Source: Nitrososphaerota archaeon (GTDB lineage Archaea; Thermoproteota; Nitrososphaeria; Nitrososphaerales; Nitrosopumilaceae). Taken from it: a stretch of DNA of 64,000 bases. Location of the stretch: positions 740,727-804,726 of the forward strand of contig JAGWFT010000001.1 in assembly GCA_028867755.1 (NCBI GenBank), in the 5' to 3' direction. The position numbers were made by a program, and so were the translations under genes. The notes below the pieces were generated by a model. It made no database searches. It had not been told where the DNA came from and was given only the letters and a program-made list of their open reading frames with translations. Positions 1 to 64,000 of this stretch are shown here, in pieces; position 1 is the stretch's first letter, and each line of letters begins with the position of its first letter.

Positions 1-581
1 CCTAGTAACATTCCTCTGCGATAGATCCTACCTTTGCAAGATTCAGATATGGATCCAATTTGACCTTCTATATGGATAACACCTCCTGACATGTAAGTGC
101 CAACATGACCGCCTGCACTACCTTGTATTGTAATCTCACCTCCTGACATGTTATATCCGACGTAATATCCGGCACTACCTTGTATTGTAATCTCGCCTTC
201 TGACATACGTTCCCCAACATAATCCCCTACGTTACCTTGAAATGCAATTTTACCCTGTTTGAGTCTATAACCAATGCAATCAACAGGGCAACCTAGATTG
301 GGAAAGTCGAGCGTTACTATGTCATTCTTTTTTATTATCTTGTTTATTGCTGCTGAGATGAAGAGACCAGCAGTCCAGTAGTTTGCCTTGTCTGAGAAGG
401 ACTCTCTGTTTATCAAGCCTGCAAAAATTGACACATCGTTGAGGGTGAGGCCAAGTCTTTCAATCTTTGACGACGCGGATTTGTAAGACTCTTCAGAAGT
501 TAAACTGTTGGCATCAACAATGTATTCTCTGAAGATTTTGGCAATGGCGTATGTTATGTCGTTTGAGTTTTCTCTGGCCAC
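1..581 (-). CDS. GXGXG beta-helix protein (FwdC/glutamate synthase C-terminal-like) with an N-terminal helical domain; partial, runs off the window edge
   Basis: Manual translation from GTG 581 stays open to position 1: VARENSND...YWTAGLFISAAINK...VDCIGYRLKQGKIAFQGNVGDYVGERMSEGEITIQGSAGYYVGYNMSGGEITIQGSAGGHVGTYMSGG. Absent from the ORF track, presumably because no stop lies in the window. Confidence 0.8.
   Translation of the reverse strand, partial: MARENSNDITYAIAKIFREYIVDANSLTSEESYKSASSKIERLGLTLNDVSIFAGLINRESFSDKANYWTAGLFISAAINKIIKKNDIVTLDFPNLGCPVDCIGYRLKQGKIAFQGNVGDYVGERMSEGEITIQGSAGYYVGYNMSGGEITIQGSAGGHVGTYMSGGVIHIEGQIGSISESCKGRIYRRGMLL
121..207. repeat. 57-bp-period coding tandem repeat (19-aa GXGXG unit)
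   Basis: ccttgtattgtaatctc at 121-137 and 178-194, with similar continuations. Confidence 0.8.
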
Positions 582-727
582 ACATCATGGAATGTTTTGT
601 CCCTCTTTAGTTTTAATATCTTGATTTTCCATAGTCTTGTTTATTGTATACACAAACTAGCAAAAAATATACTGATAATGCCTGTAAACAAGAGCAACAA
701 TATTAGCCACATCTACGTATCACTCCG

Positions 728-1144
728 ATGTTCCAAAACATACTGGTCGCAGTGGATGGTTCGGAATCTGCAAGTAAGGCATTCAAAAGAGCCGCCTACC
801 TTGCTCAAAGATGCAATTCCAAGATAGATTTGGTTCATGTGGTACAGTGCGAGGTTGGAGGTGACAGTGCCAATACCTTTGAGATGATAGAGGATCTCAA
901 AGACAAGGCCAAAAGAATGCTTGAGGAATACAGAGTTGAGGCTATGAAAAATAATGTACCGATACAGATAACCATAATGCAAGGCGATCCTGCCAAGACA
1001 ATAATTGAGATTGCAAAGGCAAAAAGTTACGACCTTATCATTATGGGGACAAGAGGTAGGTCATCTTTTCAGGAATTGTTAATTGGCAGCGTCTCACAAA
1101 AGGTGATGCATCATGCAAGCTGTCCCGTAATGGTCGTGAGATAG
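728..1144 (+). CDS. Universal stress protein (UspA family)
   Basis: NILVAVDGSE start, G-D-P-A, IIMGTRGRS...LIGSVSQKV...CPVMVVR motifs. Confidence 0.95.
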   Translation: MFQNILVAVDGSESASKAFKRAAYLAQRCNSKIDLVHVVQCEVGGDSANTFEMIEDLKDKAKRMLEEYRVEAMKNNVPIQITIMQGDPAKTIIEIAKAKSYDLIIMGTRGRSSFQELLIGSVSQKVMHHASCPVMVVR

Positions 1145-1220
1145 CATAATTTTAGAGATAAAGTCTTACAGGATCAAGAGTCTGCATTAAAATCAGACTT
1201 TCATAACCACATTTCTTTTG

Positions 1221-1511
1221 CTACTGCCAAGTTATCTTTAGGAATACCAGGGAGCCAGCAAGCTGTACTATGCGAACAATCAGAACAAACGGCAAGAGTG
1301 CAGCCTGATACAAGTCAAACATGACGAAGTATGTGTATACATTGATTGCATTATCTAAAAAGAGCATTGCAACAAAAAAGATCATTCCAAGGTGAACCTG
1401 TGATTTTGTTTTTGAATGCATCTTTACAAAGGTAGCAATTAGAACGCTGAATACTCCCATGTTTGCCATTGCAACAATGGCACAGTATGGAATAATTGTG
1501 ATCAAACTCAT
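1221..1511 (-). CDS. Small 3-TM Met-rich membrane protein of unknown function
   Basis: Three hydrophobic stretches; ends LVFLKITWQ; 12 bp downstream of the wHTH pair, same strand. Confidence 0.75.
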   Translation of the reverse strand: MSLITIIPYCAIVAMANMGVFSVLIATFVKMHSKTKSQVHLGMIFFVAMLFLDNAINVYTYFVMFDLYQAALLPFVLIVRIVQLAGSLVFLKITWQ

Positions 1512-1523
1512 TCACCCTGTAAT

Positions 1524-1943
1524 TTACTTGTCTCTGTACAAGTTTGCAGCAAGCTCATCAAAGATAGCAATGTTTACCTCAAGAAAAGTGGAAAGAAAAT
1601 AGGTTGTACCATACTTTTCACCCACGTGTGACACTAGGTTATTTTTTTCGAGAACTCCAATGTGATGCTGTATTGCCCTATAGTTTAGTTCAAGCTCTTT
1701 TGCAAGTTGGTGTGCATTGAGCGGTGACTTTTTCAATGCAAGAACCATTCTTATTCGGTTCTGACCTCCTCGAGAATTTGCAAATACCATCCATAGTAAA
1801 TTCTTTGCATAGGGTAACTCTGTGTCCTTTTGGTTCGAATCTTCTACAGTTCTATGATTGTGATATGATGATACAGTATCAAATGTGCGCATAGTGGCAT
1901 CTTTACGTGATAACATAAATACATTTTTCAAGATTGAGTGCAA
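1524..1943 (-). CDS. ArsR-like winged helix-turn-helix regulator (paralogue 2; start uncertain, TTG 1943 or a later ATG)
   Basis: PYAKNLLWMVFANSRGGQNRIRMV...NAHQLAKELELNYRAIQHHIGVLEKNNLV...GEKYGTTYF. Confidence 0.85.
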   Translation of the reverse strand: MHSILKNVFMLSRKDATMRTFDTVSSYHNHRTVEDSNQKDTELPYAKNLLWMVFANSRGGQNRIRMVLALKKSPLNAHQLAKELELNYRAIQHHIGVLEKNNLVSHVGEKYGTTYFLSTFLEVNIAIFDELAANLYRDK

Positions 1944-1946
1944 ATT

Positions 1947-2252
1947 CTATTCCTTGGCTCCATAGGCTTTCGACACGATTTCATTATATGCTTCTATATT
2001 GGCTTCAAAAAAGGTAGAAGGGAAATAGGTTGTACCATATTTCTCACCGACTTTTGTAATGAGGTTATTTTTTTCTAGTACCTCGAGATGATGCTGTATT
2101 GCCCTATAGTTTAATCCTAAATCATTTGCCAACTGGTTGGCATTGCGTGGAGACTTTTGTAATGCAATCATGATCTTGACTCTATTTTCTCCGCCTCTTG
2201 AGCTGGCAAAGATAAAAAAGAGAAGATTTTTTGCATATGGCAAGCTCGGCAT
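1947..2252 (-). CDS. ArsR-like winged helix-turn-helix regulator (paralogue 1)
   Basis: PYAKNLLFFIFASSRGGENRVKIM...NANQLANDLGLNYRAIQHHLEVLEKNNLI...GEKYGTTYF. Confidence 0.9.
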   Translation of the reverse strand: MPSLPYAKNLLFFIFASSRGGENRVKIMIALQKSPRNANQLANDLGLNYRAIQHHLEVLEKNNLITKVGEKYGTTYFPSTFFEANIEAYNEIVSKAYGAKE

Positions 2253-2337
2253 TTGAACGATTAAACGTCAACGTAATGCGGTTAAAGATGTTATGAGCAA
2301 GTGACCAAATCTTGTATTAAAAAAAGAAAAGGAAGGG

Positions 2338-3708
2338 TTAGGAAACGACTATGGTTCCACGCATCTGTGAATGGATCATACATGCATAATCGTATGTTCC
2401 AGGCTTGTTGAAAGTAAACGTGAATGTCTTTCCTGGTTTGAGGAATCCACTATCAAAGGTTCCATCCGCACTGGTAGTTCCTGGCTTGACTGATGTTACA
2501 GTATGTGTGGCACCATCGGTGTTCACAAAAGTTACAGTTGTTCCTGCCTTGATGTTAAGCACATCTGGCGTGAAGAATGGTGATTCCAAGCCATTGATGT
2601 ATACTGTGTTTGGTGGTGGATTGGCATTTGTGTCAGTTGTGGATGATAACGCACTTCCAGTTGGTTCTGAGACAAACACGTTAAAGTCTGTGTATGCCGC
2701 TCCCCACATGTAGTTTGAGAGAGCGCTTGGTTGAAGTTTAACATCCATAACATATGGCCCTGAACTTGGAAAAATCTCAGTCAATGACTCTACACCAGTG
2801 TGACCATGGACTGCTCCATTCATAGCAAGTGCTCCTTCGACTGGTGCAGATTGTGCTACAATGTAACCTCCAGTTGATGCAGTAACTTGCAGGTCAGGAT
2901 GTATAATCATGGAATGATCCTGAGCTTTTGTCACAGTAAAGACAAAAGTTACAGGCTGTCCTGCGACAATTTTGTTCGAGGTCGTGCTAAACTCTAAATT
3001 GACTGCAGTTCCTGGAATTGTTCCATTGAGTGTATGTGTCTGGTCTATGTTTTGCACATAAACTGGAAACTCAAACTCTCTTGCTCCAAAATTATTTTGT
3101 GGATCCTTGGCAAAGTCCTTTGGACTTCCAGATAGCATTGTATGAGTCCATCCTTTAGGAGTTGGTTCCAATCCGCCCATTGTAGTTCCAATTGATGATA
3201 CAGTCAGGTATACAGTACTTTCACCTGCTGTTGGAAAAGCTACACTAAAGCCCATGTTTCCAACGTGGGAATGTCCAGTTGTTGTTTTGTAGACAAGGTT
3301 TCCATTTGGATCTTTTACTGCTATTGCCCAATCAACATGGCTAAGCTTTGCTCCAGAGACTGAGTCTTTTACATGCATCTGGATTGAGGCTAGGTTATTT
3401 GTTTGAATCATTGGGGTCGCAGTAAAGTCTACTGTGACATTGTCAGATGTCTTTGATAGCGGCGTATTCTGTGTATCGCTGTCCTTCATTTCATTTGACT
3501 GGCCAGAGCTCATCGAATCTTGCCCATACATCATTGCTGTCATATCATGATGTGGTGCGGTCATCGAATTGTTGTCTGCAGTCATTGCACTGGCTTGCCC
3601 TAGATCTTGCATCTTGTTGTCATGCGACATAAGGTCAAGCGGTACAATCATTGCAAGTACAGCAACAGTTGCTATAACTATTGTTGTAATAGCTAAGTTT
3701 GTTTGCAT
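2338..3708 (-). CDS. Exported multidomain copper protein: Met/His-rich linker, two His-motif beta domains, C-terminal plastocyanin-like cupredoxin
   Basis: N-terminal hydrophobic anchor; C-terminal ATHTVT...YACMIHSQMRGTIVV gives type-1 Cu ligands H, C-x2-H-x2-M. Confidence 0.85.
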   Translation of the reverse strand: MQTNLAITTIVIATVAVLAMIVPLDLMSHDNKMQDLGQASAMTADNNSMTAPHHDMTAMMYGQDSMSSGQSNEMKDSDTQNTPLSKTSDNVTVDFTATPMIQTNNLASIQMHVKDSVSGAKLSHVDWAIAVKDPNGNLVYKTTTGHSHVGNMGFSVAFPTAGESTVYLTVSSIGTTMGGLEPTPKGWTHTMLSGSPKDFAKDPQNNFGAREFEFPVYVQNIDQTHTLNGTIPGTAVNLEFSTTSNKIVAGQPVTFVFTVTKAQDHSMIIHPDLQVTASTGGYIVAQSAPVEGALAMNGAVHGHTGVESLTEIFPSSGPYVMDVKLQPSALSNYMWGAAYTDFNVFVSEPTGSALSSTTDTNANPPPNTVYINGLESPFFTPDVLNIKAGTTVTFVNTDGATHTVTSVKPGTTSADGTFDSGFLKPGKTFTFTFNKPGTYDYACMIHSQMRGTIVVS

Positions 3709-3738
3709 GACATGGTTCTGCTTATAAAATTATATAGC

Positions 3739-3773
3739 AATATTTCAAAATCAAGTGTAAATTATATGCAAAT
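3739..3773. promoter_or_regulatory. 35-bp motif copy 1, upstream of the 456-aa cupredoxin gene
   Basis: aatatttcaaaatcaagtgtaaattatatgcaaat; 32/35 identical to 4501-4535; directly upstream of a TATA-like tatataat on the minus strand. Confidence 0.7.
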
Positions 3774-3933
3774 CTCTAGAATTGTTTTATGGTCGGGAAA
3801 GTAGTCAATTATTTGATGCTAGATATGAACAAAGTTATGCAGATTATTGATAGACCTTATTGTATAAAAAATTAAAAAAAATAACATGATGCTATTGCCA
3901 GCGTGATCTGCTGATTATATTGCGGCATCATAC

Positions 3934-4464
3934 TTAGTTGATTCTCGGAAGGACCACTATCTCGCCACGCATGTTTGGCTCGTGCATTGAACACCAAAAG
4001 TCGATTGTTCCAACATTGTCTGCTGTAAAGGTAATGGTTTTCATCTCTCCTCTATGAATGTCAAACTGGGGAGCAATTCCGTCTACAGTTATCATATGTT
4101 CTGGTCCCTGGACATCTACAAAGTTGAGAGTAACTTGGTCGCCTTGGTTTACAACAATTACTGAAGGTGCAAACATGTACTGCCTTACCTTCCATCCTCC
4201 CATACTATCTATTTTTTTTATTACCAAGCCGCCTCCAGAGGGAAGGGTTGAGTTTGGATATGGCTCTGACGGGTGATCGGAGGCTGGATAAATGCTGGTT
4301 ATACCATCTAGGTGGACTGTTGCTATGTAGAATGTCTTTTGTGACGCGGCAGAAGCCGTATTGGTTTGTCCGAACATTTGTCCTTCAAGAGAAACCGTGG
4401 CAATGACTCCAGCTATTGCAGCTATTGTCAGGCCAAGAATTACACTCTTGTTTAGATTTTTCAT
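3934..4464 (-). CDS. Exported single-domain cupredoxin (blue copper protein)
   Basis: Signal peptide; YMFAPSVIVVNQGDQVTL, EHMITVDG, FWCSMHEPNMRGEIVV (H, C-x2-H-x3-M). Confidence 0.85.
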   Translation of the reverse strand: MKNLNKSVILGLTIAAIAGVIATVSLEGQMFGQTNTASAASQKTFYIATVHLDGITSIYPASDHPSEPYPNSTLPSGGGLVIKKIDSMGGWKVRQYMFAPSVIVVNQGDQVTLNFVDVQGPEHMITVDGIAPQFDIHRGEMKTITFTADNVGTIDFWCSMHEPNMRGEIVVLPRIN

Positions 4465-4500
4465 ATAGTCAAAAAGTAATTTATTAGAAAGCTATTTAGT

Positions 4501-4535
4501 AATATTTCAAAATGATGTGTAAATTACATGCAAAT
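4501..4535. promoter_or_regulatory. 35-bp motif copy 2, upstream of the 176-aa cupredoxin gene
   Basis: aatatttcaaaatgatgtgtaaattacatgcaaat; begins 37 bp from the start codon (copy 1 is 31 bp). Confidence 0.7.
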
Positions 4536-4572
4536 TACCTTTTTATCACTAGTTGACAATGTTAGTTCAACA

Positions 4573-4590
4573 GTAATTTGCATGTAATTT
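4573..4590. promoter_or_regulatory. Inverted partial motif copy 3 (perfect 18-bp inverted repeat of 4521-4538)
   Basis: gtaatttgcatgtaattt is the reverse complement of aaattacatgcaaattac; followed by ttttgaaa and a TTTATG TATA-like box at about 4602. Confidence 0.7.
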
Positions 4591-4628
4591 TGAAAAATCT
4601 CTTTATGTTATTATGATATTAGAATCTC

Positions 4629-4677
4629 GGTTCGATTCATTTAACATGTTCTCAACCCCGTACGATTGAATCGAACC
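4629..4677 (+). other. RNA-like hairpin (11-bp stem, 27-nt loop) in the long leader of the repeat-protein gene
   Basis: ggttcgattca (4629-4639) pairs with tgaatcgaacc (4667-4677). Confidence 0.45.
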
Positions 4678-4815
4678 AACTAAAATTTTCAAAAATTCGA
4701 AATAAAACTATTATTTGTTTCCAGTAATATGTCGCATCATGCAGTTGTGATTTGTATAAAATTTGTATGTGAATTCGAAATATCGCTAAATAATAAATTT
4801 TTAATCTTGCTGTCA

Positions 4816-5475
4816 ATGACTAAAAAAATACTATTGGGAATTGCTATGGCAGCAATTGTGTTGGCCTTGGGGATAGGAACACAAAACTTTGCTCTAGCAA
4901 TGACAGACAATGCACAAGGTGGTGTTGCTAAAAATGTATCATCTCCAACATTTGTATCATCCACTGATTCCATGATGTTAGTGGCAACTTCGCCCACTGC
5001 TAAAGGCGGTAAGGCTACTTTCGCATTGGTACCAAGACCTGCTGAAGGGATAGATGGAATACCAGTTCCAAAACAAGCTGCACCTGATATGATACTGGTT
5101 GCAACATCAAATGGTAGACATATCAGTTATACGTTAGTACCAAGACCCATTGAAGGGATAGATGGAATACCACTTCCAAAACTAATTCAGCAGAACTCAG
5201 AGACTACAGTATCCTCTCCCAAATCTACTGATCCAAGTCCTATGATGCTTGTGGCAATTTCTCCTACTAAAAAGGGAGGAAGTACTACCTTCATGTTAGT
5301 GCCAAAGCCAGTCGAGAATGTAGATGGAATACCAATGCAAAAACAGACAAGTCCTGACATGATACTGGTTGCACAGCCATCGCCCAATGGCGGTAAGCCT
5401 ATCTTCACATGGATACCAAAACCTGTTGAAGGTATAGACGGTATACCACTCACAAAATCGCCTCCAAATAGCTGA
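4816..5475 (+). CDS. Secreted 219-aa protein with four internal repeats (M[MI]LVA...G...[FY]x[LW][VI]P[RK]PxE[GN][IV]DGIP), unknown family
   Basis: MTKK plus hydrophobic core plus ALA signal peptide from ATG 4816 (track start 4729 adds a non-signal-like extension); repeats start at 4972, 5089, 5242 and 5359. Confidence 0.85.
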   Translation: MTKKILLGIAMAAIVLALGIGTQNFALAMTDNAQGGVAKNVSSPTFVSSTDSMMLVATSPTAKGGKATFALVPRPAEGIDGIPVPKQAAPDMILVATSNGRHISYTLVPRPIEGIDGIPLPKLIQQNSETTVSSPKSTDPSPMMLVAISPTKKGGSTTFMLVPKPVENVDGIPMQKQTSPDMILVAQPSPNGGKPIFTWIPKPVEGIDGIPLTKSPPNS

Positions 5476-5505
5476 TCTCCTTCAGTGTAAAACCAGTGGA
5501 AAAAA

Positions 5506-5537
5506 TAAAACACGAAAGATCAATCTCTCGTGTTTTA
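5506..5537 (+). terminator. Hairpin downstream of the repeat-protein gene (terminator or operator)
   Basis: taaaacacga / tcgtgtttta 10-bp inverted repeat; a T-rich tract follows at about 5575-5584. Confidence 0.4.
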
Positions 5538-5701
5538 GAAAGGTAATGCACTAAAATGGTTGGAGTCCTCCCCTCTTCTTTTTAAATTTGGAACATACCT
5601 GAGATAACCTAGCTCAATCAACAAAACACTAATGGGTCTGAAATTATACTAAAAGACAATACAATGTCATTTCTTCAAATAAAAAAGGTCACAGATATCT
5701 C

Positions 5702-6757
5702 ATGACAGATCTTTATCGTGTACTGCCAGAGGAGGTAGACAAGCTTGTAACAAGTATGGAGCAGCCGCGTTATCGAGCAGATCAGCTACTCCACATGCTG
5801 TACAATGAGTTTCCAAAGGACATATCTTCAATGCGCCAGCTTCCCGCAGAGATGAGAAATGCACTATCTACGGCAGGATACACAATTGGGTCTGCAGACG
5901 AAGTTCACCGTGTTGTAAGCGAGGATGGGCAGACAACAAAGCTTCTTCTCAAGCTAGGTGACGGAACTCTTATCGAGACAGTACTCATGCAATATCGCAA
6001 GAATAAGGGGCGTCCAAGATCAACTGTATGCGTCTCAACCCAGGTTGGCTGCCAGATGGGTTGCACATTCTGCGCTACCGGGCAGATGGGTTTTGAGCGA
6101 AATCTCAAGGCAGAAGAGATAGTCGCCCAAGTATTGCACTTTGCTTCTGTTCTCAGAGAACGGGGAGAGCATGTCACCAACCTTGTCTTTATGGGGATGG
6201 GGGAGCCCCTGGCAAATTATACAGAAACTATCAGGGCAGTCAAACTACTGACAAATGCACGTGCGTTTGGTCTTGGACAAAGACACATTACAATTTCAAC
6301 AGTCGGTGTCATGAAAGAAATAGATCGGCTTGCAGACGAAGACCTGCAGATAGGACTTGCAATCTCTCTTCATGCACCAAACGACGAGCTGCGTAGAAAA
6401 TTAGTACCAACTGCAGGACCGCATTCGGTAGGAGACTTGATCTCAGCTACGCGAAGCTATTTCAAGAAGACAGGTCGTCGTGTTACATTGGAATATGCCC
6501 TGATAAACGGTGTTAACGACTCACCAGAGATTGCAGCAGAACTTGCGACACTCTTGAAGGGAAATGGGGCTCATGTTAATCTCATACCGGTGAATCCAAC
6601 TGCTGGTGGTTTTCAACGTCCAAGATGGAAACGCATAACAGAATTCGAGCGAATACTAAGGGAATCTGATGTGAATTGTACTGTAAGGGTGGAAAAAGGG
6701 TCAGAGATCTCTGCCGCCTGCGGTCAACTAAGGACAGACACAGCAAAGAATCTCTAG
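5702..6757 (+). CDS. rlmN: Radical SAM RNA methyltransferase, RlmN/Cfr family
   Basis: CVSTQVGCQMGCTFCATGQMG (CxxxCxxC), FMGMGEPLAN, ISLHAPN, NLIPVNP, C-terminal ISAACGQL. Confidence 0.93.
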   Translation: MTDLYRVLPEEVDKLVTSMEQPRYRADQLLHMLYNEFPKDISSMRQLPAEMRNALSTAGYTIGSADEVHRVVSEDGQTTKLLLKLGDGTLIETVLMQYRKNKGRPRSTVCVSTQVGCQMGCTFCATGQMGFERNLKAEEIVAQVLHFASVLRERGEHVTNLVFMGMGEPLANYTETIRAVKLLTNARAFGLGQRHITISTVGVMKEIDRLADEDLQIGLAISLHAPNDELRRKLVPTAGPHSVGDLISATRSYFKKTGRRVTLEYALINGVNDSPEIAAELATLLKGNGAHVNLIPVNPTAGGFQRPRWKRITEFERILRESDVNCTVRVEKGSEISAACGQLRTDTAKNL

Positions 6758-6873
6758 TCTATCCTACGATTTTTTCTGCACATAGATTATTGATATAATT
6801 ACGTTATGGCTTGCTCGAGGCCAGAGCAAGATGATATCAATGAGAATTTATTCTCCTCCATTCAAAACTAATC

Positions 6874-7155
6874 ATGCATAAAGATAGAGGAGTCTGTAAG
6901 GGTCTCTGTAAACAGTACAAGGTTAGAAAACCAAGAGATGGAACCAGCCGTTATTTGTCAGATCAGGTGAGATGTCAGATTTGTGGAATTTTTATGGCAA
7001 GGGAGGGATGCCACGATATCGAAGAAAAACCTGTGACTAGTGAAACCGTAGGCCTATATTGTAATTGTTGCAACTGCATGGTAAGATCAAAACCACGAAA
7101 CAAACCAGGCATGAAAAATCCTCAAAACGATTCACCAGAAAAATATCAAGAATAA
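6874..7155 (+). CDS. Small Cys-rich zinc-binding protein
   Basis: CKGLC...RCQICGIF...CNCCNC..RSKPRNK; pattern recalled from Nitrososphaerota small proteins. Confidence 0.7.
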   Translation: MHKDRGVCKGLCKQYKVRKPRDGTSRYLSDQVRCQICGIFMAREGCHDIEEKPVTSETVGLYCNCCNCMVRSKPRNKPGMKNPQNDSPEKYQE

Positions 7156-7230
7156 AGACATTCCAAATATTTTGATACTTAGATGTGAACTTGTTCTCCA
7201 AATTTATGTTGCCATTAATTTTTAGGTATC

Positions 7231-7506
7231 TCAAGTGGGACTACAGGTATAATTTGCATATTTTCCTTCCAACCCAGCAGCTCTTGATATGTGAGATTCT
7301 TGAGGATCGTTTAGTATTGCAAGATGACAAATTCCAACCCTATTGTTGCTGTCACGTAGATGATTGGTTAGTGCAATAGCTGCCTCCACTGACGAGCCTG
7401 CAGGATGTGCCTTTTCAAACAAGATGTGGCCTATTGCTTCAGGCACAACCATCATCAATATTACAAGTATAACAAACTTGTTAATTGATTTCTTATTGAT
7501 ATTCAT
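7231..7506 (-). CDS. Small membrane-anchored protein with a Cys pair (paralogue of 15846-16163)
   Basis: ATG 7506: MNINKK-TM-PEAIGH...SSVEAAIALT...CHL...SRAAGLEGKYANYTC; alignable along its length with the second copy. Confidence 0.75.
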   Translation of the reverse strand: MNINKKSINKFVILVILMMVVPEAIGHILFEKAHPAGSSVEAAIALTNHLRDSNNRVGICHLAILNDPQESHISRAAGLEGKYANYTCSPT

Positions 7507-7562
7507 GTATCTATTATAACAATATGTTTTGATATTGTAGCCGGAAGTAAATTCAAAAGAGA

Positions 7563-7579
7563 ATTTCCAATACGGAAAT
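7563..7579. promoter_or_regulatory. Palindromic site ATTTCC-N5-GGAAAT, copy 1
   Basis: atttccaatacggaaat in the divergent intergenic region. Confidence 0.6.
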
Positions 7580-7614
7580 AAAAATGACAAGAAATTGCCA
7601 AAATATTGTTTGAA

Positions 7615-7631
7615 ATTTCCGATTCGGAAAT
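7615..7631. promoter_or_regulatory. Palindromic site ATTTCC-N5-GGAAAT, copy 2 (perfect 17-bp palindrome)
   Basis: atttccga-t-tcggaaat, 52 bp from copy 1 and 30 bp before the Lrp-GAF ATG. Confidence 0.65.
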
Positions 7632-7661
7632 CCATATTACCAGCACTGCACAATTACAGAC

Positions 7662-8657
7662 ATGTTGGACGAAATTGACAAGATAATCCTTTCACAGCTT
7701 GGGAAAAATTCCAGAACCTCATCACAAGAAATAGCCCACACGTTACAAGAAATTGGCTTTACAATTACTGATAGGGCAATAAGGCAGCGCCTCTCAAGAC
7801 TTGACAAGAAGAAAGTAATTCTTGGATATTCTGTCATATTAAACCCAAATCTAGTATCAGAAAGAATTAACAGGACAATCCTGATCAAATTTAAATTTTC
7901 AAAGAATCAGCACGATTCAACTGAACGACTTGCCGAATATTTGAATTTGTCACCGTATTGTATTTACGCTGCAAGGTTAAGCGGTGACTTTGATTGGATT
8001 TGCCATTTTGTTTTTTCATCAACAGAACAGTATGATCTTGAAACGAATAACCTTTTGAACAGATTTTCAGATCTAATTGCAGATTTTAGATCGTACGAAT
8101 CAAAGGCAATCAAGTCGTTACCTTATGCGTTATCAAATGAACATTTGCTACATGACAGAAAGCTTCAGGTTTATTCAATTCTAAATTCAATAAAAAAATA
8201 TGATAATCTCAAGGACAGACTTTCGTCCATCGCAGAGAGTCTGGTAAAATATTTTGATGCTAAATTTGCAAGAATTTGGTTTTACGACAAGAAATCAAAA
8301 TCCCTAGTTTTAAAATACAGCGCAGGAAAGTACAAAAACACAGAGGGCGAATTCTCGAAAATACCATTAAACTCCCAAAAGATTGGATATGTTGCAAGGA
8401 CCAAAAAGCCTGCAGTTTCAAACGATATTGCTCATGATCCTAGAATAAAATACCATGAATGGGCAAAAAAGGAAAAACTCAAATCATTTGCAGGATATCC
8501 ACTGCTTTACAAGGGTAATGTGGTGGCAGTTTTAGCCATGTTTTCCGAGAAAGTTCTCTCGCCTACCGATTTTGAGGTTTTGGGTATGTTCTCAGAGGAG
8601 ATATCAAAGGAACTTTCCGGGTTTTTTGAGGCAGAAGAATTTCTGAAACGTACATGA
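7662..8657 (+). CDS. Lrp/AsnC family regulator fused to a C-terminal GAF domain
   Basis: LDEIDKIILSQLGKNSRTS..EIA..L......AIRQRLSRL (AsnC HTH), RAM-like LSGDFDWI; C-terminal ARIWFYD...IGYVARTKKP..SNDIAHDPR...KSFAGYPLLYKGNVVAVLAMFS (GAF). Confidence 0.88.
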   Translation: MLDEIDKIILSQLGKNSRTSSQEIAHTLQEIGFTITDRAIRQRLSRLDKKKVILGYSVILNPNLVSERINRTILIKFKFSKNQHDSTERLAEYLNLSPYCIYAARLSGDFDWICHFVFSSTEQYDLETNNLLNRFSDLIADFRSYESKAIKSLPYALSNEHLLHDRKLQVYSILNSIKKYDNLKDRLSSIAESLVKYFDAKFARIWFYDKKSKSLVLKYSAGKYKNTEGEFSKIPLNSQKIGYVARTKKPAVSNDIAHDPRIKYHEWAKKEKLKSFAGYPLLYKGNVVAVLAMFSEKVLSPTDFEVLGMFSEEISKELSGFFEAEEFLKRT

Positions 8658-8718
8658 CAGTTGGACTTGTAGACTGACAAGTGTCTGAAAATCCTCTTTC
8701 ACCAGTAAACTTTATCAT

Positions 8719-9120
8719 TTGCCAACGATATTACCTTGCACGGATTACAAATCTCTCTTCGATAAGGTTGTAGCAATAGACCCAAAGATTCGCTTTGTGA
8801 CAATATTTGATATGAGTGGAAAGATAATGTTCAGCGAACATCGCAAGGGGGTAGAAAATATTCTCACCTCAGAAGAAAGCCAAAAATCACTCCAGCTTGC
8901 AATAACTGCTTGGAAGTCAAGAAACGAAGTATCAAACAAGATAGGCAAAGGCAAGTATGCACTTGTAGAATATGAAAAGATAAAACGAATCACAATGCCG
9001 CTTGATTCAGATCACATCTTGTATATTACAACTGATGTTGAAGCTGATCATGGACCAATAATTTACAGAGCCTTGCGATTAAAGCAAGATGCGTTACATA
9101 ACCCAGAAGGAATGCCATAA
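8719..9120 (+). CDS. Roadblock/longin-like small protein (DUF6659-like)
   Basis: IRFVTIFDMSGKI...IGKGKYALVEYEKIKRITMPL; family recalled as expanded in Nitrososphaerota. Confidence 0.7.
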   Translation: MPTILPCTDYKSLFDKVVAIDPKIRFVTIFDMSGKIMFSEHRKGVENILTSEESQKSLQLAITAWKSRNEVSNKIGKGKYALVEYEKIKRITMPLDSDHILYITTDVEADHGPIIYRALRLKQDALHNPEGMP

Positions 9121-9196
9121 AAGACAAACAATTACAATTTTGTCAATTTAGTTTTTATATTGCCTGTAGCGCCAAAACAGAAAACTGGCATGTGAC

Positions 9197-9382
9197 TTAG
9201 TGTTTTGTCAGATTATAGTTTGCAGCCTTTTGCAAGATATTTTTTATTATCGGATCTGTTGCATTTTGTACATTATCACGAATCTGAGCAATCTTGTCAA
9301 AATAGGTACCTGCTTGAGTAAAATGAAAAAATGCAATTAGAAAAAGTGCTACTGCACATATGATTATTATCTTGCCAATCAT
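9197..9382 (-). CDS. Small single-TM hypothetical protein
   Basis: 61 aa with a hydrophobic N-terminus. Confidence 0.55.
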   Translation of the reverse strand: MIGKIIIICAVALFLIAFFHFTQAGTYFDKIAQIRDNVQNATDPIIKNILQKAANYNLTKH

Positions 9383-9580
9383 AGTATGACTCTATCATGT
9401 GTTCTTTTTACCTATATGGTAAGGATGTTTACATTCTAATGTTAAAATTTTAAATGACATTTCTTGGCTTTCAATTACACATTATATTAGATCTTTCTGT
9501 ATTAGAAAAATAAAGCGTATTTTTTACTCAAAAATCCATGTAAAGTCTTATTGTTTGTACCCAAACCTAAACTACTGAAT

Positions 9581-9651
9581 GGAAACTGTAGGGCTAAGAG
9601 TTGGGGGGAAGGGCACATTTCCCAATAGAGTATATGGCACCTACAGTTCCC
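9581..9651. other. GC-rich long imperfect hairpin in an AT-rich intergenic region (ncRNA- or MITE-like)
   Basis: ggaaactgtagg (9581-9592) / cctacagttcc (9640-9650); inner ttgggggg / tttcccaa stem. Confidence 0.4.
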
Positions 9652-9895
9652 AGACAAAAGTAACTCCAAAATTAATTAATACTTGTGTACTTTTGTTCAT
9701 GAACAATGTTTTCTGTTCCGATCCAGATGTCACAATTGTACAAAATTATAAAACATGACAAGATGCTTGTAAAAGCAGATCAAGATCAAAATGAACTGTT
9801 ATAGTTTAGTTGCAACTGATTGCAGAAAACTAAATGAAAATCTTATGATATATCAATATGGAAAATAAAAAAAGAGAAAAAAGTGGTCTGAATTT

Positions 9896-10429
9896 CTATT
9901 CTTGAAATCCACTTGGGGTTGTTCCGCTAGGAGCTGTGCTGTTCTGTGGTTTTTGCCACATTCCCATATGTCCACCCATCATAGGCCCATGCATCATCAT
10001 TCCACGATGACCGCCGCCCATGCTGCTCATGCCTCCAAATATGGAAGATGCAGTTAATGGATGCCCCTGTGATTTGTAAAGTACACTGCCGTTTCCGGAA
10101 TCTACTATTACAGAGTAAACAGTTTTGCCGTCTGTTACCTTGAAGGCATAGACTGCATAGTCCTGTTTTACAACAAGACTTCCAGACAACACTTGTCCTC
10201 CAGTTACCTGACTTGCAGCAGTATCTGCAGCAGTGGTAAAGCTGGTCTTTATGCTAGATAAAAGCAACTGCGAAAGATTGACTGAACCAGATATCTGTGG
10301 TGCTTGAGTGGTACCAGCGCCTGGTGCGATCTGTGCATACGCCATTGAACCTCCTACTGTGGCAATCACTGTCACACCAAGAATCATGGCAAGCAACTTT
10401 CGATGTGCCTTTATGTCCTGTATGTTCAT
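9896..10429 (-). CDS. Secreted PepSY-like domain protein with a Met/His/Gly-rich C-terminal tail
   Basis: Signal peptide; FTTAADTAASQVTGGQVLSGSL......VYAFKV.....YSVIVDSGNGSVL; tail MGGGHRGMMMHGPMMGGHMGMW. Confidence 0.8.
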   Translation of the reverse strand: MNIQDIKAHRKLLAMILGVTVIATVGGSMAYAQIAPGAGTTQAPQISGSVNLSQLLLSSIKTSFTTAADTAASQVTGGQVLSGSLVVKQDYAVYAFKVTDGKTVYSVIVDSGNGSVLYKSQGHPLTASSIFGGMSSMGGGHRGMMMHGPMMGGHMGMWQKPQNSTAPSGTTPSGFQE

Positions 10430-10471
10430 TGTACCATAACGTTCGGTATTCTGTTTATAATGGATTGTGAC

Positions 10472-10491
10472 ACCTTGTTAAGGAACAAGGT
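10472..10491. promoter_or_regulatory. 20-bp palindrome upstream of the PepSY gene promoter
   Basis: accttgtt-aagg-aacaaggt, next to the minus-strand TATA-like box at about 10454-10460. Confidence 0.55.
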
Positions 10492-10565
10492 TACTTGTCT
10501 CTTACGTTCTTCAATCGTATATTTTCTCTTGGCGTTAAAATAAGGCATATTGTACCTACTCCATC

Positions 10566-10955
10566 ATGGAAGATGCAGACTCGTGGTACAAGCAAGGCAA
10601 TGACATGATGATGCAGGAAAAAAATGAGGATGCCATACTTGCATATGACAAAGCGCTTAATCTAAACCCGTCTCATGCCAGTGCTTGGAATAACAGGGGC
10701 ATTGCCATGTTTCGATTGAAACTATACCAAGATGCAATTGATTGCTACGACAAGGTAATTGAGCTAAACCCAAACCATGCAAACGCATGGTACAACAAGG
10801 CAAAGGCACTGCGAGGCCTAGGACAGTCAGTTCTTGACAAAGCAAACGAGGATCGTGTTGCTGCAGCAAAAATAATTAACCAATCACTTGCAATATTTGA
10901 TTCTGCAGAAAAATGTTATGATAAGGGAGAAATTCTTTCAGGTGAGAAAACATAA
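10566..10955 (+). CDS. TPR repeat protein
   Basis: WYKQG, AWNNRG, AWYNKA TPR signatures. Confidence 0.9.
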   Translation: MEDADSWYKQGNDMMMQEKNEDAILAYDKALNLNPSHASAWNNRGIAMFRLKLYQDAIDCYDKVIELNPNHANAWYNKAKALRGLGQSVLDKANEDRVAAAKIINQSLAIFDSAEKCYDKGEILSGEKT

Positions 10956-10967
10956 ATTGAATTTTTT

Positions 10968-11282
10968 TTACTGGCCAACAACCTTGAAGATTGCTTCTCT
11001 TATCTCAGCTGATCTTTCAAAGAGTGTCTTGGCTATCTCATCTATCTCGCCACCACTTGGTTTTTTGCCGGAATGAACTACAAAATAATATGTTTCAAAC
11101 TTGCCAACTATAGAACCATGTGTATATCCGTAGACATATTCTGACTCGTCTTTTATCTGGAAAATTCCGCTAAACTCTGGCATACGAAGATTTGATATTA
11201 TGCCAGGGATCTTACCTATCTCTTCGTCTATCATTGTCTTAAGCACAGTTCTATCTTTCTCTTTTAGTGCCACGCTTGTCAA
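10968..11282 (-). CDS. Hypothetical protein
   Basis: 104-aa ORF with soluble-protein composition, fills the gap between genes. Confidence 0.65.
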   Translation of the reverse strand: MTSVALKEKDRTVLKTMIDEEIGKIPGIISNLRMPEFSGIFQIKDESEYVYGYTHGSIVGKFETYYFVVHSGKKPSGGEIDEIAKTLFERSAEIREAIFKVVGQ

Positions 11283-11394
11283 GTAAAGGTGAGCTCCATA
11301 AAAATAGTGATATCAGGCACAACCTGTTTAGGTTGAATTGTTACAAAATGCATCAACTTTTAAAACACCGCCATACAAAATTAAAATAACCAAA

Positions 11395-12012
11395 ATGGAA
11401 GCATTAATTCTTGGATTCTTAAATGCAATATATCTACAGATACCTGGTCTAGGTCAAAGCCAGCTTGGCAGTGTCAATCCATGGATAAAAGGCGTAATTC
11501 CATCGGCATTTGGAATCATGGGTATCGCAATAATGCTAAACCTACTCAACGCAGGAATAAGAAAAAAGATGGTAGACCAAGACAAGCTGAAAAGGCTGAT
11601 GAGAGAGACAAGGTCTTGGCAAAAAGACAGGATGGCTGCATTTAGGTCAAAGGATCAAGAAAAGATTGATCAGCTAAACAAAAAATCTCCGTACATGAAC
11701 AAGCTAAATATGGAAATAATGCAGCTTAACATGAGACCGATGGCTCTGACGTTTGTCCCATTCTTACTTGTCTTCTATTTCCTACTGCCTCACATGTTCT
11801 CATACACTGTAGCAGAATCGCCAATCCCACTTAACGTATTTCCAGGAAACTTTTTCCACCTTACATGTTCCGCAGACGATGTAAAAAATGAGGCCAAAAC
11901 CCACTGTGCACACGAAAATGACATGTATTTCTGGGGCTGGTACTTCCTATCGTCTATTTCCATGAGCGGAATAATAATGCGAGTAACAAAGACATCGGCA
12001 AACCTTGACTGA
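11395..12012 (+). CDS. EMC3/TMCO1 (DUF106, Oxa1 superfamily) membrane protein
   Basis: TM, coiled-coil (DQDKLKRLMRE...), MQLNMRPMALTFVPFLLVF, C-terminal WYFLSS; ATG 11395 preferred over TTG 11338. Confidence 0.85.
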   Translation: MEALILGFLNAIYLQIPGLGQSQLGSVNPWIKGVIPSAFGIMGIAIMLNLLNAGIRKKMVDQDKLKRLMRETRSWQKDRMAAFRSKDQEKIDQLNKKSPYMNKLNMEIMQLNMRPMALTFVPFLLVFYFLLPHMFSYTVAESPIPLNVFPGNFFHLTCSADDVKNEAKTHCAHENDMYFWGWYFLSSISMSGIIMRVTKTSANLD

Positions 12013-12143
12013 TCTAGGTTATCTTGTACTATCTTTGTAACAAAAATACCAATTAACTAACAGAATAGATTTTTACATCCACAAGCAGTATCCAAGAAAT
12101 TTAAAGAATCCATTAAATGCTAGACCATATCATCTCTTGATCA

Positions 12144-12659
12144 TTGAGCAACGATGTGTTAAAAGACAAGATTAAGAGATGGCTTGAGAATGAAGACTTT
12201 GCAGTCTCTGAGAGACCTGAAGATGTCTCTGACTTTCACCTTGTCATTTCCAATCTTCACGGAAAAGGAACATTCGCAGACATTGTAAAGCTAAAAAACA
12301 AGGATTTTGTAATACTAGGAAGCGCGTTGCAAAACCCGCCAGAATTTTTACAACTGCTTTCTACCATGACAGAAAAAGAAAGGTCTGATTTCTTTAACCA
12401 AATTCAAAGAGAATTATTAAAGTTTAGAGTTGATCATGAATTTCATCCAAACAAACTCATGCCAGAACGTATGATAGTAAGGGACACTGTTTATGAGGAA
12501 GATATCACAAGAACTATTTTTATGGAACATCTCAAGAGGGTAAAGTTTGCATCTCTGTTTCTACTCTGGTCAATTGGACACAAGTTTTCACCTGATTCAA
12601 TACAGTCTTCTACACCACATCCATCATCAACATCAAGTTCTCGGCCACCTTATGGTTAG
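12144..12659 (+). CDS. Conserved archaeal hypothetical protein (DUF2299-like)
   Basis: IKRWLENE...FHLVI...R.F..QIQRELL pattern. Confidence 0.6.
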   Translation: MSNDVLKDKIKRWLENEDFAVSERPEDVSDFHLVISNLHGKGTFADIVKLKNKDFVILGSALQNPPEFLQLLSTMTEKERSDFFNQIQRELLKFRVDHEFHPNKLMPERMIVRDTVYEEDITRTIFMEHLKRVKFASLFLLWSIGHKFSPDSIQSSTPHPSSTSSSRPPYG

Positions 12660-12991
12660 GTATCTATCTGTTTTTTGATACAGTTATCATATCTTTGAGA
12701 GGCGTCACGATATGACTCTTCTGCAGCAATTACTGCAGTATCTGCCTGAACCTTGCTTGCAGCAGCATCATGGAGTTCAAAAAATCCCTTTTCTGAATTG
12801 TCTTCTAGCGAATTTACTATCTCGCCAGCACTTGCAGTAACAAGTCTTACCAATCCTGATGCAATCAAGTGGTTTTGTGCACTTGCAAGAGCATTGGCAA
12901 ATGCAAAATCAGAACTTTCTTGTTGATAGTATAGTTCATGGAGTCTCTCGGTAGACTTGATTAATGTATTATATTCGTCCTCGCAGTCCAT
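12656..12991 (-). CDS. Hypothetical helical protein
   Basis: 111-aa Ala/Glu/Ser-rich ORF with Cys near both termini. Confidence 0.6.
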   Translation of the reverse strand: MDCEDEYNTLIKSTERLHELYYQQESSDFAFANALASAQNHLIASGLVRLVTASAGEIVNSLEDNSEKGFFELHDAAASKVQADTAVIAAEESYRDASQRYDNCIKKQIDT

Positions 12992-13320
12992 CTTTAACCA
13001 ATATCGATAAACTGGTTCTTATCTTTTGATTCCTTGATACAAAAACATCAATGGTGACTGTCTAAGTAAATTTGCTTTTTTTGACCTGATGGATATAGAT
13101 TCATCAATTTATTGCTTAAATAGAAAATTTACGAGTAATGCCTGAAATGCCATACGAAGAAATCTACTTTCAAAGGCTAAAAGAAGAAGATCCAGAAGAA
13201 TATGTGAACATATCAAGTCAGTAAAAGACGTACTGGACTTGATACGCACTGAATTTTATTCTATTTTCCTAAATGGGTTAAAATATGGATTAAAGTCATA
13301 GCGACTAGAGGCCTGCAAGA

Positions 13321-13899
13321 ATGACCAAGAAAATAAACAACGATCAAAACAAAAAGACATCTGACAAAAAAATACCCGACAGCACGGGATCAAAGCACAA
13401 AAACAAACTAATTGCAATAGGTGTTATCGCAGCAATAGTTGTAGGAGTTGCATACTATCTTCACCAGTCAGACAATACCGTAGATGTCAATTTTCAAGCA
13501 GTGGATGGGATTCCTTGTGAGACACAAGAATATACCACTTATCACGTGCACGCACATCTTGATGTTTTTGTTAATGGTCAACACATAACAGTGCCTCAAT
13601 ACATTGGAATCATGGATAATACGTGTCTATACTGGCTTCACACTCATACGCCAGACGGCATAATGCATATCGAGTCCCCACAACAAACAGATTTTAGCTT
13701 GTCACAATTTCTTGATGTATGGAAAAAGACAAGCACAGGTGCACCTCCTGATGGAGAACCAATAATTTTTGTCAACGGACAAGAAGTATCTACCAATCTA
13801 AACAGTACAAAGCTCAATGCACATGATGAGATAGCAATTGTATATGGTTCCACACCTCCTAACATCCCGTCATTCTATCAATTTCCAGAAGGACTATAG
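13321..13899 (+). CDS. Membrane-anchored His-rich putative metal-binding protein
   Basis: Basic N-terminus, one TM, C-x7-HVHAH and CLYWLHTHTPDGIMHIE motifs. Confidence 0.8.
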   Translation: MTKKINNDQNKKTSDKKIPDSTGSKHKNKLIAIGVIAAIVVGVAYYLHQSDNTVDVNFQAVDGIPCETQEYTTYHVHAHLDVFVNGQHITVPQYIGIMDNTCLYWLHTHTPDGIMHIESPQQTDFSLSQFLDVWKKTSTGAPPDGEPIIFVNGQEVSTNLNSTKLNAHDEIAIVYGSTPPNIPSFYQFPEGL

Positions 13900-14137
13900 T
13901 CTAATCTGAGATTTATCTTAATACAATAAAAATACTGTTTTGGACAAGATGTCAGAATAATAGATACATGAAAAACTAGACTTTATTTTCTTGTTCCTTT
14001 TTCAAATCCGCATCTTGTACACACAAATTTTTTTCCTATGTCAAAAAAAGGTCCATTACATTTTGAACATTTTTTCATTTTTTATCGTTTAATCAACCAA
14101 AATAAAAAGTTTAGAGTGTGATACTAAATATAGCATC

Positions 14138-14485
14138 TCAACCCATATTTACAAGATCTTTTGTTACTGTAACCCCTTGATCATTAGTAACTGTTACCAT
14201 CTTTGCTGAAGCAGGAGGCGATAACATCACTTTATCTCCTGGGTTTAGTATGGGGAGGCTGTCTGAGCTTGTTCCATAATCTGCCTTGATGTTGGTAAGG
14301 GGTGACGAACCTGTGTTGATTACATATAGGCGTATCACAGAACCTGTTCCCATGACCATTTCAGTGCTGGGATTAACAGATAATCCATACTGTGGTGTAT
14401 TTGCATGTACCACAAAAAGGACAACAATGGCAATTGCTACTGCTGCGCCTCCTCCGATTCCTCCATAAATCAATGTTTTTGACAT
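14138..14485 (-). CDS. Small membrane-anchored Ig-like (CARDB-like) protein
   Basis: N-terminal TM; VINTGSSPLTNI...LPILNPGD pattern. Confidence 0.7.
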   Translation of the reverse strand: MSKTLIYGGIGGGAAVAIAIVVLFVVHANTPQYGLSVNPSTEMVMGTGSVIRLYVINTGSSPLTNIKADYGTSSDSLPILNPGDKVMLSPPASAKMVTVTNDQGVTVTKDLVNMG

Positions 14486-14605
14486 TTGAATCGTCGATAA
14501 CTTGGATGGTAATTTAAGGATGATGTCTGTAGATTAAAAATAACTCGAGCAATTCTAAAAAAACTCGGTTGGGCTCTATATAATTATTTTATTGCAAATA
14601 TTATG

Positions 14606-15541
14606 TTATGATGACTTTCGTGTTTTTTTCTGTTTTTTCTTTTTATTCTTATAATGCCACAAAAACATCATAAAACCTATTACGCTTGATACAATGGTTC
14701 CAACTCCAACAACTGGCGCAATGAAGAACTGTCCGACCCAAATCCCATTTGCATCTCCAATCTCAAGCATGCCACGCTGTCTGGCATAGACATTAAACGA
14801 GTTATCTATGGGGTATGTTTTACCGCTATCGTCAGAGTATGTACCGTTTACGTGAATAATTGCCTGTGTGGGGTTTCCCAACTCCTTTTGTGTCTGTACA
14901 ATAAATTCAAAATCTAATGATTTGCCAGCGTCAAGGTTGGTTAAATCAAGGGATTTTTTTCCTGCAAGTTGCAGTTCAGATGAATATGTAGAAAGTTCTA
15001 TGTTGTGGGCATTTGCGCCTTGGTTTGCTATGGTACCCTTGATAGAAAAGGGCTCTCCTGCAAAAACATCACTTGGAGTTTGGAGGTTGATAGATAGGGA
15101 AGGCCTTGATGCAACAAAGAACTGGGTTGTCTGAGTTACAGTGTGCCTTACAGGCTGCGAGTCAAAAAGCCCCCTGACAAAATAATCCATTTCTACGTTT
15201 GCAACAAAATTTCCGTCAGGGACACCATTTTTTACCGTTGCATTAAAGTCATTTCCAAAAGTAGAATCCTTCCCAATCTTGTCAAGATGAAAACTATTTT
15301 GTTGTATCTGTAGCTCTGGACAGGCTATGGTAACTGTTATGTTTGATATCTGATCAACAGTAGCCTTGACCACAGAAGATAATACAAATTGTTTTCCATC
15401 CATGATTATGTCTGGATAGTTCAGGCTTAGCTGTAGATTTGGATCCGTTATGTTATTCTGAGTGGCATATGTAGGAATGAACAGTACTGATGAAAAAACA
15501 ACCAAAAAACAATATTTTGCAAAACTATGCCAGACTTCCAT
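14606..15541 (-). CDS. Surface protein with two Ig-like (CARDB/COG1361-like) domains and a C-terminal TM anchor
   Basis: Signal peptide, IANQGANAHNI, LTNLDAGKS; C-terminal TM followed by a poly-Lys tail. Confidence 0.75.
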   Translation of the reverse strand: MEVWHSFAKYCFLVVFSSVLFIPTYATQNNITDPNLQLSLNYPDIIMDGKQFVLSSVVKATVDQISNITVTIACPELQIQQNSFHLDKIGKDSTFGNDFNATVKNGVPDGNFVANVEMDYFVRGLFDSQPVRHTVTQTTQFFVASRPSLSINLQTPSDVFAGEPFSIKGTIANQGANAHNIELSTYSSELQLAGKKSLDLTNLDAGKSLDFEFIVQTQKELGNPTQAIIHVNGTYSDDSGKTYPIDNSFNVYARQRGMLEIGDANGIWVGQFFIAPVVGVGTIVSSVIGFMMFLWHYKNKKKKQKKTRKSS

Positions 15542-15681
15542 CCTTTTGATATGAATTGTACCGTGTATTCAAAATTCCTATTTGCATTATAGTATTTGAT
15601 AACATGATGGACAACATGTCGACACGTTATGTATGTTTCTTGCTTTTCATGATTTATCTACTTGTACTGTTGTAAGATGTC

Positions 15682-15813
15682 ATGAAAGCAAAGTTCAAGA
15701 CAACATGTTCAGAGTGTAGAGCAGAGATAAGTGTGGGCTCTGAAATATCAAAAACCTCATCGGGAAAATGGGTTCACAAACACTGTGCCCCTGAATCAGA
15801 AGATCTACCATAG
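15682..15813 (+). CDS. 43-aa zinc-finger microprotein (not in the ORF track)
   Basis: Manual translation MKAKFKTTCSECRAEISVGSEISKTSSGKWVHKHCAPESEDLP: CxxC...HxxC. Confidence 0.7.
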   Translation: MKAKFKTTCSECRAEISVGSEISKTSSGKWVHKHCAPESEDLP

Positions 15814-15845
15814 GATACGCCAAAACTATCTATCTTATCTAGTTT

Positions 15846-16163
15846 CTAGGTACATGAGTATACTGCGTATTGTCCTTGAATTCCAGCAGCTCTACTTACA
15901 TTTGTTGCAGTAGTATCATTTTTGAGAACTAGATGACATTTCAGATCACTATTGGTATACATGCTGTGCTGTTTATCGGTCAGTGAAAGGGCTGTATCCA
16001 CGGAGGAGGTGGGCGAGTGTTTCTGTGTATCAAAATAAAAATGTCCAATTAGTTCCGGTATTGCTATCATTAGTACAACCAGGATGGCAAACATGTTTAA
16101 TCGCTTTTTTTGTTTGGCGTCCAACCGGTCTCTGATTTTAATGAACATTATATTAAGATACAA
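15846..16163 (-). CDS. Small membrane-anchored protein with a Cys pair (paralogue of 7231-7506)
   Basis: TM-PELIGH...SSVDTALSLT...KCHL...SRAAGIQGQYAVYSCT. Confidence 0.75.
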   Translation of the reverse strand: MYLNIMFIKIRDRLDAKQKKRLNMFAILVVLMIAIPELIGHFYFDTQKHSPTSSVDTALSLTDKQHSMYTNSDLKCHLVLKNDTTATNVSRAAGIQGQYAVYSCT

Positions 16164-16207
16164 TATGATTTACGTCTGATTGCAGTATGAAAAAAAGTTG
16201 GACAGTC

Positions 16208-16357
16208 CTACAGATGTAGGATTGCTGCGAGAATTCCGGCTCCAATCATTGTACCAAGACCCAAAAATAATAGGTCAAAAGCGATCACTTTCTTAAATGG
16301 TGCACGGACTTGCATTCCCCATACGCTTGGTTTTCTCATCTCAGGTGTATTATTCAT
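16208..16357 (-). CDS. 49-aa single-TM microprotein (not in the ORF track)
   Basis: Manual translation MNNTPEMRKPSVWGMQVRAPFKKVIAFDLLFLGLGTMIGAGILAAILHL. Confidence 0.5.
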   Translation of the reverse strand: MNNTPEMRKPSVWGMQVRAPFKKVIAFDLLFLGLGTMIGAGILAAILHL

Positions 16358-16443
16358 GTATTATAGTATGGGAAATACTAGATAGGATATTGTCAGCTAG
16401 GTTTGTTATTTGTAAGCTAGATTGTTGAAGATGCATCATATGC

Positions 16444-16581
16444 ATGAACAACAATATCTTACCTATGAGTATACAATGCGATAGTTGTGGCTCTAGAAAA
16501 ACTTCTATTCACTACAACTCCAAATACAAAGGATTTCGAGGTTCTTGTTCCACTTGTGGGATAGACTGGCCAGAATCATAA
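16444..16581 (+). CDS. 45-aa zinc-ribbon microprotein ending WPES (not in the ORF track)
   Basis: MNNNILPMSIQCDSCGSRKTSIHYNSKYKGFRGSCSTCGIDWPES: two CxxC. Confidence 0.7.
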   Translation: MNNNILPMSIQCDSCGSRKTSIHYNSKYKGFRGSCSTCGIDWPES

Positions 16582-16629
16582 ACTGCAATATTCTGTTCAT
16601 TCGTAAGGCCTACGATTAGGCTAGCTTCC

Positions 16630-17217
16630 TTATTTTTCAAACTCAGTCCAAATCGAGTCTATTTTATCTCTTAGTATCTTCACATCGATTTTTTCCATAA
16701 ACTCCCTTTCAACTATATATCCAGATACATCGTTCTCACTATGGGTCTGACCTGCAAGACCGTCTTCAACATGTGGTATACCTCCTGATCTCCACTCTCT
16801 CATCTCAAATAGCCACACAAGGTCTTCCAAATTTGAAAAATCAATATCGTCGTGGCCTATGAACAATATATGACATTTGGGAAGATTTTCATAGAGTTTT
16901 TCATAAGCAATCATCTGGGCCTTTGAGATGATCATTCTATCGTCATGAAATATCTTGAGCTCAAAAATCATAAACCCTCCATGGTGCTCAATTAGCCAAT
17001 CAATATCTGTACCTCCTGATGTTTTCATGCGTTTTGATATTATGTTGCCAAGAACCTCTCTTGTTTTTGCAAATAGGGCGGGATTTGCTATCTTGTGCTT
17101 TGGCTCGTCCAGTTCGTCCTTATCATATTTGGTCTTCTGAGAATGTTTTCTGGATGTCTCTTTAGGGTTGTATATGATGTCTGCAAGGCCTGTAACATCT
17201 GAAACCATCATGGGCAA
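16630..17217 (-). CDS. Putative PD-(D/E)xK nuclease-fold protein
   Basis: TDIDWLIEHHGGFMIFELK followed by SKAQMIAYEKL. Confidence 0.55.
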   Translation of the reverse strand: MPMMVSDVTGLADIIYNPKETSRKHSQKTKYDKDELDEPKHKIANPALFAKTREVLGNIISKRMKTSGGTDIDWLIEHHGGFMIFELKIFHDDRMIISKAQMIAYEKLYENLPKCHILFIGHDDIDFSNLEDLVWLFEMREWRSGGIPHVEDGLAGQTHSENDVSGYIVEREFMEKIDVKILRDKIDSIWTEFEK

Positions 17218-17325
17218 TAAGATTGACAGCCTTATAGATCCACAAAATCAATTTTTGAAAACAAAGAGCTGTTAGATGTTCTCCCAAAAAACAATCTAAC
17301 AAAAATACAAAGTTCGTACAGTTTT

Positions 17326-17904
17326 CTAGCCTAGAGCTCGTGAGTGTTTTTGAGTATGGGGTCTTTCACCTGGATATTTTCTTCTCATGTGTCCAGAAGG
17401 TCTTCCATACAATAGTTCAAGAAACCATGCCTCATGCTCTATCTCTTCTCTAAGTATGTCTTTTGCAACGTCGTATGTGGCAGGATCTTTGCCATGTGTC
17501 ATCTTACACACTTTGTTCCAATTGACAATTGCACCTTGTTCTGCCTTGAGGCATTTCTCAAGGATTGCCTTTGTGTCAGTTGGTTTTGTAGGTAATTGTA
17601 GAAATTCACATCCTGACATCTTGATAAAGTCTTGAGCATTAAGTGGTAGCTTGCCTCCCAATTCATAAATTCTTGAAAGACATGATTCAAAGTGACTTAG
17701 ATCTTCAAGTCTGGCATCCTCGATTACTCCCTTCAGCCCCTCTCCTTCCATTCCGGTGCAATGTGCTCTAAGATTTGTAAAATAGTAATAGGCTGTAAAT
17801 TCTACTGACGCATTGTAAACTAGAGCATTTATCAACTCCTTCACGTTGATGCCATTCTGTTCTAGCACTTTGACTCCAACAACATTTAGTTCTTTTTTAG
17901 TCAC
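17326..17904 (-). CDS. DPS-like ferritin-family protein (DpsL type)
   Basis: EFTAYYYFT.LR, EDARLEDLSHFE, C-x-F, AEQGAI, EEIEHEAWF, PSGH motifs of archaeal DPSL. Confidence 0.88.
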   Translation of the reverse strand: MTKKELNVVGVKVLEQNGINVKELINALVYNASVEFTAYYYFTNLRAHCTGMEGEGLKGVIEDARLEDLSHFESCLSRIYELGGKLPLNAQDFIKMSGCEFLQLPTKPTDTKAILEKCLKAEQGAIVNWNKVCKMTHGKDPATYDVAKDILREEIEHEAWFLELLYGRPSGHMRRKYPGERPHTQKHSRALG

Positions 17905-17965
17905 AAATACGGTTCAGGCTTGCTGGACGATATAAAGAGATCGTTAGGGGGCTAAGTTTATAATA

Positions 17966-17994
17966 ATTAGCTATCTAATGATTAGATATCTAAC
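17966..17994. promoter_or_regulatory. Tandem palindromic operators of the MarR-MFS operon
   Basis: attagctatctaat (17966-17979) and ttagatatctaa (17982-17993), between TTTATAAT (17957-17964) and ATG 17999. Confidence 0.65.
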
Positions 17995-17998
17995 TGAT

Positions 17999-18475
17999 AT
18001 GACAAAATATGATTTTGAGGCGAGTGTTGGATTTGTAGTAAACAACACGGCAAAGGCATTTCAGAAAACATTAGATTTTGAGCTCAGAAAAAACGTAGGT
18101 GTGACAATTAGTCAATGGAAAGTAGTGGCATCTCTTGTACAACAACCAGGTCTGACCCAGAAGGAAATTGCAGACAAGGTTGGTGTTGAAGGTGCAACAC
18201 TAGTCCCGATAATTGATAAGATGGAAGAAGAGGGACTATTAAAAAGAAAACCAGATTCTAACGATAGAAGAGTAAACAGGATCTATCTGACCTCCAAGGC
18301 AGATTCTTTGTGGAACTCTATGACAGAGTGTGCCATTCACATAAGAAAATCTTCCACCAAGTACATTTCAGAAGATGACCTTGAAACTACAATGAAAACA
18401 TTACGCAAGATATCAAAAAACCTATCAACATATTTTGCAGTTGGTACACTTGTAGAAATTTCAAGAAAAAAATAG
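17999..18475 (+). CDS. MarR family transcriptional regulator
   Basis: TISQWKVV...GLTQKEIA...TLVPIIDKMEEEGLLKR..D..DRRV..IYLT; ATG 17999 preferred. Confidence 0.93.
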   Translation: MTKYDFEASVGFVVNNTAKAFQKTLDFELRKNVGVTISQWKVVASLVQQPGLTQKEIADKVGVEGATLVPIIDKMEEEGLLKRKPDSNDRRVNRIYLTSKADSLWNSMTECAIHIRKSSTKYISEDDLETTMKTLRKISKNLSTYFAVGTLVEISRKK

Positions 18476-18488
18476 AGGCTAGGATAAA

Positions 18489-19973
18489 ATGGTAATGTCA
18501 AAGAACCCAAAAGATGCCGCAACTGATAAGATATCATCGAGGGCGTGGAAGACGCTTATCATACTAAGCTTGCTTGCAACTATGGCTATGTATGCAGAAA
18601 CAATGCTTGTACCAGCAATTCCTGATCTGATAAAAGATTTTCATATTTCATACAGTACTTCATCATGGATTCTTACAACCTATCTTCTAGCTGGAGCCAT
18701 AATGACACCAATTGCTGGCAAGATGTCAGATATCTGTGGAAAGAAAAAGATGTTGCTTGTAATTATGATAGTTTATGCAGTAGGAGTTTCGCTAGGAGGT
18801 TTTGTTACAAATATCTATGAAATGCTGGCAGTCAGGGTAGTACAAGGAATGGGAATGTCCATGTTCCCAATAGCTTTTGGATTGATAAGGGAACAATTTC
18901 CAATAAGTAAGATTGCAATTGGTCAGGGTATAATATCGTCTATGTTTGCTGGAGGTGCAGTTATTGGTCTTGTCGCAGGAGGGCACCTAATTCAAAACTA
19001 TGGATGGCAAGCAACCTTCTTCTCAATAATTCCAATTGTATTGGCATTGCTAGTAATAGTACAGAGGTTCATCCACGTAGATGAGGCTCATCCACAATGG
19101 AGGTCAGAAGAGATAAAGGAACAAAACACCAAGCCAAAAAATAGCATAGATATTCAGGGTGCAGTAACTCTTGCAGTATCTGTAACTGCGTTTCTGATGG
19201 CACTGACTTTTGTTGAGACCGGAGATATGGTGGGGTCTTCCACAATGATAGGATTAGTTGTAATTGGAATTGTATACCTGATTCTCTTTGCCATAATTGA
19301 AAAGAGATCAAAGTCACCACTAATAGATCTCAAGATACTTTTCAACAAGGTGATACTTCCATCGAATATACTGATAATGATTGTAGGAATGTCGATGTTC
19401 ATGGTCTTTCAGACAATACCTGTTCTTATTCGAAGTCCAACCCCGTTGGGATTTGGAGAGGATCCAGTAGCTACAGCAAATGTGCAGCTTCCGTTTGCAC
19501 TTGTCTTGCTTATCGTTGGCCCCACTTCGGGTTTTATCATATCAAAGCTTGGCTCTACAAAGCCGATAATAATTGGTAGCGTAATTAGTGCAATGGGATT
19601 TGCAAGTCTTTTCGTGTATCACTCGACAGAATTTATGATATCGATAAGCCTTGCAATATTATCAACCGGATTGTCACTTACAAATGTAGGTGCAATGAAT
19701 GTGATCATGGTTGCAACTCCAAAACAAAATGTAGGGGCCTCACTTGGTATGAGTACTCTGATCAGAATAATTGGTGCGTCAGTAGGACCTGCTATGGCTG
19801 GAATGTTTATGCAAACACACAGGACATCATTACCAGGAGTGTCTGGCACATTTCCGACTCCTGATTCTTACAATCTCATATTTCTCATTGCCACAATTAT
19901 TGCTATATCATCAATTGGGCTTGCGATATTTTTGAGGAAGTTTGTTTCTAAAACTATAGTTCACATCAAGTGA
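18489..19973 (+). CDS. MFS transporter (14-TM DHA2-like)
   Basis: GKMSDICGKK motif A, about 14 TMs; directly follows marR. Confidence 0.93.
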   Translation: MVMSKNPKDAATDKISSRAWKTLIILSLLATMAMYAETMLVPAIPDLIKDFHISYSTSSWILTTYLLAGAIMTPIAGKMSDICGKKKMLLVIMIVYAVGVSLGGFVTNIYEMLAVRVVQGMGMSMFPIAFGLIREQFPISKIAIGQGIISSMFAGGAVIGLVAGGHLIQNYGWQATFFSIIPIVLALLVIVQRFIHVDEAHPQWRSEEIKEQNTKPKNSIDIQGAVTLAVSVTAFLMALTFVETGDMVGSSTMIGLVVIGIVYLILFAIIEKRSKSPLIDLKILFNKVILPSNILIMIVGMSMFMVFQTIPVLIRSPTPLGFGEDPVATANVQLPFALVLLIVGPTSGFIISKLGSTKPIIIGSVISAMGFASLFVYHSTEFMISISLAILSTGLSLTNVGAMNVIMVATPKQNVGASLGMSTLIRIIGASVGPAMAGMFMQTHRTSLPGVSGTFPTPDSYNLIFLIATIIAISSIGLAIFLRKFVSKTIVHIK

Positions 19974-20799
19974 CATCTTGCGACTGGTCAGAATCCTGAG
20001 TCTCGTATTTGCTTTTAAGAAGACTGACCTCGTTTCGGGCAGCCTCATACTCATCTCTTGTTCGCACAAGTGCAGTTTTGACAATTTCCAGTTCCTTTTT
20101 CACAGACTCGTACTTTGAGTTTATAGCAGCTGCAATGACTCCAGCTGCCTCTACAATCTTCTTAGAGTCATCTTTTTTTCCAACTGATGCAAGTTCTTTC
20201 TCTATGAATTCTAACTCGTTCTTTGTTATGAGTATCTCCTTTTTCTTCAACTCTTGCTGCGACTTTAAAGAATCAAGCTCGGCTCTTACTTTCTGTGTAG
20301 CAGAGTTTAATTCGTCAAGCTCTGACTTGGAATTGTCTATCTTTGACTGAACTTCCTCAAGCTCTAATATCTTGGTGTTTTTTTGTGAATCGACTACAGA
20401 CATCTCATCTCTTATTTTCTGAATTTGTTGCTTTATTGCATCAACGTCTATCTGATTATACTGTGACTTTGTCATTGCAAGATCTAGTTTTGCAGTCTTG
20501 ATTTGTTCTAGGACTGATTCTCGTTCTACCATGATTGAGGTAATTTCTGATCTCAAAGAACCAAGTTCTTCTTTTGCAGTATTGGTCTCTTTTGTAATAG
20601 TATCAAGTTCAGTTTTCATGGCACCGATTTCACTAGAGCATGATTCTAATATGAGTGCACTTTGTTGAATCTCTTTTTTCAATTCGTCAAGCTCGTTTTG
20701 AAATTGTCCATTTTGAGTCTGTTCCAGACTCTTTACTTGGGCGTCTTTTGCAGGTTCTTCTCTCTCAGATTCCTTTCTTGATCGACCAAATAGGCCCAT
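19966..20799 (-). CDS. Long coiled-coil protein
   Basis: Heptad-rich E/K/L sequence; ATG 20799 (MGLFGR). Confidence 0.75.
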   Translation of the reverse strand: MGLFGRSRKESEREEPAKDAQVKSLEQTQNGQFQNELDELKKEIQQSALILESCSSEIGAMKTELDTITKETNTAKEELGSLRSEITSIMVERESVLEQIKTAKLDLAMTKSQYNQIDVDAIKQQIQKIRDEMSVVDSQKNTKILELEEVQSKIDNSKSELDELNSATQKVRAELDSLKSQQELKKKEILITKNELEFIEKELASVGKKDDSKKIVEAAGVIAAAINSKYESVKKELEIVKTALVRTRDEYEAARNEVSLLKSKYETQDSDQSQDVT

Positions 20800-20856
20800 T
20801 ATTAGAACTTGTTGCACGTGGTAAGAAAAGTATTCCTTTTTTGTAACAAAAGATCT

Positions 20857-21048
20857 CTATTTCCTTTTCTTCTTAAGAAAGCTCATGTAAAATCCCAATC
20901 CGCCTATGGCAAACCCAAATATGATTATGCCAAGTCCCTCTAGATTATTTTTGAAATACCCGGGAGCAAACACAAAGATCAATATTCCAATTACGATTAG
21001 AACCATACCACTTCCTTTGGGTCTGTTGTGTTCGCTATGTGCAGACAT
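20857..21048 (-). CDS. Small 2-TM membrane protein
   Basis: Two hydrophobic helices and a basic tail; 2 bp after lysS. Confidence 0.7.
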   Translation of the reverse strand: MSAHSEHNRPKGSGMVLIVIGILIFVFAPGYFKNNLEGLGIIIFGFAIGGLGFYMSFLKKKRK

Positions 21049-21050
21049 GG

Positions 21051-22634
21051 CTATAGGTACTCTGAGATTGTGGAGGCTACTTTTTTCCTTCCTATGTCTA
21101 GTATGAAAGGACCAATCTTCGGTCCCCTCTCTGCTGCAAGTATTATTTGATATAAAATTCTGAAAAAGTCTTTGGGTTGTACCCCATTGCTTTTTGCAAT
21201 ATTGTATATAGTATTTTGCAGGTCTTCCGGTTCTTTTTCTGCAGATAAAATACTTGCAAGCTCTGACAATGTTTTTTTTGTCATTGCATCTATCTGAACT
21301 TCAACCTTGGTTGGCTTGTCAAAGTCATCTGCATAGTTTCCTGCAAGTGTTATCAATTCATCAATTTCTGAAGACGGTTCCTTCATGGTTCCGTATTCTA
21401 TGAGCTTCTTTGTCACCTTGGAAGTCCTATCCTCTCTGAATATCTTACAAAGCTGAACCAACAATCTATAGTTCACATATGGTGTAGGGCTTGAGGGCTT
21501 GAGCAAATTTACGTACTCGTATAATCCCTTTACTCTGGTCGTCTTGTTCTCGTTATCAAGTTTTATCTTTCCAAAGTAAATGTTCTCAAGTTCATGGTAT
21601 TCGTCCATCAGTACAGGAATGTCTTCAAAGCCAATCTCACGGGCTCCTGTGATCCTTTTGTATAATAATAACAGAATAGACTTGGGTGTTCCATATCTTA
21701 ACCAGGCCTGCGATGTTACAACATTTCCAAGAGATTTTGATATTTTTTTTCCGCCCTTGTCAAGAAACATCTCGTATTTTACATGTGTAGGATGCTGAAA
21801 GCCAAGTATCTCGTCTGCAACCCAATCATTGACCTTTACTGAATCCATGATGTCTTTTCCGTAGGCTTCAAATCTTATGTCAAATGCCTGCCATCTTGCT
21901 GCAAACTCTACTTTCCATGCAAGCTTTCCAAGGTCTTTTGTAATGTCTGCAATTCCCTCATGTCCACATCCATCAAGAATCTTGGAACCAATAGTGGTTC
22001 CACTACATTTGTATTTTATCTTCTTCTCATCTGGAAGATATTCATAAGCAATAGCAGTATACAGTCTTCCACAATTTGCACAAACAGGAAAGTACGGTAG
22101 GGCTTCTTGATATTTTTCTTGGCCCACAAATTCTGCAATCTTTTCTCCAATTTTTTTGTTGTTTGTTAAAATGGTATGAATTTGATCTTTTAGTAGTCCA
22201 TTTCTGTAAGTGTCTACCCCCCGTTGGAACTTGTACTTGATTCCAAGCTTGTCCAGCCCATCAAGCAGAAGACTACTCATGTGCAACCCATACGAATCAT
22301 GACATCCAAACGGATCTGGAATAAATGAAACAGGTTTTGCAATATGATCCTTTAACCAGTCAGGTAATCCTTCAGGAATCTTTCTGAGACCGTCAAGATC
22401 ATCTGAATATGCAACAAGTTCTGACTTGAACCCAAAGTTTTCAAGTGCAAGTTTTATGCCATATGCTCTAACTGCATCACCCAAGCTTCCAATGTGAGGT
22501 ATTCCAGATGCGCCAAGACCACTCTCAACTCTTATCATGTTGGTGCTTCTACCAAGAGATTTTTCCCTTTCAAGAAGCTCATCTGCAAGTTTGTCTATCC
22601 AAGTACCCCTTCCTATTATTTTCTGTTCTTCCAT
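21051..22634 (-). CDS. lysS: Class I lysyl-tRNA synthetase
   Basis: SGLGASGIPHIGS (HIGH-like), KLAWKVEFAARW, GKD, KKISKS (KMSKS-like), GPKIG. Confidence 0.96.
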   Translation of the reverse strand: MEEQKIIGRGTWIDKLADELLEREKSLGRSTNMIRVESGLGASGIPHIGSLGDAVRAYGIKLALENFGFKSELVAYSDDLDGLRKIPEGLPDWLKDHIAKPVSFIPDPFGCHDSYGLHMSSLLLDGLDKLGIKYKFQRGVDTYRNGLLKDQIHTILTNNKKIGEKIAEFVGQEKYQEALPYFPVCANCGRLYTAIAYEYLPDEKKIKYKCSGTTIGSKILDGCGHEGIADITKDLGKLAWKVEFAARWQAFDIRFEAYGKDIMDSVKVNDWVADEILGFQHPTHVKYEMFLDKGGKKISKSLGNVVTSQAWLRYGTPKSILLLLYKRITGAREIGFEDIPVLMDEYHELENIYFGKIKLDNENKTTRVKGLYEYVNLLKPSSPTPYVNYRLLVQLCKIFREDRTSKVTKKLIEYGTMKEPSSEIDELITLAGNYADDFDKPTKVEVQIDAMTKKTLSELASILSAEKEPEDLQNTIYNIAKSNGVQPKDFFRILYQIILAAERGPKIGPFILDIGRKKVASTISEYL

Positions 22635-24220
22635 TATCCCAATTCCTTTGACATGTATGGGCCATCAAGTGAGTAGCCCAACTTTCTATAGTATTCTCGT
22701 GTGCCCACTGCACTTATGACCAGCAATTTCTTTGCATCAAATTCTTCGCTTGAAATTTTTTCAGCTTCATTCATCAAGCTCTTTCCTAGTCCCAAGTGTT
22801 GCATGCTGTCCTTGTCACGCTCGCCAAGCTTGAGTGATTTGCCGTACACGTGAAGTTCTCTTACAATGCACGTGTTTCCATCTATTTCCTTTCTGTGTGC
22901 CAAATTGCTTGGTTTTCGCAGCCTCAAGAACCCAAATATTCTGTCTTTCAAGTCATCGTATGACAGAAAGACCTCGTACCCTCCTGAGGACTCGTAGTTT
23001 TCTCGATTTAATCTGATATTATCAACGTTAATCGTACTGTCAGACAACCCAGCCTCTCTACATCTGATGCATTTGCAGGAAAGATTTTGTTTTTTGAGGT
23101 TTTGCTGTACCATCTGGCGCAGATTTCCAAGGTTGGGGCCTGCAATAATTTGATCAGAGGAGATCTCTCGCTGCATCCTCATTATTCGTACCCATCTTGG
23201 TATGATCTTTTTCATCTCGGTTAGCACTGCTATCATCTCATCTTGGGAATATGGTGCAAATTTGCCTTCCTTGTATGATTTGTATAGCAAAGTATCTTCA
23301 AGAACAAGTGTCGGATAGATCTTTAACATATCTGGTCTAAGGGCAGGATCAGAAAATAGTTTTTTAAAATCTTCAATATCTTCCCTGGGCGTCATGGTTG
23401 GTAGGCCAGGCATCATGTGTGCTACAATCTTATAGCCTGCATCTTTTGATATCTGAAATGATTCTACTACGTCTTTAAACGTGTGACCTCTGTTGACAAT
23501 CTGATAAACTCTCTCATGTAGGCTCTGGACTCCAATCTCAACTCTTGTTATGCCATAATCAAGCATCCAGTCTACATGCTGGGTCTTGCAATAGTCAGGC
23601 TTTGTCTCTATAGTGAACCCGACATTTCTTATGTTTGCCTTTTCATTATTTTTCTTGGCTGATTCCAAGTCAGGCGAATCAAATCCATTCAATGCATCAA
23701 AACACGACTTGATAAAAGATCTCTGATAATCTTGAGGCATGAAAAGAAATGTTCCTCCAACAATGACTAGCTCAAGCTTGGCACTGTCATGACCATATCC
23801 AATTAGATGATCAAGTTTGTCAAGAACCTGTTTCTTTGGATCGTAATTATTTGCTATGGCGTTTTGCGTGGACGGCTCTCTCCCGGTATAGCTGTTAGGT
23901 GTGTTGAATTCTACTCCTCCTGGGCAATACGTACATCTGCCATGGGGGCAAGCATATGGTTTTGGCATTAGTGCTATCACAGCTACGCCAGATGCAGTCT
24001 TTACAGGTTTCCTGATCAGTGCTCTTTGGAGCTTTACAAAGTCTTGTCCGCTGACTGATGCAAGAATCTCATAATTTCTTGGTATTCGCTCAAGTGAATA
24101 CTTGACACAGATGCATTTAATCTCACGCTTGACGTTCTTGCTTGTTGGTTCTGATATGGCAAGAAGATTGCGAGAAATTTCTCCACATGCATCCTCAAAG
24201 CTTATCCCTGCCTGTTGCAC
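22634..24220 (-). CDS. elp3: Elp3 tRNA U34 carboxymethyltransferase (radical SAM plus KAT)
   Basis: KTASGVAVIA..PKPYACPHGRCTYCPGG, ETKPD, RELHVYG, QHLGLG..L, VISAVGTREYYRKLGY. Confidence 0.96.
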   Translation of the reverse strand: MQQAGISFEDACGEISRNLLAISEPTSKNVKREIKCICVKYSLERIPRNYEILASVSGQDFVKLQRALIRKPVKTASGVAVIALMPKPYACPHGRCTYCPGGVEFNTPNSYTGREPSTQNAIANNYDPKKQVLDKLDHLIGYGHDSAKLELVIVGGTFLFMPQDYQRSFIKSCFDALNGFDSPDLESAKKNNEKANIRNVGFTIETKPDYCKTQHVDWMLDYGITRVEIGVQSLHERVYQIVNRGHTFKDVVESFQISKDAGYKIVAHMMPGLPTMTPREDIEDFKKLFSDPALRPDMLKIYPTLVLEDTLLYKSYKEGKFAPYSQDEMIAVLTEMKKIIPRWVRIMRMQREISSDQIIAGPNLGNLRQMVQQNLKKQNLSCKCIRCREAGLSDSTINVDNIRLNRENYESSGGYEVFLSYDDLKDRIFGFLRLRKPSNLAHRKEIDGNTCIVRELHVYGKSLKLGERDKDSMQHLGLGKSLMNEAEKISSEEFDAKKLLVISAVGTREYYRKLGYSLDGPYMSKELG

Positions 24221-24321
24221 GCCTTGTCTGAATGAGTTTGGGTATTAAATCCTAATCTGGACATGTAAAAACAAAACCCTTTTTGGCAATCATGACAATC
24301 TTAACACTGTGATATATTGAA

Positions 24322-24546
24322 ATGACTGTCGGATATGTGGCAATCCATTGTGATACAGGCAGAGAGTTATACGTATACGAACGTATCGTTGGAACGCATG
24401 GCGTAAAGGAAGCAAGCATTGTGATGGGGCTTTATGACATTATGTGCAAGATAGAGGCAGGAACTACAAAGGATCTAGAAGATGCAGTAATGAAGATAAG
24501 GAAAATCTCCCATGTGCAGACAACTATGACACTGCTTGTGTTGTAA
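24322..24546 (+). CDS. Stand-alone Lrp/AsnC ligand-binding (RAM) domain
   Basis: GVKEASIVMGLYDIMCKIE...IRKI..V..T.T; no HTH. Confidence 0.8.
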   Translation: MTVGYVAIHCDTGRELYVYERIVGTHGVKEASIVMGLYDIMCKIEAGTTKDLEDAVMKIRKISHVQTTMTLLVL

Positions 24547-24551
24547 AGATT

Positions 24552-25574
24552 TTACGCTATTTTTAGAGAATCCACAAACACGCCATTTTTGCCCTTTATC
24601 TCACCAATCTGCCTACTCTGTAATCCGTATTTTTTGAATATCTCATCAATTCTTTCCTCTTCATCCTCTGGCGCGATGACACAAAATCCAATTCCCATGT
24701 TAAATGTCTTGTACATCTCTTCTTTTTCTACATCTTGGTTTTCAATCAACTGGAATATCTCCGGGGGTTCAGGCAAGTTGTCTATCACATATCCAATTTT
24801 TTTAAGGCGTAAAAGTTTGGTAAAAGATCCGCCTGTTATGTGTGCAAGTCCATGTATGTTACATTCTCTTATTGCTTCAAGTACAGGCTGGACATAAATC
24901 TCAGTAGGTGCCAAAAGAGCATCACCTAATACGCCCAGTCCCTTTATCTTGTCACGCAAAGAATATTTTGAAAGCAAAACTTTTCTTGCAAGTGAATACC
25001 CATTTGAATGCAGCCCGCTACTCTTCACCCCAATTATTATGTCTCCTGGGTTTATCATGTCTCCAAGAATCATGTTTTGTTTATCTAGAATCCCTGTTAC
25101 CATTCCTGCCAAATCGAATGAAAAATTTTTTCCTGCTATGAGGTCTGGAAGTATGGCAGTCTCCCCACCTACAATTGGAACCTTGGCCTTTTTGGCTCCT
25201 TTGACAAGACCTCGAACAATCTCTTTGAATATGTCTTGGTCATTTCTGTTTGCTGCAATGTAATCAACAAAGGATACTGGAATAGCTCCTATGCATATGA
25301 CATCGTTTACGTTCATTGCGACACAGTCTATTCCCACAGTGTCATATTTTCTCATCATTTGTGAAATTATCACTTTGGTTCCTACGCCATCAGTATGTGT
25401 AGCCAGTAATTTTCCGCCTGGCATCTCCACAATTCCTGCATAGTGTCCAAACCCTGACAGTGTCTTTATTCCCTTTCGCAGTTTGTGGGTTGACGAGATT
25501 AGCCTTCCAATGCCTGCCTGGCTCTGTTTTATTTTCTTAATGTCTATTCCAGTGTCTCTGTATGTTACTCCCAA
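24552..25574 (-). CDS. purM: Phosphoribosylformylglycinamidine cyclo-ligase
   Basis: TYRDTGIDI, HTDGVGTK, GGETA, SSGLHSNGYSL, HITGG, TFNMGIG. Confidence 0.97.
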   Translation of the reverse strand: MGVTYRDTGIDIKKIKQSQAGIGRLISSTHKLRKGIKTLSGFGHYAGIVEMPGGKLLATHTDGVGTKVIISQMMRKYDTVGIDCVAMNVNDVICIGAIPVSFVDYIAANRNDQDIFKEIVRGLVKGAKKAKVPIVGGETAILPDLIAGKNFSFDLAGMVTGILDKQNMILGDMINPGDIIIGVKSSGLHSNGYSLARKVLLSKYSLRDKIKGLGVLGDALLAPTEIYVQPVLEAIRECNIHGLAHITGGSFTKLLRLKKIGYVIDNLPEPPEIFQLIENQDVEKEEMYKTFNMGIGFCVIAPEDEEERIDEIFKKYGLQSRQIGEIKGKNGVFVDSLKIA

Positions 25575-25632
25575 TGAATCTGCTCTAGTTACTCAGAATA
25601 AAAGAATTTTGTGTTGTAATGTGTCTACACTA

Positions 25633-25980
25633 TCAACTATTGGTTTTTTGCATGAACAAATCCAACATCGTTCTTCCCTTGTCTGTTATGAAATAAACAA
25701 CGTTTGACCCAATTGGCTCTTTTTGTATGAAACTATATGCCATGCAAAGATGGAGATAGTTCAGAAAGGACCTCTTCATCCTGATGTTTGACTTTACATA
25801 AAGGTCTGAAAATGTCACAGGCCCACACCTTAGCTGATACAGTAGCTTAAGGATGGATATTGTGCTAAAGTCTCTGGCTCTTGCCTTGACTGAGTCTAGT
25901 ACTTGCTCATCCCTTTTTATGATAAAGTCCGAAAACTGATCGGCTACTTCTACTGGTATGTAAGTCATTCTAGTTCGCAT
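25633..25980 (-). CDS. Winged-helix DNA-binding protein
   Basis: FSDLYVKSNI..KRSFLNYL...YFITDKGR pattern. Confidence 0.75.
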   Translation of the reverse strand: MRTRMTYIPVEVADQFSDFIIKRDEQVLDSVKARARDFSTISILKLLYQLRCGPVTFSDLYVKSNIRMKRSFLNYLHLCMAYSFIQKEPIGSNVVYFITDKGRTMLDLFMQKTNS

Positions 25981-26144
25981 ATTACAGTAGTGGTACGGTA
26001 ATGTACCTTATTAATTCTAACTGATGATTCTTTTGAGCTAATTCATAGCTTTTTTGAACTATTTACGCAACATAAAATAAATCAAACATACCAAAATACA
26101 TCAACTTTCAATTTGTTTTTATCCCGGGCAGATGAAACTACAGC

Positions 26145-26381
26145 ATGCATAGTGCATTTGTGCTTATGAACGCCGAGCTTGGAAAGGAAAACACTATTGT
26201 TACTGAGATTAAAAAAATTCCTAACGTCAAGGAGATCTATCCGGTGTATGGTGTTTATGATGTTTTGATGATAATCGAGTCTGATTCCATGGAAGTCTTA
26301 CGTGAAACGATAACATCCAAGATAAGAAAACTAGATGGAATAAAATCAACACTTACTATGATAATTGTAAAAGATCAATAA
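26145..26381 (+). CDS. Stand-alone Lrp/AsnC ligand-binding (RAM) domain
   Basis: AFVLMN...VKEIYPVYGVYDVL...IRKLDGIKSTLTMI. Confidence 0.88.
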   Translation: MHSAFVLMNAELGKENTIVTEIKKIPNVKEIYPVYGVYDVLMIIESDSMEVLRETITSKIRKLDGIKSTLTMIIVKDQ

Positions 26382-26437
26382 TGCACCTTTGTTTTTCTAT
26401 AATTTAATAAAATTTATTCTAATGGGATTGTGGTATA

Positions 26438-27439
26438 TTGGCTAATGACTTTGTAATGCTTCTGTTATGGTTGGGGGAATTGCTTGTCTCAAGCTGGTTT
26501 CTCTCAGAGGGAGCAGAACATCTATCGGAAAGATGGGGAGGAAGGTTTGTTGGCAGAACGTTACTTAGCGTTGCAACTACATTGCCAGAGATTGGAATTG
26601 TAACAGCTGCTGTAAAGAGTGGTTCTTATGATACGGCACTGGGCTCTGCACTTGGAAGCAACCTGTTTATGATGACTCTGGGGCTCGCAGTGATGCTAAT
26701 AATTGCAACTACTCGTCTCTCAAAATCCCCCCAAAAGTTCATTGATGTAACACAATTTAAGATGGACAAAATACTTCTTGTAATCACATCTGTTGTCGGG
26801 GCAGTCTTATTTGTAAATGGATATGACATGACAGACGGAATTTTGTTTTCAGGACTGTTTGGAACATATCTATATCTTGCTTACCGAGAGATGAAAAAAG
26901 AAAAAACACAAGAAAGGTTCGAATCTGAACTTCACGAAACTACAAAAAAAACCACAAAGCATTTTGCACGCTCGATGTTATTCTTCGCAGTTGGTACTGT
27001 GGGAATATTTTTTGGAGCAGGACCTTTTGTCAATACTCTTCAGGGAACAGCATCTGATCTAGGACTCTCAGTTGTAGTCCTTGCTGTAATTGTAAGCCCA
27101 ATAGCAGGAGAGATGCCTGAGAAGATATCTATGATTCTCTTGGCAAGAAAGGGAAGCAATGGGGCATCCATTGCAATAGCAAATGTGCTTGGATCCAAGA
27201 TAGTGAACAACACATTACTTTTATCAGTAGCAATTTTTGCAGCAATTGGCTATAAGGGGTTGGGTACAACGATCAAAAACACATCACTTTTAGAAAATCA
27301 GATGATACTTGTCACAGTAATAACAATTGTTGCACTGATACCTATGTTTCGAAACAAGATGGGCTTGCGTTCAGGCATGATGCTGTTGGCACTCTATGCG
27401 ATAGGTATTGGATTCCAGTTTGTACTTTCTGGTCACTAG
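26438..27439 (+). CDS. Sodium/calcium exchanger (CaCA) family protein
   Basis: alpha-1 repeat SVATTLPE and ALGSNLF; alpha-2 repeat GEMPE and NVLGSKIVN. Confidence 0.9.
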   Translation: MANDFVMLLLWLGELLVSSWFLSEGAEHLSERWGGRFVGRTLLSVATTLPEIGIVTAAVKSGSYDTALGSALGSNLFMMTLGLAVMLIIATTRLSKSPQKFIDVTQFKMDKILLVITSVVGAVLFVNGYDMTDGILFSGLFGTYLYLAYREMKKEKTQERFESELHETTKKTTKHFARSMLFFAVGTVGIFFGAGPFVNTLQGTASDLGLSVVVLAVIVSPIAGEMPEKISMILLARKGSNGASIAIANVLGSKIVNNTLLLSVAIFAAIGYKGLGTTIKNTSLLENQMILVTVITIVALIPMFRNKMGLRSGMMLLALYAIGIGFQFVLSGH

Positions 27440-28791
27440 ATGGGCTCTACTTTAATTCCATCTACCTTTACAGTTGGCGTGATGCATGGAAGAGCACTCC
27501 ATTGAAGAACATTTCTAGAATCATTTCCTATTGCAGATATGTTCTGCAATAAGACAGGCAAGTTATGCACTATCCTTACTGGCTTGCCTGCATTTACTAT
27601 CATCCCATTTTCTATTATCCTGACCCCACTTCTTGCAGTACATGAAAAATCTCCCCTTTCTGGATTTACCGCGTAGGTGTACCATAGCCTTCCTACAAGT
27701 AAGCCCTTCTTGGTCTCCCTGATGATCTCATCTAGGCCCGTCCTACCTTCCTTTATTCTCAGGTTGTGGGGGATGGGTGCTGGGATGGGGTTTGCAACTC
27801 GTCCCATTGGTGAGCCAACTCTACCTGCATTACCTGTGGGCTCGCGGTTCTCTTTGAATGCATGAAACAAGTCAGAATACGTATCTGAAAAAATGCCTGA
27901 CTCTATCAAGTATCTTGTTTTTGTCGGGGTGCCTTCATCATCAAAGGGTTTACTTCCTATTCCATCTGGAAAGTGTGGATCATCCATCAGACTAAAGTTT
28001 TCTATAGCAACTTTTTTTCCAAGTTTTTCGGTAAAGCAACTTCTTTTCTCAGAATATATCTTTAGGTTGAAATTTGACGCAAAGACAAATGCAAGCATCT
28101 CTCCAATTGCATATGGTTCAAAAATTATGGAGTATGTTTCGGGGCTGCAACTTTTCGGGTTGATTGAATTAATGCACATCTCTTTTGCGTCATTTCCCAC
28201 CTGCTGCGGAGAAAACGAATCAATTGTCCTCGAAGATGATGCACCAATGCCGCTCACAGGCGTGCTTCCATATTCAGAATCTGCGTTAATGGTCCCAGCC
28301 ACATATGTGGCCCTGTCTGAACAGCTCAGACCATTTGTATTTTCAATCTTAAACTCTTCAGATACAATGTTTAACGAGCCAGAGATTCTTGTTATTTTTT
28401 GATGCAATGCAGAATTTATCATGGTGTTTGCGATCTCTATTGCTTGAGATCCTGTGATATTCTCTATTTTTTTGTCAAATGTCTTTTCAACTCTAGGAAT
28501 TTTTCCAGGATGGGTCAGTGTCTTCCAAAATGTCTTGGGTTGTATGAAAGATCTTGTTTGCAGTGCCCTGTCAAGCAGATCTGTCTCTTCCATATTGCTT
28601 GTAAAGGCAGACAGTATCTTTTTTTCATGTATTGCTCGTATACTCAGACCCTCTTCATCATTTTGTTTCATCTCTGCTATCTCAGAGTCAGTTATTCTAA
28701 CAGTGGTGATCTTCTTTGTTACATGCACTGCCTCGCATTCGTCAATGTGCATTCTTGCTGCTTTGCGAAGAATTTGCTCGCAATTTGACAA
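27436..28791 (-). CDS. TldD/PmbA family protein
   Basis: PFDDEGTPT, GNAGR, GDFS, IENG, TPTVKV. Confidence 0.9.
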   Translation of the reverse strand: MSNCEQILRKAARMHIDECEAVHVTKKITTVRITDSEIAEMKQNDEEGLSIRAIHEKKILSAFTSNMEETDLLDRALQTRSFIQPKTFWKTLTHPGKIPRVEKTFDKKIENITGSQAIEIANTMINSALHQKITRISGSLNIVSEEFKIENTNGLSCSDRATYVAGTINADSEYGSTPVSGIGASSSRTIDSFSPQQVGNDAKEMCINSINPKSCSPETYSIIFEPYAIGEMLAFVFASNFNLKIYSEKRSCFTEKLGKKVAIENFSLMDDPHFPDGIGSKPFDDEGTPTKTRYLIESGIFSDTYSDLFHAFKENREPTGNAGRVGSPMGRVANPIPAPIPHNLRIKEGRTGLDEIIRETKKGLLVGRLWYTYAVNPERGDFSCTARSGVRIIENGMIVNAGKPVRIVHNLPVLLQNISAIGNDSRNVLQWSALPCITPTVKVDGIKVEPI

Positions 28792-30057
28792 CTAATTTCG
28801 CCTAGAGTTTTTGTACCTGTATCTATCTAGTTTTATTAATTCCTGATAGGAACCAAACTGACTGGTATCTTCTACCTTGTCAAGCATATCCTCTTCATTA
28901 TCAGAATTAAAAGTCTTGATTATCTTGTATCCTGTTGTTCTCTGGGCGGGGATTCTTCCGATCTCTCTCACGAGGCGTCTTATTTCACCAGGCCTTATTA
29001 GCTGACCATGACCGGCACCTGCAGCAGTAGAGATGCTTTCATTGATGAGCGTGCCACCAAAATCGTTTGCACCACACGTTAACAGCAGCTGTGACATGTT
29101 AGCACCTTCTTTGACCCAGGATGTCTGAATGTTATTGATGTAGTTGTTTAACATTATGCGTGAAACAGCATGAGTTAATATGACATCTCTTCCGTCAGAG
29201 CCACTTTTTATGCCATCATGAAGTTTTTCCTTGAACATTGGAGCTTCAGAGTGAATGAAATTCAATGGAACAAATTCTGTAAATCCACCTGTTTCCTTTT
29301 GTATGTCTCGAATAGTTTCAATGTGTCTTGCCCTATCCTCTGGAGTTTCAAGATGTCCAAACATCATGGTTGACGTAGACGGGATTCCAATTCTATGTGC
29401 TGTCTTTATAACTTCGATCCATTTTTTTACGCTAATTCTTCCAGGCGAGATCTTGTCGCGCAGTGATTGGTTCAAGATTTCAGCAGCTGTGCCGGGAAGC
29501 GAATTTACTCCAGCGTCTCGTAACCTTTGCAAATATTCTTGTATTGAAACATTTGACCTGGTTGCTCCGTAGAGCACTTCTTCTGGAGAAAATCCATGTA
29601 TGTGCATGTCTCCAATCTCCTTTTTTATCGCCTTGCATATGTTTTCATAAGTACTTCCATCCATGTCTGGTGGAAGTCCAGCTTGCACACATACCTCGGT
29701 TGCACCAAGCGACCTTGCTTCCTTTGCTCTTCTTACTATCTCTTCTATTGGCAAAAAATATCCCTCTTCTTCGCGAAAGTCTCTGCTAAATGCACAAAAA
29801 CCACACTGCTTTATGCAGACATTTGTAAAGTTGATGTTTCTGTTAACAACATATGTGACAGTATCACCGACACGCCTTTTGCGAAGTTCATCTGCTACCA
29901 TGGTGACAAGGTGAAAGTCAATTCCATTTGCAGAAAACAGTTCTACCGCTTCTTGTACAGTTACGTCTTTTTCTGCCAATGCTCTATCTAGTGTTTGAGC
30001 AATCAGTGGGTCTGCATGTCTGATTAGTGAATCAAAGAGAGAACTCTGCATCTTCAT
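28792..30057 (-). CDS. cofH: FO synthase subunit CofH
   Basis: NRNINFTNVCIKQCGFCAF, PGTAAEIL, TMMFGH, NIQTSWVK, DFGGTL..ESIS. Confidence 0.94.
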   Translation of the reverse strand: MKMQSSLFDSLIRHADPLIAQTLDRALAEKDVTVQEAVELFSANGIDFHLVTMVADELRKRRVGDTVTYVVNRNINFTNVCIKQCGFCAFSRDFREEEGYFLPIEEIVRRAKEARSLGATEVCVQAGLPPDMDGSTYENICKAIKKEIGDMHIHGFSPEEVLYGATRSNVSIQEYLQRLRDAGVNSLPGTAAEILNQSLRDKISPGRISVKKWIEVIKTAHRIGIPSTSTMMFGHLETPEDRARHIETIRDIQKETGGFTEFVPLNFIHSEAPMFKEKLHDGIKSGSDGRDVILTHAVSRIMLNNYINNIQTSWVKEGANMSQLLLTCGANDFGGTLINESISTAAGAGHGQLIRPGEIRRLVREIGRIPAQRTTGYKIIKTFNSDNEEDMLDKVEDTSQFGSYQELIKLDRYRYKNSRRN

Positions 30058-31223
30058 CTCAGATACTCCTTGCTTACAAGATTATCAGAGTCTGCAATCT
30101 CTGACATCTTAGACTGTAAATTAGATTCAACCATGGAAAAGAACTTGGGATATACAGGGAATCTTGCTCTTAGCTCAAACCCTGCATTTTCACAGTTTTT
30201 TTGTACTGTGTCAATTGAAGGCCAAGAAAATTCTGGATTGACATAATCAGGAGTTATTGGAGATATTCCTCCCCAGTCATTTATTCCAGTTTGAAGAAAA
30301 TCAGGATAAGAGTCAGGTGATAGGTTTGGTGGGATTTGTATGTTCATTTTTGGCATGATTAATCTAGTCAAAGCAACCAAAGTCTTGAAATATCTTTCTT
30401 CTGGTCCAGGCACGTTTCGCATTACAGTGTCAGGCTTTGGCTGAAAGTTTTGCAGTATAACCTCTTGAATGTGGCCATGTTTTTCGTGAATAGATTTTAT
30501 GGTAAAGATAGAATCTATCAACTCAAATGGGCTCTCACCAATTCCTATCAAAAGGCCAGTAGTCATAGGCATTGATAGCTCGCCAGCATTTTCCAGAACG
30601 CGAATTCTGGCCCTTGGGTTCTTGCTTGGGGCAAACTCATGAGGCATCTGCTTTTCCACAAGTCTCTCGCTTGAATTTTCAAGCATCACTCCAATGCTTG
30701 GATTTGTCTTTTTCAGCTCACTCATCTCAGATTTTGTCAAATTTCCAGCATTTGTATGTGGAAAGAGGCCAGCGTCAAGCACCATCTCTGATGCATGAAC
30801 AAGATATTCTATCGTACTTGAAAAACCGTTTTCTTTGAGCCATGCTCTTGCTTCACTATATTTTTGCTCTGGCCTCTCGCCTGTAACAAATAATGCTTCG
30901 GTGCACTTGTACTTGCGTCCAACCAAAGCAAGATTTGAGATGTCTTGCTTTGACATCATAGATACCTTGGATTCTCCAGGCTCTGCCTTGTATGTGCAAT
31001 AAGAACATGTATCGCGACAGAGGTTTATTAAATTAAAAAATACTTTTCTAGAATAGGTGACAGTCTTGCCATTGTTCATGTTTCTGAGAATCTGAGCTGC
31101 CTTGTAAATCTCAAACGGGTTTGATTCTGATTCTTGGTAAATTTGGTATGCCTCTTCCTTTGTGATATCTTTTCCATCAAACACCTTGTTTAATAATTCA
31201 GAATTTAGAAGTATCTTGCTCAA
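30054..31223 (-). CDS. cofG: FO synthase subunit CofG
   Basis: TYSRKVF..L..LCRDTCSYCTY, PHTNAG, TTGLLIGIGE, EVILQNF, QIPPNL, DWGGISP..PDYVNPE. Confidence 0.95.
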   Translation of the reverse strand: MSKILLNSELLNKVFDGKDITKEEAYQIYQESESNPFEIYKAAQILRNMNNGKTVTYSRKVFFNLINLCRDTCSYCTYKAEPGESKVSMMSKQDISNLALVGRKYKCTEALFVTGERPEQKYSEARAWLKENGFSSTIEYLVHASEMVLDAGLFPHTNAGNLTKSEMSELKKTNPSIGVMLENSSERLVEKQMPHEFAPSKNPRARIRVLENAGELSMPMTTGLLIGIGESPFELIDSIFTIKSIHEKHGHIQEVILQNFQPKPDTVMRNVPGPEERYFKTLVALTRLIMPKMNIQIPPNLSPDSYPDFLQTGINDWGGISPITPDYVNPEFSWPSIDTVQKNCENAGFELRARFPVYPKFFSMVESNLQSKMSEIADSDNLVSKEYLR

Positions 31224-31261
31224 CTAGTTTTGTAGCTTAGGGAGTTGTATTTATGCTTGTA

Positions 31262-32380
31262 TTAGAACTGATCAGGTCTTTTCTGAAGAGTAAGAGGTAC
31301 CTGCATGGTCTTGCCGTCACGAATTATTGTCAGCGTCATTTTGTCACCTACCGCTTTTTTGTCCTGTAAAAAGTTTAACAGGTCTTCAATTTTCTTAATA
31401 GCATATCCATCAGCTCCGATAATAATATCTCCGCCAATATGGTATTGAGTACCATTAATGGTCTTTGTTTCCGTATATCCGTGTAATGCTGCCTTTGCAG
31501 CTGAAGTGTTGGGTACTACTGTATTTATCATAAACCCAGATGATGCTGGTAACTGCAAAGTGTCGGCCAAGTCTGCATCAATACTTATTCCAGTTATACC
31601 AAGCCACGGGTGGTCATAATGTCCATTTTGTATTAAAGTTGGAACTATTCTCTTCATGGTGTTTGATGGAATTGAAAAACCTACGCCGGAAAATTCTCCA
31701 GTCTCTGATTGGATTGCAGTATTTATCCCAATCACCTCACCTTGCATGTTGAGAAGAGGGCCGCCAGAATTTCCTGGATTTATTGGTGTGTCAGTTTGAA
31801 TTACATTTGGTATGGAAAAGGAACTGTTTGGAGGATCAAGCAGTCTGCCCACCTGACTTACTATCCCAGATGTTATGGTCCCAGTAAGCCCAAAAGGATT
31901 GCCAATTGCAGCTACTTGGTCTCCAATTCTAAGATTTGACGAGTTTCCAAGTGTTAGAGGATACAAAACATAAGTGCCAGGTTGTACTTTGATGACTGCA
32001 AGATCAGCATATGGATCAGTACCAACTACTGAAGCTGGTAGTGATCGACCATCGTGAAAAACAACTCGAATCTTGGAACCGTCTTGTACCACGTGGTTAT
32101 TTGTTATAATGTGACCGTCTGTATCATAAACAATTCCTGAACCAATATCTTTGCTAGTAGAAGATTCATTTAGTTTGCTAACTATGACCTGAACCACTCC
32201 CTGATCAGACTGGGCAAAAAGATCGGCCAAACTGAGCTGAGAATTTTTTGCTTGGTCAAATGGAGCAGTTTGAGCTAGATGTGAAACATCAAACTTTGCT
32301 GGAGACATGACAAAAACAAATATCAAAACTAATACTACAATCCCATATGCTCCACCCAAAACAGTACTAGTCTTATCCAA
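31262..32380 (-). CDS. HtrA/DegP-like serine protease with PDZ domain
   Basis: GSG, TNNHVV, DLAVIK, GNPFGL, INPGNSGGPL. Confidence 0.95.
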   Translation of the reverse strand: MDKTSTVLGGAYGIVVLVLIFVFVMSPAKFDVSHLAQTAPFDQAKNSQLSLADLFAQSDQGVVQVIVSKLNESSTSKDIGSGIVYDTDGHIITNNHVVQDGSKIRVVFHDGRSLPASVVGTDPYADLAVIKVQPGTYVLYPLTLGNSSNLRIGDQVAAIGNPFGLTGTITSGIVSQVGRLLDPPNSSFSIPNVIQTDTPINPGNSGGPLLNMQGEVIGINTAIQSETGEFSGVGFSIPSNTMKRIVPTLIQNGHYDHPWLGITGISIDADLADTLQLPASSGFMINTVVPNTSAAKAALHGYTETKTINGTQYHIGGDIIIGADGYAIKKIEDLLNFLQDKKAVGDKMTLTIIRDGKTMQVPLTLQKRPDQF

Positions 32381-32494
32381 GAATGAGATTATAGTTGGTA
32401 CTCATATAATATTTTGTTTCGTACAATAAATCTAAAACTACAAGATTGTAAAGGTTCTATCAGGATGTGACATGTGAAGTCAAACAAACACAAT

Positions 32495-33406
32495 CTAGTC
32501 CTGATGTATCTTTTCAACACTGTGACTTTCTTTTGTGACAAGGTATATGCCTGTCAACATTAATGCAATAGCTAAGATTTGGTACAATCCAATTGCTTCA
32601 TGTAGAAATGTCACTGCAAAGAACAAACCGAACACTGTCCCAGTAGAGTAGATGAGCATAGTCCTCACAGTACCTATTCTCTTAAGGCTATGCAAAAACA
32701 AGTAAAGCGATATGCCAAACCCTATCATTCCAACTAGCAATAGATTTGGGATCTCAATAGATGTAATACCTATTGGAATTTTTGAAGCCATGGCAAAAAT
32801 AAAAAGAATTCCGCCTCCGATGAGGCCCTTGAGTTGGACAAGTCTTGAAACATCGACGCGATGAGCTACTATCTTGCTTATGTTGTTATCCAATGCCCAT
32901 AGTGCCATAGATGCTATTATCAAGAGATTGCCCTCTTTTTTTAGATTGGAAAGAAAGTCTGTGAATTGTAAGTTTGTTGTAACAACTATAACGCCTATCA
33001 AGACCAGTGCAACAGCTAGGTATCCGCGTGGCCTGAGCTTCTCTTTGAAAAATACCAAAGCAAAAAGAACCGTAAATATTGTTTCTGAATTAGACAAGAT
33101 TGCTGTATCTGAGGCAGTTGTTTGTTCAAGCCCCGTGAAAAATAAGATTGGTGCAACTATTGCACCTGATGCAGTTATCGCAAGTATGAGCGGCCAATCT
33201 CTTATTCTTACCTGTAATCCCTTTGCTTTGTAAGACAGGGGAACAGAAGCAAGCGCAGCCAATAGGTAAACTAGTGCACCATACATCAATGGATTTGTAT
33301 TTGCAAGCACAGGCTTGGAAGCAGTAGATATTGATCCAACTAGGACAGCACATAAAATGGCTGACGCATATCCTATTCTGGCAGATTTTATGTTTGATTG
33401 AATCAA
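32495..33406 (-). CDS. DMT/EamA family transporter
   Basis: 10 TMs in two repeats, FFKEKL. Confidence 0.9.
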   Translation of the reverse strand: MIQSNIKSARIGYASAILCAVLVGSISTASKPVLANTNPLMYGALVYLLAALASVPLSYKAKGLQVRIRDWPLILAITASGAIVAPILFFTGLEQTTASDTAILSNSETIFTVLFALVFFKEKLRPRGYLAVALVLIGVIVVTTNLQFTDFLSNLKKEGNLLIIASMALWALDNNISKIVAHRVDVSRLVQLKGLIGGGILFIFAMASKIPIGITSIEIPNLLLVGMIGFGISLYLFLHSLKRIGTVRTMLIYSTGTVFGLFFAVTFLHEAIGLYQILAIALMLTGIYLVTKESHSVEKIHQD

Positions 33407-33500
33407 TATTCTTAAAGATCTCTGGCGTTATCTAAACTTCTTTTTGACGTATGCAAAATAGGCAAAAACTTGTCAGTAGTTTTCTTTAGGATTGCCATTT

Positions 33501-34709
33501 CTACAGACTGATTGAATTTTGTACAGTATCTACCATGGAATACGTCCTGCCCCTCCAAGTTACAGCCTTGTTGCTTTTCGCATTTAAAATTCCACTTGCA
33601 AATCCCAAGACAATTATCAAACTACCAAGAGGTGTGCCCAAGGCATACTTGGCAGAAAGCCCAAGACCCTTTGTGGCATCAATTATACTTGCAAGATACA
33701 CAAGACCAGACGCAATCAAAGATATTACAAATAACATGCTAAATGACAAAGACAGTGGTGCAAAGATTGCAGAATAGGCAAGAATTGGAAATGGCAGAAA
33801 CAGCAAAAATAACACTGCAACAAAAATCCCAGTAGCAATGTATCTTGCCTGAAGATACAATGGGGTCATTAGTCGTTTTAATGCATGCCAAAGTGTTGAC
33901 CAATCTCGTGCCCAAACCGCTTCTACTAGATGCTCACCGCGTACCATCTTCATCTTGAACCCTGATTCTTTTACTTTCTTGCCAAGAGCGCCATCCTCGA
34001 CCAGCTCACTTTTCACACCTTCATGTGTGCCCACCTTTGTGTAGGTATCTTTTTTTATGATAAAGAAACTACCAAAAAAATATCCCGTCTTTTTTGAAGC
34101 GTCATTTACTCGAATGGCAGAAAATCTTGTATGCAAAAATGTTGATAATACAGGCAGGGTAATCTTTGTCCATATGTCAAGGCAAAGCATTTTTGGAATT
34201 ACAGTCAAGGCATCCAAGCCCTCACTTAGAAGGTGTGATACGGAAAGAGATATGGTATTTTGAGAATGTGTCGTATCTGCATCTGTAAAAAGTAAAAGTT
34301 CTCCTGTTGCTTTTTTGAAACCCTCTACACAGGCCCAATTCTTTCCCATCCATTTTTCAGGTTTAGGTGCAGCAAGAACATACTTTACTTTTGGGTTATC
34401 CTTGGCAATCTTTTTGATTATATCTCCTGTTTTGTCATCTGATCTGTCATCTATTGCAATTATTTCATAGTTTTCGTAATCTTGATCAATTAATGAGAAT
34501 AGACATTTGTCGATGAATCCTTCTTCATTTCTTGCAGGCAAAATAATGGAAACTTTGGGGGAATTGTGGTGTTTTGAGTTAAATCTATCCAAGAAGGGAG
34601 AGTCACGAAAAGTAATCCACATTGACCTGATAAGAAGAATCCATGTCAAGGAAACTCCTGTCAGTATGGCTATTAGAGAATAATTGAATACGTCTATGAT
34701 AAAATTCAT
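33501..34709 (-). CDS. Membrane-bound GT2 glycosyltransferase
   Basis: SIILPARNEE, DDRSDD, W.GKNWA, FTDADT, VEDGALG; N- and C-terminal TMs. Confidence 0.92.
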   Translation of the reverse strand: MNFIIDVFNYSLIAILTGVSLTWILLIRSMWITFRDSPFLDRFNSKHHNSPKVSIILPARNEEGFIDKCLFSLIDQDYENYEIIAIDDRSDDKTGDIIKKIAKDNPKVKYVLAAPKPEKWMGKNWACVEGFKKATGELLLFTDADTTHSQNTISLSVSHLLSEGLDALTVIPKMLCLDIWTKITLPVLSTFLHTRFSAIRVNDASKKTGYFFGSFFIIKKDTYTKVGTHEGVKSELVEDGALGKKVKESGFKMKMVRGEHLVEAVWARDWSTLWHALKRLMTPLYLQARYIATGIFVAVLFLLFLPFPILAYSAIFAPLSLSFSMLFVISLIASGLVYLASIIDATKGLGLSAKYALGTPLGSLIIVLGFASGILNAKSNKAVTWRGRTYSMVDTVQNSISL

Positions 34710-34715
34710 CAGGCT

Positions 34716-35132
34716 TTATCTCTCAGCTTCTTCTTTAATGCTTTGAAGGGATTGCTCAGTTCCACTTTGGATGTGTTTTTTTATCATTCCGGTGAACATT
34801 CCCATCATGCCTGTTAGCTTGATGTTCCAAATTGCTTCTATCTCTGTTTTTTCTCCATGCGTTGACACCGATATTGTCTTTGTCCCATCAATGATTCCCT
34901 TTGTAAATTGCACGTGAATCTTTTCTTTAGGATAAATGATAACAGTCTGCATGCATTTTGAATCTTTGAATGCAATGGTAACCTCTCGATTTACTGTGTT
35001 TCCTTCTTTTGATATGTTCCTTACTTCCTTGGTACCCTTCCAGAATTTTGGTTCTGAATCAAGATCTGATATTATATCCCAGACTCTATCAAGTGATGCA
35101 TTGACCTCTATTGATGCCTGAATCTGAACCAC
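34716..35132 (-). CDS. SRPBCC/polyketide cyclase-like protein
   Basis: IEVNASLDRVWDIISD...PKFW; GTG 35132 preferred over 35201. Confidence 0.85.
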   Translation of the reverse strand: MVQIQASIEVNASLDRVWDIISDLDSEPKFWKGTKEVRNISKEGNTVNREVTIAFKDSKCMQTVIIYPKEKIHVQFTKGIIDGTKTISVSTHGEKTEIEAIWNIKLTGMMGMFTGMIKKHIQSGTEQSLQSIKEEAER

Positions 35133-35259
35133 ATTTTGAAGAATTCTACCTTCATATTTATTCTGTGACCTGATTTTACATTTGTATGTTATACATACCA
35201 TGTTGAGAATTTGTATGCTGTTTCGAAATCAATTTTAATGAGACAAAAAAAGGTTTTCT

Positions 35260-35586
35260 GTGGATACAATAACCTATGATGATTTTGCCAAACTGGATAT
35301 TCGTGTAGCAAAAATAATAGAAACAGAAAAGATCCCAGGAAAATCAAAGATCATAAAGGGAGTCATTGATTTGGGTGAAGAAAAAAGACAAGTAATCATT
35401 GGAGGTGCTGAGTATTATCAGCCTGAAGATCTGTTAAACAAAAAAGTCATAGTGCTCTCAAACTTGGAATCAAGAAAAATTGCTGGGGTAGAATCTAATG
35501 CAATGCTTTTGGCCGCAGACTTGAATGACAAACCTTTTTGGCTTACTGTGAACGAAGATGTTCCACTTGGAACAAAGATAAAATAA
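35260..35586 (+). CDS. Stand-alone tRNA-binding OB-fold protein (Trbp111/CsaA-like)
   Basis: ITYDDFAKLDIRVAKI, NLESRKIAGVESNAMLL. Confidence 0.92.
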   Translation: MDTITYDDFAKLDIRVAKIIETEKIPGKSKIIKGVIDLGEEKRQVIIGGAEYYQPEDLLNKKVIVLSNLESRKIAGVESNAMLLAADLNDKPFWLTVNEDVPLGTKIK

Positions 35587-35605
35587 AAAACTTACTATCT
35601 ATATT

Positions 35606-37024
35606 CTAATTACTAATTATCTTGCCTGGATTAAAAGTATTGGTTGGGTCAAAGAATTGTTTTATCTTTTTAAAAATAGAATACACTTCATCTCCGTATT
35701 GTAGTTTAACAAATTCTGATCTTGCAAGTCCATCCCCATGTTCTCCAGTTATGGTTCCACCTATGCTTATCACTCCAGAGAAGAACTCCAGTGCAATCTT
35801 TTTGATAAGATGTGCGTCTTTTTTCTTTAAAATTGGTCTGATATGCAAATTTCCATTGCCTACATGACCATATGTAATCACCCTCATGGGGTATCTTGAT
35901 GTCAAATATTCTACTAGATCAAGTAGAAGAGGCAGCCTGTGCACTGGAACAGTGGCATCTTCTATCAAGGAAGACACCGTTTCTTGTCTTGAGATGCTCT
36001 TTAGGCTATAAGACAATGCAGAATTTCTAAAAGTCCACCATTGCATTATTTGATCATATCGTGTAGTGGAAAAAATTATTTTTCCAGATGACACATCTTT
36101 AACTTTTGCCTTCTTTTTTGATATGTTATCATCAAACTCTACAAAGAGCAAGCATTTTGTACTGTTTGGTGTCTTGGCCGTAATGTGTTTGATGATGTTA
36201 TGATCTATAATCTCCACTGCAGACGGTCCAAGTTTTAGAATTTTGGGCACGTCAATGACTGCACCTTTTAGAGACTTGTATGAAATTATTGTGAGAATTG
36301 ATTGTTTTGGAAGGTCAAAAGTTTTGAGCATGGCAGATGTGATTATTCCAAGAGTTCCCTCAGAACCCGCCATGATTTTGTGCAGGTCATTTCCTGATCT
36401 GATCTTGTCAATTCTATAGCCGCAAGAATTCTTCGATACTCTAGGAAATTGCCTTTGCATTTGTGGTTTTACAATCGCAAGAATTTTCTTTGTTGTATTA
36501 TTTTTCTTTGGGAGCGTCACAATGCTGCCCTTGGATGTGACCATTTTTACTTGAATCAAATTATCTGCTGTACTACCGTACTTTAATGAATGACTTCCGC
36601 TTGCATTGGTTCCTATCATCCCGCCAATGGTGCAGAATGGACCAATTGATGGGTTTGGCCCAAGAAATCTATTATGTCGTCTTAGTGTGTCATCAAGAAT
36701 TCCTTTGGAAACTCCGCTTCCGGCTTGAACAAATCTACGTCCAACCTTGATTTTGTCAAAATGTCTCATGTCTAAAATTATTCCAGTTCCAAGGGATCCT
36801 CCAACAAGACCAGTACCAGCACCTCTTGGCGTGACAGAAGTTTTGTTACGTAAGGCAAATCGAACAATTTTCATCACATCTTTTTCATTCTCAGGGAATG
36901 CTATTGCAGATGGTCTTACAATGTAGGAACTGGCATCAACTGAATAAAGATCTAATGCTTGCCTATCATATGCCACCTTACAGGTTACAATTTTTGCAAG
37001 TTTTTCACCTATCTTACTTGGCAT
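35606..37024 (-). CDS. FAD-linked oxidoreductase (GlcD/D-lactate dehydrogenase-like)
   Basis: PRGAGTGLVG, GSEGTLG, GHVGNGNLH, ITGEHGDG, FNPGK. Confidence 0.9.
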   Translation of the reverse strand: MPSKIGEKLAKIVTCKVAYDRQALDLYSVDASSYIVRPSAIAFPENEKDVMKIVRFALRNKTSVTPRGAGTGLVGGSLGTGIILDMRHFDKIKVGRRFVQAGSGVSKGILDDTLRRHNRFLGPNPSIGPFCTIGGMIGTNASGSHSLKYGSTADNLIQVKMVTSKGSIVTLPKKNNTTKKILAIVKPQMQRQFPRVSKNSCGYRIDKIRSGNDLHKIMAGSEGTLGIITSAMLKTFDLPKQSILTIISYKSLKGAVIDVPKILKLGPSAVEIIDHNIIKHITAKTPNSTKCLLFVEFDDNISKKKAKVKDVSSGKIIFSTTRYDQIMQWWTFRNSALSYSLKSISRQETVSSLIEDATVPVHRLPLLLDLVEYLTSRYPMRVITYGHVGNGNLHIRPILKKKDAHLIKKIALEFFSGVISIGGTITGEHGDGLARSEFVKLQYGDEVYSIFKKIKQFFDPTNTFNPGKIISN

Positions 37025-37105
37025 GGTATTTCTTAGTATCTTGGGTTAAAAAACAATTTAATTTCCTACAAAGATTTAATTTAGATTGTAATCGATTTTT
37101 CAATA

Positions 37106-38227
37106 TTGGATTTTCTAGGAATCAATGTTGACAAGCTTCTCAATTCAAATGATAATTCTAACCCATTGATGTGGTTAGTATGGATTGTTCCAATTTTTGT
37201 CTTTATGCTTTACGGACAGAAGATCCAACTGCAGGTAACCTCTTCTGAAATAAACAAGTCTCTTGAGAAACTAAAAACATATAGAGATGAAACCAAAAAA
37301 GAATTAATTGATTACATCAAGATCACTCTGAAGCCTAATTGGGATGTTTCACCCAAGATTGATAGATACTTTGAGCAATTTACAATAATGCCTGTTGATA
37401 TGGATCCAAATGGAATTGTTCCTAAAATCAGACACATAATGCGAACTCGTGAAGATTTTACAAGAATGCAGGTCAAGACGTTTGCTCCGGAACTAAACCG
37501 TGTTGAAGTAAGCAAGATAGTAAATATTCTAGAGGTTGTCACAACTATACATTTACTTTACAAGAGCGTGAGGCACTTGTTTCTAACGGCAAAAAAGCAA
37601 AACAACTTTCCTCTCATCTTACCACTGCAAATGATGATACCGTTTATTATGGAAGAAGCAGAGGCTCTCAAAACCGCAGTACCAGCATTCAAGCAAGGCC
37701 AGCCAATTGGTGATGGTATAGGTCCTATGGTTGTAGGAAAAATGATGCTTGACACTGAGAAAAAAGAGGCAGCGCATGAGACGGTTTGGAGCGAAAAAGA
37801 ATTTGAGGGAAGAAAACTCATACTAGTCAAGGCAGAAGGTCCAGCTGGTGCTGTAGGCAGACCAGGAGAGGCAGTTGAAAAAATCATCTCGGGAAAAAGG
37901 CCTGATATCATAATTATGGTAGATGCAGCTCTGAAACTGGAAGGCGAAGAAACAGGTTCTATAGCGCAAGGATTTGGTGCAGCAATTGGAGGTATAGGTA
38001 CAGAAAAATTCCAAATTGAGGAAACAGCCACAAAAAATAACATTCCAATCTACGCCATTGTGGTAAAACAGTCAATCAAAGAAGCCATAACGCTAATGAA
38101 AAAAGAGATTGCAGACACTGCTGAGAAGGTAACCTCTCAAATTTACGATATAGTAAAAGAGAACACGAAAACTGACCAGTCTGTCCTAATAATAGGCGTA
38201 GGAAATACTATAGGTGTGTCACAATGA
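37106..38227 (+). CDS. DUF1512 family protein
   Basis: P.DMDPNGIV, PIGDGIGP, DAALKLEGE..G.IAQGFGAAIGG, IGVGNT.GV.Q. Confidence 0.85.
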   Translation: MDFLGINVDKLLNSNDNSNPLMWLVWIVPIFVFMLYGQKIQLQVTSSEINKSLEKLKTYRDETKKELIDYIKITLKPNWDVSPKIDRYFEQFTIMPVDMDPNGIVPKIRHIMRTREDFTRMQVKTFAPELNRVEVSKIVNILEVVTTIHLLYKSVRHLFLTAKKQNNFPLILPLQMMIPFIMEEAEALKTAVPAFKQGQPIGDGIGPMVVGKMMLDTEKKEAAHETVWSEKEFEGRKLILVKAEGPAGAVGRPGEAVEKIISGKRPDIIIMVDAALKLEGEETGSIAQGFGAAIGGIGTEKFQIEETATKNNIPIYAIVVKQSIKEAITLMKKEIADTAEKVTSQIYDIVKENTKTDQSVLIIGVGNTIGVSQ

Positions 38228-38412
38228 TGTTTTCTAGAAAGAAACAAGAAATCATAAATCCGTATACTGTGGAGCAATGCGCTTTATGCAATGCTGTTAA
38301 AAAAAAGAAATTTGCAGAAGATGATTATGTCTTTAAGACAATTGGAAAATGCTCTTCTTGTAACAATGGCACTGTATTGATATCAAAAATCTACGGTGAA
38401 TCTGTCAAATAG
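38224..38412 (+). CDS. Small zinc-ribbon protein
   Basis: CALC...DYVFK..GKCSSC; ATGA overlap with DUF1512. Confidence 0.8.
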   Translation: MMFSRKKQEIINPYTVEQCALCNAVKKKKFAEDDYVFKTIGKCSSCNNGTVLISKIYGESVK

Positions 38413-38415
38413 ATA

Positions 38416-39306
38416 TCAAATAGTTGTCACAGTGACGCCGTTCTCTTGAGGTATGAAAGTATGCTCGGCCTGAGCTACTCTTTGATTGTTTGCTTCTACC
38501 AAAATAGGATATGATCTGACAATTTTACTATGAATCAACTTTTCCAAAAGATCCCTGGCAGTTTTCTCGTCCCATTCGGGCAAGAGCCATCTTAGGGCAA
38601 ATGGCAACATGTTGAATTTTTGCCAAATAAAATCAATGAGCTTGTTTGCATCATCATCTTTTGCTCGCTTTCTTGTTGTCAAAGAAAAAATATTTCTGAC
38701 CTTACCTTCTCGAACAAATCCTAGACCATCTCGTGTTGTAACAAACGGTTCACATGCATATGCCTCTGTTGACTGGAAAGAAAATGAGCCAATGGACCAT
38801 ATGTTTGGCACAGATTTTCCAGCATGTATGGTATATTGCTCAAGAGAATGTCCGCTGAGATTTGCAATAGGTGTACCGCCCATCTGCTTTACTGTATTTT
38901 CTATAATTTTCCCAACATCACTTGATTTTGTACCTGCATGCATGATGGAGATTGCTTCTCTTAGTGCAGCTTCTGCTGCTTGTACTAGATAATCATAGTT
39001 TGGATCGTAACATACTGTGACTGCAGTATCTGCAATGTATCCATTTATCTGCACGCCCAAGTCAATTTTCAAGAGATCTGTTTCTTTGACAACAATGGTG
39101 TCGTTTGGTTCTGCGGTATAATGTGCAGCAATTTCGTTTAAACTAACATTTACAGGAAAAGCACACTTGCCTCCTTTTTGTTTTATCTCATTCTCAACTA
39201 ATTCGCAAATTTCTAGTAGTGTAGAGCCCACGTGATATTTTTTTCTGGCATTTTCTCTAACCTCGGCTGCAATTTTGCCTGCATGTATGTAATCCTGAAC
39301 CTGCAT
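38416..39306 (-). CDS. map: Methionine aminopeptidase type II
   Basis: AAHYT, KIDLGVQINGYIADTA, NLSGH, HAGKS, EPF, AQAEHT. Confidence 0.96.
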   Translation of the reverse strand: MQVQDYIHAGKIAAEVRENARKKYHVGSTLLEICELVENEIKQKGGKCAFPVNVSLNEIAAHYTAEPNDTIVVKETDLLKIDLGVQINGYIADTAVTVCYDPNYDYLVQAAEAALREAISIMHAGTKSSDVGKIIENTVKQMGGTPIANLSGHSLEQYTIHAGKSVPNIWSIGSFSFQSTEAYACEPFVTTRDGLGFVREGKVRNIFSLTTRKRAKDDDANKLIDFIWQKFNMLPFALRWLLPEWDEKTARDLLEKLIHSKIVRSYPILVEANNQRVAQAEHTFIPQENGVTVTTI

Positions 39307-39392
39307 TGGTTTACTGTTGAATAGATTTGTTATTTAAAATCATCATTAGCATGAGAAGATTAAATTGGGGACTTTTTTGTGCATTCAACATC

Positions 39393-39466
39393 GGGATCGT
39401 GGTCTAGCTTGGTATGATTCGGGTTTTGGGTACCTGAGGTCGTCGGTTCAAATCCGGCCGATCCCA
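39393..39466 (+). tRNA. tRNA-Pro(UGG)
   Basis: Acceptor GGGATCG/CGATCCC, anticodon arm CGGGT-TTTGGGT-ACCTG, T-loop GTTCAAATC; CCA not encoded. Confidence 0.95.
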
Positions 39467-39649
39467 TCTTTTGTATTTTACATTCACTAAAACCATAGTA
39501 CAGTTTCAATTAGTTATTATCTGACTTGCACAAATTCTGATGAGTCAGGCGATGAAGAAGAGTTAGAGACATGATAAAAAATGAATGTGAATTCAGTGAC
39601 TCGGAGCCTGGCATAACTATTTATTGAAATTTTTTGTTCAAAAAACATC

Positions 39650-39898
39650 TTGGGATTTGAAAAAAGAGAAATCTTGTTGATCCTGGGAGTTTTATTTCTG
39701 ATGATAGGACTATTGCCCTTCTTGGCTCCTGTGTATGCAGTAATAATTGCAGTTGTGGCATACTTTGGAATACGAGTATTGGTTGGAAGAAGAAAAAGGC
39801 AAATTAAAAAAGATGTGGGAGAGGGAATATGTGCAGTCTGTGGTTCTAGGATAATTCAGAACAAGTGCCCAAACTGTGATGAAACAAAACCCGTCTAA
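39650..39898 (+). CDS. Small membrane protein with a C-terminal zinc ribbon
   Basis: Two TMs, then CAVC...CPNC. Confidence 0.7.
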   Translation: MGFEKREILLILGVLFLMIGLLPFLAPVYAVIIAVVAYFGIRVLVGRRKRQIKKDVGEGICAVCGSRIIQNKCPNCDETKPV

Positions 39899-40062
39899 AT
39901 ATATCTACAGTTCTATCAAACCTGATAAATTCTACGCATAGCTTATAACGAATTATAGGCTACGTTTACCTAAATGAAATTAACGGCATATTGGGGATTA
40001 ACAACAAGCTCAACTTTTCCACAATTAACACCTAAAATTGCAATCTTTGTGATGGAAAGGTA

Positions 40063-43000
40063 GTGCAGATGAGATACTTAAGATCCTACACTATTGTCAG
40101 CTTTATAGTTCTAATTTTAATTGGCCAAACCTATTCTGCCCTAGGGCAAGCGGCTCCAATAGCAACCCACGTGGTGATAAACGAAGCTGATATACATCCT
40201 GTTGGGGACGACACAAAATATCCTATAGACTGGGTAGAGATCTATAATCCTACATCTAGTCCTGTAAACATTAGCGGTTGGACTATTGGTGCAACTACTG
40301 GACTGCAACAAATCTACATGATATCAAGCAATACAATAATCCAAAGTAAACAGTTTATGATCTTCACATATGGTCCACTATGGTTTCCACATGCTGGTGC
40401 AGTTATCCAACTAAAAAATAGTGACAAAACAATAATTGATCAAACACCACCGCTTACTGACTTTCAAGGAGGAGGTGGTTCATGGCAAAGGATGGTTGAT
40501 GGTTATGATACTGGCTCTTCAACTGATTGGGTTTACAAACCAGCCACTCCAGGATCATCTAATGGGCAACTATCTACTTCTACTACTGTAGCTCCGACTA
40601 CCATCGCCTTTGCTACTGACAAAACTAGTTACATTTTTGGAGATACTGTAACAATGAGTGGAAAAGTTTCAAAACTCATGAATGATCCTGCTTTAGGTTA
40701 CCCACTATCTGTTAACCTAGCAGTGTCTGGACCAGCTGGTTTTCAAAAAACATTCACCTTGTATCCAAGTACCAATCTACAGTTTAGTACATCTATGACA
40801 ACTGGCCAGATACTGGGATTTCAAGAAGGAAATTATACAGTATCAGCATCATATGGAAGTGTCGTAGCATCATCTTCTTTCATGTTGGGTTCAACGCCTT
40901 TTGTTCCGCCATCTCAGACTGCCCCAGTTACAATGTCAATATCAACAGACCAGCCGATTTATACCATCTTGCAGCCTATCACACTTAATGGAACTGTTTC
41001 TCAAGTTATTCCATTGACACCTGTAATTTACAAAGTCTATGAACCAAACGGCACCATGATATATCAAGGAAATCTCTATCCTGACTCCCAGGGACATTTT
41101 ACTACTTATAGCCCATACCAATCTCATTCCAGCACATCTGGAATTGTGATCAATGCCATTACTCCAATTTACGGCACCTATGCCATTACTGCAAGCTATG
41201 GTACATCTAGTGCAAAAACTTCCTTTACTTTACTTGCCACAAGTGTATCTTCTGTACCAATAGTCTTGTCAACTGATAAACAAGTGTATGGTCTTGGTGA
41301 GACAGTCACAATTGGTGGTCGTATTAATGTACAAGGATTGCAGAACAATGGGCTTACTCCTAGTTTGCAAATAACCCAGACATACCAAACAGGAGTAAAT
41401 CGAGGTGTACTGCCAAATGCTTTGAGTACCACAGCTTTTGTTAACGTTGCATCTGATGGAACCTTTTCATACAAACTAAGTGTTCCTGGTTCATCGAGTG
41501 GTTTAGGAAGCTATCGAGTCACCGTGACATCAGCATACGGACAAGCAAAGGCAGATTTTGTTGTAGTACAAGATCCATCAACTTACAAAGCACAATCTTC
41601 ATCTCCACTTTCAATTGCTACTGATAAAACATCGTACAGTGTAGGTGATAGCATTACTATTTATGGTAAAGTGGAGTATCCTTTGAGCCAAGCTGGCAGT
41701 GGTGGAACCAGTGTAAATATTGTGATAGTTAACTCAACAGGTGGATTCCTACTGTCATATCAAAATACAGCACAACAAACTGCAGCGGTTACATCAAAAT
41801 CTGTCCCGCTTACATACTATGCTTATCCGGATAGCAATGGTATCTTCCAGATTAAACAAACTATTCAGCGAATTATATTTCTGCCTGGTATGTATACTCT
41901 CAAAGCAACGTACAACTCAATAACCGCGTCAACATCTTTCTCAGTTTACGATCCGCTTGCAACAGGTTCACCAGGTCAAGTGAGTCCCATCACGGCAAGT
42001 CTTGATAAGCAAGTATATGGAGTAGGTGATACTGTACATCTGACTGGGAAAATATCCAGTCTAACAGGAACTTCTGCATACACCATAAATCTTTTAAAAC
42101 CTGATGGAGGGATAATTAGTGCTCCTTTAGCGCTAAATAATGGACTTTTCTCATGGGATTGGACTGTTCCAAGTCAAGCTGCATTTAACACAGCTTCTAC
42201 ATTTACTACCAATAGAGCTTCATCATTTAATGCAAGCTCACAGACTAGTCTGTATGGGATCTACGGAATAAAGATAACTTCTGATTATGGAAATTCGCAA
42301 TTGTTCTTCCAAGTATCCCAAAATCCCCAAAACCAAACTACAATATTGCCATTTACTATAGAGACTGGTAAGACAGAATACCTTAGTACGGATGTACTAA
42401 GTATTTCAGGACAAGCATTACCGCAATCAAATGCTGCTGCTCAATACTCTAACACTCAAGTTCAAATCTCAGTTTATACTCAAACTGGACAAGAAATTTA
42501 CAGATATTTTGCGACTCTAAACCAAGGAGGACAATTTCATGCAACTATACCAATGCAGCCTGGTGTATGGACAACAGGAACTTACAAAGTTTATGCACAG
42601 TATCTTACTGATTCTGCTCAAACAATATTTCAAGTGACTGATCCATTTACACTTAGTAGTACAGGCTCTCTCAAACTTTTCATGACGACAGATAATGGCA
42701 AATATCTTCCAGGACAAACAGTTCTGATAACTGGTAGAACTAGCTATATTGTATCAGTTGACAATGCATATCTTACATTTGACTTGGCAAATGATACTGT
42801 AATCAATGAAGGGAAAGTTGTATCTCAGAAGGGCTCTACATTACCGCACATCACAACATCTTTTGATCAATATGGCTCCTTCACATATAATTATGTAATT
42901 CCAAAATCTGCTCTTCTTGGAACTTATATTGTTATAGCTGAGGTACCGTTTGGATACTATAACACAACTTATCAGGTGGTTAATCAATTGCCGCAAATTG

Positions 43001-43578
43001 TACCACAAACAAATACAACTCAAGTAATTCAGCCTCCTCCTGTAAATACAACTCAAGTAACTCCGCCGTCTACAAATACCACTCAAGTTCCACAAGAACT
43101 AACTATGATTCCAACAAGTATAGGACCGACTCAGAAAAAGACAACCCAGTTTATGATTGTGAATAAGGATAACATGATTGAAAGTTCACTAATTCCTATA
43201 AATCTGAGTGAAAAAATCAACGGTAATCAAACCTACTATCCACAAGAGATGGATGGGCTACTTCGTGTAAACCCAGGTGACGAAAATGTAGTTAGTCTCA
43301 AGGTAATCTCTCCTGATGGCACATGCATAATTGGTTCAAATGCAAATTGTAAAGTATCTCAATCGACATATCATGGAAGCTCGCTTTACCAAAGTGTGAA
43401 AATAGGATCTAACAGCTTCCTAGTGGGATTTTCAGGATCAAATCAAAGAATACAACAATTCAGTGTTCTGCCAGTCAATGCAAACAATACTCTTACATCT
43501 GGTAGCTGGAATATACAGGTAATCAAAAATGATCAGGTGTCTAGATTCTACTATCAAGTAACCTATCTGACAAAATAA
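40063..43578 (+). CDS. Large secreted surface protein: lamin-tail domain plus about seven MG2/Ig-like repeats
   Basis: VVINE...DWVEIYNPT...ISGWTI (LTD); recurring TDKxxYxxG[DE]TVxIxG motif. Confidence 0.85.
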   Translation: MQMRYLRSYTIVSFIVLILIGQTYSALGQAAPIATHVVINEADIHPVGDDTKYPIDWVEIYNPTSSPVNISGWTIGATTGLQQIYMISSNTIIQSKQFMIFTYGPLWFPHAGAVIQLKNSDKTIIDQTPPLTDFQGGGGSWQRMVDGYDTGSSTDWVYKPATPGSSNGQLSTSTTVAPTTIAFATDKTSYIFGDTVTMSGKVSKLMNDPALGYPLSVNLAVSGPAGFQKTFTLYPSTNLQFSTSMTTGQILGFQEGNYTVSASYGSVVASSSFMLGSTPFVPPSQTAPVTMSISTDQPIYTILQPITLNGTVSQVIPLTPVIYKVYEPNGTMIYQGNLYPDSQGHFTTYSPYQSHSSTSGIVINAITPIYGTYAITASYGTSSAKTSFTLLATSVSSVPIVLSTDKQVYGLGETVTIGGRINVQGLQNNGLTPSLQITQTYQTGVNRGVLPNALSTTAFVNVASDGTFSYKLSVPGSSSGLGSYRVTVTSAYGQAKADFVVVQDPSTYKAQSSSPLSIATDKTSYSVGDSITIYGKVEYPLSQAGSGGTSVNIVIVNSTGGFLLSYQNTAQQTAAVTSKSVPLTYYAYPDSNGIFQIKQTIQRIIFLPGMYTLKATYNSITASTSFSVYDPLATGSPGQVSPITASLDKQVYGVGDTVHLTGKISSLTGTSAYTINLLKPDGGIISAPLALNNGLFSWDWTVPSQAAFNTASTFTTNRASSFNASSQTSLYGIYGIKITSDYGNSQLFFQVSQNPQNQTTILPFTIETGKTEYLSTDVLSISGQALPQSNAAAQYSNTQVQISVYTQTGQEIYRYFATLNQGGQFHATIPMQPGVWTTGTYKVYAQYLTDSAQTIFQVTDPFTLSSTGSLKLFMTTDNGKYLPGQTVLITGRTSYIVSVDNAYLTFDLANDTVINEGKVVSQKGSTLPHITTSFDQYGSFTYNYVIPKSALLGTYIVIAEVPFGYYNTTYQVVNQLPQIVPQTNTTQVIQPPPVNTTQVTPPSTNTTQVPQELTMIPTSIGPTQKKTTQFMIVNKDNMIESSLIPINLSEKINGNQTYYPQEMDGLLRVNPGDENVVSLKVISPDGTCIIGSNANCKVSQSTYHGSSLYQSVKIGSNSFLVGFSGSNQRIQQFSVLPVNANNTLTSGSWNIQVIKNDQVSRFYYQVTYLTK

Positions 43579-43644
43579 CCAAATTGATGAAATCATATCT
43601 CAAATACTACCTTGAGTTATTTTTACATAGGCTGTGAAAATAAA

Positions 43645-44133
43645 GTGAAAGTTCAAGTTTTTATGCTGCGTCAGGACGATCCGACAAAATGTACTGCAGC
43701 AAAATTAGTAAAATTTGGATTGGCAAAACAAATAAGACGAACAGTAGGGGCAACCATGGTTTTAGATCCTTTTTCTGAGAAAATTGTTTTAAAAAGTGAT
43801 GGACAGACTATTGATTCTATTACTGCTATAGATTGTTCCTGGGAGTTGATAAAAAAAACATTTGTTAGACGTTTTTCAGGACTTTCTCGCAGGCTACCTC
43901 CTTTACTTGCCGGCAATCCTGTAAACTATTCTAAAATAGGAAAACTCACTACTGCAGAAGCTATAGCAGCTGCGCTTTTCATCATGAATCTTGATGAACA
44001 GGCCCATACAATATTAAATAAATTCAAGTGGGGGCATACATTTTTTGAACTCAATCAAGATCTCTTAAAAGATTATTCAAATGCAGATTCCCAAGAAAAA
44101 ATAATTGAAATATCAACTGATTATGGTATCTAA
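43645..44133 (+). CDS. tsr3: rRNA aminocarboxypropyltransferase Tsr3 (DUF367)
   Basis: QDDPTKCTAAKL, IDCSW, RRLPPLLAGNPVNY, LTTAEAIAAAL, FKWGHTF..LN; GTG 43645 preferred. Confidence 0.93.
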   Translation: MKVQVFMLRQDDPTKCTAAKLVKFGLAKQIRRTVGATMVLDPFSEKIVLKSDGQTIDSITAIDCSWELIKKTFVRRFSGLSRRLPPLLAGNPVNYSKIGKLTTAEAIAAALFIMNLDEQAHTILNKFKWGHTFFELNQDLLKDYSNADSQEKIIEISTDYGI

Positions 44134-44289
44134 AACACATAGTAAATAACAGATGGTTAAACTAAGCGTAATTTGAGGGGTTGAAAGTAGAATTAACACA
44201 TCTCTCCAAGACGTCTTTGTTTCTTCCTCATGTCTTTTTAACGTGGGTAAAGATTTATTCGAGCGTTTTTTCCACACGAGTAGGCTTAC

Positions 44290-46623
44290 ATGACAAATGA
44301 ACACTCAGGACTTGTTCGTAGCTTATCTCTGCTAGACATAACTATGATTGGAATTGCCGCCATGATAGGCGGTGCCATCTTCAACTTGGTTGGACCTGCA
44401 ATGAATGAATCCGGACCTTCTCTGACAATTGTCTTTGCAGCTAGTGGTATTATCAGTTTCTTTACTGCTTTAACATACGCAGAGTTAGGTTCCGCCTTTC
44501 CAGAAGCTGGAGGGGGATATCGATGGGTAAGAGAGGGGCTTCCAAGACCAAATGCCTTCATCAGCGGGTGGATAGCATGGTTTGCCCATATGATAGCGGG
44601 CAGTCTTTATGCAGTTTCAATTGGAGATTTCTGTGGAAGTCTGCTTACAAGCTTGGGGGTTGCACCAGAATATGGCGGGATACCACTAAGTAAAATCATC
44701 GCAGTAATCTTCATCGTGGTATTCACATATGTAAATTACCGAGGCGTATCACTTACTGGTCGAGTGGGAAACGGTCTTACAATTGCACAACTTGCAATAA
44801 TTGTAATTCTTATAACCTCTGGATTGTTTGCGCTTGGTTTTGTTAATCATAACTGGGCAGAAAACTTTCATAATTTCATACCAAAGGGAGTGACTGGATT
44901 CATTTTAGCAATGGGAATAACCTACATTGCCTTTGAAGGGTATGAAATAATTGTACAAACAGGTGAGGAGGTAAAAAATCCAAAGAAGAACATTCCACGA
45001 GCCATTTTCATTGCTCTTGGAGTAGTAACTGTGTTGTACATTATATTCGCATTTGTTTTTGTAGGAGGGCTTCAGCCTAGTGTACTTGGAAAGGAAGTAT
45101 GGCAGTATATTGGTGATTATCAAGACTTGGGAGTTGGAAAAGCTGCCCAGTACCTGATACCGTATGGAACGATTCTAGTTTTTGTCGGTGGAATAGTATC
45201 AAGCATCGCTGCTCTGAGTGCCACCACGTTTTCTTCAAGCAGGGTATCTTTTGCTATGGGGCGACAGTATAATTTACCATATATTTTCAGTTCGATTCAT
45301 CCTAAATTCCACACCCCTCATTTTGCAATAATTGCATCAGGTTTCATAATGCTGATAATGGCATCTTGGTTACCATTAGAACAGATTGCACTTGCTGCAG
45401 GTGTGCTGTTTCTCTTTCTTTTCACACAGGTCAACTGGGCAGGAATAAACATACGAAGACTTTATGGGCATAAACTCGACTATGGGTTCAAGATTCCACT
45501 CTTTCCTCTCATGCCGTTAATAGGGATTTTTGCAAAAGCTGGACTGGCGATATTTCTTTTGATATACAATCCATTAAGTTGGGTGATAGCAATTGTTTGG
45601 ATACTAATAGGATTCTCAATATACAAATTATATATTTCAAAAAAAGAGATAGAGCATTACGCACCACTAGTTGCAAACATTGGTCCTTCACAGAGAAAAG
45701 ACTATCGTATCATGGTTGTATTTAATAAAAAAACAGTTGAAAAACTTGTAACTATTGCATCGTCTATTGCAAAGGACAAGGATGGCGAAATCTCTCTTCT
45801 AAATGTGGCTACAATACCCATTCAGATCCCTCTTTCTATGGCACATGGATTTGCCGAACCAGTGATGAAGTCCTTTGATGATTTGAAAAAGAAACCAGGT
45901 TTTTCAGAATATAGATATCTAGTTAGATTGTCTCATGATACCACCGAAGCAATCCTTGCAACCGCCGAAGAACAGGGAGTAAATCTTCTTATAATGGATT
46001 TTTATGATCTTCGCAATAATAGGAAATTGCTTTCTCTTACTACGTGTGATATCATAGGAGTAAATATCAAAAAAGAATTTGAAAAAGAACTTTCACACAT
46101 AGTAGTAGCATATGATAAAGGAAGGCATTCAGATCTTGGTCTTGAAATTGCAAACTCATTTTCCAATTCTCTGGACAGCAAAATACGAATTGTACGAGGT
46201 GTGGTGGAATCGCCTGAAGAGGAACGCGACATACTAAGCAGGATAAATGAAAAAATGTTTGACCTTGATTTAAAAAAAGTCCCTGTTGAAAGGATTTATC
46301 CTACAAGTATCGATGTTACTAAGGATCTATTGTACAATCTAAACCAAGAACCTGAGATAGTGATTGTCGGAGCTGGGAATCAACCCGAACAAGCATTTAG
46401 TCCAAAAACAATGGAAATTGTTGAAAAATCAAAGTATACTGTCTTTGTAGTCAGAGATTCTAGATTTTCAGTAATAAGGGCAAGATACTTTTGGCATGTG
46501 ATTGCACCTAGGCTTAGAGAAAACAGATTCATTTACAGGCTATATCGTGTCGTGTATAGTATTGTGAAATCTAGAAAAGGAGCAAAAACTCCACACGAAG
46601 ACTATTTTGCACCTAAAATGTAG
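44290..46623 (+). CDS. APC-family amino acid permease with C-terminal USP-like domains
   Basis: GIAAMIGGAIF, YAELGSAFPEAGGGY, AFEGYE, GEEVKNP, HPKFHTP; cytoplasmic HIVVAYDKGRHS. Confidence 0.9.
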   Translation: MTNEHSGLVRSLSLLDITMIGIAAMIGGAIFNLVGPAMNESGPSLTIVFAASGIISFFTALTYAELGSAFPEAGGGYRWVREGLPRPNAFISGWIAWFAHMIAGSLYAVSIGDFCGSLLTSLGVAPEYGGIPLSKIIAVIFIVVFTYVNYRGVSLTGRVGNGLTIAQLAIIVILITSGLFALGFVNHNWAENFHNFIPKGVTGFILAMGITYIAFEGYEIIVQTGEEVKNPKKNIPRAIFIALGVVTVLYIIFAFVFVGGLQPSVLGKEVWQYIGDYQDLGVGKAAQYLIPYGTILVFVGGIVSSIAALSATTFSSSRVSFAMGRQYNLPYIFSSIHPKFHTPHFAIIASGFIMLIMASWLPLEQIALAAGVLFLFLFTQVNWAGINIRRLYGHKLDYGFKIPLFPLMPLIGIFAKAGLAIFLLIYNPLSWVIAIVWILIGFSIYKLYISKKEIEHYAPLVANIGPSQRKDYRIMVVFNKKTVEKLVTIASSIAKDKDGEISLLNVATIPIQIPLSMAHGFAEPVMKSFDDLKKKPGFSEYRYLVRLSHDTTEAILATAEEQGVNLLIMDFYDLRNNRKLLSLTTCDIIGVNIKKEFEKELSHIVVAYDKGRHSDLGLEIANSFSNSLDSKIRIVRGVVESPEEERDILSRINEKMFDLDLKKVPVERIYPTSIDVTKDLLYNLNQEPEIVIVGAGNQPEQAFSPKTMEIVEKSKYTVFVVRDSRFSVIRARYFWHVIAPRLRENRFIYRLYRVVYSIVKSRKGAKTPHEDYFAPKM

Positions 46624-46667
46624 CTCTTGTCAATACTAAAATAGAATCTCCACTGATCCTAGGTAAG

Positions 46668-46949
46668 GTGCGAGCCGGTGAATGAGGCGCTGCTACGGCA
46701 GAGGAAACTCCTCCCTCCATGCAGCAAATGTGATCCGGAGACGGATAACCAGAGATGGTTGGCAACAGAACAGAAAATTATCCTATCTGGGACGTACTGT
46801 GATGGTAATGCCTGAGATTCCCAGTAAGGAATGAAAAAGCTGTCCCGCATGGAGCAAGGCCAAATCAAACAACAAGTGCTGCACTTTGTTTAGGTAGGCC
46901 GCATAGCGAAATCTCGTAAAACAGAAGGAGGGTTACAGCTGGCACGCAC
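46668..46949 (+). ncRNA. rnpB: RNase P RNA (archaeal type)
   Basis: P1 gtgcg.gccggt / agctggcacgcac; CR-I GAGGAAACTCC and CR-V AACAGAAGGAGGGTTA forming P4. Confidence 0.92.
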
Positions 46950-46987
46950 TTTAATTTTTAATGATACGTTCTGTTTATTGTTTAGTA

Positions 46988-48238
46988 TTAGATAGCTGAT
47001 CTCTTTGGCTTGTCGTCTGGATTACTTGGACTGCTAGTGCTAGCAGCACTGCCTGGCGTTCCATCAAATTTGTCTGCCCAGTGATGTCTTTCTTCGTAGT
47101 GTACAGGTCCAGTATCAACCTCTCTGACTACTTCCTTCATCTTCTTGTTGCTCCACCAGAATATCCCAACAGCTATTACTCCAGCAAATCCTGCCATTCC
47201 GTATACCATCATTGTTGATGTTCCACCAGCTGTGACAGTACTTGTAGTATTGGAAGCTTGAGCTGTAGTTGTAAATGTCCATCCACCTTGAACTTTGTTT
47301 GGATTTGCGTGACCTTCTATGTTGATGGTACCTGCATTTGCCTGTTCTTTTGTCGAAATATGATATTTTAGACCATCTGAACCTGTAAAGTCTTCATCAA
47401 TATTGTTTACATGTAATGTCCCTGAGAAAGCATTGCTAAGTCCTGAGGAAAATGTGGTAACTGCAATTTTTTGTCCTTGGTATCCATATCCAGCTGTCTC
47501 AGTTAGGGTATATGCAGGATCAAAAAGACTATCCCATTTGTCAACTGGTTGTTGGCTGAAGAGTCCTGTTGCATCCAACAAGTTTGGATTCTGGAATACA
47601 CTATATGCATCAGTGCCCTTGAGTGCATTGTAAAGATCTGGCATCTGACTCTTGATGGCGTCTATTGGATAGTTGATTTCTATTGGCCCGTATTGATTGG
47701 TGTTTATGCTGACAGGTGCGCTGGCGTTGAATGCCATCCAAGATGCATCAAATGTCTCTGGTATGTCGCCACTTGCTGTGTTCAACACATAACCTGTCAC
47801 TGTGGGAGTAAGCACAATTTTGTAATCAAAAGATGCATGATCTGAATATCCGTTTATAGCTAGTTGATAATCGACTACTAAATTAGTCAAAACTGCAGTA
47901 CTATGTTCGTTTGATACAATGTCTGTGTTAATTTGTTGCATGAATGTTTTGAGCGCAGGATCACTTGTTGCATTATCTGTAAATACCACTGTTGCATTTT
48001 TGCCCTGAAGTATACTTTGCAGTTTGCTTCCAGCTGGATAATCTATGTAAAAGCTCTTTTCAAAATCATAAGTAGGATTAATTGGATTGCCTGCAAGAGG
48101 TAAGGTAGCACTAAAATTAACTGTTGCAAAACTAGGGGAAACTGCACCAAAAAGTAACAGACTTGTTATCACTGACGTCACTAACAGTCTACTGGTCACG
48201 TTCCGAGTACTCTCTGAGTCGCTAATAAATCTTAGCAT
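46988..48238 (-). CDS. Secreted Thr/Ser-rich protein with a C-terminal TM anchor, unknown function
   Basis: Signal-like segment, large polar domain, TM MMVYGMAGFAGVIAVGIFWW and a cytoplasmic tail; ATG 48238 preferred. Confidence 0.75.
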   Translation of the reverse strand: MLRFISDSESTRNVTSRLLVTSVITSLLLFGAVSPSFATVNFSATLPLAGNPINPTYDFEKSFYIDYPAGSKLQSILQGKNATVVFTDNATSDPALKTFMQQINTDIVSNEHSTAVLTNLVVDYQLAINGYSDHASFDYKIVLTPTVTGYVLNTASGDIPETFDASWMAFNASAPVSINTNQYGPIEINYPIDAIKSQMPDLYNALKGTDAYSVFQNPNLLDATGLFSQQPVDKWDSLFDPAYTLTETAGYGYQGQKIAVTTFSSGLSNAFSGTLHVNNIDEDFTGSDGLKYHISTKEQANAGTINIEGHANPNKVQGGWTFTTTAQASNTTSTVTAGGTSTMMVYGMAGFAGVIAVGIFWWSNKKMKEVVREVDTGPVHYEERHHWADKFDGTPGSAASTSSPSNPDDKPKRSAI

Positions 48239-48328
48239 TAGTTTTTGCCAATTACATTTTCTAAATTTTATTGGCAAGAGTAATATGGTATTGACGTTTT
48301 GTAATAACTTCATAGGGGTGTTGAAAAA

Positions 48329-49249
48329 ATGATAACAATTCTTGCGGGAGGAACTGGTTCTGTAAAACTTGTACGAGGAATAGCATCACAAACGCGTGAC
48401 TTATCTGTAATTTCTAATGTTGGTGATAACTATTGGCTGTATGGTCTATACATTTGTCCTGACATAGATACAATGCTTTATGGACTTGCTGATATTCTTG
48501 ATACTGACAAGGGATGGGGAATAAAGAAAGATACTTTTGGATTTTTACGACAAATGGAAATGCTTGGAGAAGAAACTTGGTTCAAAATAGGTGATAGAGA
48601 CGCCTCTATACATCTCATGAGAACTAACATGTTAAAGAATGGAAAAAATCTATCTGATATTACTGAATGGATGTGCCAAAAGTTTGCTGTTGATACAAAG
48701 ATAATTCCAGTAACTGATAATAGCGTTGAAACTAGAATTGTGACAAACAAAGGTGAGCTTCATCTGCAAGAATTCTGGGTAAAATACAAAGGCCAAGATA
48801 AAGTAGAAGGCATAAAGTATTTGGGGGCGGATAAAGCACGTGCTAATCCTGCTGCAGTAAATGCAATCCATGACTCAAAGTTAGTAGTCATAGCTCCGGG
48901 TAATCCATTGACTAGCATTGGTCCAATATTATCCATTAAGGGAATAAGAAAAGAACTTGCCAAGTCAAAGAAAAAAGTTGTGGTGGTAAGTCCACTAATC
49001 GGTAATACGGCAGTAAGCGGTCCTGCTGCAAAATACTTGGAAGCAGCAGGAATAGAAGTTTCTGTGTATGGTCTTGCCAAGATGTATTCGGAGGTAGCAT
49101 CACATATGATAATAGATTCTACCGATAGACTCCACACTAGAAAGATTGAGAACTTGGATATGAAAGTGTACGAAACAAAGATAAAAATGAAAGAAAAGAA
49201 AGATGAAGAGGCGCTCGCATCTTTTATTCTGAAACAGATGCATGTCTAA
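48329..49249 (+). CDS. cofD: 2-phospho-L-lactate transferase
   Basis: LAGGTGSVKL, NVGDN, GLYICPDIDT, WFKIGDRD, PGNPLTSIGPIL, VSGPAAK. Confidence 0.95.
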   Translation: MITILAGGTGSVKLVRGIASQTRDLSVISNVGDNYWLYGLYICPDIDTMLYGLADILDTDKGWGIKKDTFGFLRQMEMLGEETWFKIGDRDASIHLMRTNMLKNGKNLSDITEWMCQKFAVDTKIIPVTDNSVETRIVTNKGELHLQEFWVKYKGQDKVEGIKYLGADKARANPAAVNAIHDSKLVVIAPGNPLTSIGPILSIKGIRKELAKSKKKVVVVSPLIGNTAVSGPAAKYLEAAGIEVSVYGLAKMYSEVASHMIIDSTDRLHTRKIENLDMKVYETKIKMKEKKDEEALASFILKQMHV

Positions 49250-49880
49250 GTTACGTATAGGTGCAATAGTACCAGTGAAGACATTTTCAAGAGCAAAGAC
49301 ACGTCTTAGTCTGTCTTCTGAAAAAACAGAAAAAATCTGTAAAATAATGCTAGAATCAGTATTATGCACGCTTTTGAAATCTGAAATTATTGAAAGGACT
49401 GTAATTGTGAGTAAGGATGAAACGGCTCTTGGAATAGGAAAAAAGTTTGGGGCTGTAGAAATCTATGATCAAGAAGAACTTGGAGTTAATAATGCAGTAA
49501 AACTTGCTGACGATTATCTATTAAGAGAAAACTTTGACTCTACTGTAGTTTTTCCTCAAGACATACCGCTTATTCAAGCAGAAGATATACAGGCTTTGTT
49601 GAACTTTAGGATTCAAAATAGATGCGTACTTGTGGTACCGTCTAGAAAATTTGACGGAACAAATGCATTATTTAGGATGCCTCTCAATGTTATGGAGACT
49701 CATTACGATGAAGATAGCTATAAAATACATCTAGATACTGCAGAAAAAAGAAATGCAGTGTCATCTCTTGTACTTATTAGAAGAATCATGTTGGATGTAG
49801 ACGATCAATCCGACCTGAACATGATGACAAGCTATGATCTACCAGTATCAAAGTCTCTTCGTGCTGCTCTTTCTTCATGA
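49242..49880 (+). CDS. cofC: 2-phospho-L-lactate/PEP guanylyltransferase
   Basis: IVPVKTFSRAKTRLS, PQDIPLI, GTNAL, LDVDDQSDL. Confidence 0.94.
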   Translation: MSKLRIGAIVPVKTFSRAKTRLSLSSEKTEKICKIMLESVLCTLLKSEIIERTVIVSKDETALGIGKKFGAVEIYDQEELGVNNAVKLADDYLLRENFDSTVVFPQDIPLIQAEDIQALLNFRIQNRCVLVVPSRKFDGTNALFRMPLNVMETHYDEDSYKIHLDTAEKRNAVSSLVLIRRIMLDVDDQSDLNMMTSYDLPVSKSLRAALSS

Positions 49881-49899
49881 TTATTTTTATTTTGCATTT

Positions 49900-50898
49900 T
49901 CAGAGCTGAGTGATTGCAGTTGATTCCCGTTTTGATCTCATATAGTTAAGAATCTTAATGGATATAGCTATTGCCCCAGTAATTATTAGTAGTTGCTCTA
50001 ATGTATTGGAGAATGGATTTACAACTTGATCTGAAACAGGGACTTGACCTATTGCCGATATGAAAAACAAGTATGAATAAATAAAATAGTTTGTGCTCCA
50101 ATGCACAAGAATTGCAGGGCCAAGTCCGTATCTTACATATATCCATCCAATTATTATTCCTGCCATTGAAGCTTGAGTGAATTTTCCTGGGCTCCAAGGA
50201 GTACCAGAGATTATGTGTGCAACCCCAAAAAATATACCAACTGTAATTATAAGTGCTGCAGCTTTCTTGTAGTTTGTAATGTGCAGATACGTAGACGGTC
50301 TCCATAAAGCTTTAAAGAAAAGTTTCCATGACGCATGATTCGAAAAGATAAGAAACAGCGGTATCCCTATTAGCAATATTCTAAAACCAGATTCTTCTGT
50401 CAAAGGAGCAACTGTAAGCTGGAAAAACTGATTCAAGCTATTTTGAGACTGGGGCGGTTCTATTTTTACTCCAAAACTTTCTTGGACAAAATCTATCGTA
50501 ACTGAAAGTAAGATCAGTATGGAGAACCAAGTTATCACACTTACAAGCCAGTTATCTTTTAGGCCTCGCCACCCATCTGACATGATTTTAGACAGCAGTC
50601 CTGTCAAACTACTGTTGGGACCTACAAATGAGATAGAAAACAGTACTAGATAGATTGACCATGCTATTATGAAGGCGTCCCCAATCTGGAATGAAATTGG
50701 TACCTTGTAGATAATCCCGCCTATGAAAAAATTGAATCCATCTACAGGATATTGAAAATTTATTTCATTTCCTATGTCAGAATTAAATACAATATAGGCT
50801 CCTATGGGAAATGACAAGATCATTATTCCAAAAATCACAGAGATGAATGCAGAATAAGGAATGGAAAGAACTCTGATTGCCTTATCTATGTATAACAA
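49900..50898 (-). CDS. CPBP (Abi/CAAX) intramembrane glutamic endopeptidase
   Basis: APLTEESGFR, FFGVAH, AILVHWSTN. Confidence 0.9.
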   Translation of the reverse strand: MLYIDKAIRVLSIPYSAFISVIFGIMILSFPIGAYIVFNSDIGNEINFQYPVDGFNFFIGGIIYKVPISFQIGDAFIIAWSIYLVLFSISFVGPNSSLTGLLSKIMSDGWRGLKDNWLVSVITWFSILILLSVTIDFVQESFGVKIEPPQSQNSLNQFFQLTVAPLTEESGFRILLIGIPLFLIFSNHASWKLFFKALWRPSTYLHITNYKKAAALIITVGIFFGVAHIISGTPWSPGKFTQASMAGIIIGWIYVRYGLGPAILVHWSTNYFIYSYLFFISAIGQVPVSDQVVNPFSNTLEQLLIITGAIAISIKILNYMRSKRESTAITQL

Positions 50899-50905
50899 GT
50901 TGTAT

Positions 50906-51214
50906 TCAATGGACTTCTATGCTGGATTCTGGGAATCCGAGTTTTACCAGCGTTCCCTTTATTGTATCACGATGATCTCCTTGCAGGAAAATATACCCGT
51001 CCTTAACTGTTCCACCACAAGCATACCTTGCTTTTAATTCTCTAACGACTTTTCCAAGGTCATTCATCTTTGGGTTAACTCCCTCGATCATTGTACCTTT
51101 CTTTTTAAAACGTCGCTCTTCAATTCTAACCACGATTTGGGTTTGATCTTTTTCGAGTTCGCCACAGGCACATAAATCATTAGGAAGTCCGCAAGTATTG
51201 CAGATTACCGCCAT
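50906..51214 (-). CDS. sui1: Translation initiation factor aIF1/SUI1
   Basis: CNTCGLPNDLC.C, LKARYACGGTVK, LQGDHR. Confidence 0.95.
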   Translation of the reverse strand: MAVICNTCGLPNDLCACGELEKDQTQIVVRIEERRFKKKGTMIEGVNPKMNDLGKVVRELKARYACGGTVKDGYIFLQGDHRDTIKGTLVKLGFPESSIEVH

Positions 51215-51292
51215 TCGAGATAAAAAGCCGGAATCCTACTATTAAGCCTTGTTTATGGTTATCTTTTTTATGTCGACTAGTTGATTTAAGAT

Positions 51293-51628
51293 GTGTCAAA
51301 GGAGCTTACAAAAAAAGCTGTGGACATGCTCCTCAAAGGAGCAACATTGGTAAGCAATCCATGCCCATATTGTAAAGGAGTGAGAATCATAAAAGATGGT
51401 AACGCATTTTGTGCAAATTGCGGCAGAGAAGCAAAAGAAGATAAAATTCTTCAAGAAGAAAAACCCAAAGAGAAGATAAAGGAGTTCTCTTCACTTGAAA
51501 AACTTGATCAAAAGATAAAAGATCTCACTGACGAATTACAACAGGAAAAGGATTACACAAAACAACAACAGATTCTCAAGTCGATCAATGATATAATCTC
51601 AATTAAGGAGAAACTCAAGAAGATCTAA
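51293..51628 (+). CDS. UPF0148/SSSCA1-like zinc-ribbon protein
   Basis: MLLKGATL...CPYC.......DG..FCANC. Confidence 0.85.
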   Translation: MSKELTKKAVDMLLKGATLVSNPCPYCKGVRIIKDGNAFCANCGREAKEDKILQEEKPKEKIKEFSSLEKLDQKIKDLTDELQQEKDYTKQQQILKSINDIISIKEKLKKI

Positions 51629-51670
51629 TCACAAAAGTATTTATTTAAACAATGGTGCTCAAATGGTAGC

Positions 51671-51835
51671 ATGAGTAGCAAAAAGTCAGCACCATTACCA
51701 GCGTCAAGTGCGGGTCTTCTGAGATTCTTTGAGGATGAGACTAAGGGATACAAGTTGAAGCCAGAGATTGTAATATCAATCCCAAGCGCACTTATTGCTA
51801 TATCGTGGATTTTAAAAATATTTTTCACACCATGA
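51671..51835 (+). CDS. secG: Preprotein translocase subunit Sec61-beta (not in the ORF track)
   Basis: Manual translation MSSKKSAPLPASSAGLLRFFEDETKGYKLKPEIVISIPSALIAISWILKIFFTP. Confidence 0.92.
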   Translation: MSSKKSAPLPASSAGLLRFFEDETKGYKLKPEIVISIPSALIAISWILKIFFTP

Positions 51836-53565
51836 CAGCAAGTTCCGATAATGTATCCCGAATACACAAGCGCTATACTCTAACAACCCTTACCCCTTCT
51901 TCTTCATATGTTTCGCTTGCAGCATCGATAGTTATTGCATGTGTGATAGTTTCTCTATCGATGCTTTATTATTTCAAGTCAGCAGATAAACTTGCCTTTA
52001 GCATACCGCTAACTGTTGCAATATTACTTGTAACTCAGTTCACAGATGCCAAGTTATTGAAAACAGATCATTCAAAAGTTTTACATATGTCTGCCTTTGG
52101 AACTCTTCTTTGGCTTGTAACAATAATTGGTGGCTTACTCTCTGTTTATGTTTTTTCAAAACCGCACTTATCGCAGGTTTACATAGCTGAGGGTATGCTT
52201 CTCTTTGCAAGCTTCAGAATAGGAATATTCACATCAGTAATTGGAACCAAAGTCAAGACTGCTATAGCAATATGTCTGATACAACCGCTTGCAATGTTTC
52301 TTGCATTTGTGCCTTCTGAACAATGGTTCCAAATACTTTCTGATCCTAGATGTATTACTTTTGGTCTTGTTTTTATCTTTCTTGGCACTGCATGGACCAT
52401 ACTTACCGATAGAGCCACAGGAAAGGTTGCAAATGCACACAAGTTTTTGCAGGCATACATAGCAGCATTAACAAGAAATGATCCAGTAGAAATGGAGACA
52501 ATGATGGAGGCACGTTCCCAACCTTCAAAGGTATCTACATTCCAAATTTTATTTAAAACAAAAAATAATGAATGCAGACTTGTTTTGCCAGACGTTCATC
52601 CTGGACCTTTTCATCCAATAGGTGGAAGCAATATAACTTATTTAATTTACAAAAATCTAAATTCATCTGCAATGGTAATGCATAGTGTATCTGATCATTC
52701 TCTTAATCTTCCTTCCAAGTTTCAAGTTGAACAGTATCTTGCAAGTCTGCAAAAGAGCTCAACAATACAACAAGGAGTTAATTGCACAAAACCTGTAACA
52801 GTTCAAGTAAACAAGGCAAGAGCCGTAGGGTTATTGTTTGACAAGACAGCAGTTCTAATTCTATCTCTTTCTCCTCATGGGATGGAGGATGTTCCAACAT
52901 TTGTAAAGACAGAACTTGAACAATACGGAAAAAACAGAGGTTTTGAACAAGTGTTAATTGTGGACAGTCATAATGCTATGGGTGAGGAAATATCCAGTTT
53001 AGATGCAGATGATCTTCTAAAGGCTGCCAAGTCAAATCTAGATACCCTGATAACAAAAGAAGCGGCACCAATAGAGATTGGATTTGCAAATGCAGAAAAT
53101 CTCAAAATTGAGACAGATGATCTTGGTCCGGGGAGAGTGGCTATCATGTGTATGAAAATAGGTGATGAAAAATTCTTCTTAGGTTGGGCAGATGCCAATA
53201 ATATGCAAAATGGTTTGAGAGAGGAGATCGCAAATCATTTCTCAAAAAATGGATATAATCTGCTTGAAATATGCACTTCTGATACTCATTACAAATCAAG
53301 AAATGCTAGAAACAAACATGGCTATTTCGAGTTTGGAAGCTTGTCAAAATCTGATGATGCTAAATCATGGTTCTTACAACTTGCTAAAAAAGCTGAACAA
53401 AATATTTCTCCTGCATCGTTTGAACTGCTTGCACAAGAAACAAATGTAAAAGTTATGGGTAACAAACAGTTTGAAGATTATTCAAAATCCCTAGACAGAG
53501 CAATGCGTATGACACAAGGTTTCCTTGTTGTAACTACTGCATTTTTCTTTTATACTATGCTTTAG
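51832..53565 (+). CDS. DUF2070 family membrane protein
   Basis: N-terminal TMs; PDVHPGPF..IGGS, MHSVSDH..N, VDSHN, TSDTH; ATG 51832 overlaps the secG stop (ATGA). Confidence 0.88.
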   Translation: MTASSDNVSRIHKRYTLTTLTPSSSYVSLAASIVIACVIVSLSMLYYFKSADKLAFSIPLTVAILLVTQFTDAKLLKTDHSKVLHMSAFGTLLWLVTIIGGLLSVYVFSKPHLSQVYIAEGMLLFASFRIGIFTSVIGTKVKTAIAICLIQPLAMFLAFVPSEQWFQILSDPRCITFGLVFIFLGTAWTILTDRATGKVANAHKFLQAYIAALTRNDPVEMETMMEARSQPSKVSTFQILFKTKNNECRLVLPDVHPGPFHPIGGSNITYLIYKNLNSSAMVMHSVSDHSLNLPSKFQVEQYLASLQKSSTIQQGVNCTKPVTVQVNKARAVGLLFDKTAVLILSLSPHGMEDVPTFVKTELEQYGKNRGFEQVLIVDSHNAMGEEISSLDADDLLKAAKSNLDTLITKEAAPIEIGFANAENLKIETDDLGPGRVAIMCMKIGDEKFFLGWADANNMQNGLREEIANHFSKNGYNLLEICTSDTHYKSRNARNKHGYFEFGSLSKSDDAKSWFLQLAKKAEQNISPASFELLAQETNVKVMGNKQFEDYSKSLDRAMRMTQGFLVVTTAFFFYTML

Positions 53566-54182
53566 GAACGAAATTTCTCTAGATTACCATAAAATTCATC
53601 ACAGAATGCATCTAGCTGATGAATTGGAACTATGGGAACTCTATCAATAAATTTTGTTTCATTTTGATACAATGTAACAATAGCTGGTACAGCAGCTTGC
53701 ACTTTGGCCTTTAACAAAAAATATCTAGTACGTTCAACTTGTTTTTTTACTGCCTTCTCAAGAGCAGACTGGTTCATCTTATTCCAATGTTTACAATCTA
53801 TCAAAACTGCTATCCCAGACTTTATACCTATGACATCTATCTGCATTCTAGGCTTTGTCAATATCACATTGCACATAGTCTCAAAGTCTCTACTTTTGAG
53901 AATCTCAGCCGTAAGGGATTCAAAGTCTTGCCATTCAAGCAATACGGAGATTTCATCAATAGGTACACCCATATTGATTGCCAGAATACCTGTCTTCAAT
54001 CTGTCACTTTCTTCAAAATGTATTAACTCATCCTTATACACGCCTATCCCATTTTGCATGAAATTATCTAATATTTTGGCTGCTAAATCTTCACTAGTCT
54101 GGGTTGCCATGGAAAAATCCTTTACTGATATTCCGCCAGGAATTATTCCTTTGAGCCCCTTGGTAAGTATCTGTGTATTCAA
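53562..54182 (-). CDS. Mrr-like PD-(D/E)xK endonuclease-fold protein
   Basis: WQDFESLTAEIL...QIDVIG......LIDCKHW. Confidence 0.75.
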   Translation of the reverse strand: MNTQILTKGLKGIIPGGISVKDFSMATQTSEDLAAKILDNFMQNGIGVYKDELIHFEESDRLKTGILAINMGVPIDEISVLLEWQDFESLTAEILKSRDFETMCNVILTKPRMQIDVIGIKSGIAVLIDCKHWNKMNQSALEKAVKKQVERTRYFLLKAKVQAAVPAIVTLYQNETKFIDRVPIVPIHQLDAFCDEFYGNLEKFRS

Positions 54183-54334
54183 TAGGAGACGCTCATCTCT
54201 TGTTTACACAATACTACTCGCCACAAATAAAGTTCAGGTTATAACAATGAATTGTATTCTGTTTTTTGTTTTGTGTTGCTTGTTTTCTAAAACCCATAGG
54301 CGATGGTTATATACAGTTTACATCAAAGCAAATC

Positions 54335-56806
54335 ATGAAATTAATGCTAGTTGTCATACTAGCACTCTTTATTTTGGGGGCAAAGGTTTCATTTGGTGAA
54401 AAGGGAACTTATGTTGACAAAGTAGAATTCATACAATACTCAGATGCAAATACTGCCATTGAAGAGGTAAAAAATGGAAATCTAGACATTTACTATTCTC
54501 CAATACCATCAAGCATAATAGATCCACAACTGCGACAGGATCTTAACATATTCCAATCTACAGGAACAGAATACAGTCTTCTCGTGAATCCTGCCATATC
54601 AGCAAAATTCAATCCATTTTCAATAAAAGAGGTTCGTTATGCGCTAAACTACCTGGTGGATAGAAACATGATTGTAGACGAAATACTAAATGGATATGGC
54701 TCGCAGATGATATCTGCATACAAACCATATGATCCAGATTATCTTTTAATTCTGGGAAAACTTCAGTCATTTGATTTTAGATACAACCCTTCTCTTGCAG
54801 ACAAGATGATCTCAGATGCACTTACAAAAGCAGGTGCACAAAAAGTAGGTGGAAAATGGTATTATGATTCAAAACCAATAGAAATCACTATTTTTATCCG
54901 AAACGATGATCAAGTAAGAAAATCAATAGGGGAAATTCTTGCTTCCCAACTGCAAAAGATTGGATTTGTAGTAAAGACAAATTATGGAGACTTGTCAAAG
55001 GCATTTTCTGTCGTATATGGTTCAAATCCAGCAGATTCAGAATGGAACATATACACGGAGGCATACACTATTGGAGGATTTGTAAGGTATGATTCTGTAA
55101 TCATTGCTCAAATGTATTCTCCATGGTTCTCAAATATGCCTGGATTTAACAACCCAGAGTACTGGAATTATGACAACGCCTCTTTAGATTCAACATCCCA
55201 GGAAATTTTTGTAGGAAATTTTACCTCTTCTTCAACGAGAGCTGCATTGCTAAATGAAGGTGTTGATGAAGGCATACAAGAGTCTGTTAGAATATTTCTT
55301 GCAGCTCAAGTAGACCAATATGTTGCAAACAAGAAAACTCAGGGAATAATAAATGATTTTGGTGCAGGAATAACAAGCAGATTTACCCCAATTAACTCAC
55401 GAGACGGCTCTAATACTCTAAAAATTGGTGTAGGAAAGATCTATCAAGGCGCATGGAATCCAATAGCTGGATTTACTGATTCGTACAGCCAAGAGATGTC
55501 ATCTTCTGTGATAGACCCAGGTGATTTTAAGAATCCATACACCGGAATTACAATTCCTGTGAGAACTACATGGGAAGTCAAGACGGCTGGTCCCACAGGA
55601 AAACTTGATGTCCCAAGTGACGCCATTAGATGGGACCCAGAACAACAAAAATGGACTCAGATCGGATCTGGTGTCAAGGCAACTAGTAAGGTGACATTTC
55701 ATATGAAGTTTAGCAACTGGCACAACGGTAGCCCAATGGACATGAATGATGTACTCTATGGAATTTATTTTCTTTATCAGTGGGGATCTAATCATGCAGC
55801 ACAAACCAAGACATTTGATTCTGAATACTCCCCAAAGGCAAACCAAGCTGCAAACACACTGATAGGTGTTCGAGTTATTGACAATGATACCATAGAAGTA
55901 TACCAAGACTATTGGCATTTTGATGACAATGAGATAGCTGACTCGGCTCAACTCTGGCCCAGTATGCCATGGGAGATAATGTATGCAATGGAGAAATCTG
56001 TCACAGATGGAAAACTTGCGTTTTCAAGATCAGACGCAATAAACAAGAACATTGACTGGCTTTCGCTAATAGTTCCAGAAGATACCCAGATCATGAAATC
56101 CAATCTTCAGGAGTTTGAGAAAGATAATGATATACCTGTGGCATTGACAGGACTTGTTAATTCTAGTTATTCTAATTCAAGGTACGACTCTACGATATCA
56201 TGGATAGACAAACATGGAAATGCAATGATAAGCAACGGTCCGTTCTATCTTGACAGTTATCTGCCAGAGGCAAGAACTATCTCAATAAAATCATTTGACG
56301 ATTCTACCTATCCCTTTGGTGTAGGATACTGGAAGGGATTTGAGCAAGTACAGCTTCCAAAGATAGAAAAGATAGACGTACCAACAGTTGCAACTATCGG
56401 GCAGGAACTTGATATTCCAGCGTTGGCAACTGCTGATTCTGATGTATATTATTATTTCACCAATTCCCAAGGCAAGATGGTGTATGACGGGGTACAAAAT
56501 TCTGGCAACGGGAGTTTCAGTATCATAGTTCCCGCAGAAAAGACTGCTAATTTTACTGCTGGTGCAAATGACTTGAAAATCTTTACTGTCTCAAATGCTG
56601 CGTATCGGCCTGATGCATTTAGCACTAGTTTTCTTGCTACACAAGAGGGAGATGAAATTCCATCTCAGAAAGTTAGCATTATATCACAAAACACTATTGA
56701 TAATCAAAACTATGTTGTTATACCATTTGTAGTATCAGGTGTGACAATTGCTCTTGTCTACACAAGAATGAGAAAAAAACGAGCTTTAAGAGAGGTCAAA
56801 AAATAA
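54335..56806 (+). CDS. ABC transporter substrate-binding protein (family 5, peptide/nickel) with C-terminal TM
   Basis: NPFSIKEVRYALNYLVDR, FHMKFSNWHNG.PM..ND, ISNGPFYL; ATG 54335 preferred. Confidence 0.88.
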   Translation: MKLMLVVILALFILGAKVSFGEKGTYVDKVEFIQYSDANTAIEEVKNGNLDIYYSPIPSSIIDPQLRQDLNIFQSTGTEYSLLVNPAISAKFNPFSIKEVRYALNYLVDRNMIVDEILNGYGSQMISAYKPYDPDYLLILGKLQSFDFRYNPSLADKMISDALTKAGAQKVGGKWYYDSKPIEITIFIRNDDQVRKSIGEILASQLQKIGFVVKTNYGDLSKAFSVVYGSNPADSEWNIYTEAYTIGGFVRYDSVIIAQMYSPWFSNMPGFNNPEYWNYDNASLDSTSQEIFVGNFTSSSTRAALLNEGVDEGIQESVRIFLAAQVDQYVANKKTQGIINDFGAGITSRFTPINSRDGSNTLKIGVGKIYQGAWNPIAGFTDSYSQEMSSSVIDPGDFKNPYTGITIPVRTTWEVKTAGPTGKLDVPSDAIRWDPEQQKWTQIGSGVKATSKVTFHMKFSNWHNGSPMDMNDVLYGIYFLYQWGSNHAAQTKTFDSEYSPKANQAANTLIGVRVIDNDTIEVYQDYWHFDDNEIADSAQLWPSMPWEIMYAMEKSVTDGKLAFSRSDAINKNIDWLSLIVPEDTQIMKSNLQEFEKDNDIPVALTGLVNSSYSNSRYDSTISWIDKHGNAMISNGPFYLDSYLPEARTISIKSFDDSTYPFGVGYWKGFEQVQLPKIEKIDVPTVATIGQELDIPALATADSDVYYYFTNSQGKMVYDGVQNSGNGSFSIIVPAEKTANFTAGANDLKIFTVSNAAYRPDAFSTSFLATQEGDEIPSQKVSIISQNTIDNQNYVVIPFVVSGVTIALVYTRMRKKRALREVKK

Positions 56807-57859
56807 ATGGGATTCAAAAAATATCTTGCAAAACGTGCAATCACAATGTTTGGCGTCTTGATGGCGACGCTTTTGATAACAGTTGCACTTGTAGGCTCTA
56901 ACATGGATGCAATACTAAAGCAAAGTGTGGCTCTAGAAATAAGACAGCAAGTAACAAACAACAAAAGTTTGATCTCAAGCTTCAAGACACCAGAACAACT
57001 TGACTTGTATGTTCAAAATCAAATAAAAGAAAGAATAGTGGCACTTGGACTTGACCAGCCCTGGTACACTCCACAAAGGCTTGGGCTTGCCATGTACAAA
57101 ATCCTGACACTTGATTTTGGTCATGCGAAATTTCTTACAAGTGATACAGGCTCTTCTGATGTAAAGGACATAATACTTGAAAAGCTTCCAAGAACAATTT
57201 TGCTCTTTACTACTGCCACTGCCATAGTTTCATTACTTGGCATATTGCTGGGTGCCATTGCTGCAAGCAAAGTAAATTCAAAAATTGATAAAATAACATC
57301 AGGCTTTGCCATAATTAGCAGTAGTTTTCCTGTCTGGTGGATAGGGCTAATTATGATCTTTTTATTTGCATTTGTTTACCCAGTGTTTCCTGCAAGGGCA
57401 ACTCCAACAATTCCCGTAACAGATCCTGGATATCTATCGTCTCTTCTGTATCACATGGCACTTCCGTTGATAACGCTTGTCTTGATTGGATTTGGCTCCT
57501 GGGCCTATCTTGTCCGCAACTTTTTGGTGGGAGTTTTGCAAGAGGACTTTATCATGGCAAAAAGGACTGCAGGCATCGATGAGAAAAAAATACTATACCG
57601 TCATGCCTTAAAGAATGCCGCTCCTCCTATAGTGACCGTCCTTGCCTTGAGTCTCTCTGGCTCTCTTGGCGGTGCAATAATAACAGAAGCAGTATTTGAC
57701 TGGCCTGGGATGGGAAGATTGTACTATGAGGCAATAAGTGTTCTTGACTTGCCAGTAATAATTGGTGCAACCTATGTTCTGACAGCATTCTTTCTTGTTA
57801 GCATATTTCTGGCAGATGTATTGTATGGATACTTTGATCCTAGGGTGAGACGACAATGA
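56807..57859 (+). CDS. ABC transporter permease (DppB/OppB-like)
   Basis: EDFIMAKRTAG..EKKIL.RHALKNA, EAVFDWPGMG. Confidence 0.93.
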   Translation: MGFKKYLAKRAITMFGVLMATLLITVALVGSNMDAILKQSVALEIRQQVTNNKSLISSFKTPEQLDLYVQNQIKERIVALGLDQPWYTPQRLGLAMYKILTLDFGHAKFLTSDTGSSDVKDIILEKLPRTILLFTTATAIVSLLGILLGAIAASKVNSKIDKITSGFAIISSSFPVWWIGLIMIFLFAFVYPVFPARATPTIPVTDPGYLSSLLYHMALPLITLVLIGFGSWAYLVRNFLVGVLQEDFIMAKRTAGIDEKKILYRHALKNAAPPIVTVLALSLSGSLGGAIITEAVFDWPGMGRLYYEAISVLDLPVIIGATYVLTAFFLVSIFLADVLYGYFDPRVRRQ

Positions 57860-59214
57860 GTTTTTCTCCAAAAGAAATCTGGAAAGAATTTGCAAGCAGT
57901 AACATTGCACTAGTGGGTATTGGGATTATAGCTGTGTTACTTTGCATGTCAATAGCTGCCTTTGTCACTATTCCCGCTGAGACTTTTAGGGAGTGGAACG
58001 ATCCCTCAAGCTGGCTTGCGTATCCCAAATCTGCGCTTCCTGCTTGGATTAACTATTTTCTTCCAGAAAAGATTCCAGAACACTTGATCTTAAAACCTCA
58101 AGAGTCTCATCAAGAATCAGGTGGGGTGTCTGTTGTGACTGATGTGTTTGTAACGGACTACCAGTACGACTCTTTTCCAAGTGATTTTATCTACCAGTAT
58201 AAGGCTGAGTATCAAGGCTCTCCACTAGTACAACTCTCAGTTACGCGACCTGATGGTTTAAGCTCCGTTCTAATGTCAACATCATTGCCACAATCTACAA
58301 GCAATACAACATTTGAGGCAATGTTGTTTTCTACAGATGACTCTATGAAAAAGAACATCCAAAATAAAATAAAATTTCTATTTCCTGTTGATTTTGTTCC
58401 TTCACAAGATCTGGTCTTTTCAGACCTTGATCAAAATAAGGTCCTAAAGGGGGTTTATGTTTTCAAGGTGACAGTTTATGATGTATCTGGAAACCTCACA
58501 CTTGATCAATCAAAGTTCATTCTGGGTGGAAAAGTATACGGGTTTATGGGAACTGATGAGCTAAGACGAGACCTTGCAGTTGGAATTTTGTGGGGAACAC
58601 CATTGGCACTCTTTATTGGAATTACTGTCTCAATAGGCTCTGTGGTATTTGGACTAGTCTATGGAGTTTTTGCTGGCTTCAAAGGACGTGCTACTGATGA
58701 GGTGATGATGCGTTTCAATGATATCATATATGCAATGCCAGCCCTACCACTTTTGATAATTTTAGCAGTGACAATAGGAAACAGCATATTTCTTATCGTG
58801 GGATTTTTGGTAGTGTTTGGTTGGGTAGGGATAGCAAAAGTATCAAGAAGTATGGCCATGCAAATAAAGACACTTCAATACGTCGAAGCTTCAAAGCTGA
58901 TGGGGCAGAAAGATTTCAAAATAATATTCAAACATATATTGCCACAACTTCTCCCATACGCCTTTGCAAGCATCGCAATATCTGTTCCAGCAGCGATAAC
59001 TACTGAGGCAGGACTCAGCTTCCTGGGCCTTGGGGATCCAGCATTTCCTACATGGGGACAGATACTGCATGATGCCAGCGTCTACGGAGCTGCTGAAAGG
59101 GGACTGTGGTGGTGGATTCTACCACCTGGAATTATGATCGCAATAACTGGTCTTGCCTTTGTCTTCATTGGCCATGCAATGGATACAATAGTTAATCCTA
59201 CGCTACGACGTTAG
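57856..59214 (+). CDS. ABC transporter permease (DppC/OppC-like)
   Basis: GTDELRRD, YVEASKLMG, KHILPQ, EAGLSFLGLG. Confidence 0.93.
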   Translation: MSFSPKEIWKEFASSNIALVGIGIIAVLLCMSIAAFVTIPAETFREWNDPSSWLAYPKSALPAWINYFLPEKIPEHLILKPQESHQESGGVSVVTDVFVTDYQYDSFPSDFIYQYKAEYQGSPLVQLSVTRPDGLSSVLMSTSLPQSTSNTTFEAMLFSTDDSMKKNIQNKIKFLFPVDFVPSQDLVFSDLDQNKVLKGVYVFKVTVYDVSGNLTLDQSKFILGGKVYGFMGTDELRRDLAVGILWGTPLALFIGITVSIGSVVFGLVYGVFAGFKGRATDEVMMRFNDIIYAMPALPLLIILAVTIGNSIFLIVGFLVVFGWVGIAKVSRSMAMQIKTLQYVEASKLMGQKDFKIIFKHILPQLLPYAFASIAISVPAAITTEAGLSFLGLGDPAFPTWGQILHDASVYGAAERGLWWWILPPGIMIAITGLAFVFIGHAMDTIVNPTLRR

Positions 59215-59527
59215 AATTAAACTGACGAATTATCTTTATTGTTTCATCACTGAGTCTCACAGTATATGCAGCAGCGTTAGGATCTGTAGACTGGGACAAC
59301 ATCTCTGCAAATTGAGTTTTATCTTTTCCTCTTTGATACATGCCTCCAGACTCTTTAATGCATAAAGGAAACTTTTGTAGCTTGAGACCGTTTTGGAAAA
59401 GATGCGACATGAATTTTTTATAATTTTCTGGGGAATACCATTCTGCATTATTTTCCTCGCAAAGCATTATCCAAGTATCTATTGTATTTTGGAATAATGC
59501 CTTCTTCCTAAGTTCTTCTAGTGTCAT
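59198..59527 (-). CDS. Conserved hypothetical protein
   Basis: 109-aa ORF ALFQNTIDTWI...KFPLCIKESGG; fits the gene-dense minus-strand run. Confidence 0.7.
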   Translation of the reverse strand: MTLEELRKKALFQNTIDTWIMLCEENNAEWYSPENYKKFMSHLFQNGLKLQKFPLCIKESGGMYQRGKDKTQFAEMLSQSTDPNAAAYTVRLSDETIKIIRQFNSNVVA

Positions 59528-59536
59528 CTCTTGATT

Positions 59537-59845
59537 TTAGAAATCTGCTCTTTTCATCTTAGAGCCACATCTTGGGCAGGTTCCACCCTTGAATCTATTG
59601 TTACATGCAAGACAAATGTACTTGACTCCTTGGCCTTGACCGAAGAATCCACCTCCGCCGCTTCCAGTGTCTGTACCCATTCCTCCCATTCTCTTGAGCG
59701 CCCTGTTTCTCAAGAAGAGAGGGAATACTATGAAGATGGCTAATGCTGCTATCAAACCGTATGGCCATGGTAAAAGCATCTGTAATCCAATGCTAACTGC
59801 AAGTGAACCGAAAAGGAAGATAAGATAAGTTTTATAATTTATCAA
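59537..59845 (-). CDS. Small membrane protein with a zinc ribbon
   Basis: Two TMs, Gly-rich linker, CLAC...CPRCGSK. Confidence 0.75.
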   Translation of the reverse strand: MINYKTYLIFLFGSLAVSIGLQMLLPWPYGLIAALAIFIVFPLFLRNRALKRMGGMGTDTGSGGGGFFGQGQGVKYICLACNNRFKGGTCPRCGSKMKRADF

Positions 59846-59881
59846 TGTTTCATGTTATAGCAAAAAGCTTATAAATTTTTG

Positions 59882-60295
59882 TCATGATTCCCCCAAACTC
59901 ACTATCATCTCAAGTATGTTACCATCTCTGTCATATGCAAACAAATCATCGTCTTCATAGGGGGATTGCACAATTATTGAAACAAAACCGAAAAAATTAT
60001 GCAAATCTGTGACAGAAGGCTTTGCTACTCCGCTTGGATGTGAGTGAACAGTACCGACATAACTAGGATCTAGAGGCAGAAATGTATATGGAAATCCTGC
60101 AAATGTGGGACCAGTATGTGAAAATGGTGGTATGACAAGGCCATCAACAAAGATTTGACCTTTTTTGTATCTGCCTCGTAAGATGAGAATTCCTTCATTA
60201 GGGTGATTCATCTTGCAATAAGTCAGAATCCCATCTCGGGTTTCTTTGGTTATGGTTACGGTTCTACGTGATCGTTGTTCTTTCTTGAAGATCAC
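59882..60295 (-). CDS. JAB/MPN+ (JAMM) metalloprotease
   Basis: PNEGILIL...GTVHSHPSG...PS..D (E, HxH, D). Confidence 0.9.
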   Translation of the reverse strand: MIFKKEQRSRRTVTITKETRDGILTYCKMNHPNEGILILRGRYKKGQIFVDGLVIPPFSHTGPTFAGFPYTFLPLDPSYVGTVHSHPSGVAKPSVTDLHNFFGFVSIIVQSPYEDDDLFAYDRDGNILEMIVSLGES

Positions 60296-60348
60296 GATAT
60301 GGTTTTTACATGGAACCTAATTAAACTTAGAAACTGTATTTTTCTATT

Positions 60349-61638
60349 CTATATTTTGATGATGACTTTTGTGTTATTTAGATGAGTTAGGTCTCTTTCT
60401 AGTTCCAACTTGGCAGTATCTAGTTGGGCTTTGTTTTCACTAATCTCTCTCTCTAGTTTCTTATTAGATGTCTGCAGATCTATCAAATTTGTTCTTGCTT
60501 TCTCGTTCTCTTTTTCTTTTGTCTCTAACACCTTCACATTAAATACATCCAAGTTAATTTCAAGATCGGAAATCTTTTTTTCATAAGCGTTTTTTAGTTT
60601 TAGAAACTCGTCCAGTCTTTCTATTGTTTCTTCGATTGACTCTATTGATTTATCTGAATCCTTGACTGAAACATTGCCTGCCACAACTGATTTGGCAGTA
60701 GCTTGTAAAATCTCAACAAGCGCATCTTTATTCTGAATTGAGATGACTTCGTATGGGTCCAAAATGAATTCCTCCATTAACTTTTTCATTGGCTTGTCAA
60801 ATGAAGATACATAGCTATACTTGCTAAGTGGTCTTGAAATCTTGATAAACTGTGAGCTTACCTTACTCTTAATTTCCTGTTTTTCACCAGAGAGCAGGCC
60901 TATTTTCTTTTTGATCTCCAAAAATTCTCTATATTCAGATTTGGATCTTAATTCAGATATTTCTTGCTCGAGCCTTGTAATGGTATTTGAAGTTTCATCT
61001 TTTTCATTTATGATTTCTGTAATTCTTTGATTTTTTTGCTTTTCTTCTATTCTTAAGGCATCAATCTTTTTTATATTTTCAAGTATGGTAAAAGAACTTG
61101 ACTTGAAACTTTCTTGTTCGTTTATTAATCTCTGTAGTATGTTTCTATTTTGCGCAAGCTTTGCAATTTCTTCTTTAAGTTTGTCTGCATATTTTCTTGC
61201 AAAAACATGCATGACTCTAGTATGCAATCCCAAAATATCTCCAATTCTTTTGAGTATCTGGTTAACTTCATTGTTGATTTCTATTACATCATCATATCTT
61301 TCAATATTGGTTAACTTTATGCTGGTCTCTTTTTTGATAGTAGATACTACTGCATCTTTACCTCTTATTCCAACTATTTTCAGGTTCTTATCCACGTCAT
61401 CAAGCTTCAAGTTATCTGATTCTAAATGAAGAATTATCTTGTGAATGTTTTTTTGATTGAGCTCAATCTCTGTTTTGAGTTGCTTGGCTTCTTGAAGTAT
61501 GTTTAACACACGTGGACCTTCAATCTCTTTAATGATTGATGGTATATCTTGCAAAAGGATCTCTTTTTGGTAGTGACTTGGCTCTACTGGATTTTCTACT
61601 GTTTTTTTCTTTCCAAAACCAAAGACCATGTATGTCAC
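60349..61638 (-). CDS. Coiled-coil protein
   Basis: Lys/Glu-rich heptads; start may be ATG 61629. Confidence 0.8.
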   Translation of the reverse strand: MTYMVFGFGKKKTVENPVEPSHYQKEILLQDIPSIIKEIEGPRVLNILQEAKQLKTEIELNQKNIHKIILHLESDNLKLDDVDKNLKIVGIRGKDAVVSTIKKETSIKLTNIERYDDVIEINNEVNQILKRIGDILGLHTRVMHVFARKYADKLKEEIAKLAQNRNILQRLINEQESFKSSSFTILENIKKIDALRIEEKQKNQRITEIINEKDETSNTITRLEQEISELRSKSEYREFLEIKKKIGLLSGEKQEIKSKVSSQFIKISRPLSKYSYVSSFDKPMKKLMEEFILDPYEVISIQNKDALVEILQATAKSVVAGNVSVKDSDKSIESIEETIERLDEFLKLKNAYEKKISDLEINLDVFNVKVLETKEKENEKARTNLIDLQTSNKKLEREISENKAQLDTAKLELERDLTHLNNTKVIIKI

Positions 61639-61668
61639 CTAAGATAGAATGTCACAACGTTAAATATT

Positions 61669-61998
61669 ATGCATAGCAAGATTACTGCCGTGAGTGATAT
61701 AAGGCTGATAATGGTGGGATCGGTAATTATCTTTGCGGGTTTTTATATTGCAGGAATGGCAGGTTCTCAATATTCTCAGATTTCTATACAAACAAGCCAG
61801 TTTGATGAGTGTTATGACTATTCTTCTGGTAATGCGGTACATGTTAGCTGTGTACAAAAAGAACACGATGCTCTTCTCTACCTATCTCTGGCATTAGGAC
61901 TTATTGGCATGGGGGCTTATATTATTTTCAGAGGAATAAAGGGAAGATGGGATCAGAATGTAAAAAGTGGCGAAATGTTAGGTCCAAAACATGACTAA
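61669..61998 (+). CDS. Small 2-TM protein with a loop Cys pair
   Basis: TM-FDECYDY...VSC-TM. Confidence 0.7.
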   Translation: MHSKITAVSDIRLIMVGSVIIFAGFYIAGMAGSQYSQISIQTSQFDECYDYSSGNAVHVSCVQKEHDALLYLSLALGLIGMGAYIIFRGIKGRWDQNVKSGEMLGPKHD

Positions 61999-62152
61999 AA
62001 ATTTGGCTAATTTGATGTGTGTTCTTATTTTTTATTGGGATAAATAATAAAACTAAAACACAGTATTGTCAATACGCTCAAGATCTTCTTATTGTATATC
62101 TCAAACATGTTGATTTTTTGATAATTTCACTTGTCATATCGTGAAAAAGGTA

Positions 62153-62248
62153 CGCCAGGTAAGGGATTCGAACCCCTGAGTGCAGAAGCACAACCGCTAT
62201 CTTGTATATGATCTCGAGGCGGTCGCCGTACCGCTTGGCTAACCTGGC
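62153..62248 (-). tRNA. tRNA-Ser(CGA) with a 14-nt intron at 37/38 (62199-62212)
   Basis: Acceptor GCCAGGT/ACCTGGC, anticodon stem ACCGC/GCGGT, loop CT-CGA-G|intron|A, long variable arm, GGTTCGAATCC. Confidence 0.92.
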
Positions 62249-62303
62249 AACTTGTGAAGACTCGGTCTTGGGCACATAAATACAATGAGAATAAAGTGAT
62301 CTA

Positions 62304-62319
62304 TTGATCATATGATCAA
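62304..62319. promoter_or_regulatory. Perfect 16-bp palindrome between tRNA-Ser and the small ORF/RHH genes
   Basis: ttgatcatatgatcaa, immediately before tatataataa. Confidence 0.45.
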
Positions 62320-62367
62320 GTATATAATAAAGGATATAAAGTAGATAATACACCATAAGAATATCGA

Positions 62368-62541
62368 ATGGAGACAATAACAAAAAAAACCATACTAATT
62401 GAATTTCAAGGCAAAAAGTATGCTCTCCCGGACGATTCTACCATCGATGATCTTCTTGATTCACTTGGTTTGACAAAAGACAAGCCTGTAAGGATGCTGG
62501 CTACAAATGATGGTTTTATTTTGATGCCAGATATGCAATAA
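62368..62541 (+). CDS. 57-aa ThiS/MoaD-like microprotein without C-terminal GG (not in the ORF track)
   Basis: METITKKTILIEFQGKKYALPDDSTIDDLLDSLGLTKDKPVRMLATNDGFILMPDMQ. Confidence 0.6.
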   Translation: METITKKTILIEFQGKKYALPDDSTIDDLLDSLGLTKDKPVRMLATNDGFILMPDMQ

Positions 62542-62597
62542 TTGATAGTAGATAGTTTATTATTGATATGTTCTAATCTATAATTAGGTTAGGCATT

Positions 62598-62780
62598 TTG
62601 GCAAAGACTCGCATATCGATTACTATTGACAGCAAGATTGCAAAGGCGATTGAAAATTATTACCGTGAAAAGGTCAAACTGGCTGCAGAAAAAGATGAAG
62701 CCATACCTAAACTCTCAAATGTTTACGAAGAGATAATTGAAAGAGGCTGGGAATACAAATCTACTACTAGGAAAAAATAG
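62598..62780 (+). CDS. Ribbon-helix-helix DNA-binding protein
   Basis: KTRISITID..IA..IE......LSNVYEEIIERG. Confidence 0.8.
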   Translation: MAKTRISITIDSKIAKAIENYYREKVKLAAEKDEAIPKLSNVYEEIIERGWEYKSTTRKK

Positions 62781-62815
62781 GAAAAGCAAAAAGCATCTTG
62801 TTCTAAACTAAATTT

Positions 62816-63841
62816 ATGGGCCTAGATATCAAAACACTGTGTGTCAGAGAAAGGACTAATCTTGAGTCTTTTGCGTCTAAAATTGTTGCAATAGACGCAT
62901 ACAATGCAATTTATCAATTCCTATCCATTATTCGTGGACCTGATGGGTTACCTCTTACAGATTATAGTGGCAAAATCACAAGCCATATCACAGGTCTTTT
63001 TTATAGGAACATCAATTTTCTGTCTCTTGGAATAAAACCTGTTTATGTATTTGATGGAAAACCTCCATCGCTCAAATCAGCAGAAATAGAAAGAAGAAAA
63101 CAGATCAAAAAAGAAGCCACAATAAAGTATGAAAATGCAATTAGTCAAGGAAAATATGAAGACGCAAAAAAATATGCTCAGCAAACATCCATTCTAAAAG
63201 ATGAGATGGTGGCAGATTCTAAGAGACTATTGACTCTATTTGGAATTCCTTTCATTCAGGCAGAATCCGAAGGTGAATCTACTGCTGCTTATTTGACGAT
63301 GACTGGGCAAGCTCACGCAGCTGCAAGTCAAGATTTTGACTCGCTCTTGTTTGGGGCAAAGAGGCTTGTACGAAACTTTACAAACAACGGTAAGAGAAAA
63401 CTCCCTAATAGAAACACAACCATAGAAGTAGAGCCAGAAATTATTGATCTGGCTAAAACTTTGAGTGAACTTGGAATAACCCGTGAACAACTAGTAGATC
63501 TGGGAATATTGATAGGGACTGACTTTAACCCGGATGGTTTTGAGAGGATAGGGCCAAAGACTGCATTAAAGGCAATAAAGCAATATGAAAAACTAGAGGC
63601 AATACCGCAAATTCAAGAAAAACTAGATCAGATTGATTATGGGCAAATACGAAAAATATTTCTTGATCCACAAGTAACAAAAGTCTCTGAAATAAAATTT
63701 GGGGATGTAGATTATCAGGGCATAACAGGCTATCTTACAAAAGAACGAAACTTTTCCATTGAAAGAGTAGAAACATCATTGAATAGGTTAAAAAAGTCTG
63801 TAGAAAAAAAAAGCCACACTCTAGAACAGTGGTTCAAATAA
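62816..63841 (+). CDS. fen: Flap endonuclease 1
   Basis: [44 protein letters not shown]-terminal PIP box HTLEQWF. Confidence 0.97.
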
Positions 63842-63852
63842 ACTCCAAAATT

Positions 63853-64000
63853 CTAGCGTAATCTCTTTCGCTTTTCTTCTATTCTTTTTTCAGATTCCAA
63901 TCTTTCAAGATTGTAATTTTTAAGATCGACGTATTTTATTATCTGACTAAGATTTGGATGTACTTTTTTAATTGACTTGAACATTTCCTGCGCAACTTTA
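63853..64000 (-). CDS. 3' end of a gene entering from the right edge; possibly a ThyX-like FAD-dependent thymidylate synthase
   Basis: Open frame KVAQEMFKSIKKVHPNLSQIIKYVDLKNYNLERLESEKRIEEKRKRLR-stop; product guess from a recalled C-terminus only. Confidence 0.4.
   Translation of the reverse strand, partial: KVAQEMFKSIKKVHPNLSQIIKYVDLKNYNLERLESEKRIEEKRKRLR

Follow-up and report, generated by a model that had tools for sequence, protein, structure and literature searches.

Results

Gene content and distribution of the cassette

The window analysed here, a stretch of 64,000 nucleotides from a Nitrosotalea-like genome of 1.64 Mb, contains a cassette of about 4.3 kb in which all six predicted genes and a hairpin RNA were found, and five of its promoters share one conserved architecture. 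The six genes listed in an earlier note on this DNA, five on the minus strand and one divergent, were all confirmed by ORF and domain searches. The features of the cassette are the following.

1221-1511, minus strand: 3-TM membrane protein of 96 aa, the downstream gene in the wHTH2-TM bicistron
1524-1892, minus strand: wHTH2, ArsR-fold regulator (HTH_5), 122 aa, with an N-terminal extension of 22-25 aa
1908-1945 (motif 1923-1945), minus strand: putative short-form promoter/operator of wHTH2-TM; one ATTTGCAC unit, CAATCTTGAAAAAT, TATA box TTTATGTTAT
1947-2252, minus strand: wHTH1, ArsR-fold regulator (HTH_5), 101 aa
2253-2337, minus strand: cup456-wHTH1 spacer, without the motif; a terminator-like T-run just past the cup456 stop is conserved, the rest is not
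2338-3708, minus strand: cup456, 456 aa; membrane anchor at the N terminus, linker rich in Met and His, two beta-sandwich domains of Ig-like type and, at the C terminus, an amicyanin-like type-1 cupredoxin
3730-3773, minus strand: putative long-form promoter/operator of cup456; two 11-bp ATTTGCAT/ATTTACAC units, ATTTTGAAATAT, TATA box CTATATAA
3934-4464, minus strand: cup176, 176 aa, anchored or secreted type-1 cupredoxin with ligands H, C, H and M
4492-4535, minus strand: putative long-form promoter/operator of cup176
4576-4612 (motif 4576-4598), plus strand: putative short-form promoter/operator of the hairpin, rightward; ATTTGCATGTAATTTTGAAAAAT, CTC, TTTATGTTAT
4629-4690, plus strand: candidate small RNA; 11-bp stem GGTTCGATTCA/TGAATCGAACC, variable C/U-rich loop of 27 nt, T-run
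4750-4795 (motif 4750-4783), plus strand: putative long-form promoter/operator of the repeat gene, directly 5' of its true start
4816-5475, plus strand: secreted repeat protein, 219 aa, with a signal peptide; true start ATG 4816

Only some lineages of these acid-loving ammonia-oxidising archaea carry the cassette, which was found whole, including every motif, in 6 of the 59 genomes of the genus. cup176 itself occurs in only 6-7 of the 59. All six genomes with an orthologue of at least 82% identity also carry the twin wHTH genes, the TM gene and the motifs, and one genome with only a 51% identical cup176 homologue has neither the twin wHTH and TM genes nor the motifs. The boundaries of synteny fall exactly at the stop codons of the TM and repeat genes, and the flanks vary between genomes. 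The cassette is an accessory island carried by some Nitrosotalea only, and it looks like a self-contained regulatory circuit.

Exported proteins and the hairpin RNA

Both cupredoxins exceed the Cupredoxin_1 threshold of 27 bits (43.8 and 36.3 bits), with amicyanin and plastocyanin matches. In cup456 the type-1 ligands H..C-x2-H-x2-M are present in all six orthologues, and the Ig-like domains carry conserved HSH and HGH motifs. The predicted structure of its middle part (pLDDT 84) gave generic tandem beta-sandwich matches with TM scores of 0.2-0.3; a YtkA-like/FixH identity for this part was rejected, as the Atlas lead reached only 0.84 and the Pfam search gave no PF13115 match even at E<=10. 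The cup176 ligands H..C-x2-H-x3-M are kept in five of six orthologues, the one in genome G155 having lost them (H to Y, C to S). The repeat protein consists of four units of about 36 aa, M-[MI]-LVA..GGK..F.LVP.P.EGIDGIP; it has no Cys and almost no His, and domain searches placed it in no known family. The hairpin is conserved, with z scores of -3.8 to -5.3 in four genomes, and a search of positions 1-9000 found no Rfam match at E<=1. Its first G lies 27 nt past the start of the TATA box, the same spacing as that of the wHTH2 ATG.

A shared promoter motif

The earlier note had described a common motif just upstream of the TATA-like boxes of both cupredoxins, and this motif is real: a direct repeat of 52 nt, 85% identical, occupies positions 3722-3773 and 4484-4535, and the motif itself sits just 5' of BRE/TATA. 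In addition, a perfect inverted pair of 18 nt lies at 4521-4538 and 4573-4590. A degenerate 23-mer has five matches in the window, all between 1900 and 4800, against 0.05 expected, and none of 100 shuffles reached five. Genome-wide, the composite motif occurs in this cassette only, plus a 508-bp contig (C5) representing a variant of this junction.

The architecture consists of one or two 11-bp ATTTG(C/T)A(T/C) units directly 5' of a BRE-like TTGAAA(A/T)AT, followed by TATA. In the long form, found 5' of both cupredoxins and of the repeat gene, two tandem 11-bp ATTTGCAT units lead to TTTGAAATAT and the TATA box; the short form, with a single unit, precedes wHTH2-TM and the conserved hairpin RNA. 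The distance from the start of the TATA box to the start codon or first hairpin base is 27-35 nt across the cassette promoters. It is 29 nt for cup456, so its mRNA is probably leaderless. Two copies, at 1923-1945 (minus) and 4750-4783 (plus), had escaped the earlier note, and its inverted partial copy facing the repeat gene, at 4576-4598 (plus), turned out to be a distinct short form that leads, after 27 nt, to the conserved hairpin and not to the repeat gene.

Orthologous promoters provided 18 long-form and 17 short-form instances in G000, G001, G155, G187, G201, G191/REEA54 and fragments. The unusual TATA boxes and the BRE-like TTGAAA(A/T)AT belong to the conserved block. Compared with its variant on contig C5, the short-form promoter shows 91% identity, as opposed to 77-79% in the flanking coding DNA, and the motif-free cup456-wHTH1 spacer has diverged, unlike the motif promoters. 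Judged by this conservation, strong selection acts on the motif as a cis-element. An extra long-form promoter in genome G191 precedes the gene of a surface protein that ends in a PEFG sorting signal and lacks a metal motif.

The twin wHTH regulators

The two regulators had been described as near-identical, which overstates their likeness, since they share 64% protein and 71% DNA identity. They form sister clades (support 100/96) nested among the Nitrosotalea wHTH3 sequences, and by this tree they are sister duplicates derived from a wHTH-3-TM operon that is widespread in ammonia-oxidising archaea. The likely start of wHTH2 is ATG 1892, and the listed TTG 1943 is a spurious extension across the gene's own promoter, which begins 2 nt past the wHTH1 stop codon; in about 11 loci the start codon lies 26-31 nt past the start of the TATA box. 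The region upstream of wHTH1 lacks the motif. A S-[SP]-Y-H motif is found in the N-terminal extension of wHTH2 in three genomes.

Both proteins match Pfam HTH_5 (PF01022; wHTH1 39.5 bits, wHTH2 31.2 bits, threshold 22). They fall below the cut-off of 55 of the NCBIfam metalloregulator model NF033788 (31.9 and 28.7 bits), and the ArsR/SmtB ligand set (alpha3N Cys; alpha5 Asp/His/Glu) is absent from both. wHTH1 has no Cys, its sole His residues are an HH in the recognition helix, and its alpha5 region reads LEVN..AF.EI. Neither is a member of the SdpR family NF033789 (27.4 and 26.5 bits, cut-off 100), and the Pfam domain search found no TRASH domain in them. CzrA and NmtR were among the best PDB sequence matches, and of the solved structures the family profile matched Phr best (PDB 2p4w; E 1e-6 over 52 residues of the wHTH core).

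The 3-TM protein and its pairing with wHTH genes

The TM gene starts 12 nt past the wHTH2 stop codon and is preceded by GGTGA. Its product belongs to no Pfam or NCBIfam family and has only short loops, with almost no extracytoplasmic or cytoplasmic surface. In the family alignment N17 is invariant, and G42, N54, P74 and T94 are nearly so. The description of this protein as Met-rich holds for the present copy and not for the family, in which Met and His positions reach only 56-81% conservation and the alignment has no invariant set of Met, His or Cys.

That the wHTH and 3-TM genes form a conserved two-gene unit is borne out: of the 151 genomes of the class, 107 have a member of the TM family, and in 67 of 92 loci the TM gene directly follows the wHTH gene. 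In most loci the two are co-oriented and 12-30 nt apart, whereas in some lineages (L019, L020 and L022) they are divergent and not co-transcribed. The earlier note also placed such pairs beside copper proteins in other archaea, and our neighbourhood analysis supports this in part. Type II pairs adjoin DM13 proteins with Met-rich runs of the MMEDTMMED type, the Nitrososphaera type I pair sits with DsbD_TM, AhpC/thioredoxin and DM13 genes, and the neighbours of paralogous pairs also include NicO, CopA, DUF4331, CHRD and Spondin_N. However, most ancestral pairs are in housekeeping synteny, next to a radical SAM gene (57 loci), an RNase H-like gene (55) or an acyl-CoA synthetase gene (55).

Discussion

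A possible autoregulated regulon

The chances seem to us about even that the cassette is an autoregulated regulon, in which the wHTHs would act on the ATTTGCAT units in answer to an envelope signal, tied to copper or redox state and perceived by the 3-TM protein. wHTH1, wHTH2 or both would bind the ATTTGCAT units, and wHTH2-TM would therefore be autoregulated. Since the sites lie upstream of BRE/TATA, activation by recruitment or stabilisation of TFB/TBP is likelier than blocking. As the wHTHs have no recognisable ligand site, the signal is probably perceived via the 3-TM protein, which could retain the regulator at the membrane or free it, in the manner of SdpI/SdpR. More tentatively, the signal may be a condition of the cell envelope linked with copper or redox state, given that exported copper proteins make up the cargo and that paralogous pairs lie by Met-rich DM13, DsbD/thioredoxin, NicO and CopA.

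A broader version of this proposal, which we regard as decidedly doubtful, is that wHTH-TM could be the missing general device for envelope or copper signalling in ammonia-oxidising archaea, with a ligand-blind ArsR-fold regulator set by an intramembrane-sensing 3-TM protein; in the cassette, the duplicated wHTH1 and wHTH2 would bind head-to-tail on the 11-bp direct repeats as an activator of copper-handling exports and of the hairpin RNA. If true, this would be a new archaeal class of signal transduction with a fully defined operator. The residues of the 3-TM protein named for intramembrane sensing are Asn17 and Asn54, together with H/D53, which lies in mid-membrane.

Alternative explanations

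ArsR/SmtB operons have a standard layout, regulator then membrane effector, and the order of wHTH2 and TM is the same. The cassette might accordingly be built on a classical ArsR operon, in which the wHTH would be an autorepressor with a cryptic ligand site of its own and the TM protein an effector (a small oligomeric channel, an exporter or an immunity protein) instead of a signalling partner, the cupredoxins, repeat protein and RNA being extra members of the regulon. The co-orientation and narrow gap of most pairs and the short loops of the TM protein agree with this, and the S-[SP]-Y-H motif of the wHTH2 extension could hold a ligand. Nevertheless we find it unlikely, given that the wHTHs lack Cys and the alpha3N and alpha5 ligands and score under the metalloregulator cut-off, and that the pair is divergent in some lineages. 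Moreover, archaeal repressor sites usually lie over or after TATA, unlike the operator described here. Still less probable, and in our opinion very much so, is that the motif is read by a specialised basal factor (perhaps one of the several TFB/TBP paralogues that these archaea have) or by a distant regulator, with the cassette wHTHs controlling only themselves or nothing there. The conserved block does take in the BRE-like element and the unusual TATA boxes. However, a distant trans-factor would serve this cassette alone, since the genome has no further copies of the motif; in addition, the motif and the twin wHTH genes are always co-inherited, and one copy lies at the promoter of wHTH2 itself.

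It is also possible, although rather unlikely, that the signal is something other than copper, be it envelope redox or oxidative stress, pH, a different metal or remodelling of the surface, and that the cupredoxins are alternative electron carriers or surface proteins turned on in response to it. Besides copper proteins, the neighbours of the paralogues include DsbD_TM, thioredoxin/AhpC, NicO, DUF4331, CHRD and Spondin_N; the additional promoter of G191 drives a PEFG surface protein without a metal motif, the repeat protein has no Cys and hardly any His, cup176 of G155 is without its Cu ligands, and a dedicated CopR/TRASH regulator is already in the genome. Against this, two of the three protein cargo genes encode type-1 copper proteins, one of which has a linker rich in Met and His, as is typical of Cu(I) binding, and Met-rich DM13 proteins stand beside type II pairs.

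Copper as the signal of the proposed regulon is plausible but weakly so, the link being circumstantial because it rests on the cargo and on the Met-rich DM13, DsbD and CopA neighbours of paralogues. One of these neighbours is a copA gene (HMA, CPC motifs) that lies, with a CopR/CopT-like HTH_AsnC+TRASH regulator at C24:13283-13699, divergently beside the ancestral wHTH3-TM3. This adjacency says little, since copA brings its own CopR/TRASH regulator and the two look like an inserted copA-copR cassette, with wHTH3 on one side and the radical SAM gene on the other. With CopR in the genome, copper sensing for export is already covered.

Comparison with known systems

The nearest model for the possible working of the cassette is SdpR-SdpI of Bacillus subtilis, an ArsR-family autorepressor sequestered by a co-transcribed membrane protein. 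Both have a gene for a small ArsR-fold wHTH that lacks a metal site, followed directly by the gene of a small polytopic membrane protein, in an operon that is autoregulated in SdpR-SdpI and presumably so in the cassette. However, the SdpR model is only a weak match (27 bits, cut-off 100). SdpI, with six TMs and a length of about 207 aa, is also larger than the proteins found here, which have three TMs and 94-96 aa, and no homology between them could be detected. Further differences are that the cassette is archaeal, that its regulators are a paralogous pair, that its putative operator is made of direct repeats 5' of BRE/TATA, and that its proposed regulon includes copper proteins and an RNA. 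The usual logic of ArsR operons would make the TM protein a regulated effector rather than a sensor.

With the ArsR/SmtB proteins CzrA, SmtB, NmtR and CmtR, the wHTHs share the fold and an HTH_5 match above threshold, but they lack the alpha3N Cys and alpha5 Asp/His residues, score 29-32 bits against a cut-off of 55, and have a putative operator of direct 11-bp repeats in place of the usual 12-2-12 inverted repeat. Phr, the heat-shock regulator of Pyrococcus furiosus, resembles them best over the wHTH core; nonetheless it has 202 aa with a C-terminal dimerisation domain, and the wHTHs score only 18-23 bits with the NCBIfam Phr model (cut-off 320). The CopR/CopT-CopA system of Sulfolobus (Lrp-type HTH plus TRASH, P1B ATPase) serves copper homeostasis in Thermoproteota, as the cassette may, and copA with an HTH_AsnC+TRASH gene stands beside wHTH3-TM3, but its regulator has another fold and another sensing domain, the cassette wHTHs being without TRASH.

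In the copper-limitation stimulon of Nitrososphaera viennensis (Reyes et al. 2020, PMC7785015), the ArsR protein NVIE_014280 and a membrane protein are encoded beside CopC/D, and several genes have a motif TTCSGSMTTTGWACYANT at -35 to -70, in some cases on the opposite strand. As in the cassette, the genes of an ArsR-type wHTH and a small membrane protein are co-transcribed and adjoin genes for exported copper proteins, and there is a common motif, whose 8-nt core ATTTG(T/A)AC is also present in the cassette units, a likeness of only 8 nt that may be due to chance. NVIE_014280 (L144 8934-9452), which copper limitation induces, was considered as a member of the wHTH family and rejected, the family HMM giving no match at E<=1. 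In contrast to the cassette regulators it is a double-wHTH protein (HVO_0163_N plus HTH_5 in Pfam), and its His-rich partner is of a different kind. Among the ArsR proteins of ammonia oxidisers, it alone is known from experiment to respond to copper.

A promoter element specific to the cassette

A cassette-specific cis-element stands at five promoters, the regulator's own included, and is co-inherited with two regulators and a membrane protein. ORF analysis recovered all six ORFs reported by the earlier note in this host (genome of 1.64 Mb, 38% G+C), whose relatives carry the labels Nitrosotalea or Nitrosopumilaceae in public records. The cassette consists of the following features (window positions):

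1221-1511, minus strand: TM, a 3-TM protein of 96 aa
1524-1892, minus strand: wHTH2
1908-1945, minus strand: short-form promoter of wHTH2-TM
1947-2252, minus strand: wHTH1
2338-3708, minus strand: cup456
3730-3773, minus strand: long-form promoter of cup456
3934-4464, minus strand: cup176
4492-4535, minus strand: long-form promoter of cup176
4576-4612, plus strand: short-form promoter of the hairpin
4629-4690, plus strand: hairpin, a candidate small RNA
4750-4795, plus strand: long-form promoter of the repeat gene
4816-5475, plus strand: repeat gene, encoding a secreted repeat protein

Both wHTH1 and wHTH2 belong to the ArsR-type wHTH proteins and score above the HTH_5 threshold; they had been described as near-identical, which does not hold, as their protein identity is only 64%. 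A cupredoxin domain is present in both cup176 and cup456, while TM and the repeat protein have no family match in Pfam or NCBIfam. The middle of cup456 is found in just 27 representative clusters among 1.84 billion proteins. Its modelled fold is two generic beta-sandwiches, and a lead towards a YtkA identity was not confirmed.

The motif previously noticed before both cupredoxin genes is indeed there: a repeat search recovered it as a 52-nt direct repeat, together with a perfect 18-nt inverted pair and a further arm at 1910-1946. A degenerate 23-mer has five matches in the window against 0.05 expected and, according to a gapped whole-genome scan, the composite motif is confined to the cassette locus with the sole exception of the 508-bp contig C5. 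The earlier picture thereby grows to five copies, which fall into two forms; 35 natural instances define these forms sharply. In the long form (consensus ATTTGcAtatAATTTgcAtnTnAtTTtGAAATATnnCTAAATAaT), which lies upstream of cup456, cup176 and the repeat gene, a pair of 11-bp units is followed by a BRE-like block and the TATA box; the short form (consensus ATTTGnAnncAATcTTGAAAAATgTaTTTATGTTAT) has one unit and lies upstream of wHTH2 and of a non-coding hairpin. An inverted partial copy had been said to face the repeat gene. This copy is real and corresponds to the short-form promoter at 4576-4612; what follows it is the hairpin, not the repeat gene.

Gene duplication alone does not explain the likeness of these promoters, since the only kinship among the three cargo genes is that between the cupredoxin domains of cup176 and cup456 (36% identity), whereas the promoters are about 85% identical and conserved across genomes. 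Moreover, the cup456-wHTH1 spacer has kept a T-run and diverged in its remainder, so the near-invariance of the motif promoters reflects more than recent common ancestry. Placing the motif copies also led to revised starts for the repeat gene (ATG 4816, not 4729) and for wHTH2 (ATG 1892, not TTG 1943, as reading from the latter would cross wHTH2's own promoter). The distance from TATA start to start codon is 27-35 nt in each case, implying leaderless or near-leaderless mRNAs. As the gap between wHTH2 and TM is only 12 nt and contains GGTGA, these two genes form a bicistron.

Contig C5 of the source genome (locus L004) holds the wHTH1/wHTH2 junction in a second version, with 77-79% identity in the coding DNA. 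Across the short-form promoter it matches a contig from the MAG REEA25 (L034) exactly; REEA25 itself has three different junction contigs. C5 stems either from a related strain caught in the same assembly or from another copy of the cassette that was left unassembled.

Conservation of the cassette

Orthologues of cup176 at least 82% identical occur in six of the 59 genomes of the genus (the source genome G000, G001, G155, G187, G191 and G201). In each of the six, cup456, wHTH1, wHTH2 and TM are present and no motif is missing from its orthologous position; five have the repeat gene. More fragments of the twin wHTH junction were found in other MAGs, and wHTH1-type proteins form about 70 clusters at 67% identity or above in metagenomes. 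In translated comparisons the similarity is bounded by the stop codons of TM and of the repeat gene, and the flanks differ: G000 has Usp and the RlmN-like gene there, G001 an aminotransferase, and G155 yet other genes. G191 (REEA54) has one more long-form promoter, and the gene behind it encodes a secreted surface protein of 181 aa whose C-terminus bears a PEFG sorting signal (L035 814-1359, the same as L140 from about 11536 onward).

Some local details accompany this pattern. At the right edge of the cassette, 30 nt past the repeat-gene stop, the inverted repeat TAAAACACGAAAGAT/ATCTCTCGTGTTTTA (5506-5537) might serve as a terminator hairpin or mark a boundary. The gene immediately to the right encodes an RlmN/Cfr-like radical SAM methyltransferase (5702-6757) and has a G+C of 0.48 versus about 0.40 in the flanks. 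After the 181-aa PEFG protein, G191 encodes a second secreted protein (162 aa) that belongs to no known family. The cup176 of G155 (L124 12727-13257) has lost two type-1 Cu ligands (His to Tyr and Cys to Ser), although the rest of the protein is 85% identical and the long-form promoter is kept.

The hairpin is a candidate small RNA, presumed to be transcribed. It is laid out as GGTTCGATTCA, a 27-nt C/U-rich loop, TGAATCGAACC and a T-run, and begins 27 nt after the TATA start of its promoter, a spacing identical to that of the wHTH2 ATG. Stem and spacing are kept in G001, G155, G187 and G201, with loops of varying length and sequence, and in G191 the stem is longer, one G-C pair being replaced by A-U in a compensatory change and a G-U wobble being present. 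Folding z-scores in four genomes range from -3.8 to -5.3. The element is unique in the host genome and has no Rfam match. Since G155 retains the hairpin and its promoter in the absence of the repeat gene, the hairpin is a unit of its own. Under the operator of the regulon, it would be a rare regulon-embedded small RNA in ammonia-oxidising archaea.

Origin of the regulators

The host genome has a third paralogue, wHTH3 (contig C24:10463-10753), followed by a 94-aa TM3. A single wHTH-TM pair is the common state, with TM directly downstream in 67 of 92 loci spanning Nitrosopumilus, Nitrosarchaeum, Nitrosotenuis, Cenarchaeum, Nitrososphaera and Nitrosopolaris. The TM family is present in 107 of the 151 genomes of the class, with weaker matches in other Thermoproteota. 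In the maximum-likelihood tree wHTH1 and wHTH2 form two monophyletic sister groups (support 100/96), and their clade falls among Nitrosotalea wHTH3 sequences. This topology indicates that the pair was copied once and that a tandem duplication of the wHTH followed, earlier than the split of the six genomes, all of which retain both copies. Unpublished genomes contributed one copA-adjacent example (G017; L006, L028), one wHTH3-TM3 pair each (G010, L012; G011, L015) and an entry in the CopD tally only (G496); no conclusion rests on them.

A family-wide operator at wHTH3 promoters was discarded, as the only palindrome, TTTACAATTGT(T/A)AAA, occurs in one Nitrosotalea subclade and nothing is conserved in Nitrosopumilus. 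The palindrome lies about 55 nt upstream of wHTH3 (L003 about 1835-1850, in the copA-wHTH3 intergenic region; also L006, L038 and L048), and copA is absent from one locus of the subclade. The half-site, TTTACA, is similar to the cassette's ATTT(G/A)CA units, and the palindrome may be the ancestral operator.

A possible mode of regulation

The cassette is a variant on the theme of an ArsR regulator plus a membrane partner. The earlier note had the wHTH pair bind the motif and the 3-TM protein relay copper or redox status, an interpretation that is partly supported. The wHTHs would bind the ATTTGCAT units; as wHTH1 and wHTH2 hardly differ in the recognition helix (Y-[RK]-A-I-Q-H-H), a given unit could be recognised by either. 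With two units spaced by one helical turn, a pair of wHTH molecules would fit on the same DNA face, and activation would be favoured by the position of the sites just upstream of BRE. Because the wHTHs have no ligand site, TM would be the likeliest entry point for the signal. The main rival is an ordinary ArsR operon, in which TM would be merely a regulated effector. Complex prediction for wHTH2 and TM (27-row alignments) scored 0.00, which is evidence neither for nor against an interaction. TM exposes just two surfaces to the cytoplasm, a conserved basic loop (K-x-x-x-K-T-K-x-Q) and the C-terminus. SdpR-SdpI is the nearest known working model for such a wHTH-TM pair.

In the literature searched we found no characterisation of the wHTH/TM family or its regulon, and database names for the wHTHs are generic ("winged helix-turn-helix transcriptional regulator", "ArsR/SmtB family"). 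The cassette offers a clean test case, with two small soluble regulators, one 96-aa membrane protein and five target promoters on one 4.3-kb fragment, making in-vitro study possible without a cultured host. The parent wHTH-to-3-TM operon occurs in most ammonia oxidisers sampled, including genera with cultured members; thus, a result from the cassette would transfer to an uncharacterised group-wide regulator.

Copper as a candidate signal

Ammonia-oxidising archaea rely on copper proteins for energy metabolism, and copper as the signal is a reasonable, if rather doubtful, guess. In its favour, the cargo proteins are exported and type-1 copper sites are present in two of the three; cup456 further shows a Met/His-rich linker and conserved HSH and HGH motifs. 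The earlier note also placed such pairs beside copper proteins in other archaea, which is borne out in subsets only. In Nitrosopumilus and Nitrososphaera, the second wHTH-TM subfamily adjoins secreted DM13 proteins with Met-rich acidic runs (MMEDTMMED..., MMDDTMMDDD; L115 4887-5465, L117 6834-7652, L123 4632-5549, L129 2675-3355). The Nitrososphaera type I pair neighbours DsbD_TM, AhpC/thioredoxin and DM13 genes, and NicO, DUF4331, thioredoxin and a His-rich secreted protein are found beside other pairs. Against copper, type I pairs mostly sit in conserved housekeeping synteny. The wHTHs have no canonical ArsR/SmtB ligands and score under the metalloregulator cut-off. TM has two invariant or near-invariant intramembrane Asn; its family has no conserved Met/His/Cys set, and the family's common His53 is Asp in the cassette TM.

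The P1B ATPase gene copA is divergent from wHTH3 in the host genome, G017 and L038. This adjacency was downgraded as evidence for copper, because in the host and these relatives copA is directly followed by an HTH_AsnC+TRASH regulator gene of its own. In the host (C24:10852-13699; L031 7453-10300), the CopA-type ATPase (two HMA domains, CPC motif) and this CopR/CopT-like regulator lie between wHTH3 and a radical SAM gene, its usual divergent neighbour, and look like an inserted copA-copR copper-export cassette.

How copper-related genes are regulated in ammonia-oxidising archaea is an open question (PMC7785015). In N. viennensis the ArsR protein NVIE_014280 is induced by copper limitation (PMC7785015). 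Located in the CopC/D region of this organism (G466), NVIE_014280 and its His-rich membrane neighbour are a wHTH and a partner of another kind, and the regulator is an analogue of the cassette wHTHs and not a relative; published copper transcriptomics was therefore set aside, and no experimental data transfer to the wHTH/TM family of the cassette. This other arrangement, with a double-wHTH regulator after a small His-rich membrane protein (PH..HPSM..H..LH), is recurrent (L144 8934-9861 in the N. viennensis-like G466; L116 3443-4337; L142 13247-14000). In N. viennensis it adjoins CopC/D and is induced by copper limitation (PMC7785015), and it looks like a separate family of membrane-protein-plus-regulator pairs.

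Follow-up and report, generated by a model that had tools for sequence, protein, structure and literature searches.

The window, a stretch of 64,000 nucleotides from a Nitrososphaerota archaeon, contains near its start a compact group of genes in which a predicted secreted repeat protein is encoded next to two cupredoxins and two regulators. The features of the locus are as follows (coordinates refer to the window):

1221..1511, minus strand: 96-aa hydrophobic membrane protein, at the position of the PF26119 (DUF8036) genes in related loci (assigned by position)
1524..1943, minus strand: second ArsR-family regulator, a tandem paralogue of the next one; its start is probably at about 1892, giving about 122 aa as in the homologues
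1910-1946, minus strand: P2-like copy before the second regulator gene
1947..2252, minus strand: ArsR-family (HTH_5) winged-helix regulator, 101 aa
2338..3708, minus strand: 456-aa protein with an N-terminal anchor, a Met/His-rich linker, two beta domains, and a C-terminal plastocyanin-type cupredoxin
3731..3773, minus strand: 43-nt element before the 456-aa cupredoxin gene
3934..4464, minus strand: 176-aa cupredoxin, membrane-anchored or secreted (C-x2-H-x3-M and an upstream His), the invariant divergent neighbour (Pfam, locus comparison)
4493..4535, minus strand: the same 43-nt element before the 176-aa cupredoxin gene
4573..4611, plus strand: P2, a shorter variant of the element that faces the repeat gene and forms a perfect 18-bp inverted pair with the operator of the 176-aa cupredoxin
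4629..4676, plus strand: conserved hairpin downstream of P2, with a 12-bp stem, a variable C-rich loop, and two compensatory pairs
4750..4792, plus strand: P3, the copy of the 43-nt element that belongs to the repeat gene (two ATTTGYAT-N3 units, TTCGAAATAT, and a CTAAATA box)
4816..5475, plus strand, stop codon included: coding sequence of the repeat protein (P0001), 219 aa (translation, homologues, dN/dS 0.19-0.32)
4816..4899, plus strand: putative signal peptide, aa 1-28 (basic n-region MTKK, then a hydrophobic core and A-L-A ahead of Met29; sequence, AlphaFold helix at aa 5-17)
4972..5073, plus strand: repeat R1, type A, aa 53-86, a hairpin followed by P-R-P-A-E-G-I-D-G-I-P (translation, DNA repeat finder, AlphaFold)
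5089..5181, plus strand: repeat R2, type B with a shorter turn, aa 92-122 (translation, DNA repeat finder, AlphaFold, BLASTP)
5242..5343, plus strand: repeat R3, type A, aa 143-176 (same evidence as R2)
5359..5457, plus strand: repeat R4, type B, aa 182-214 (same evidence as R2)
5506..5537, no strand assigned: terminator-like hairpin (z = -3.6) and a short T run past the stop codon of the repeat gene

The true start of the repeat gene is ATG 4816 rather than the upstream ATG 4729, as indicated by the N-termini of its homologues, all of which begin with M-T-[KR]-K-I-L, and by the conserved promoter, the end of which lies about 21 nt upstream of ATG 4816. The longer open reading frame from ATG 4729 is an artefact, and the N-terminal "extension" F-V-x-E-F-E-I-x-L-N-N-K-F that some gene callers assign to three proteins (P0003, P0010, and P0024) is translated promoter. 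The protein is predicted to be exported or secreted by means of its putative signal peptide, and an AxA-type cleavage site is retained in most homologues. A linker of about 24 residues separates the putative signal peptide from the first repeat. The mature protein would comprise about 191 residues, of which 14% are Pro and 4.7% Met, with a single His and no Cys.

A first-pass annotation of this DNA described four repeats arranged as a duplicated A-B unit with similarity at the DNA level, and the open reading frame, its coordinates, and all four quoted repeats were confirmed; the repeats are about 33 residues long. The DNA repeat finder places four 99-nt copies in one family (61-72% identical). 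BLASTP aligns the first A-B unit with the second (aa 52-122 versus aa 142-214) at 63% identity (E = 9e-31), and type A with type B repeats at E = 2e-13; such significant alignments indicate that the repetition is real and not compositional. The AlphaFold2 model of the full protein (14-sequence alignment; pLDDT 55, pTM 0.18) consists of an N-terminal helix and four beta-hairpins, one per repeat, in agreement with the hairpin repeats proposed earlier. When the A-B unit is modelled by itself from 36 aligned units, it consists of two clean hairpins (pLDDT 86, pTM 0.40) with a small bridge inside each acidic turn. Confident intramolecular or globular packing is predicted neither for the full protein nor for the A-B unit, and the strands are hydrophobic on both hairpin faces. 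Searches with the A-B unit model found no structural relative, either with Foldseek (best E = 1.4) or in an exhaustive VIA-align comparison with 48,161 chains (no Z>=2); as the model consists of two separate hairpins, both missing matches are weak evidence. A complex prediction for the 176-aa cupredoxin (aa 40-176) and the A-B unit returned a score of 0.00, which is no answer and counts neither way.

Strands that are hydrophobic on both faces and do not pack confidently within the molecule could belong to a self-assembling surface or matrix fibre, in which hairpins would stack between molecules as cross-beta or a beta-solenoid and the Pro-rich acidic turns would act as gatekeepers; a repeat number of two or four, reached through duplication of the unit, points in the same direction. 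Such a fibre is nevertheless improbable. The turn is better conserved than the strands, the conserved partners of the gene are cupredoxins and regulators, and no nucleator, chaperone, or secretion genes lie alongside: curli- or Fap-type nucleator and export genes were not found beside the repeat gene, whose neighbours are cupredoxins, ArsR-type regulators, and DUF8036 proteins.

Residue conservation was counted in a set of 99 repeats that derive from 33 members and include a few regex artefacts. The best-kept columns of strand 1 are Leu (87/98) and Val (85/98), while the two glycines of the turn (within KGG) are kept in 86 and 72 of 98-99 repeats. Each hairpin is followed by the motif P-[KR]-P-x-E-[GN]-x-D-G-I-P, a proline-flanked acidic turn, in which P-[KR]-P after strand 2 is present in 89, 93, and 87 of the 99 repeats and the acidic-turn columns retain Glu in 74, Asp in 80, Gly in 73, and Ile in 69. 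Met occupies the first two positions of strand 1 in 58/98 and 42/98 repeats, a loop His occurs in 35/98, and the strand-2 residue between the conserved hydrophobics is variable (Met 27, Thr 26, Gln 13, His 9, Ala 7). Among the residues initially described as invariant (Met, Pro, Glu, Asp, and DGIP), conservation of Pro, Glu, Asp, and D-G-I thus holds for the family, but that of Met is limited to P0001. The accompanying proposal that Met serves as a conserved metal ligand was not borne out: family members differ freely at the Met and His positions, and the idea of Met ligation is weakened accordingly. There may be a carboxylate-based site, with the Glu and Asp of E-x-x-D-G-I as the conserved polar residues that might form it. 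Conserved Met/His (or Trp) ligand positions of the PcoE/SilE, CusF, or CopC type were not found in the repeat family; nor were EF-hand, dockerin, or RTX motifs (a D-x-[DN]-x-D-G-x-I...[DE] loop or a G-G-x-G-x-D nonapeptide) or any corresponding Pfam match. In contrast to calcium-binding loops, the turn E-[GN]-x-D-G-I-P contains only two acidic residues and has Ile directly after Gly.

These residue patterns bear on the possibility of an extracytoplasmic metal buffer or sponge similar to the disordered PcoE/SilE proteins. Its Glu/Asp turns, together with Met/His where these occur, would capture Cu or a different cation and either shield the cupredoxins or provide them with metal. In favour of this idea are the conservation of Glu and Asp, which exceeds that of all other polar residues, the M-M...T-H-K-G-G...F-M pattern of most type A repeats, the Met content of the mature protein, the cupredoxin neighbours, the Met/His-rich linker of the 456-aa protein, and a CsoR-type (Trns_repr_metal) gene near one homologue. 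However, the candidate Met/His ligands are replaced by Leu, Ile, Trp, Gln, Thr, Lys, or Ala in many members, the window copy has one His and no Cys, and no metal-binding family is matched; we consider a dedicated metal buffer unlikely.

The protein had been described as unassignable to any known family, and this stands after searches of Pfam, NCBIfam, PDB sequences, Foldseek, VIA-align, and the ESM Atlas. Pfam gives no family at E<=1 for the whole protein and a single noise match (E = 0.04) in a scan of 36 single A-B units; NCBIfam yields noise at the level of the signal peptide (13 bits against a cut-off of 197), and the best ESM Atlas feature score (0.77, TM<=0.28) is noise as well. A match to TAL effectors in a profile search of PDB sequences (summed E of about 1e-5) was rejected as a chance likeness amplified by repetition, no stretch of which passes alone. 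Within the searched length band, 24 homologues were found, none of them named, and their record titles refer to metagenomes and to metagenome-assembled genomes of "Thaumarchaeota archaeon" or "Nitrosotalea sp." When 1.84 billion representatives were searched with a profile built from the A-B unit, 14 matches were obtained, of which 11 are true members. The other three are repeat-inflated false positives, two of them recognized by inspection of the sequence (P0033, 1509 aa, eukaryote-like; P0036, 1013 aa, helical repeats) and one judged from its short matched stretch (P0035, 3084 aa). The same search found no genuine fused or longer forms of the family. Members contain either two repeats (A-B, 120-129 aa) or four (A-B-A-B, 205-241 aa), and many end in the tail P-x-P-x-L-A-D-[HY]-S-S in place of E-G-I-D-G-I-P. 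Duplication appears to have had more than one history in the tree of A-B units, many forks of which are weak.

Within its own genus, 7 of 61 genomes contain the repeat gene; of 150 genomes sampled from the family's other 26 genera, none does. Five unpublished genomes (G077 and G187-G190), none of which carries the repeat gene, are part of these counts. No cultured-strain genome was identified among the carriers, and the three single-contig genomes of the genus do not contain the gene. A literature search found nothing on the repeat gene or on the cupredoxin island described below. The repeats define a family that is undescribed and very narrow in its distribution; as far as the searches reach, it is limited to a minority of the genomes of Nitrosotalea-like, i.e., acid-loving ammonia-oxidizing archaea. 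Pairwise dN/dS between the gene and its orthologues is 0.19-0.32, compared with 0.08-0.15 for the neighbouring cupredoxin: the gene is under purifying selection, constrained yet fast-evolving. Together with the motif positions kept in the homologues, these values agree with the earlier suggestion of a functional protein rather than a low-complexity spacer.

The genomic neighbourhood was compared in eight loci, namely the window, six loci with DNA, and one gene table (the P0022 contig). The repeat gene is divergent from an adjacent 176-aa cupredoxin gene in all eight. In seven of the eight (the window, L011, L014, L016, L018/L019, L024, and the P0022 contig), the locus also contains a long cupredoxin (about 455 aa; 344 aa as called in L024) and ArsR-family HTH_5 regulators, usually two; in the eighth, L023, the contig ends just past the 176-aa cupredoxin. 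The PF26119/DUF8036 membrane protein is encoded in five loci (L011, L014, L016, L018/L019, and L024). The cupredoxin arrangement holds even beside repeat homologues that are just 35-41% identical. Of the 61 genomes of the genus, 11 encode an orthologue of the 456-aa protein, among them every carrier of the repeat gene with an assessable contig. In the window, the two ArsR-type regulator genes (1524-2252, minus strand) share a 248-nt direct repeat (71% identical). The start of the second is probably at about 1892, as its listed TTG start overlaps the P2-type promoter copy at 1910-1946. One distant homologue of the repeat gene is followed, about 1.2 kb further downstream, by a CsoR-type gene (PF02583, Trns_repr_metal; L024:9130-9387, minus strand), the sole gene of an explicitly copper-sensing type seen near any copy. 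Distant relatives of the 176-aa cupredoxin (about 40% identical) are found in a second genus; at the single locus inspected there (L027), the repeat gene was not found beside the cupredoxin.

The downstream flank, on the other hand, varies between loci: it comprises an RlmN-like gene in the window and, elsewhere, genes for a beta-propeller, SAICAR synthase, Flavodoxin_2, or a methyltransferase, or small unknown ORFs. The repeat gene is the terminal gene of a relocating accessory island, which is present in approximately one in six genomes of one genus. An empty-site test revealed no clean insertion scar; the nearest island-free genomes regain homology at about 5618, just before the RlmN-like gene. 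This RlmN/Cfr-like radical SAM gene (5702-6757, plus strand) occurs in 53 of the 61 genomes of the genus at 72-91% identity, a count that includes the five unpublished genomes, all of which contain it. Its distribution marks it as a resident genus-wide gene and not a recent singleton acquisition, and in the other carriers it is located on different contigs from the island. A link between the repeat gene and the radical SAM gene was therefore rejected, given the variable flank and the unlinked position elsewhere.

The rejection of this link also affects the suggestion, made when the repeats were first noticed, that the protein is an exported multi-core precursor cut at the P-x-E-G-I-D-G-I-P junctions into peptides of about 30 residues, which might be modified. 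Junction motifs that are invariant next to more variable interiors would suit such a precursor, as would the radical SAM gene that follows in the window. However, the latter is RlmN-like, genus-wide, and unlinked in other carriers, and the loci examined share no protease, transporter, or modifying enzyme next to the repeat gene; moreover, a Sec-type signal peptide is not the usual leader of prokaryotic ribosomally synthesized and modified peptides (RiPPs). A multi-core precursor is very improbable.

The strongest functional clue is the element shared by the upstream regions of three genes. In its general form, the 43-nt element consists of two ATTTGYAT-N3 units, TT[TC]GAAATAT, and a CTAAATA box located about 21-25 nt before the ATG. 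It is matched three times in the window against an expectation of zero, and its 19-nt core occurs at exactly three sites of the 1.64-Mb genome, before both cupredoxins and the repeat gene. Every upstream region that was read for the repeat gene and the 176-aa cupredoxin contains the conserved element, and six of seven loci have it in front of the long cupredoxin as well. The repeat gene, with the element present and the 176-aa cupredoxin gene adjacent, would form an exclusive regulon with the two cupredoxin genes. As P3 ends about 21 nt before the ATG, the mRNA of the repeat gene is probably leaderless or near-leaderless. The regulon is presumably controlled by the island's own winged-helix proteins; these regulators contain no evident metal-sensing Cys or His, and to call them copper-responsive is an assumption. 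P2, the hairpin, and an A/T run also occur at seven other loci (L011, L014, L016, L018, L023, L024, and L020). Rfam has no match for the hairpin downstream of P2, which may serve the island as a small RNA or attenuator.

Variants of the island limit the role that can be proposed for the repeat protein. In genome G121, which is 99% complete, the island is still present together with P2 and the hairpin, but P3 and the repeat gene are absent. As the island is otherwise intact, the repeat protein is dispensable and the cupredoxins do not need it. In this genome (L020, G121:C3:22000-32000), a purF-purL-AsnC flank is found in reverse orientation and on the other side of the island compared with L014; this points to an inversion, at the breakpoint of which the repeat gene and its promoter would have been lost. 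The 176-aa cupredoxin orthologues of L014 (7114-7644, minus strand) and L020 (5027-5557, minus strand) have lost the type-1 copper Cys and the upstream His: compared with the window, W-C-S-M-H is changed to W-S-S-x-H and P-E-H-M to P-G-Y-K. They are otherwise about 86% identical to the cupredoxin of the window and constitute a conserved variant that is predicted to be copper-less. An association between loss of the repeat gene and loss of the copper ligands, both found in G121, was considered and rejected: L014 combines the ligand-less cupredoxin with an intact two-repeat gene. The same combination makes a role restricted to metalating that cupredoxin unlikely. An invariant stretch of the 176-aa cupredoxin, I-T-V-D-G-I-A-P (aa 125-132, after the His ligand), resembles G-I-D-G-I-P-x-P of the repeats. 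Derivation of the repeat hairpin from a cupredoxin hairpin was rejected (hhalign probability 1.2%), the likeness being confined to the short V-D-G-I-A-P and I-D-G-I-P.

We tentatively favour, at somewhat less than even odds, the reading that the repeat protein is an optional, extracytoplasmic, multivalent partner of the two-cupredoxin regulon. A promoter that is unique in the genome and shared with two neighbours of the blue-copper type suggests that the protein probably acts with them outside the cell. It would be co-produced with both cupredoxins under the island's own regulators and would act between the membrane and the S-layer as a flexible "beads-on-a-string" partner. A hydrophobic hairpin face and an invariant Glu/Asp turn would be available on every module; hydrophobic faces that lack confident intramolecular packing fit binding to something else. 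The modules might bind the cupredoxins, a partner of the cupredoxins, or metal cations, and the protein might cluster, tether, or buffer the components of the cupredoxin system, with a valency set by duplication of the A-B unit. A bolder version, in which the module represents a new extracellular docking or metal-handling unit, i.e., a valency-tunable scaffold that organizes archaeal blue-copper proteins outside the membrane, or polymerizes there, under a dedicated operator/regulator circuit including a small structured RNA, seems decidedly unlikely on present evidence. If true, it would constitute an undescribed way to assemble extracytoplasmic redox or copper machinery in ammonia-oxidizing archaea.

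The energy metabolism of ammonia-oxidizing archaea runs on poorly understood extracytoplasmic copper proteins, and to our knowledge almost nothing is established about the organization, metalation, and regulation of these proteins. As the island is accessory and the repeat gene was lost in one lineage, it does not belong to the core nitrification machinery. The locus is nevertheless a compact, self-contained, and testable unit: a genome-unique promoter precedes three of its genes, and two dedicated regulators, a candidate small RNA, and a membrane protein complete it. Among its members, only the repeat protein is without a recognizable fold or family, and the novelty lies at the level of the protein family and the module.

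Several known systems invite comparison. The periplasmic metal sponges PcoE and SilE are small, exported, and largely non-globular proteins with short repeated motifs, encoded in metal or copper clusters with dedicated regulators; the repeat protein is likewise small, predicted to be exported, non-globular, and repetitive, and its gene lies in a copper-protein cluster with regulators. However, PcoE and SilE are helical when metal-bound and are defined by conserved Met/His motifs, whereas the repeat protein is predicted to form beta-hairpins, does not conserve Met or His, and has no sequence match to them. CsgA and FapC are Sec-exported proteins with imperfect strand-turn-strand repeats in variable number, and the repeat protein resembles them in its putative export signal, its strand-turn-strand repeats, and its variable repeat number. 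It differs in having no Q/N ladder, no csgB/E/F/G or fap-type accessory genes, and no corresponding Pfam match, and the strongest conservation of its family is in the acidic turn. In the case of TAL effectors, a short LVA-x-S-N-G-G-K stretch resembles the loop of the TALE repeat, but TALE repeats are helical, intracellular, and DNA-binding. Cellulosomal scaffoldins provide an analogy only: their modules are folded cohesins of about 150 residues, compared with about 33 residues here, the two are not homologous, and the partners of the repeat protein are candidates. In both, however, tandem modules are joined by flexible Pro-rich linkers, occur in variable copy number, and are (presumably so for the repeat protein) co-expressed with their candidate clients.
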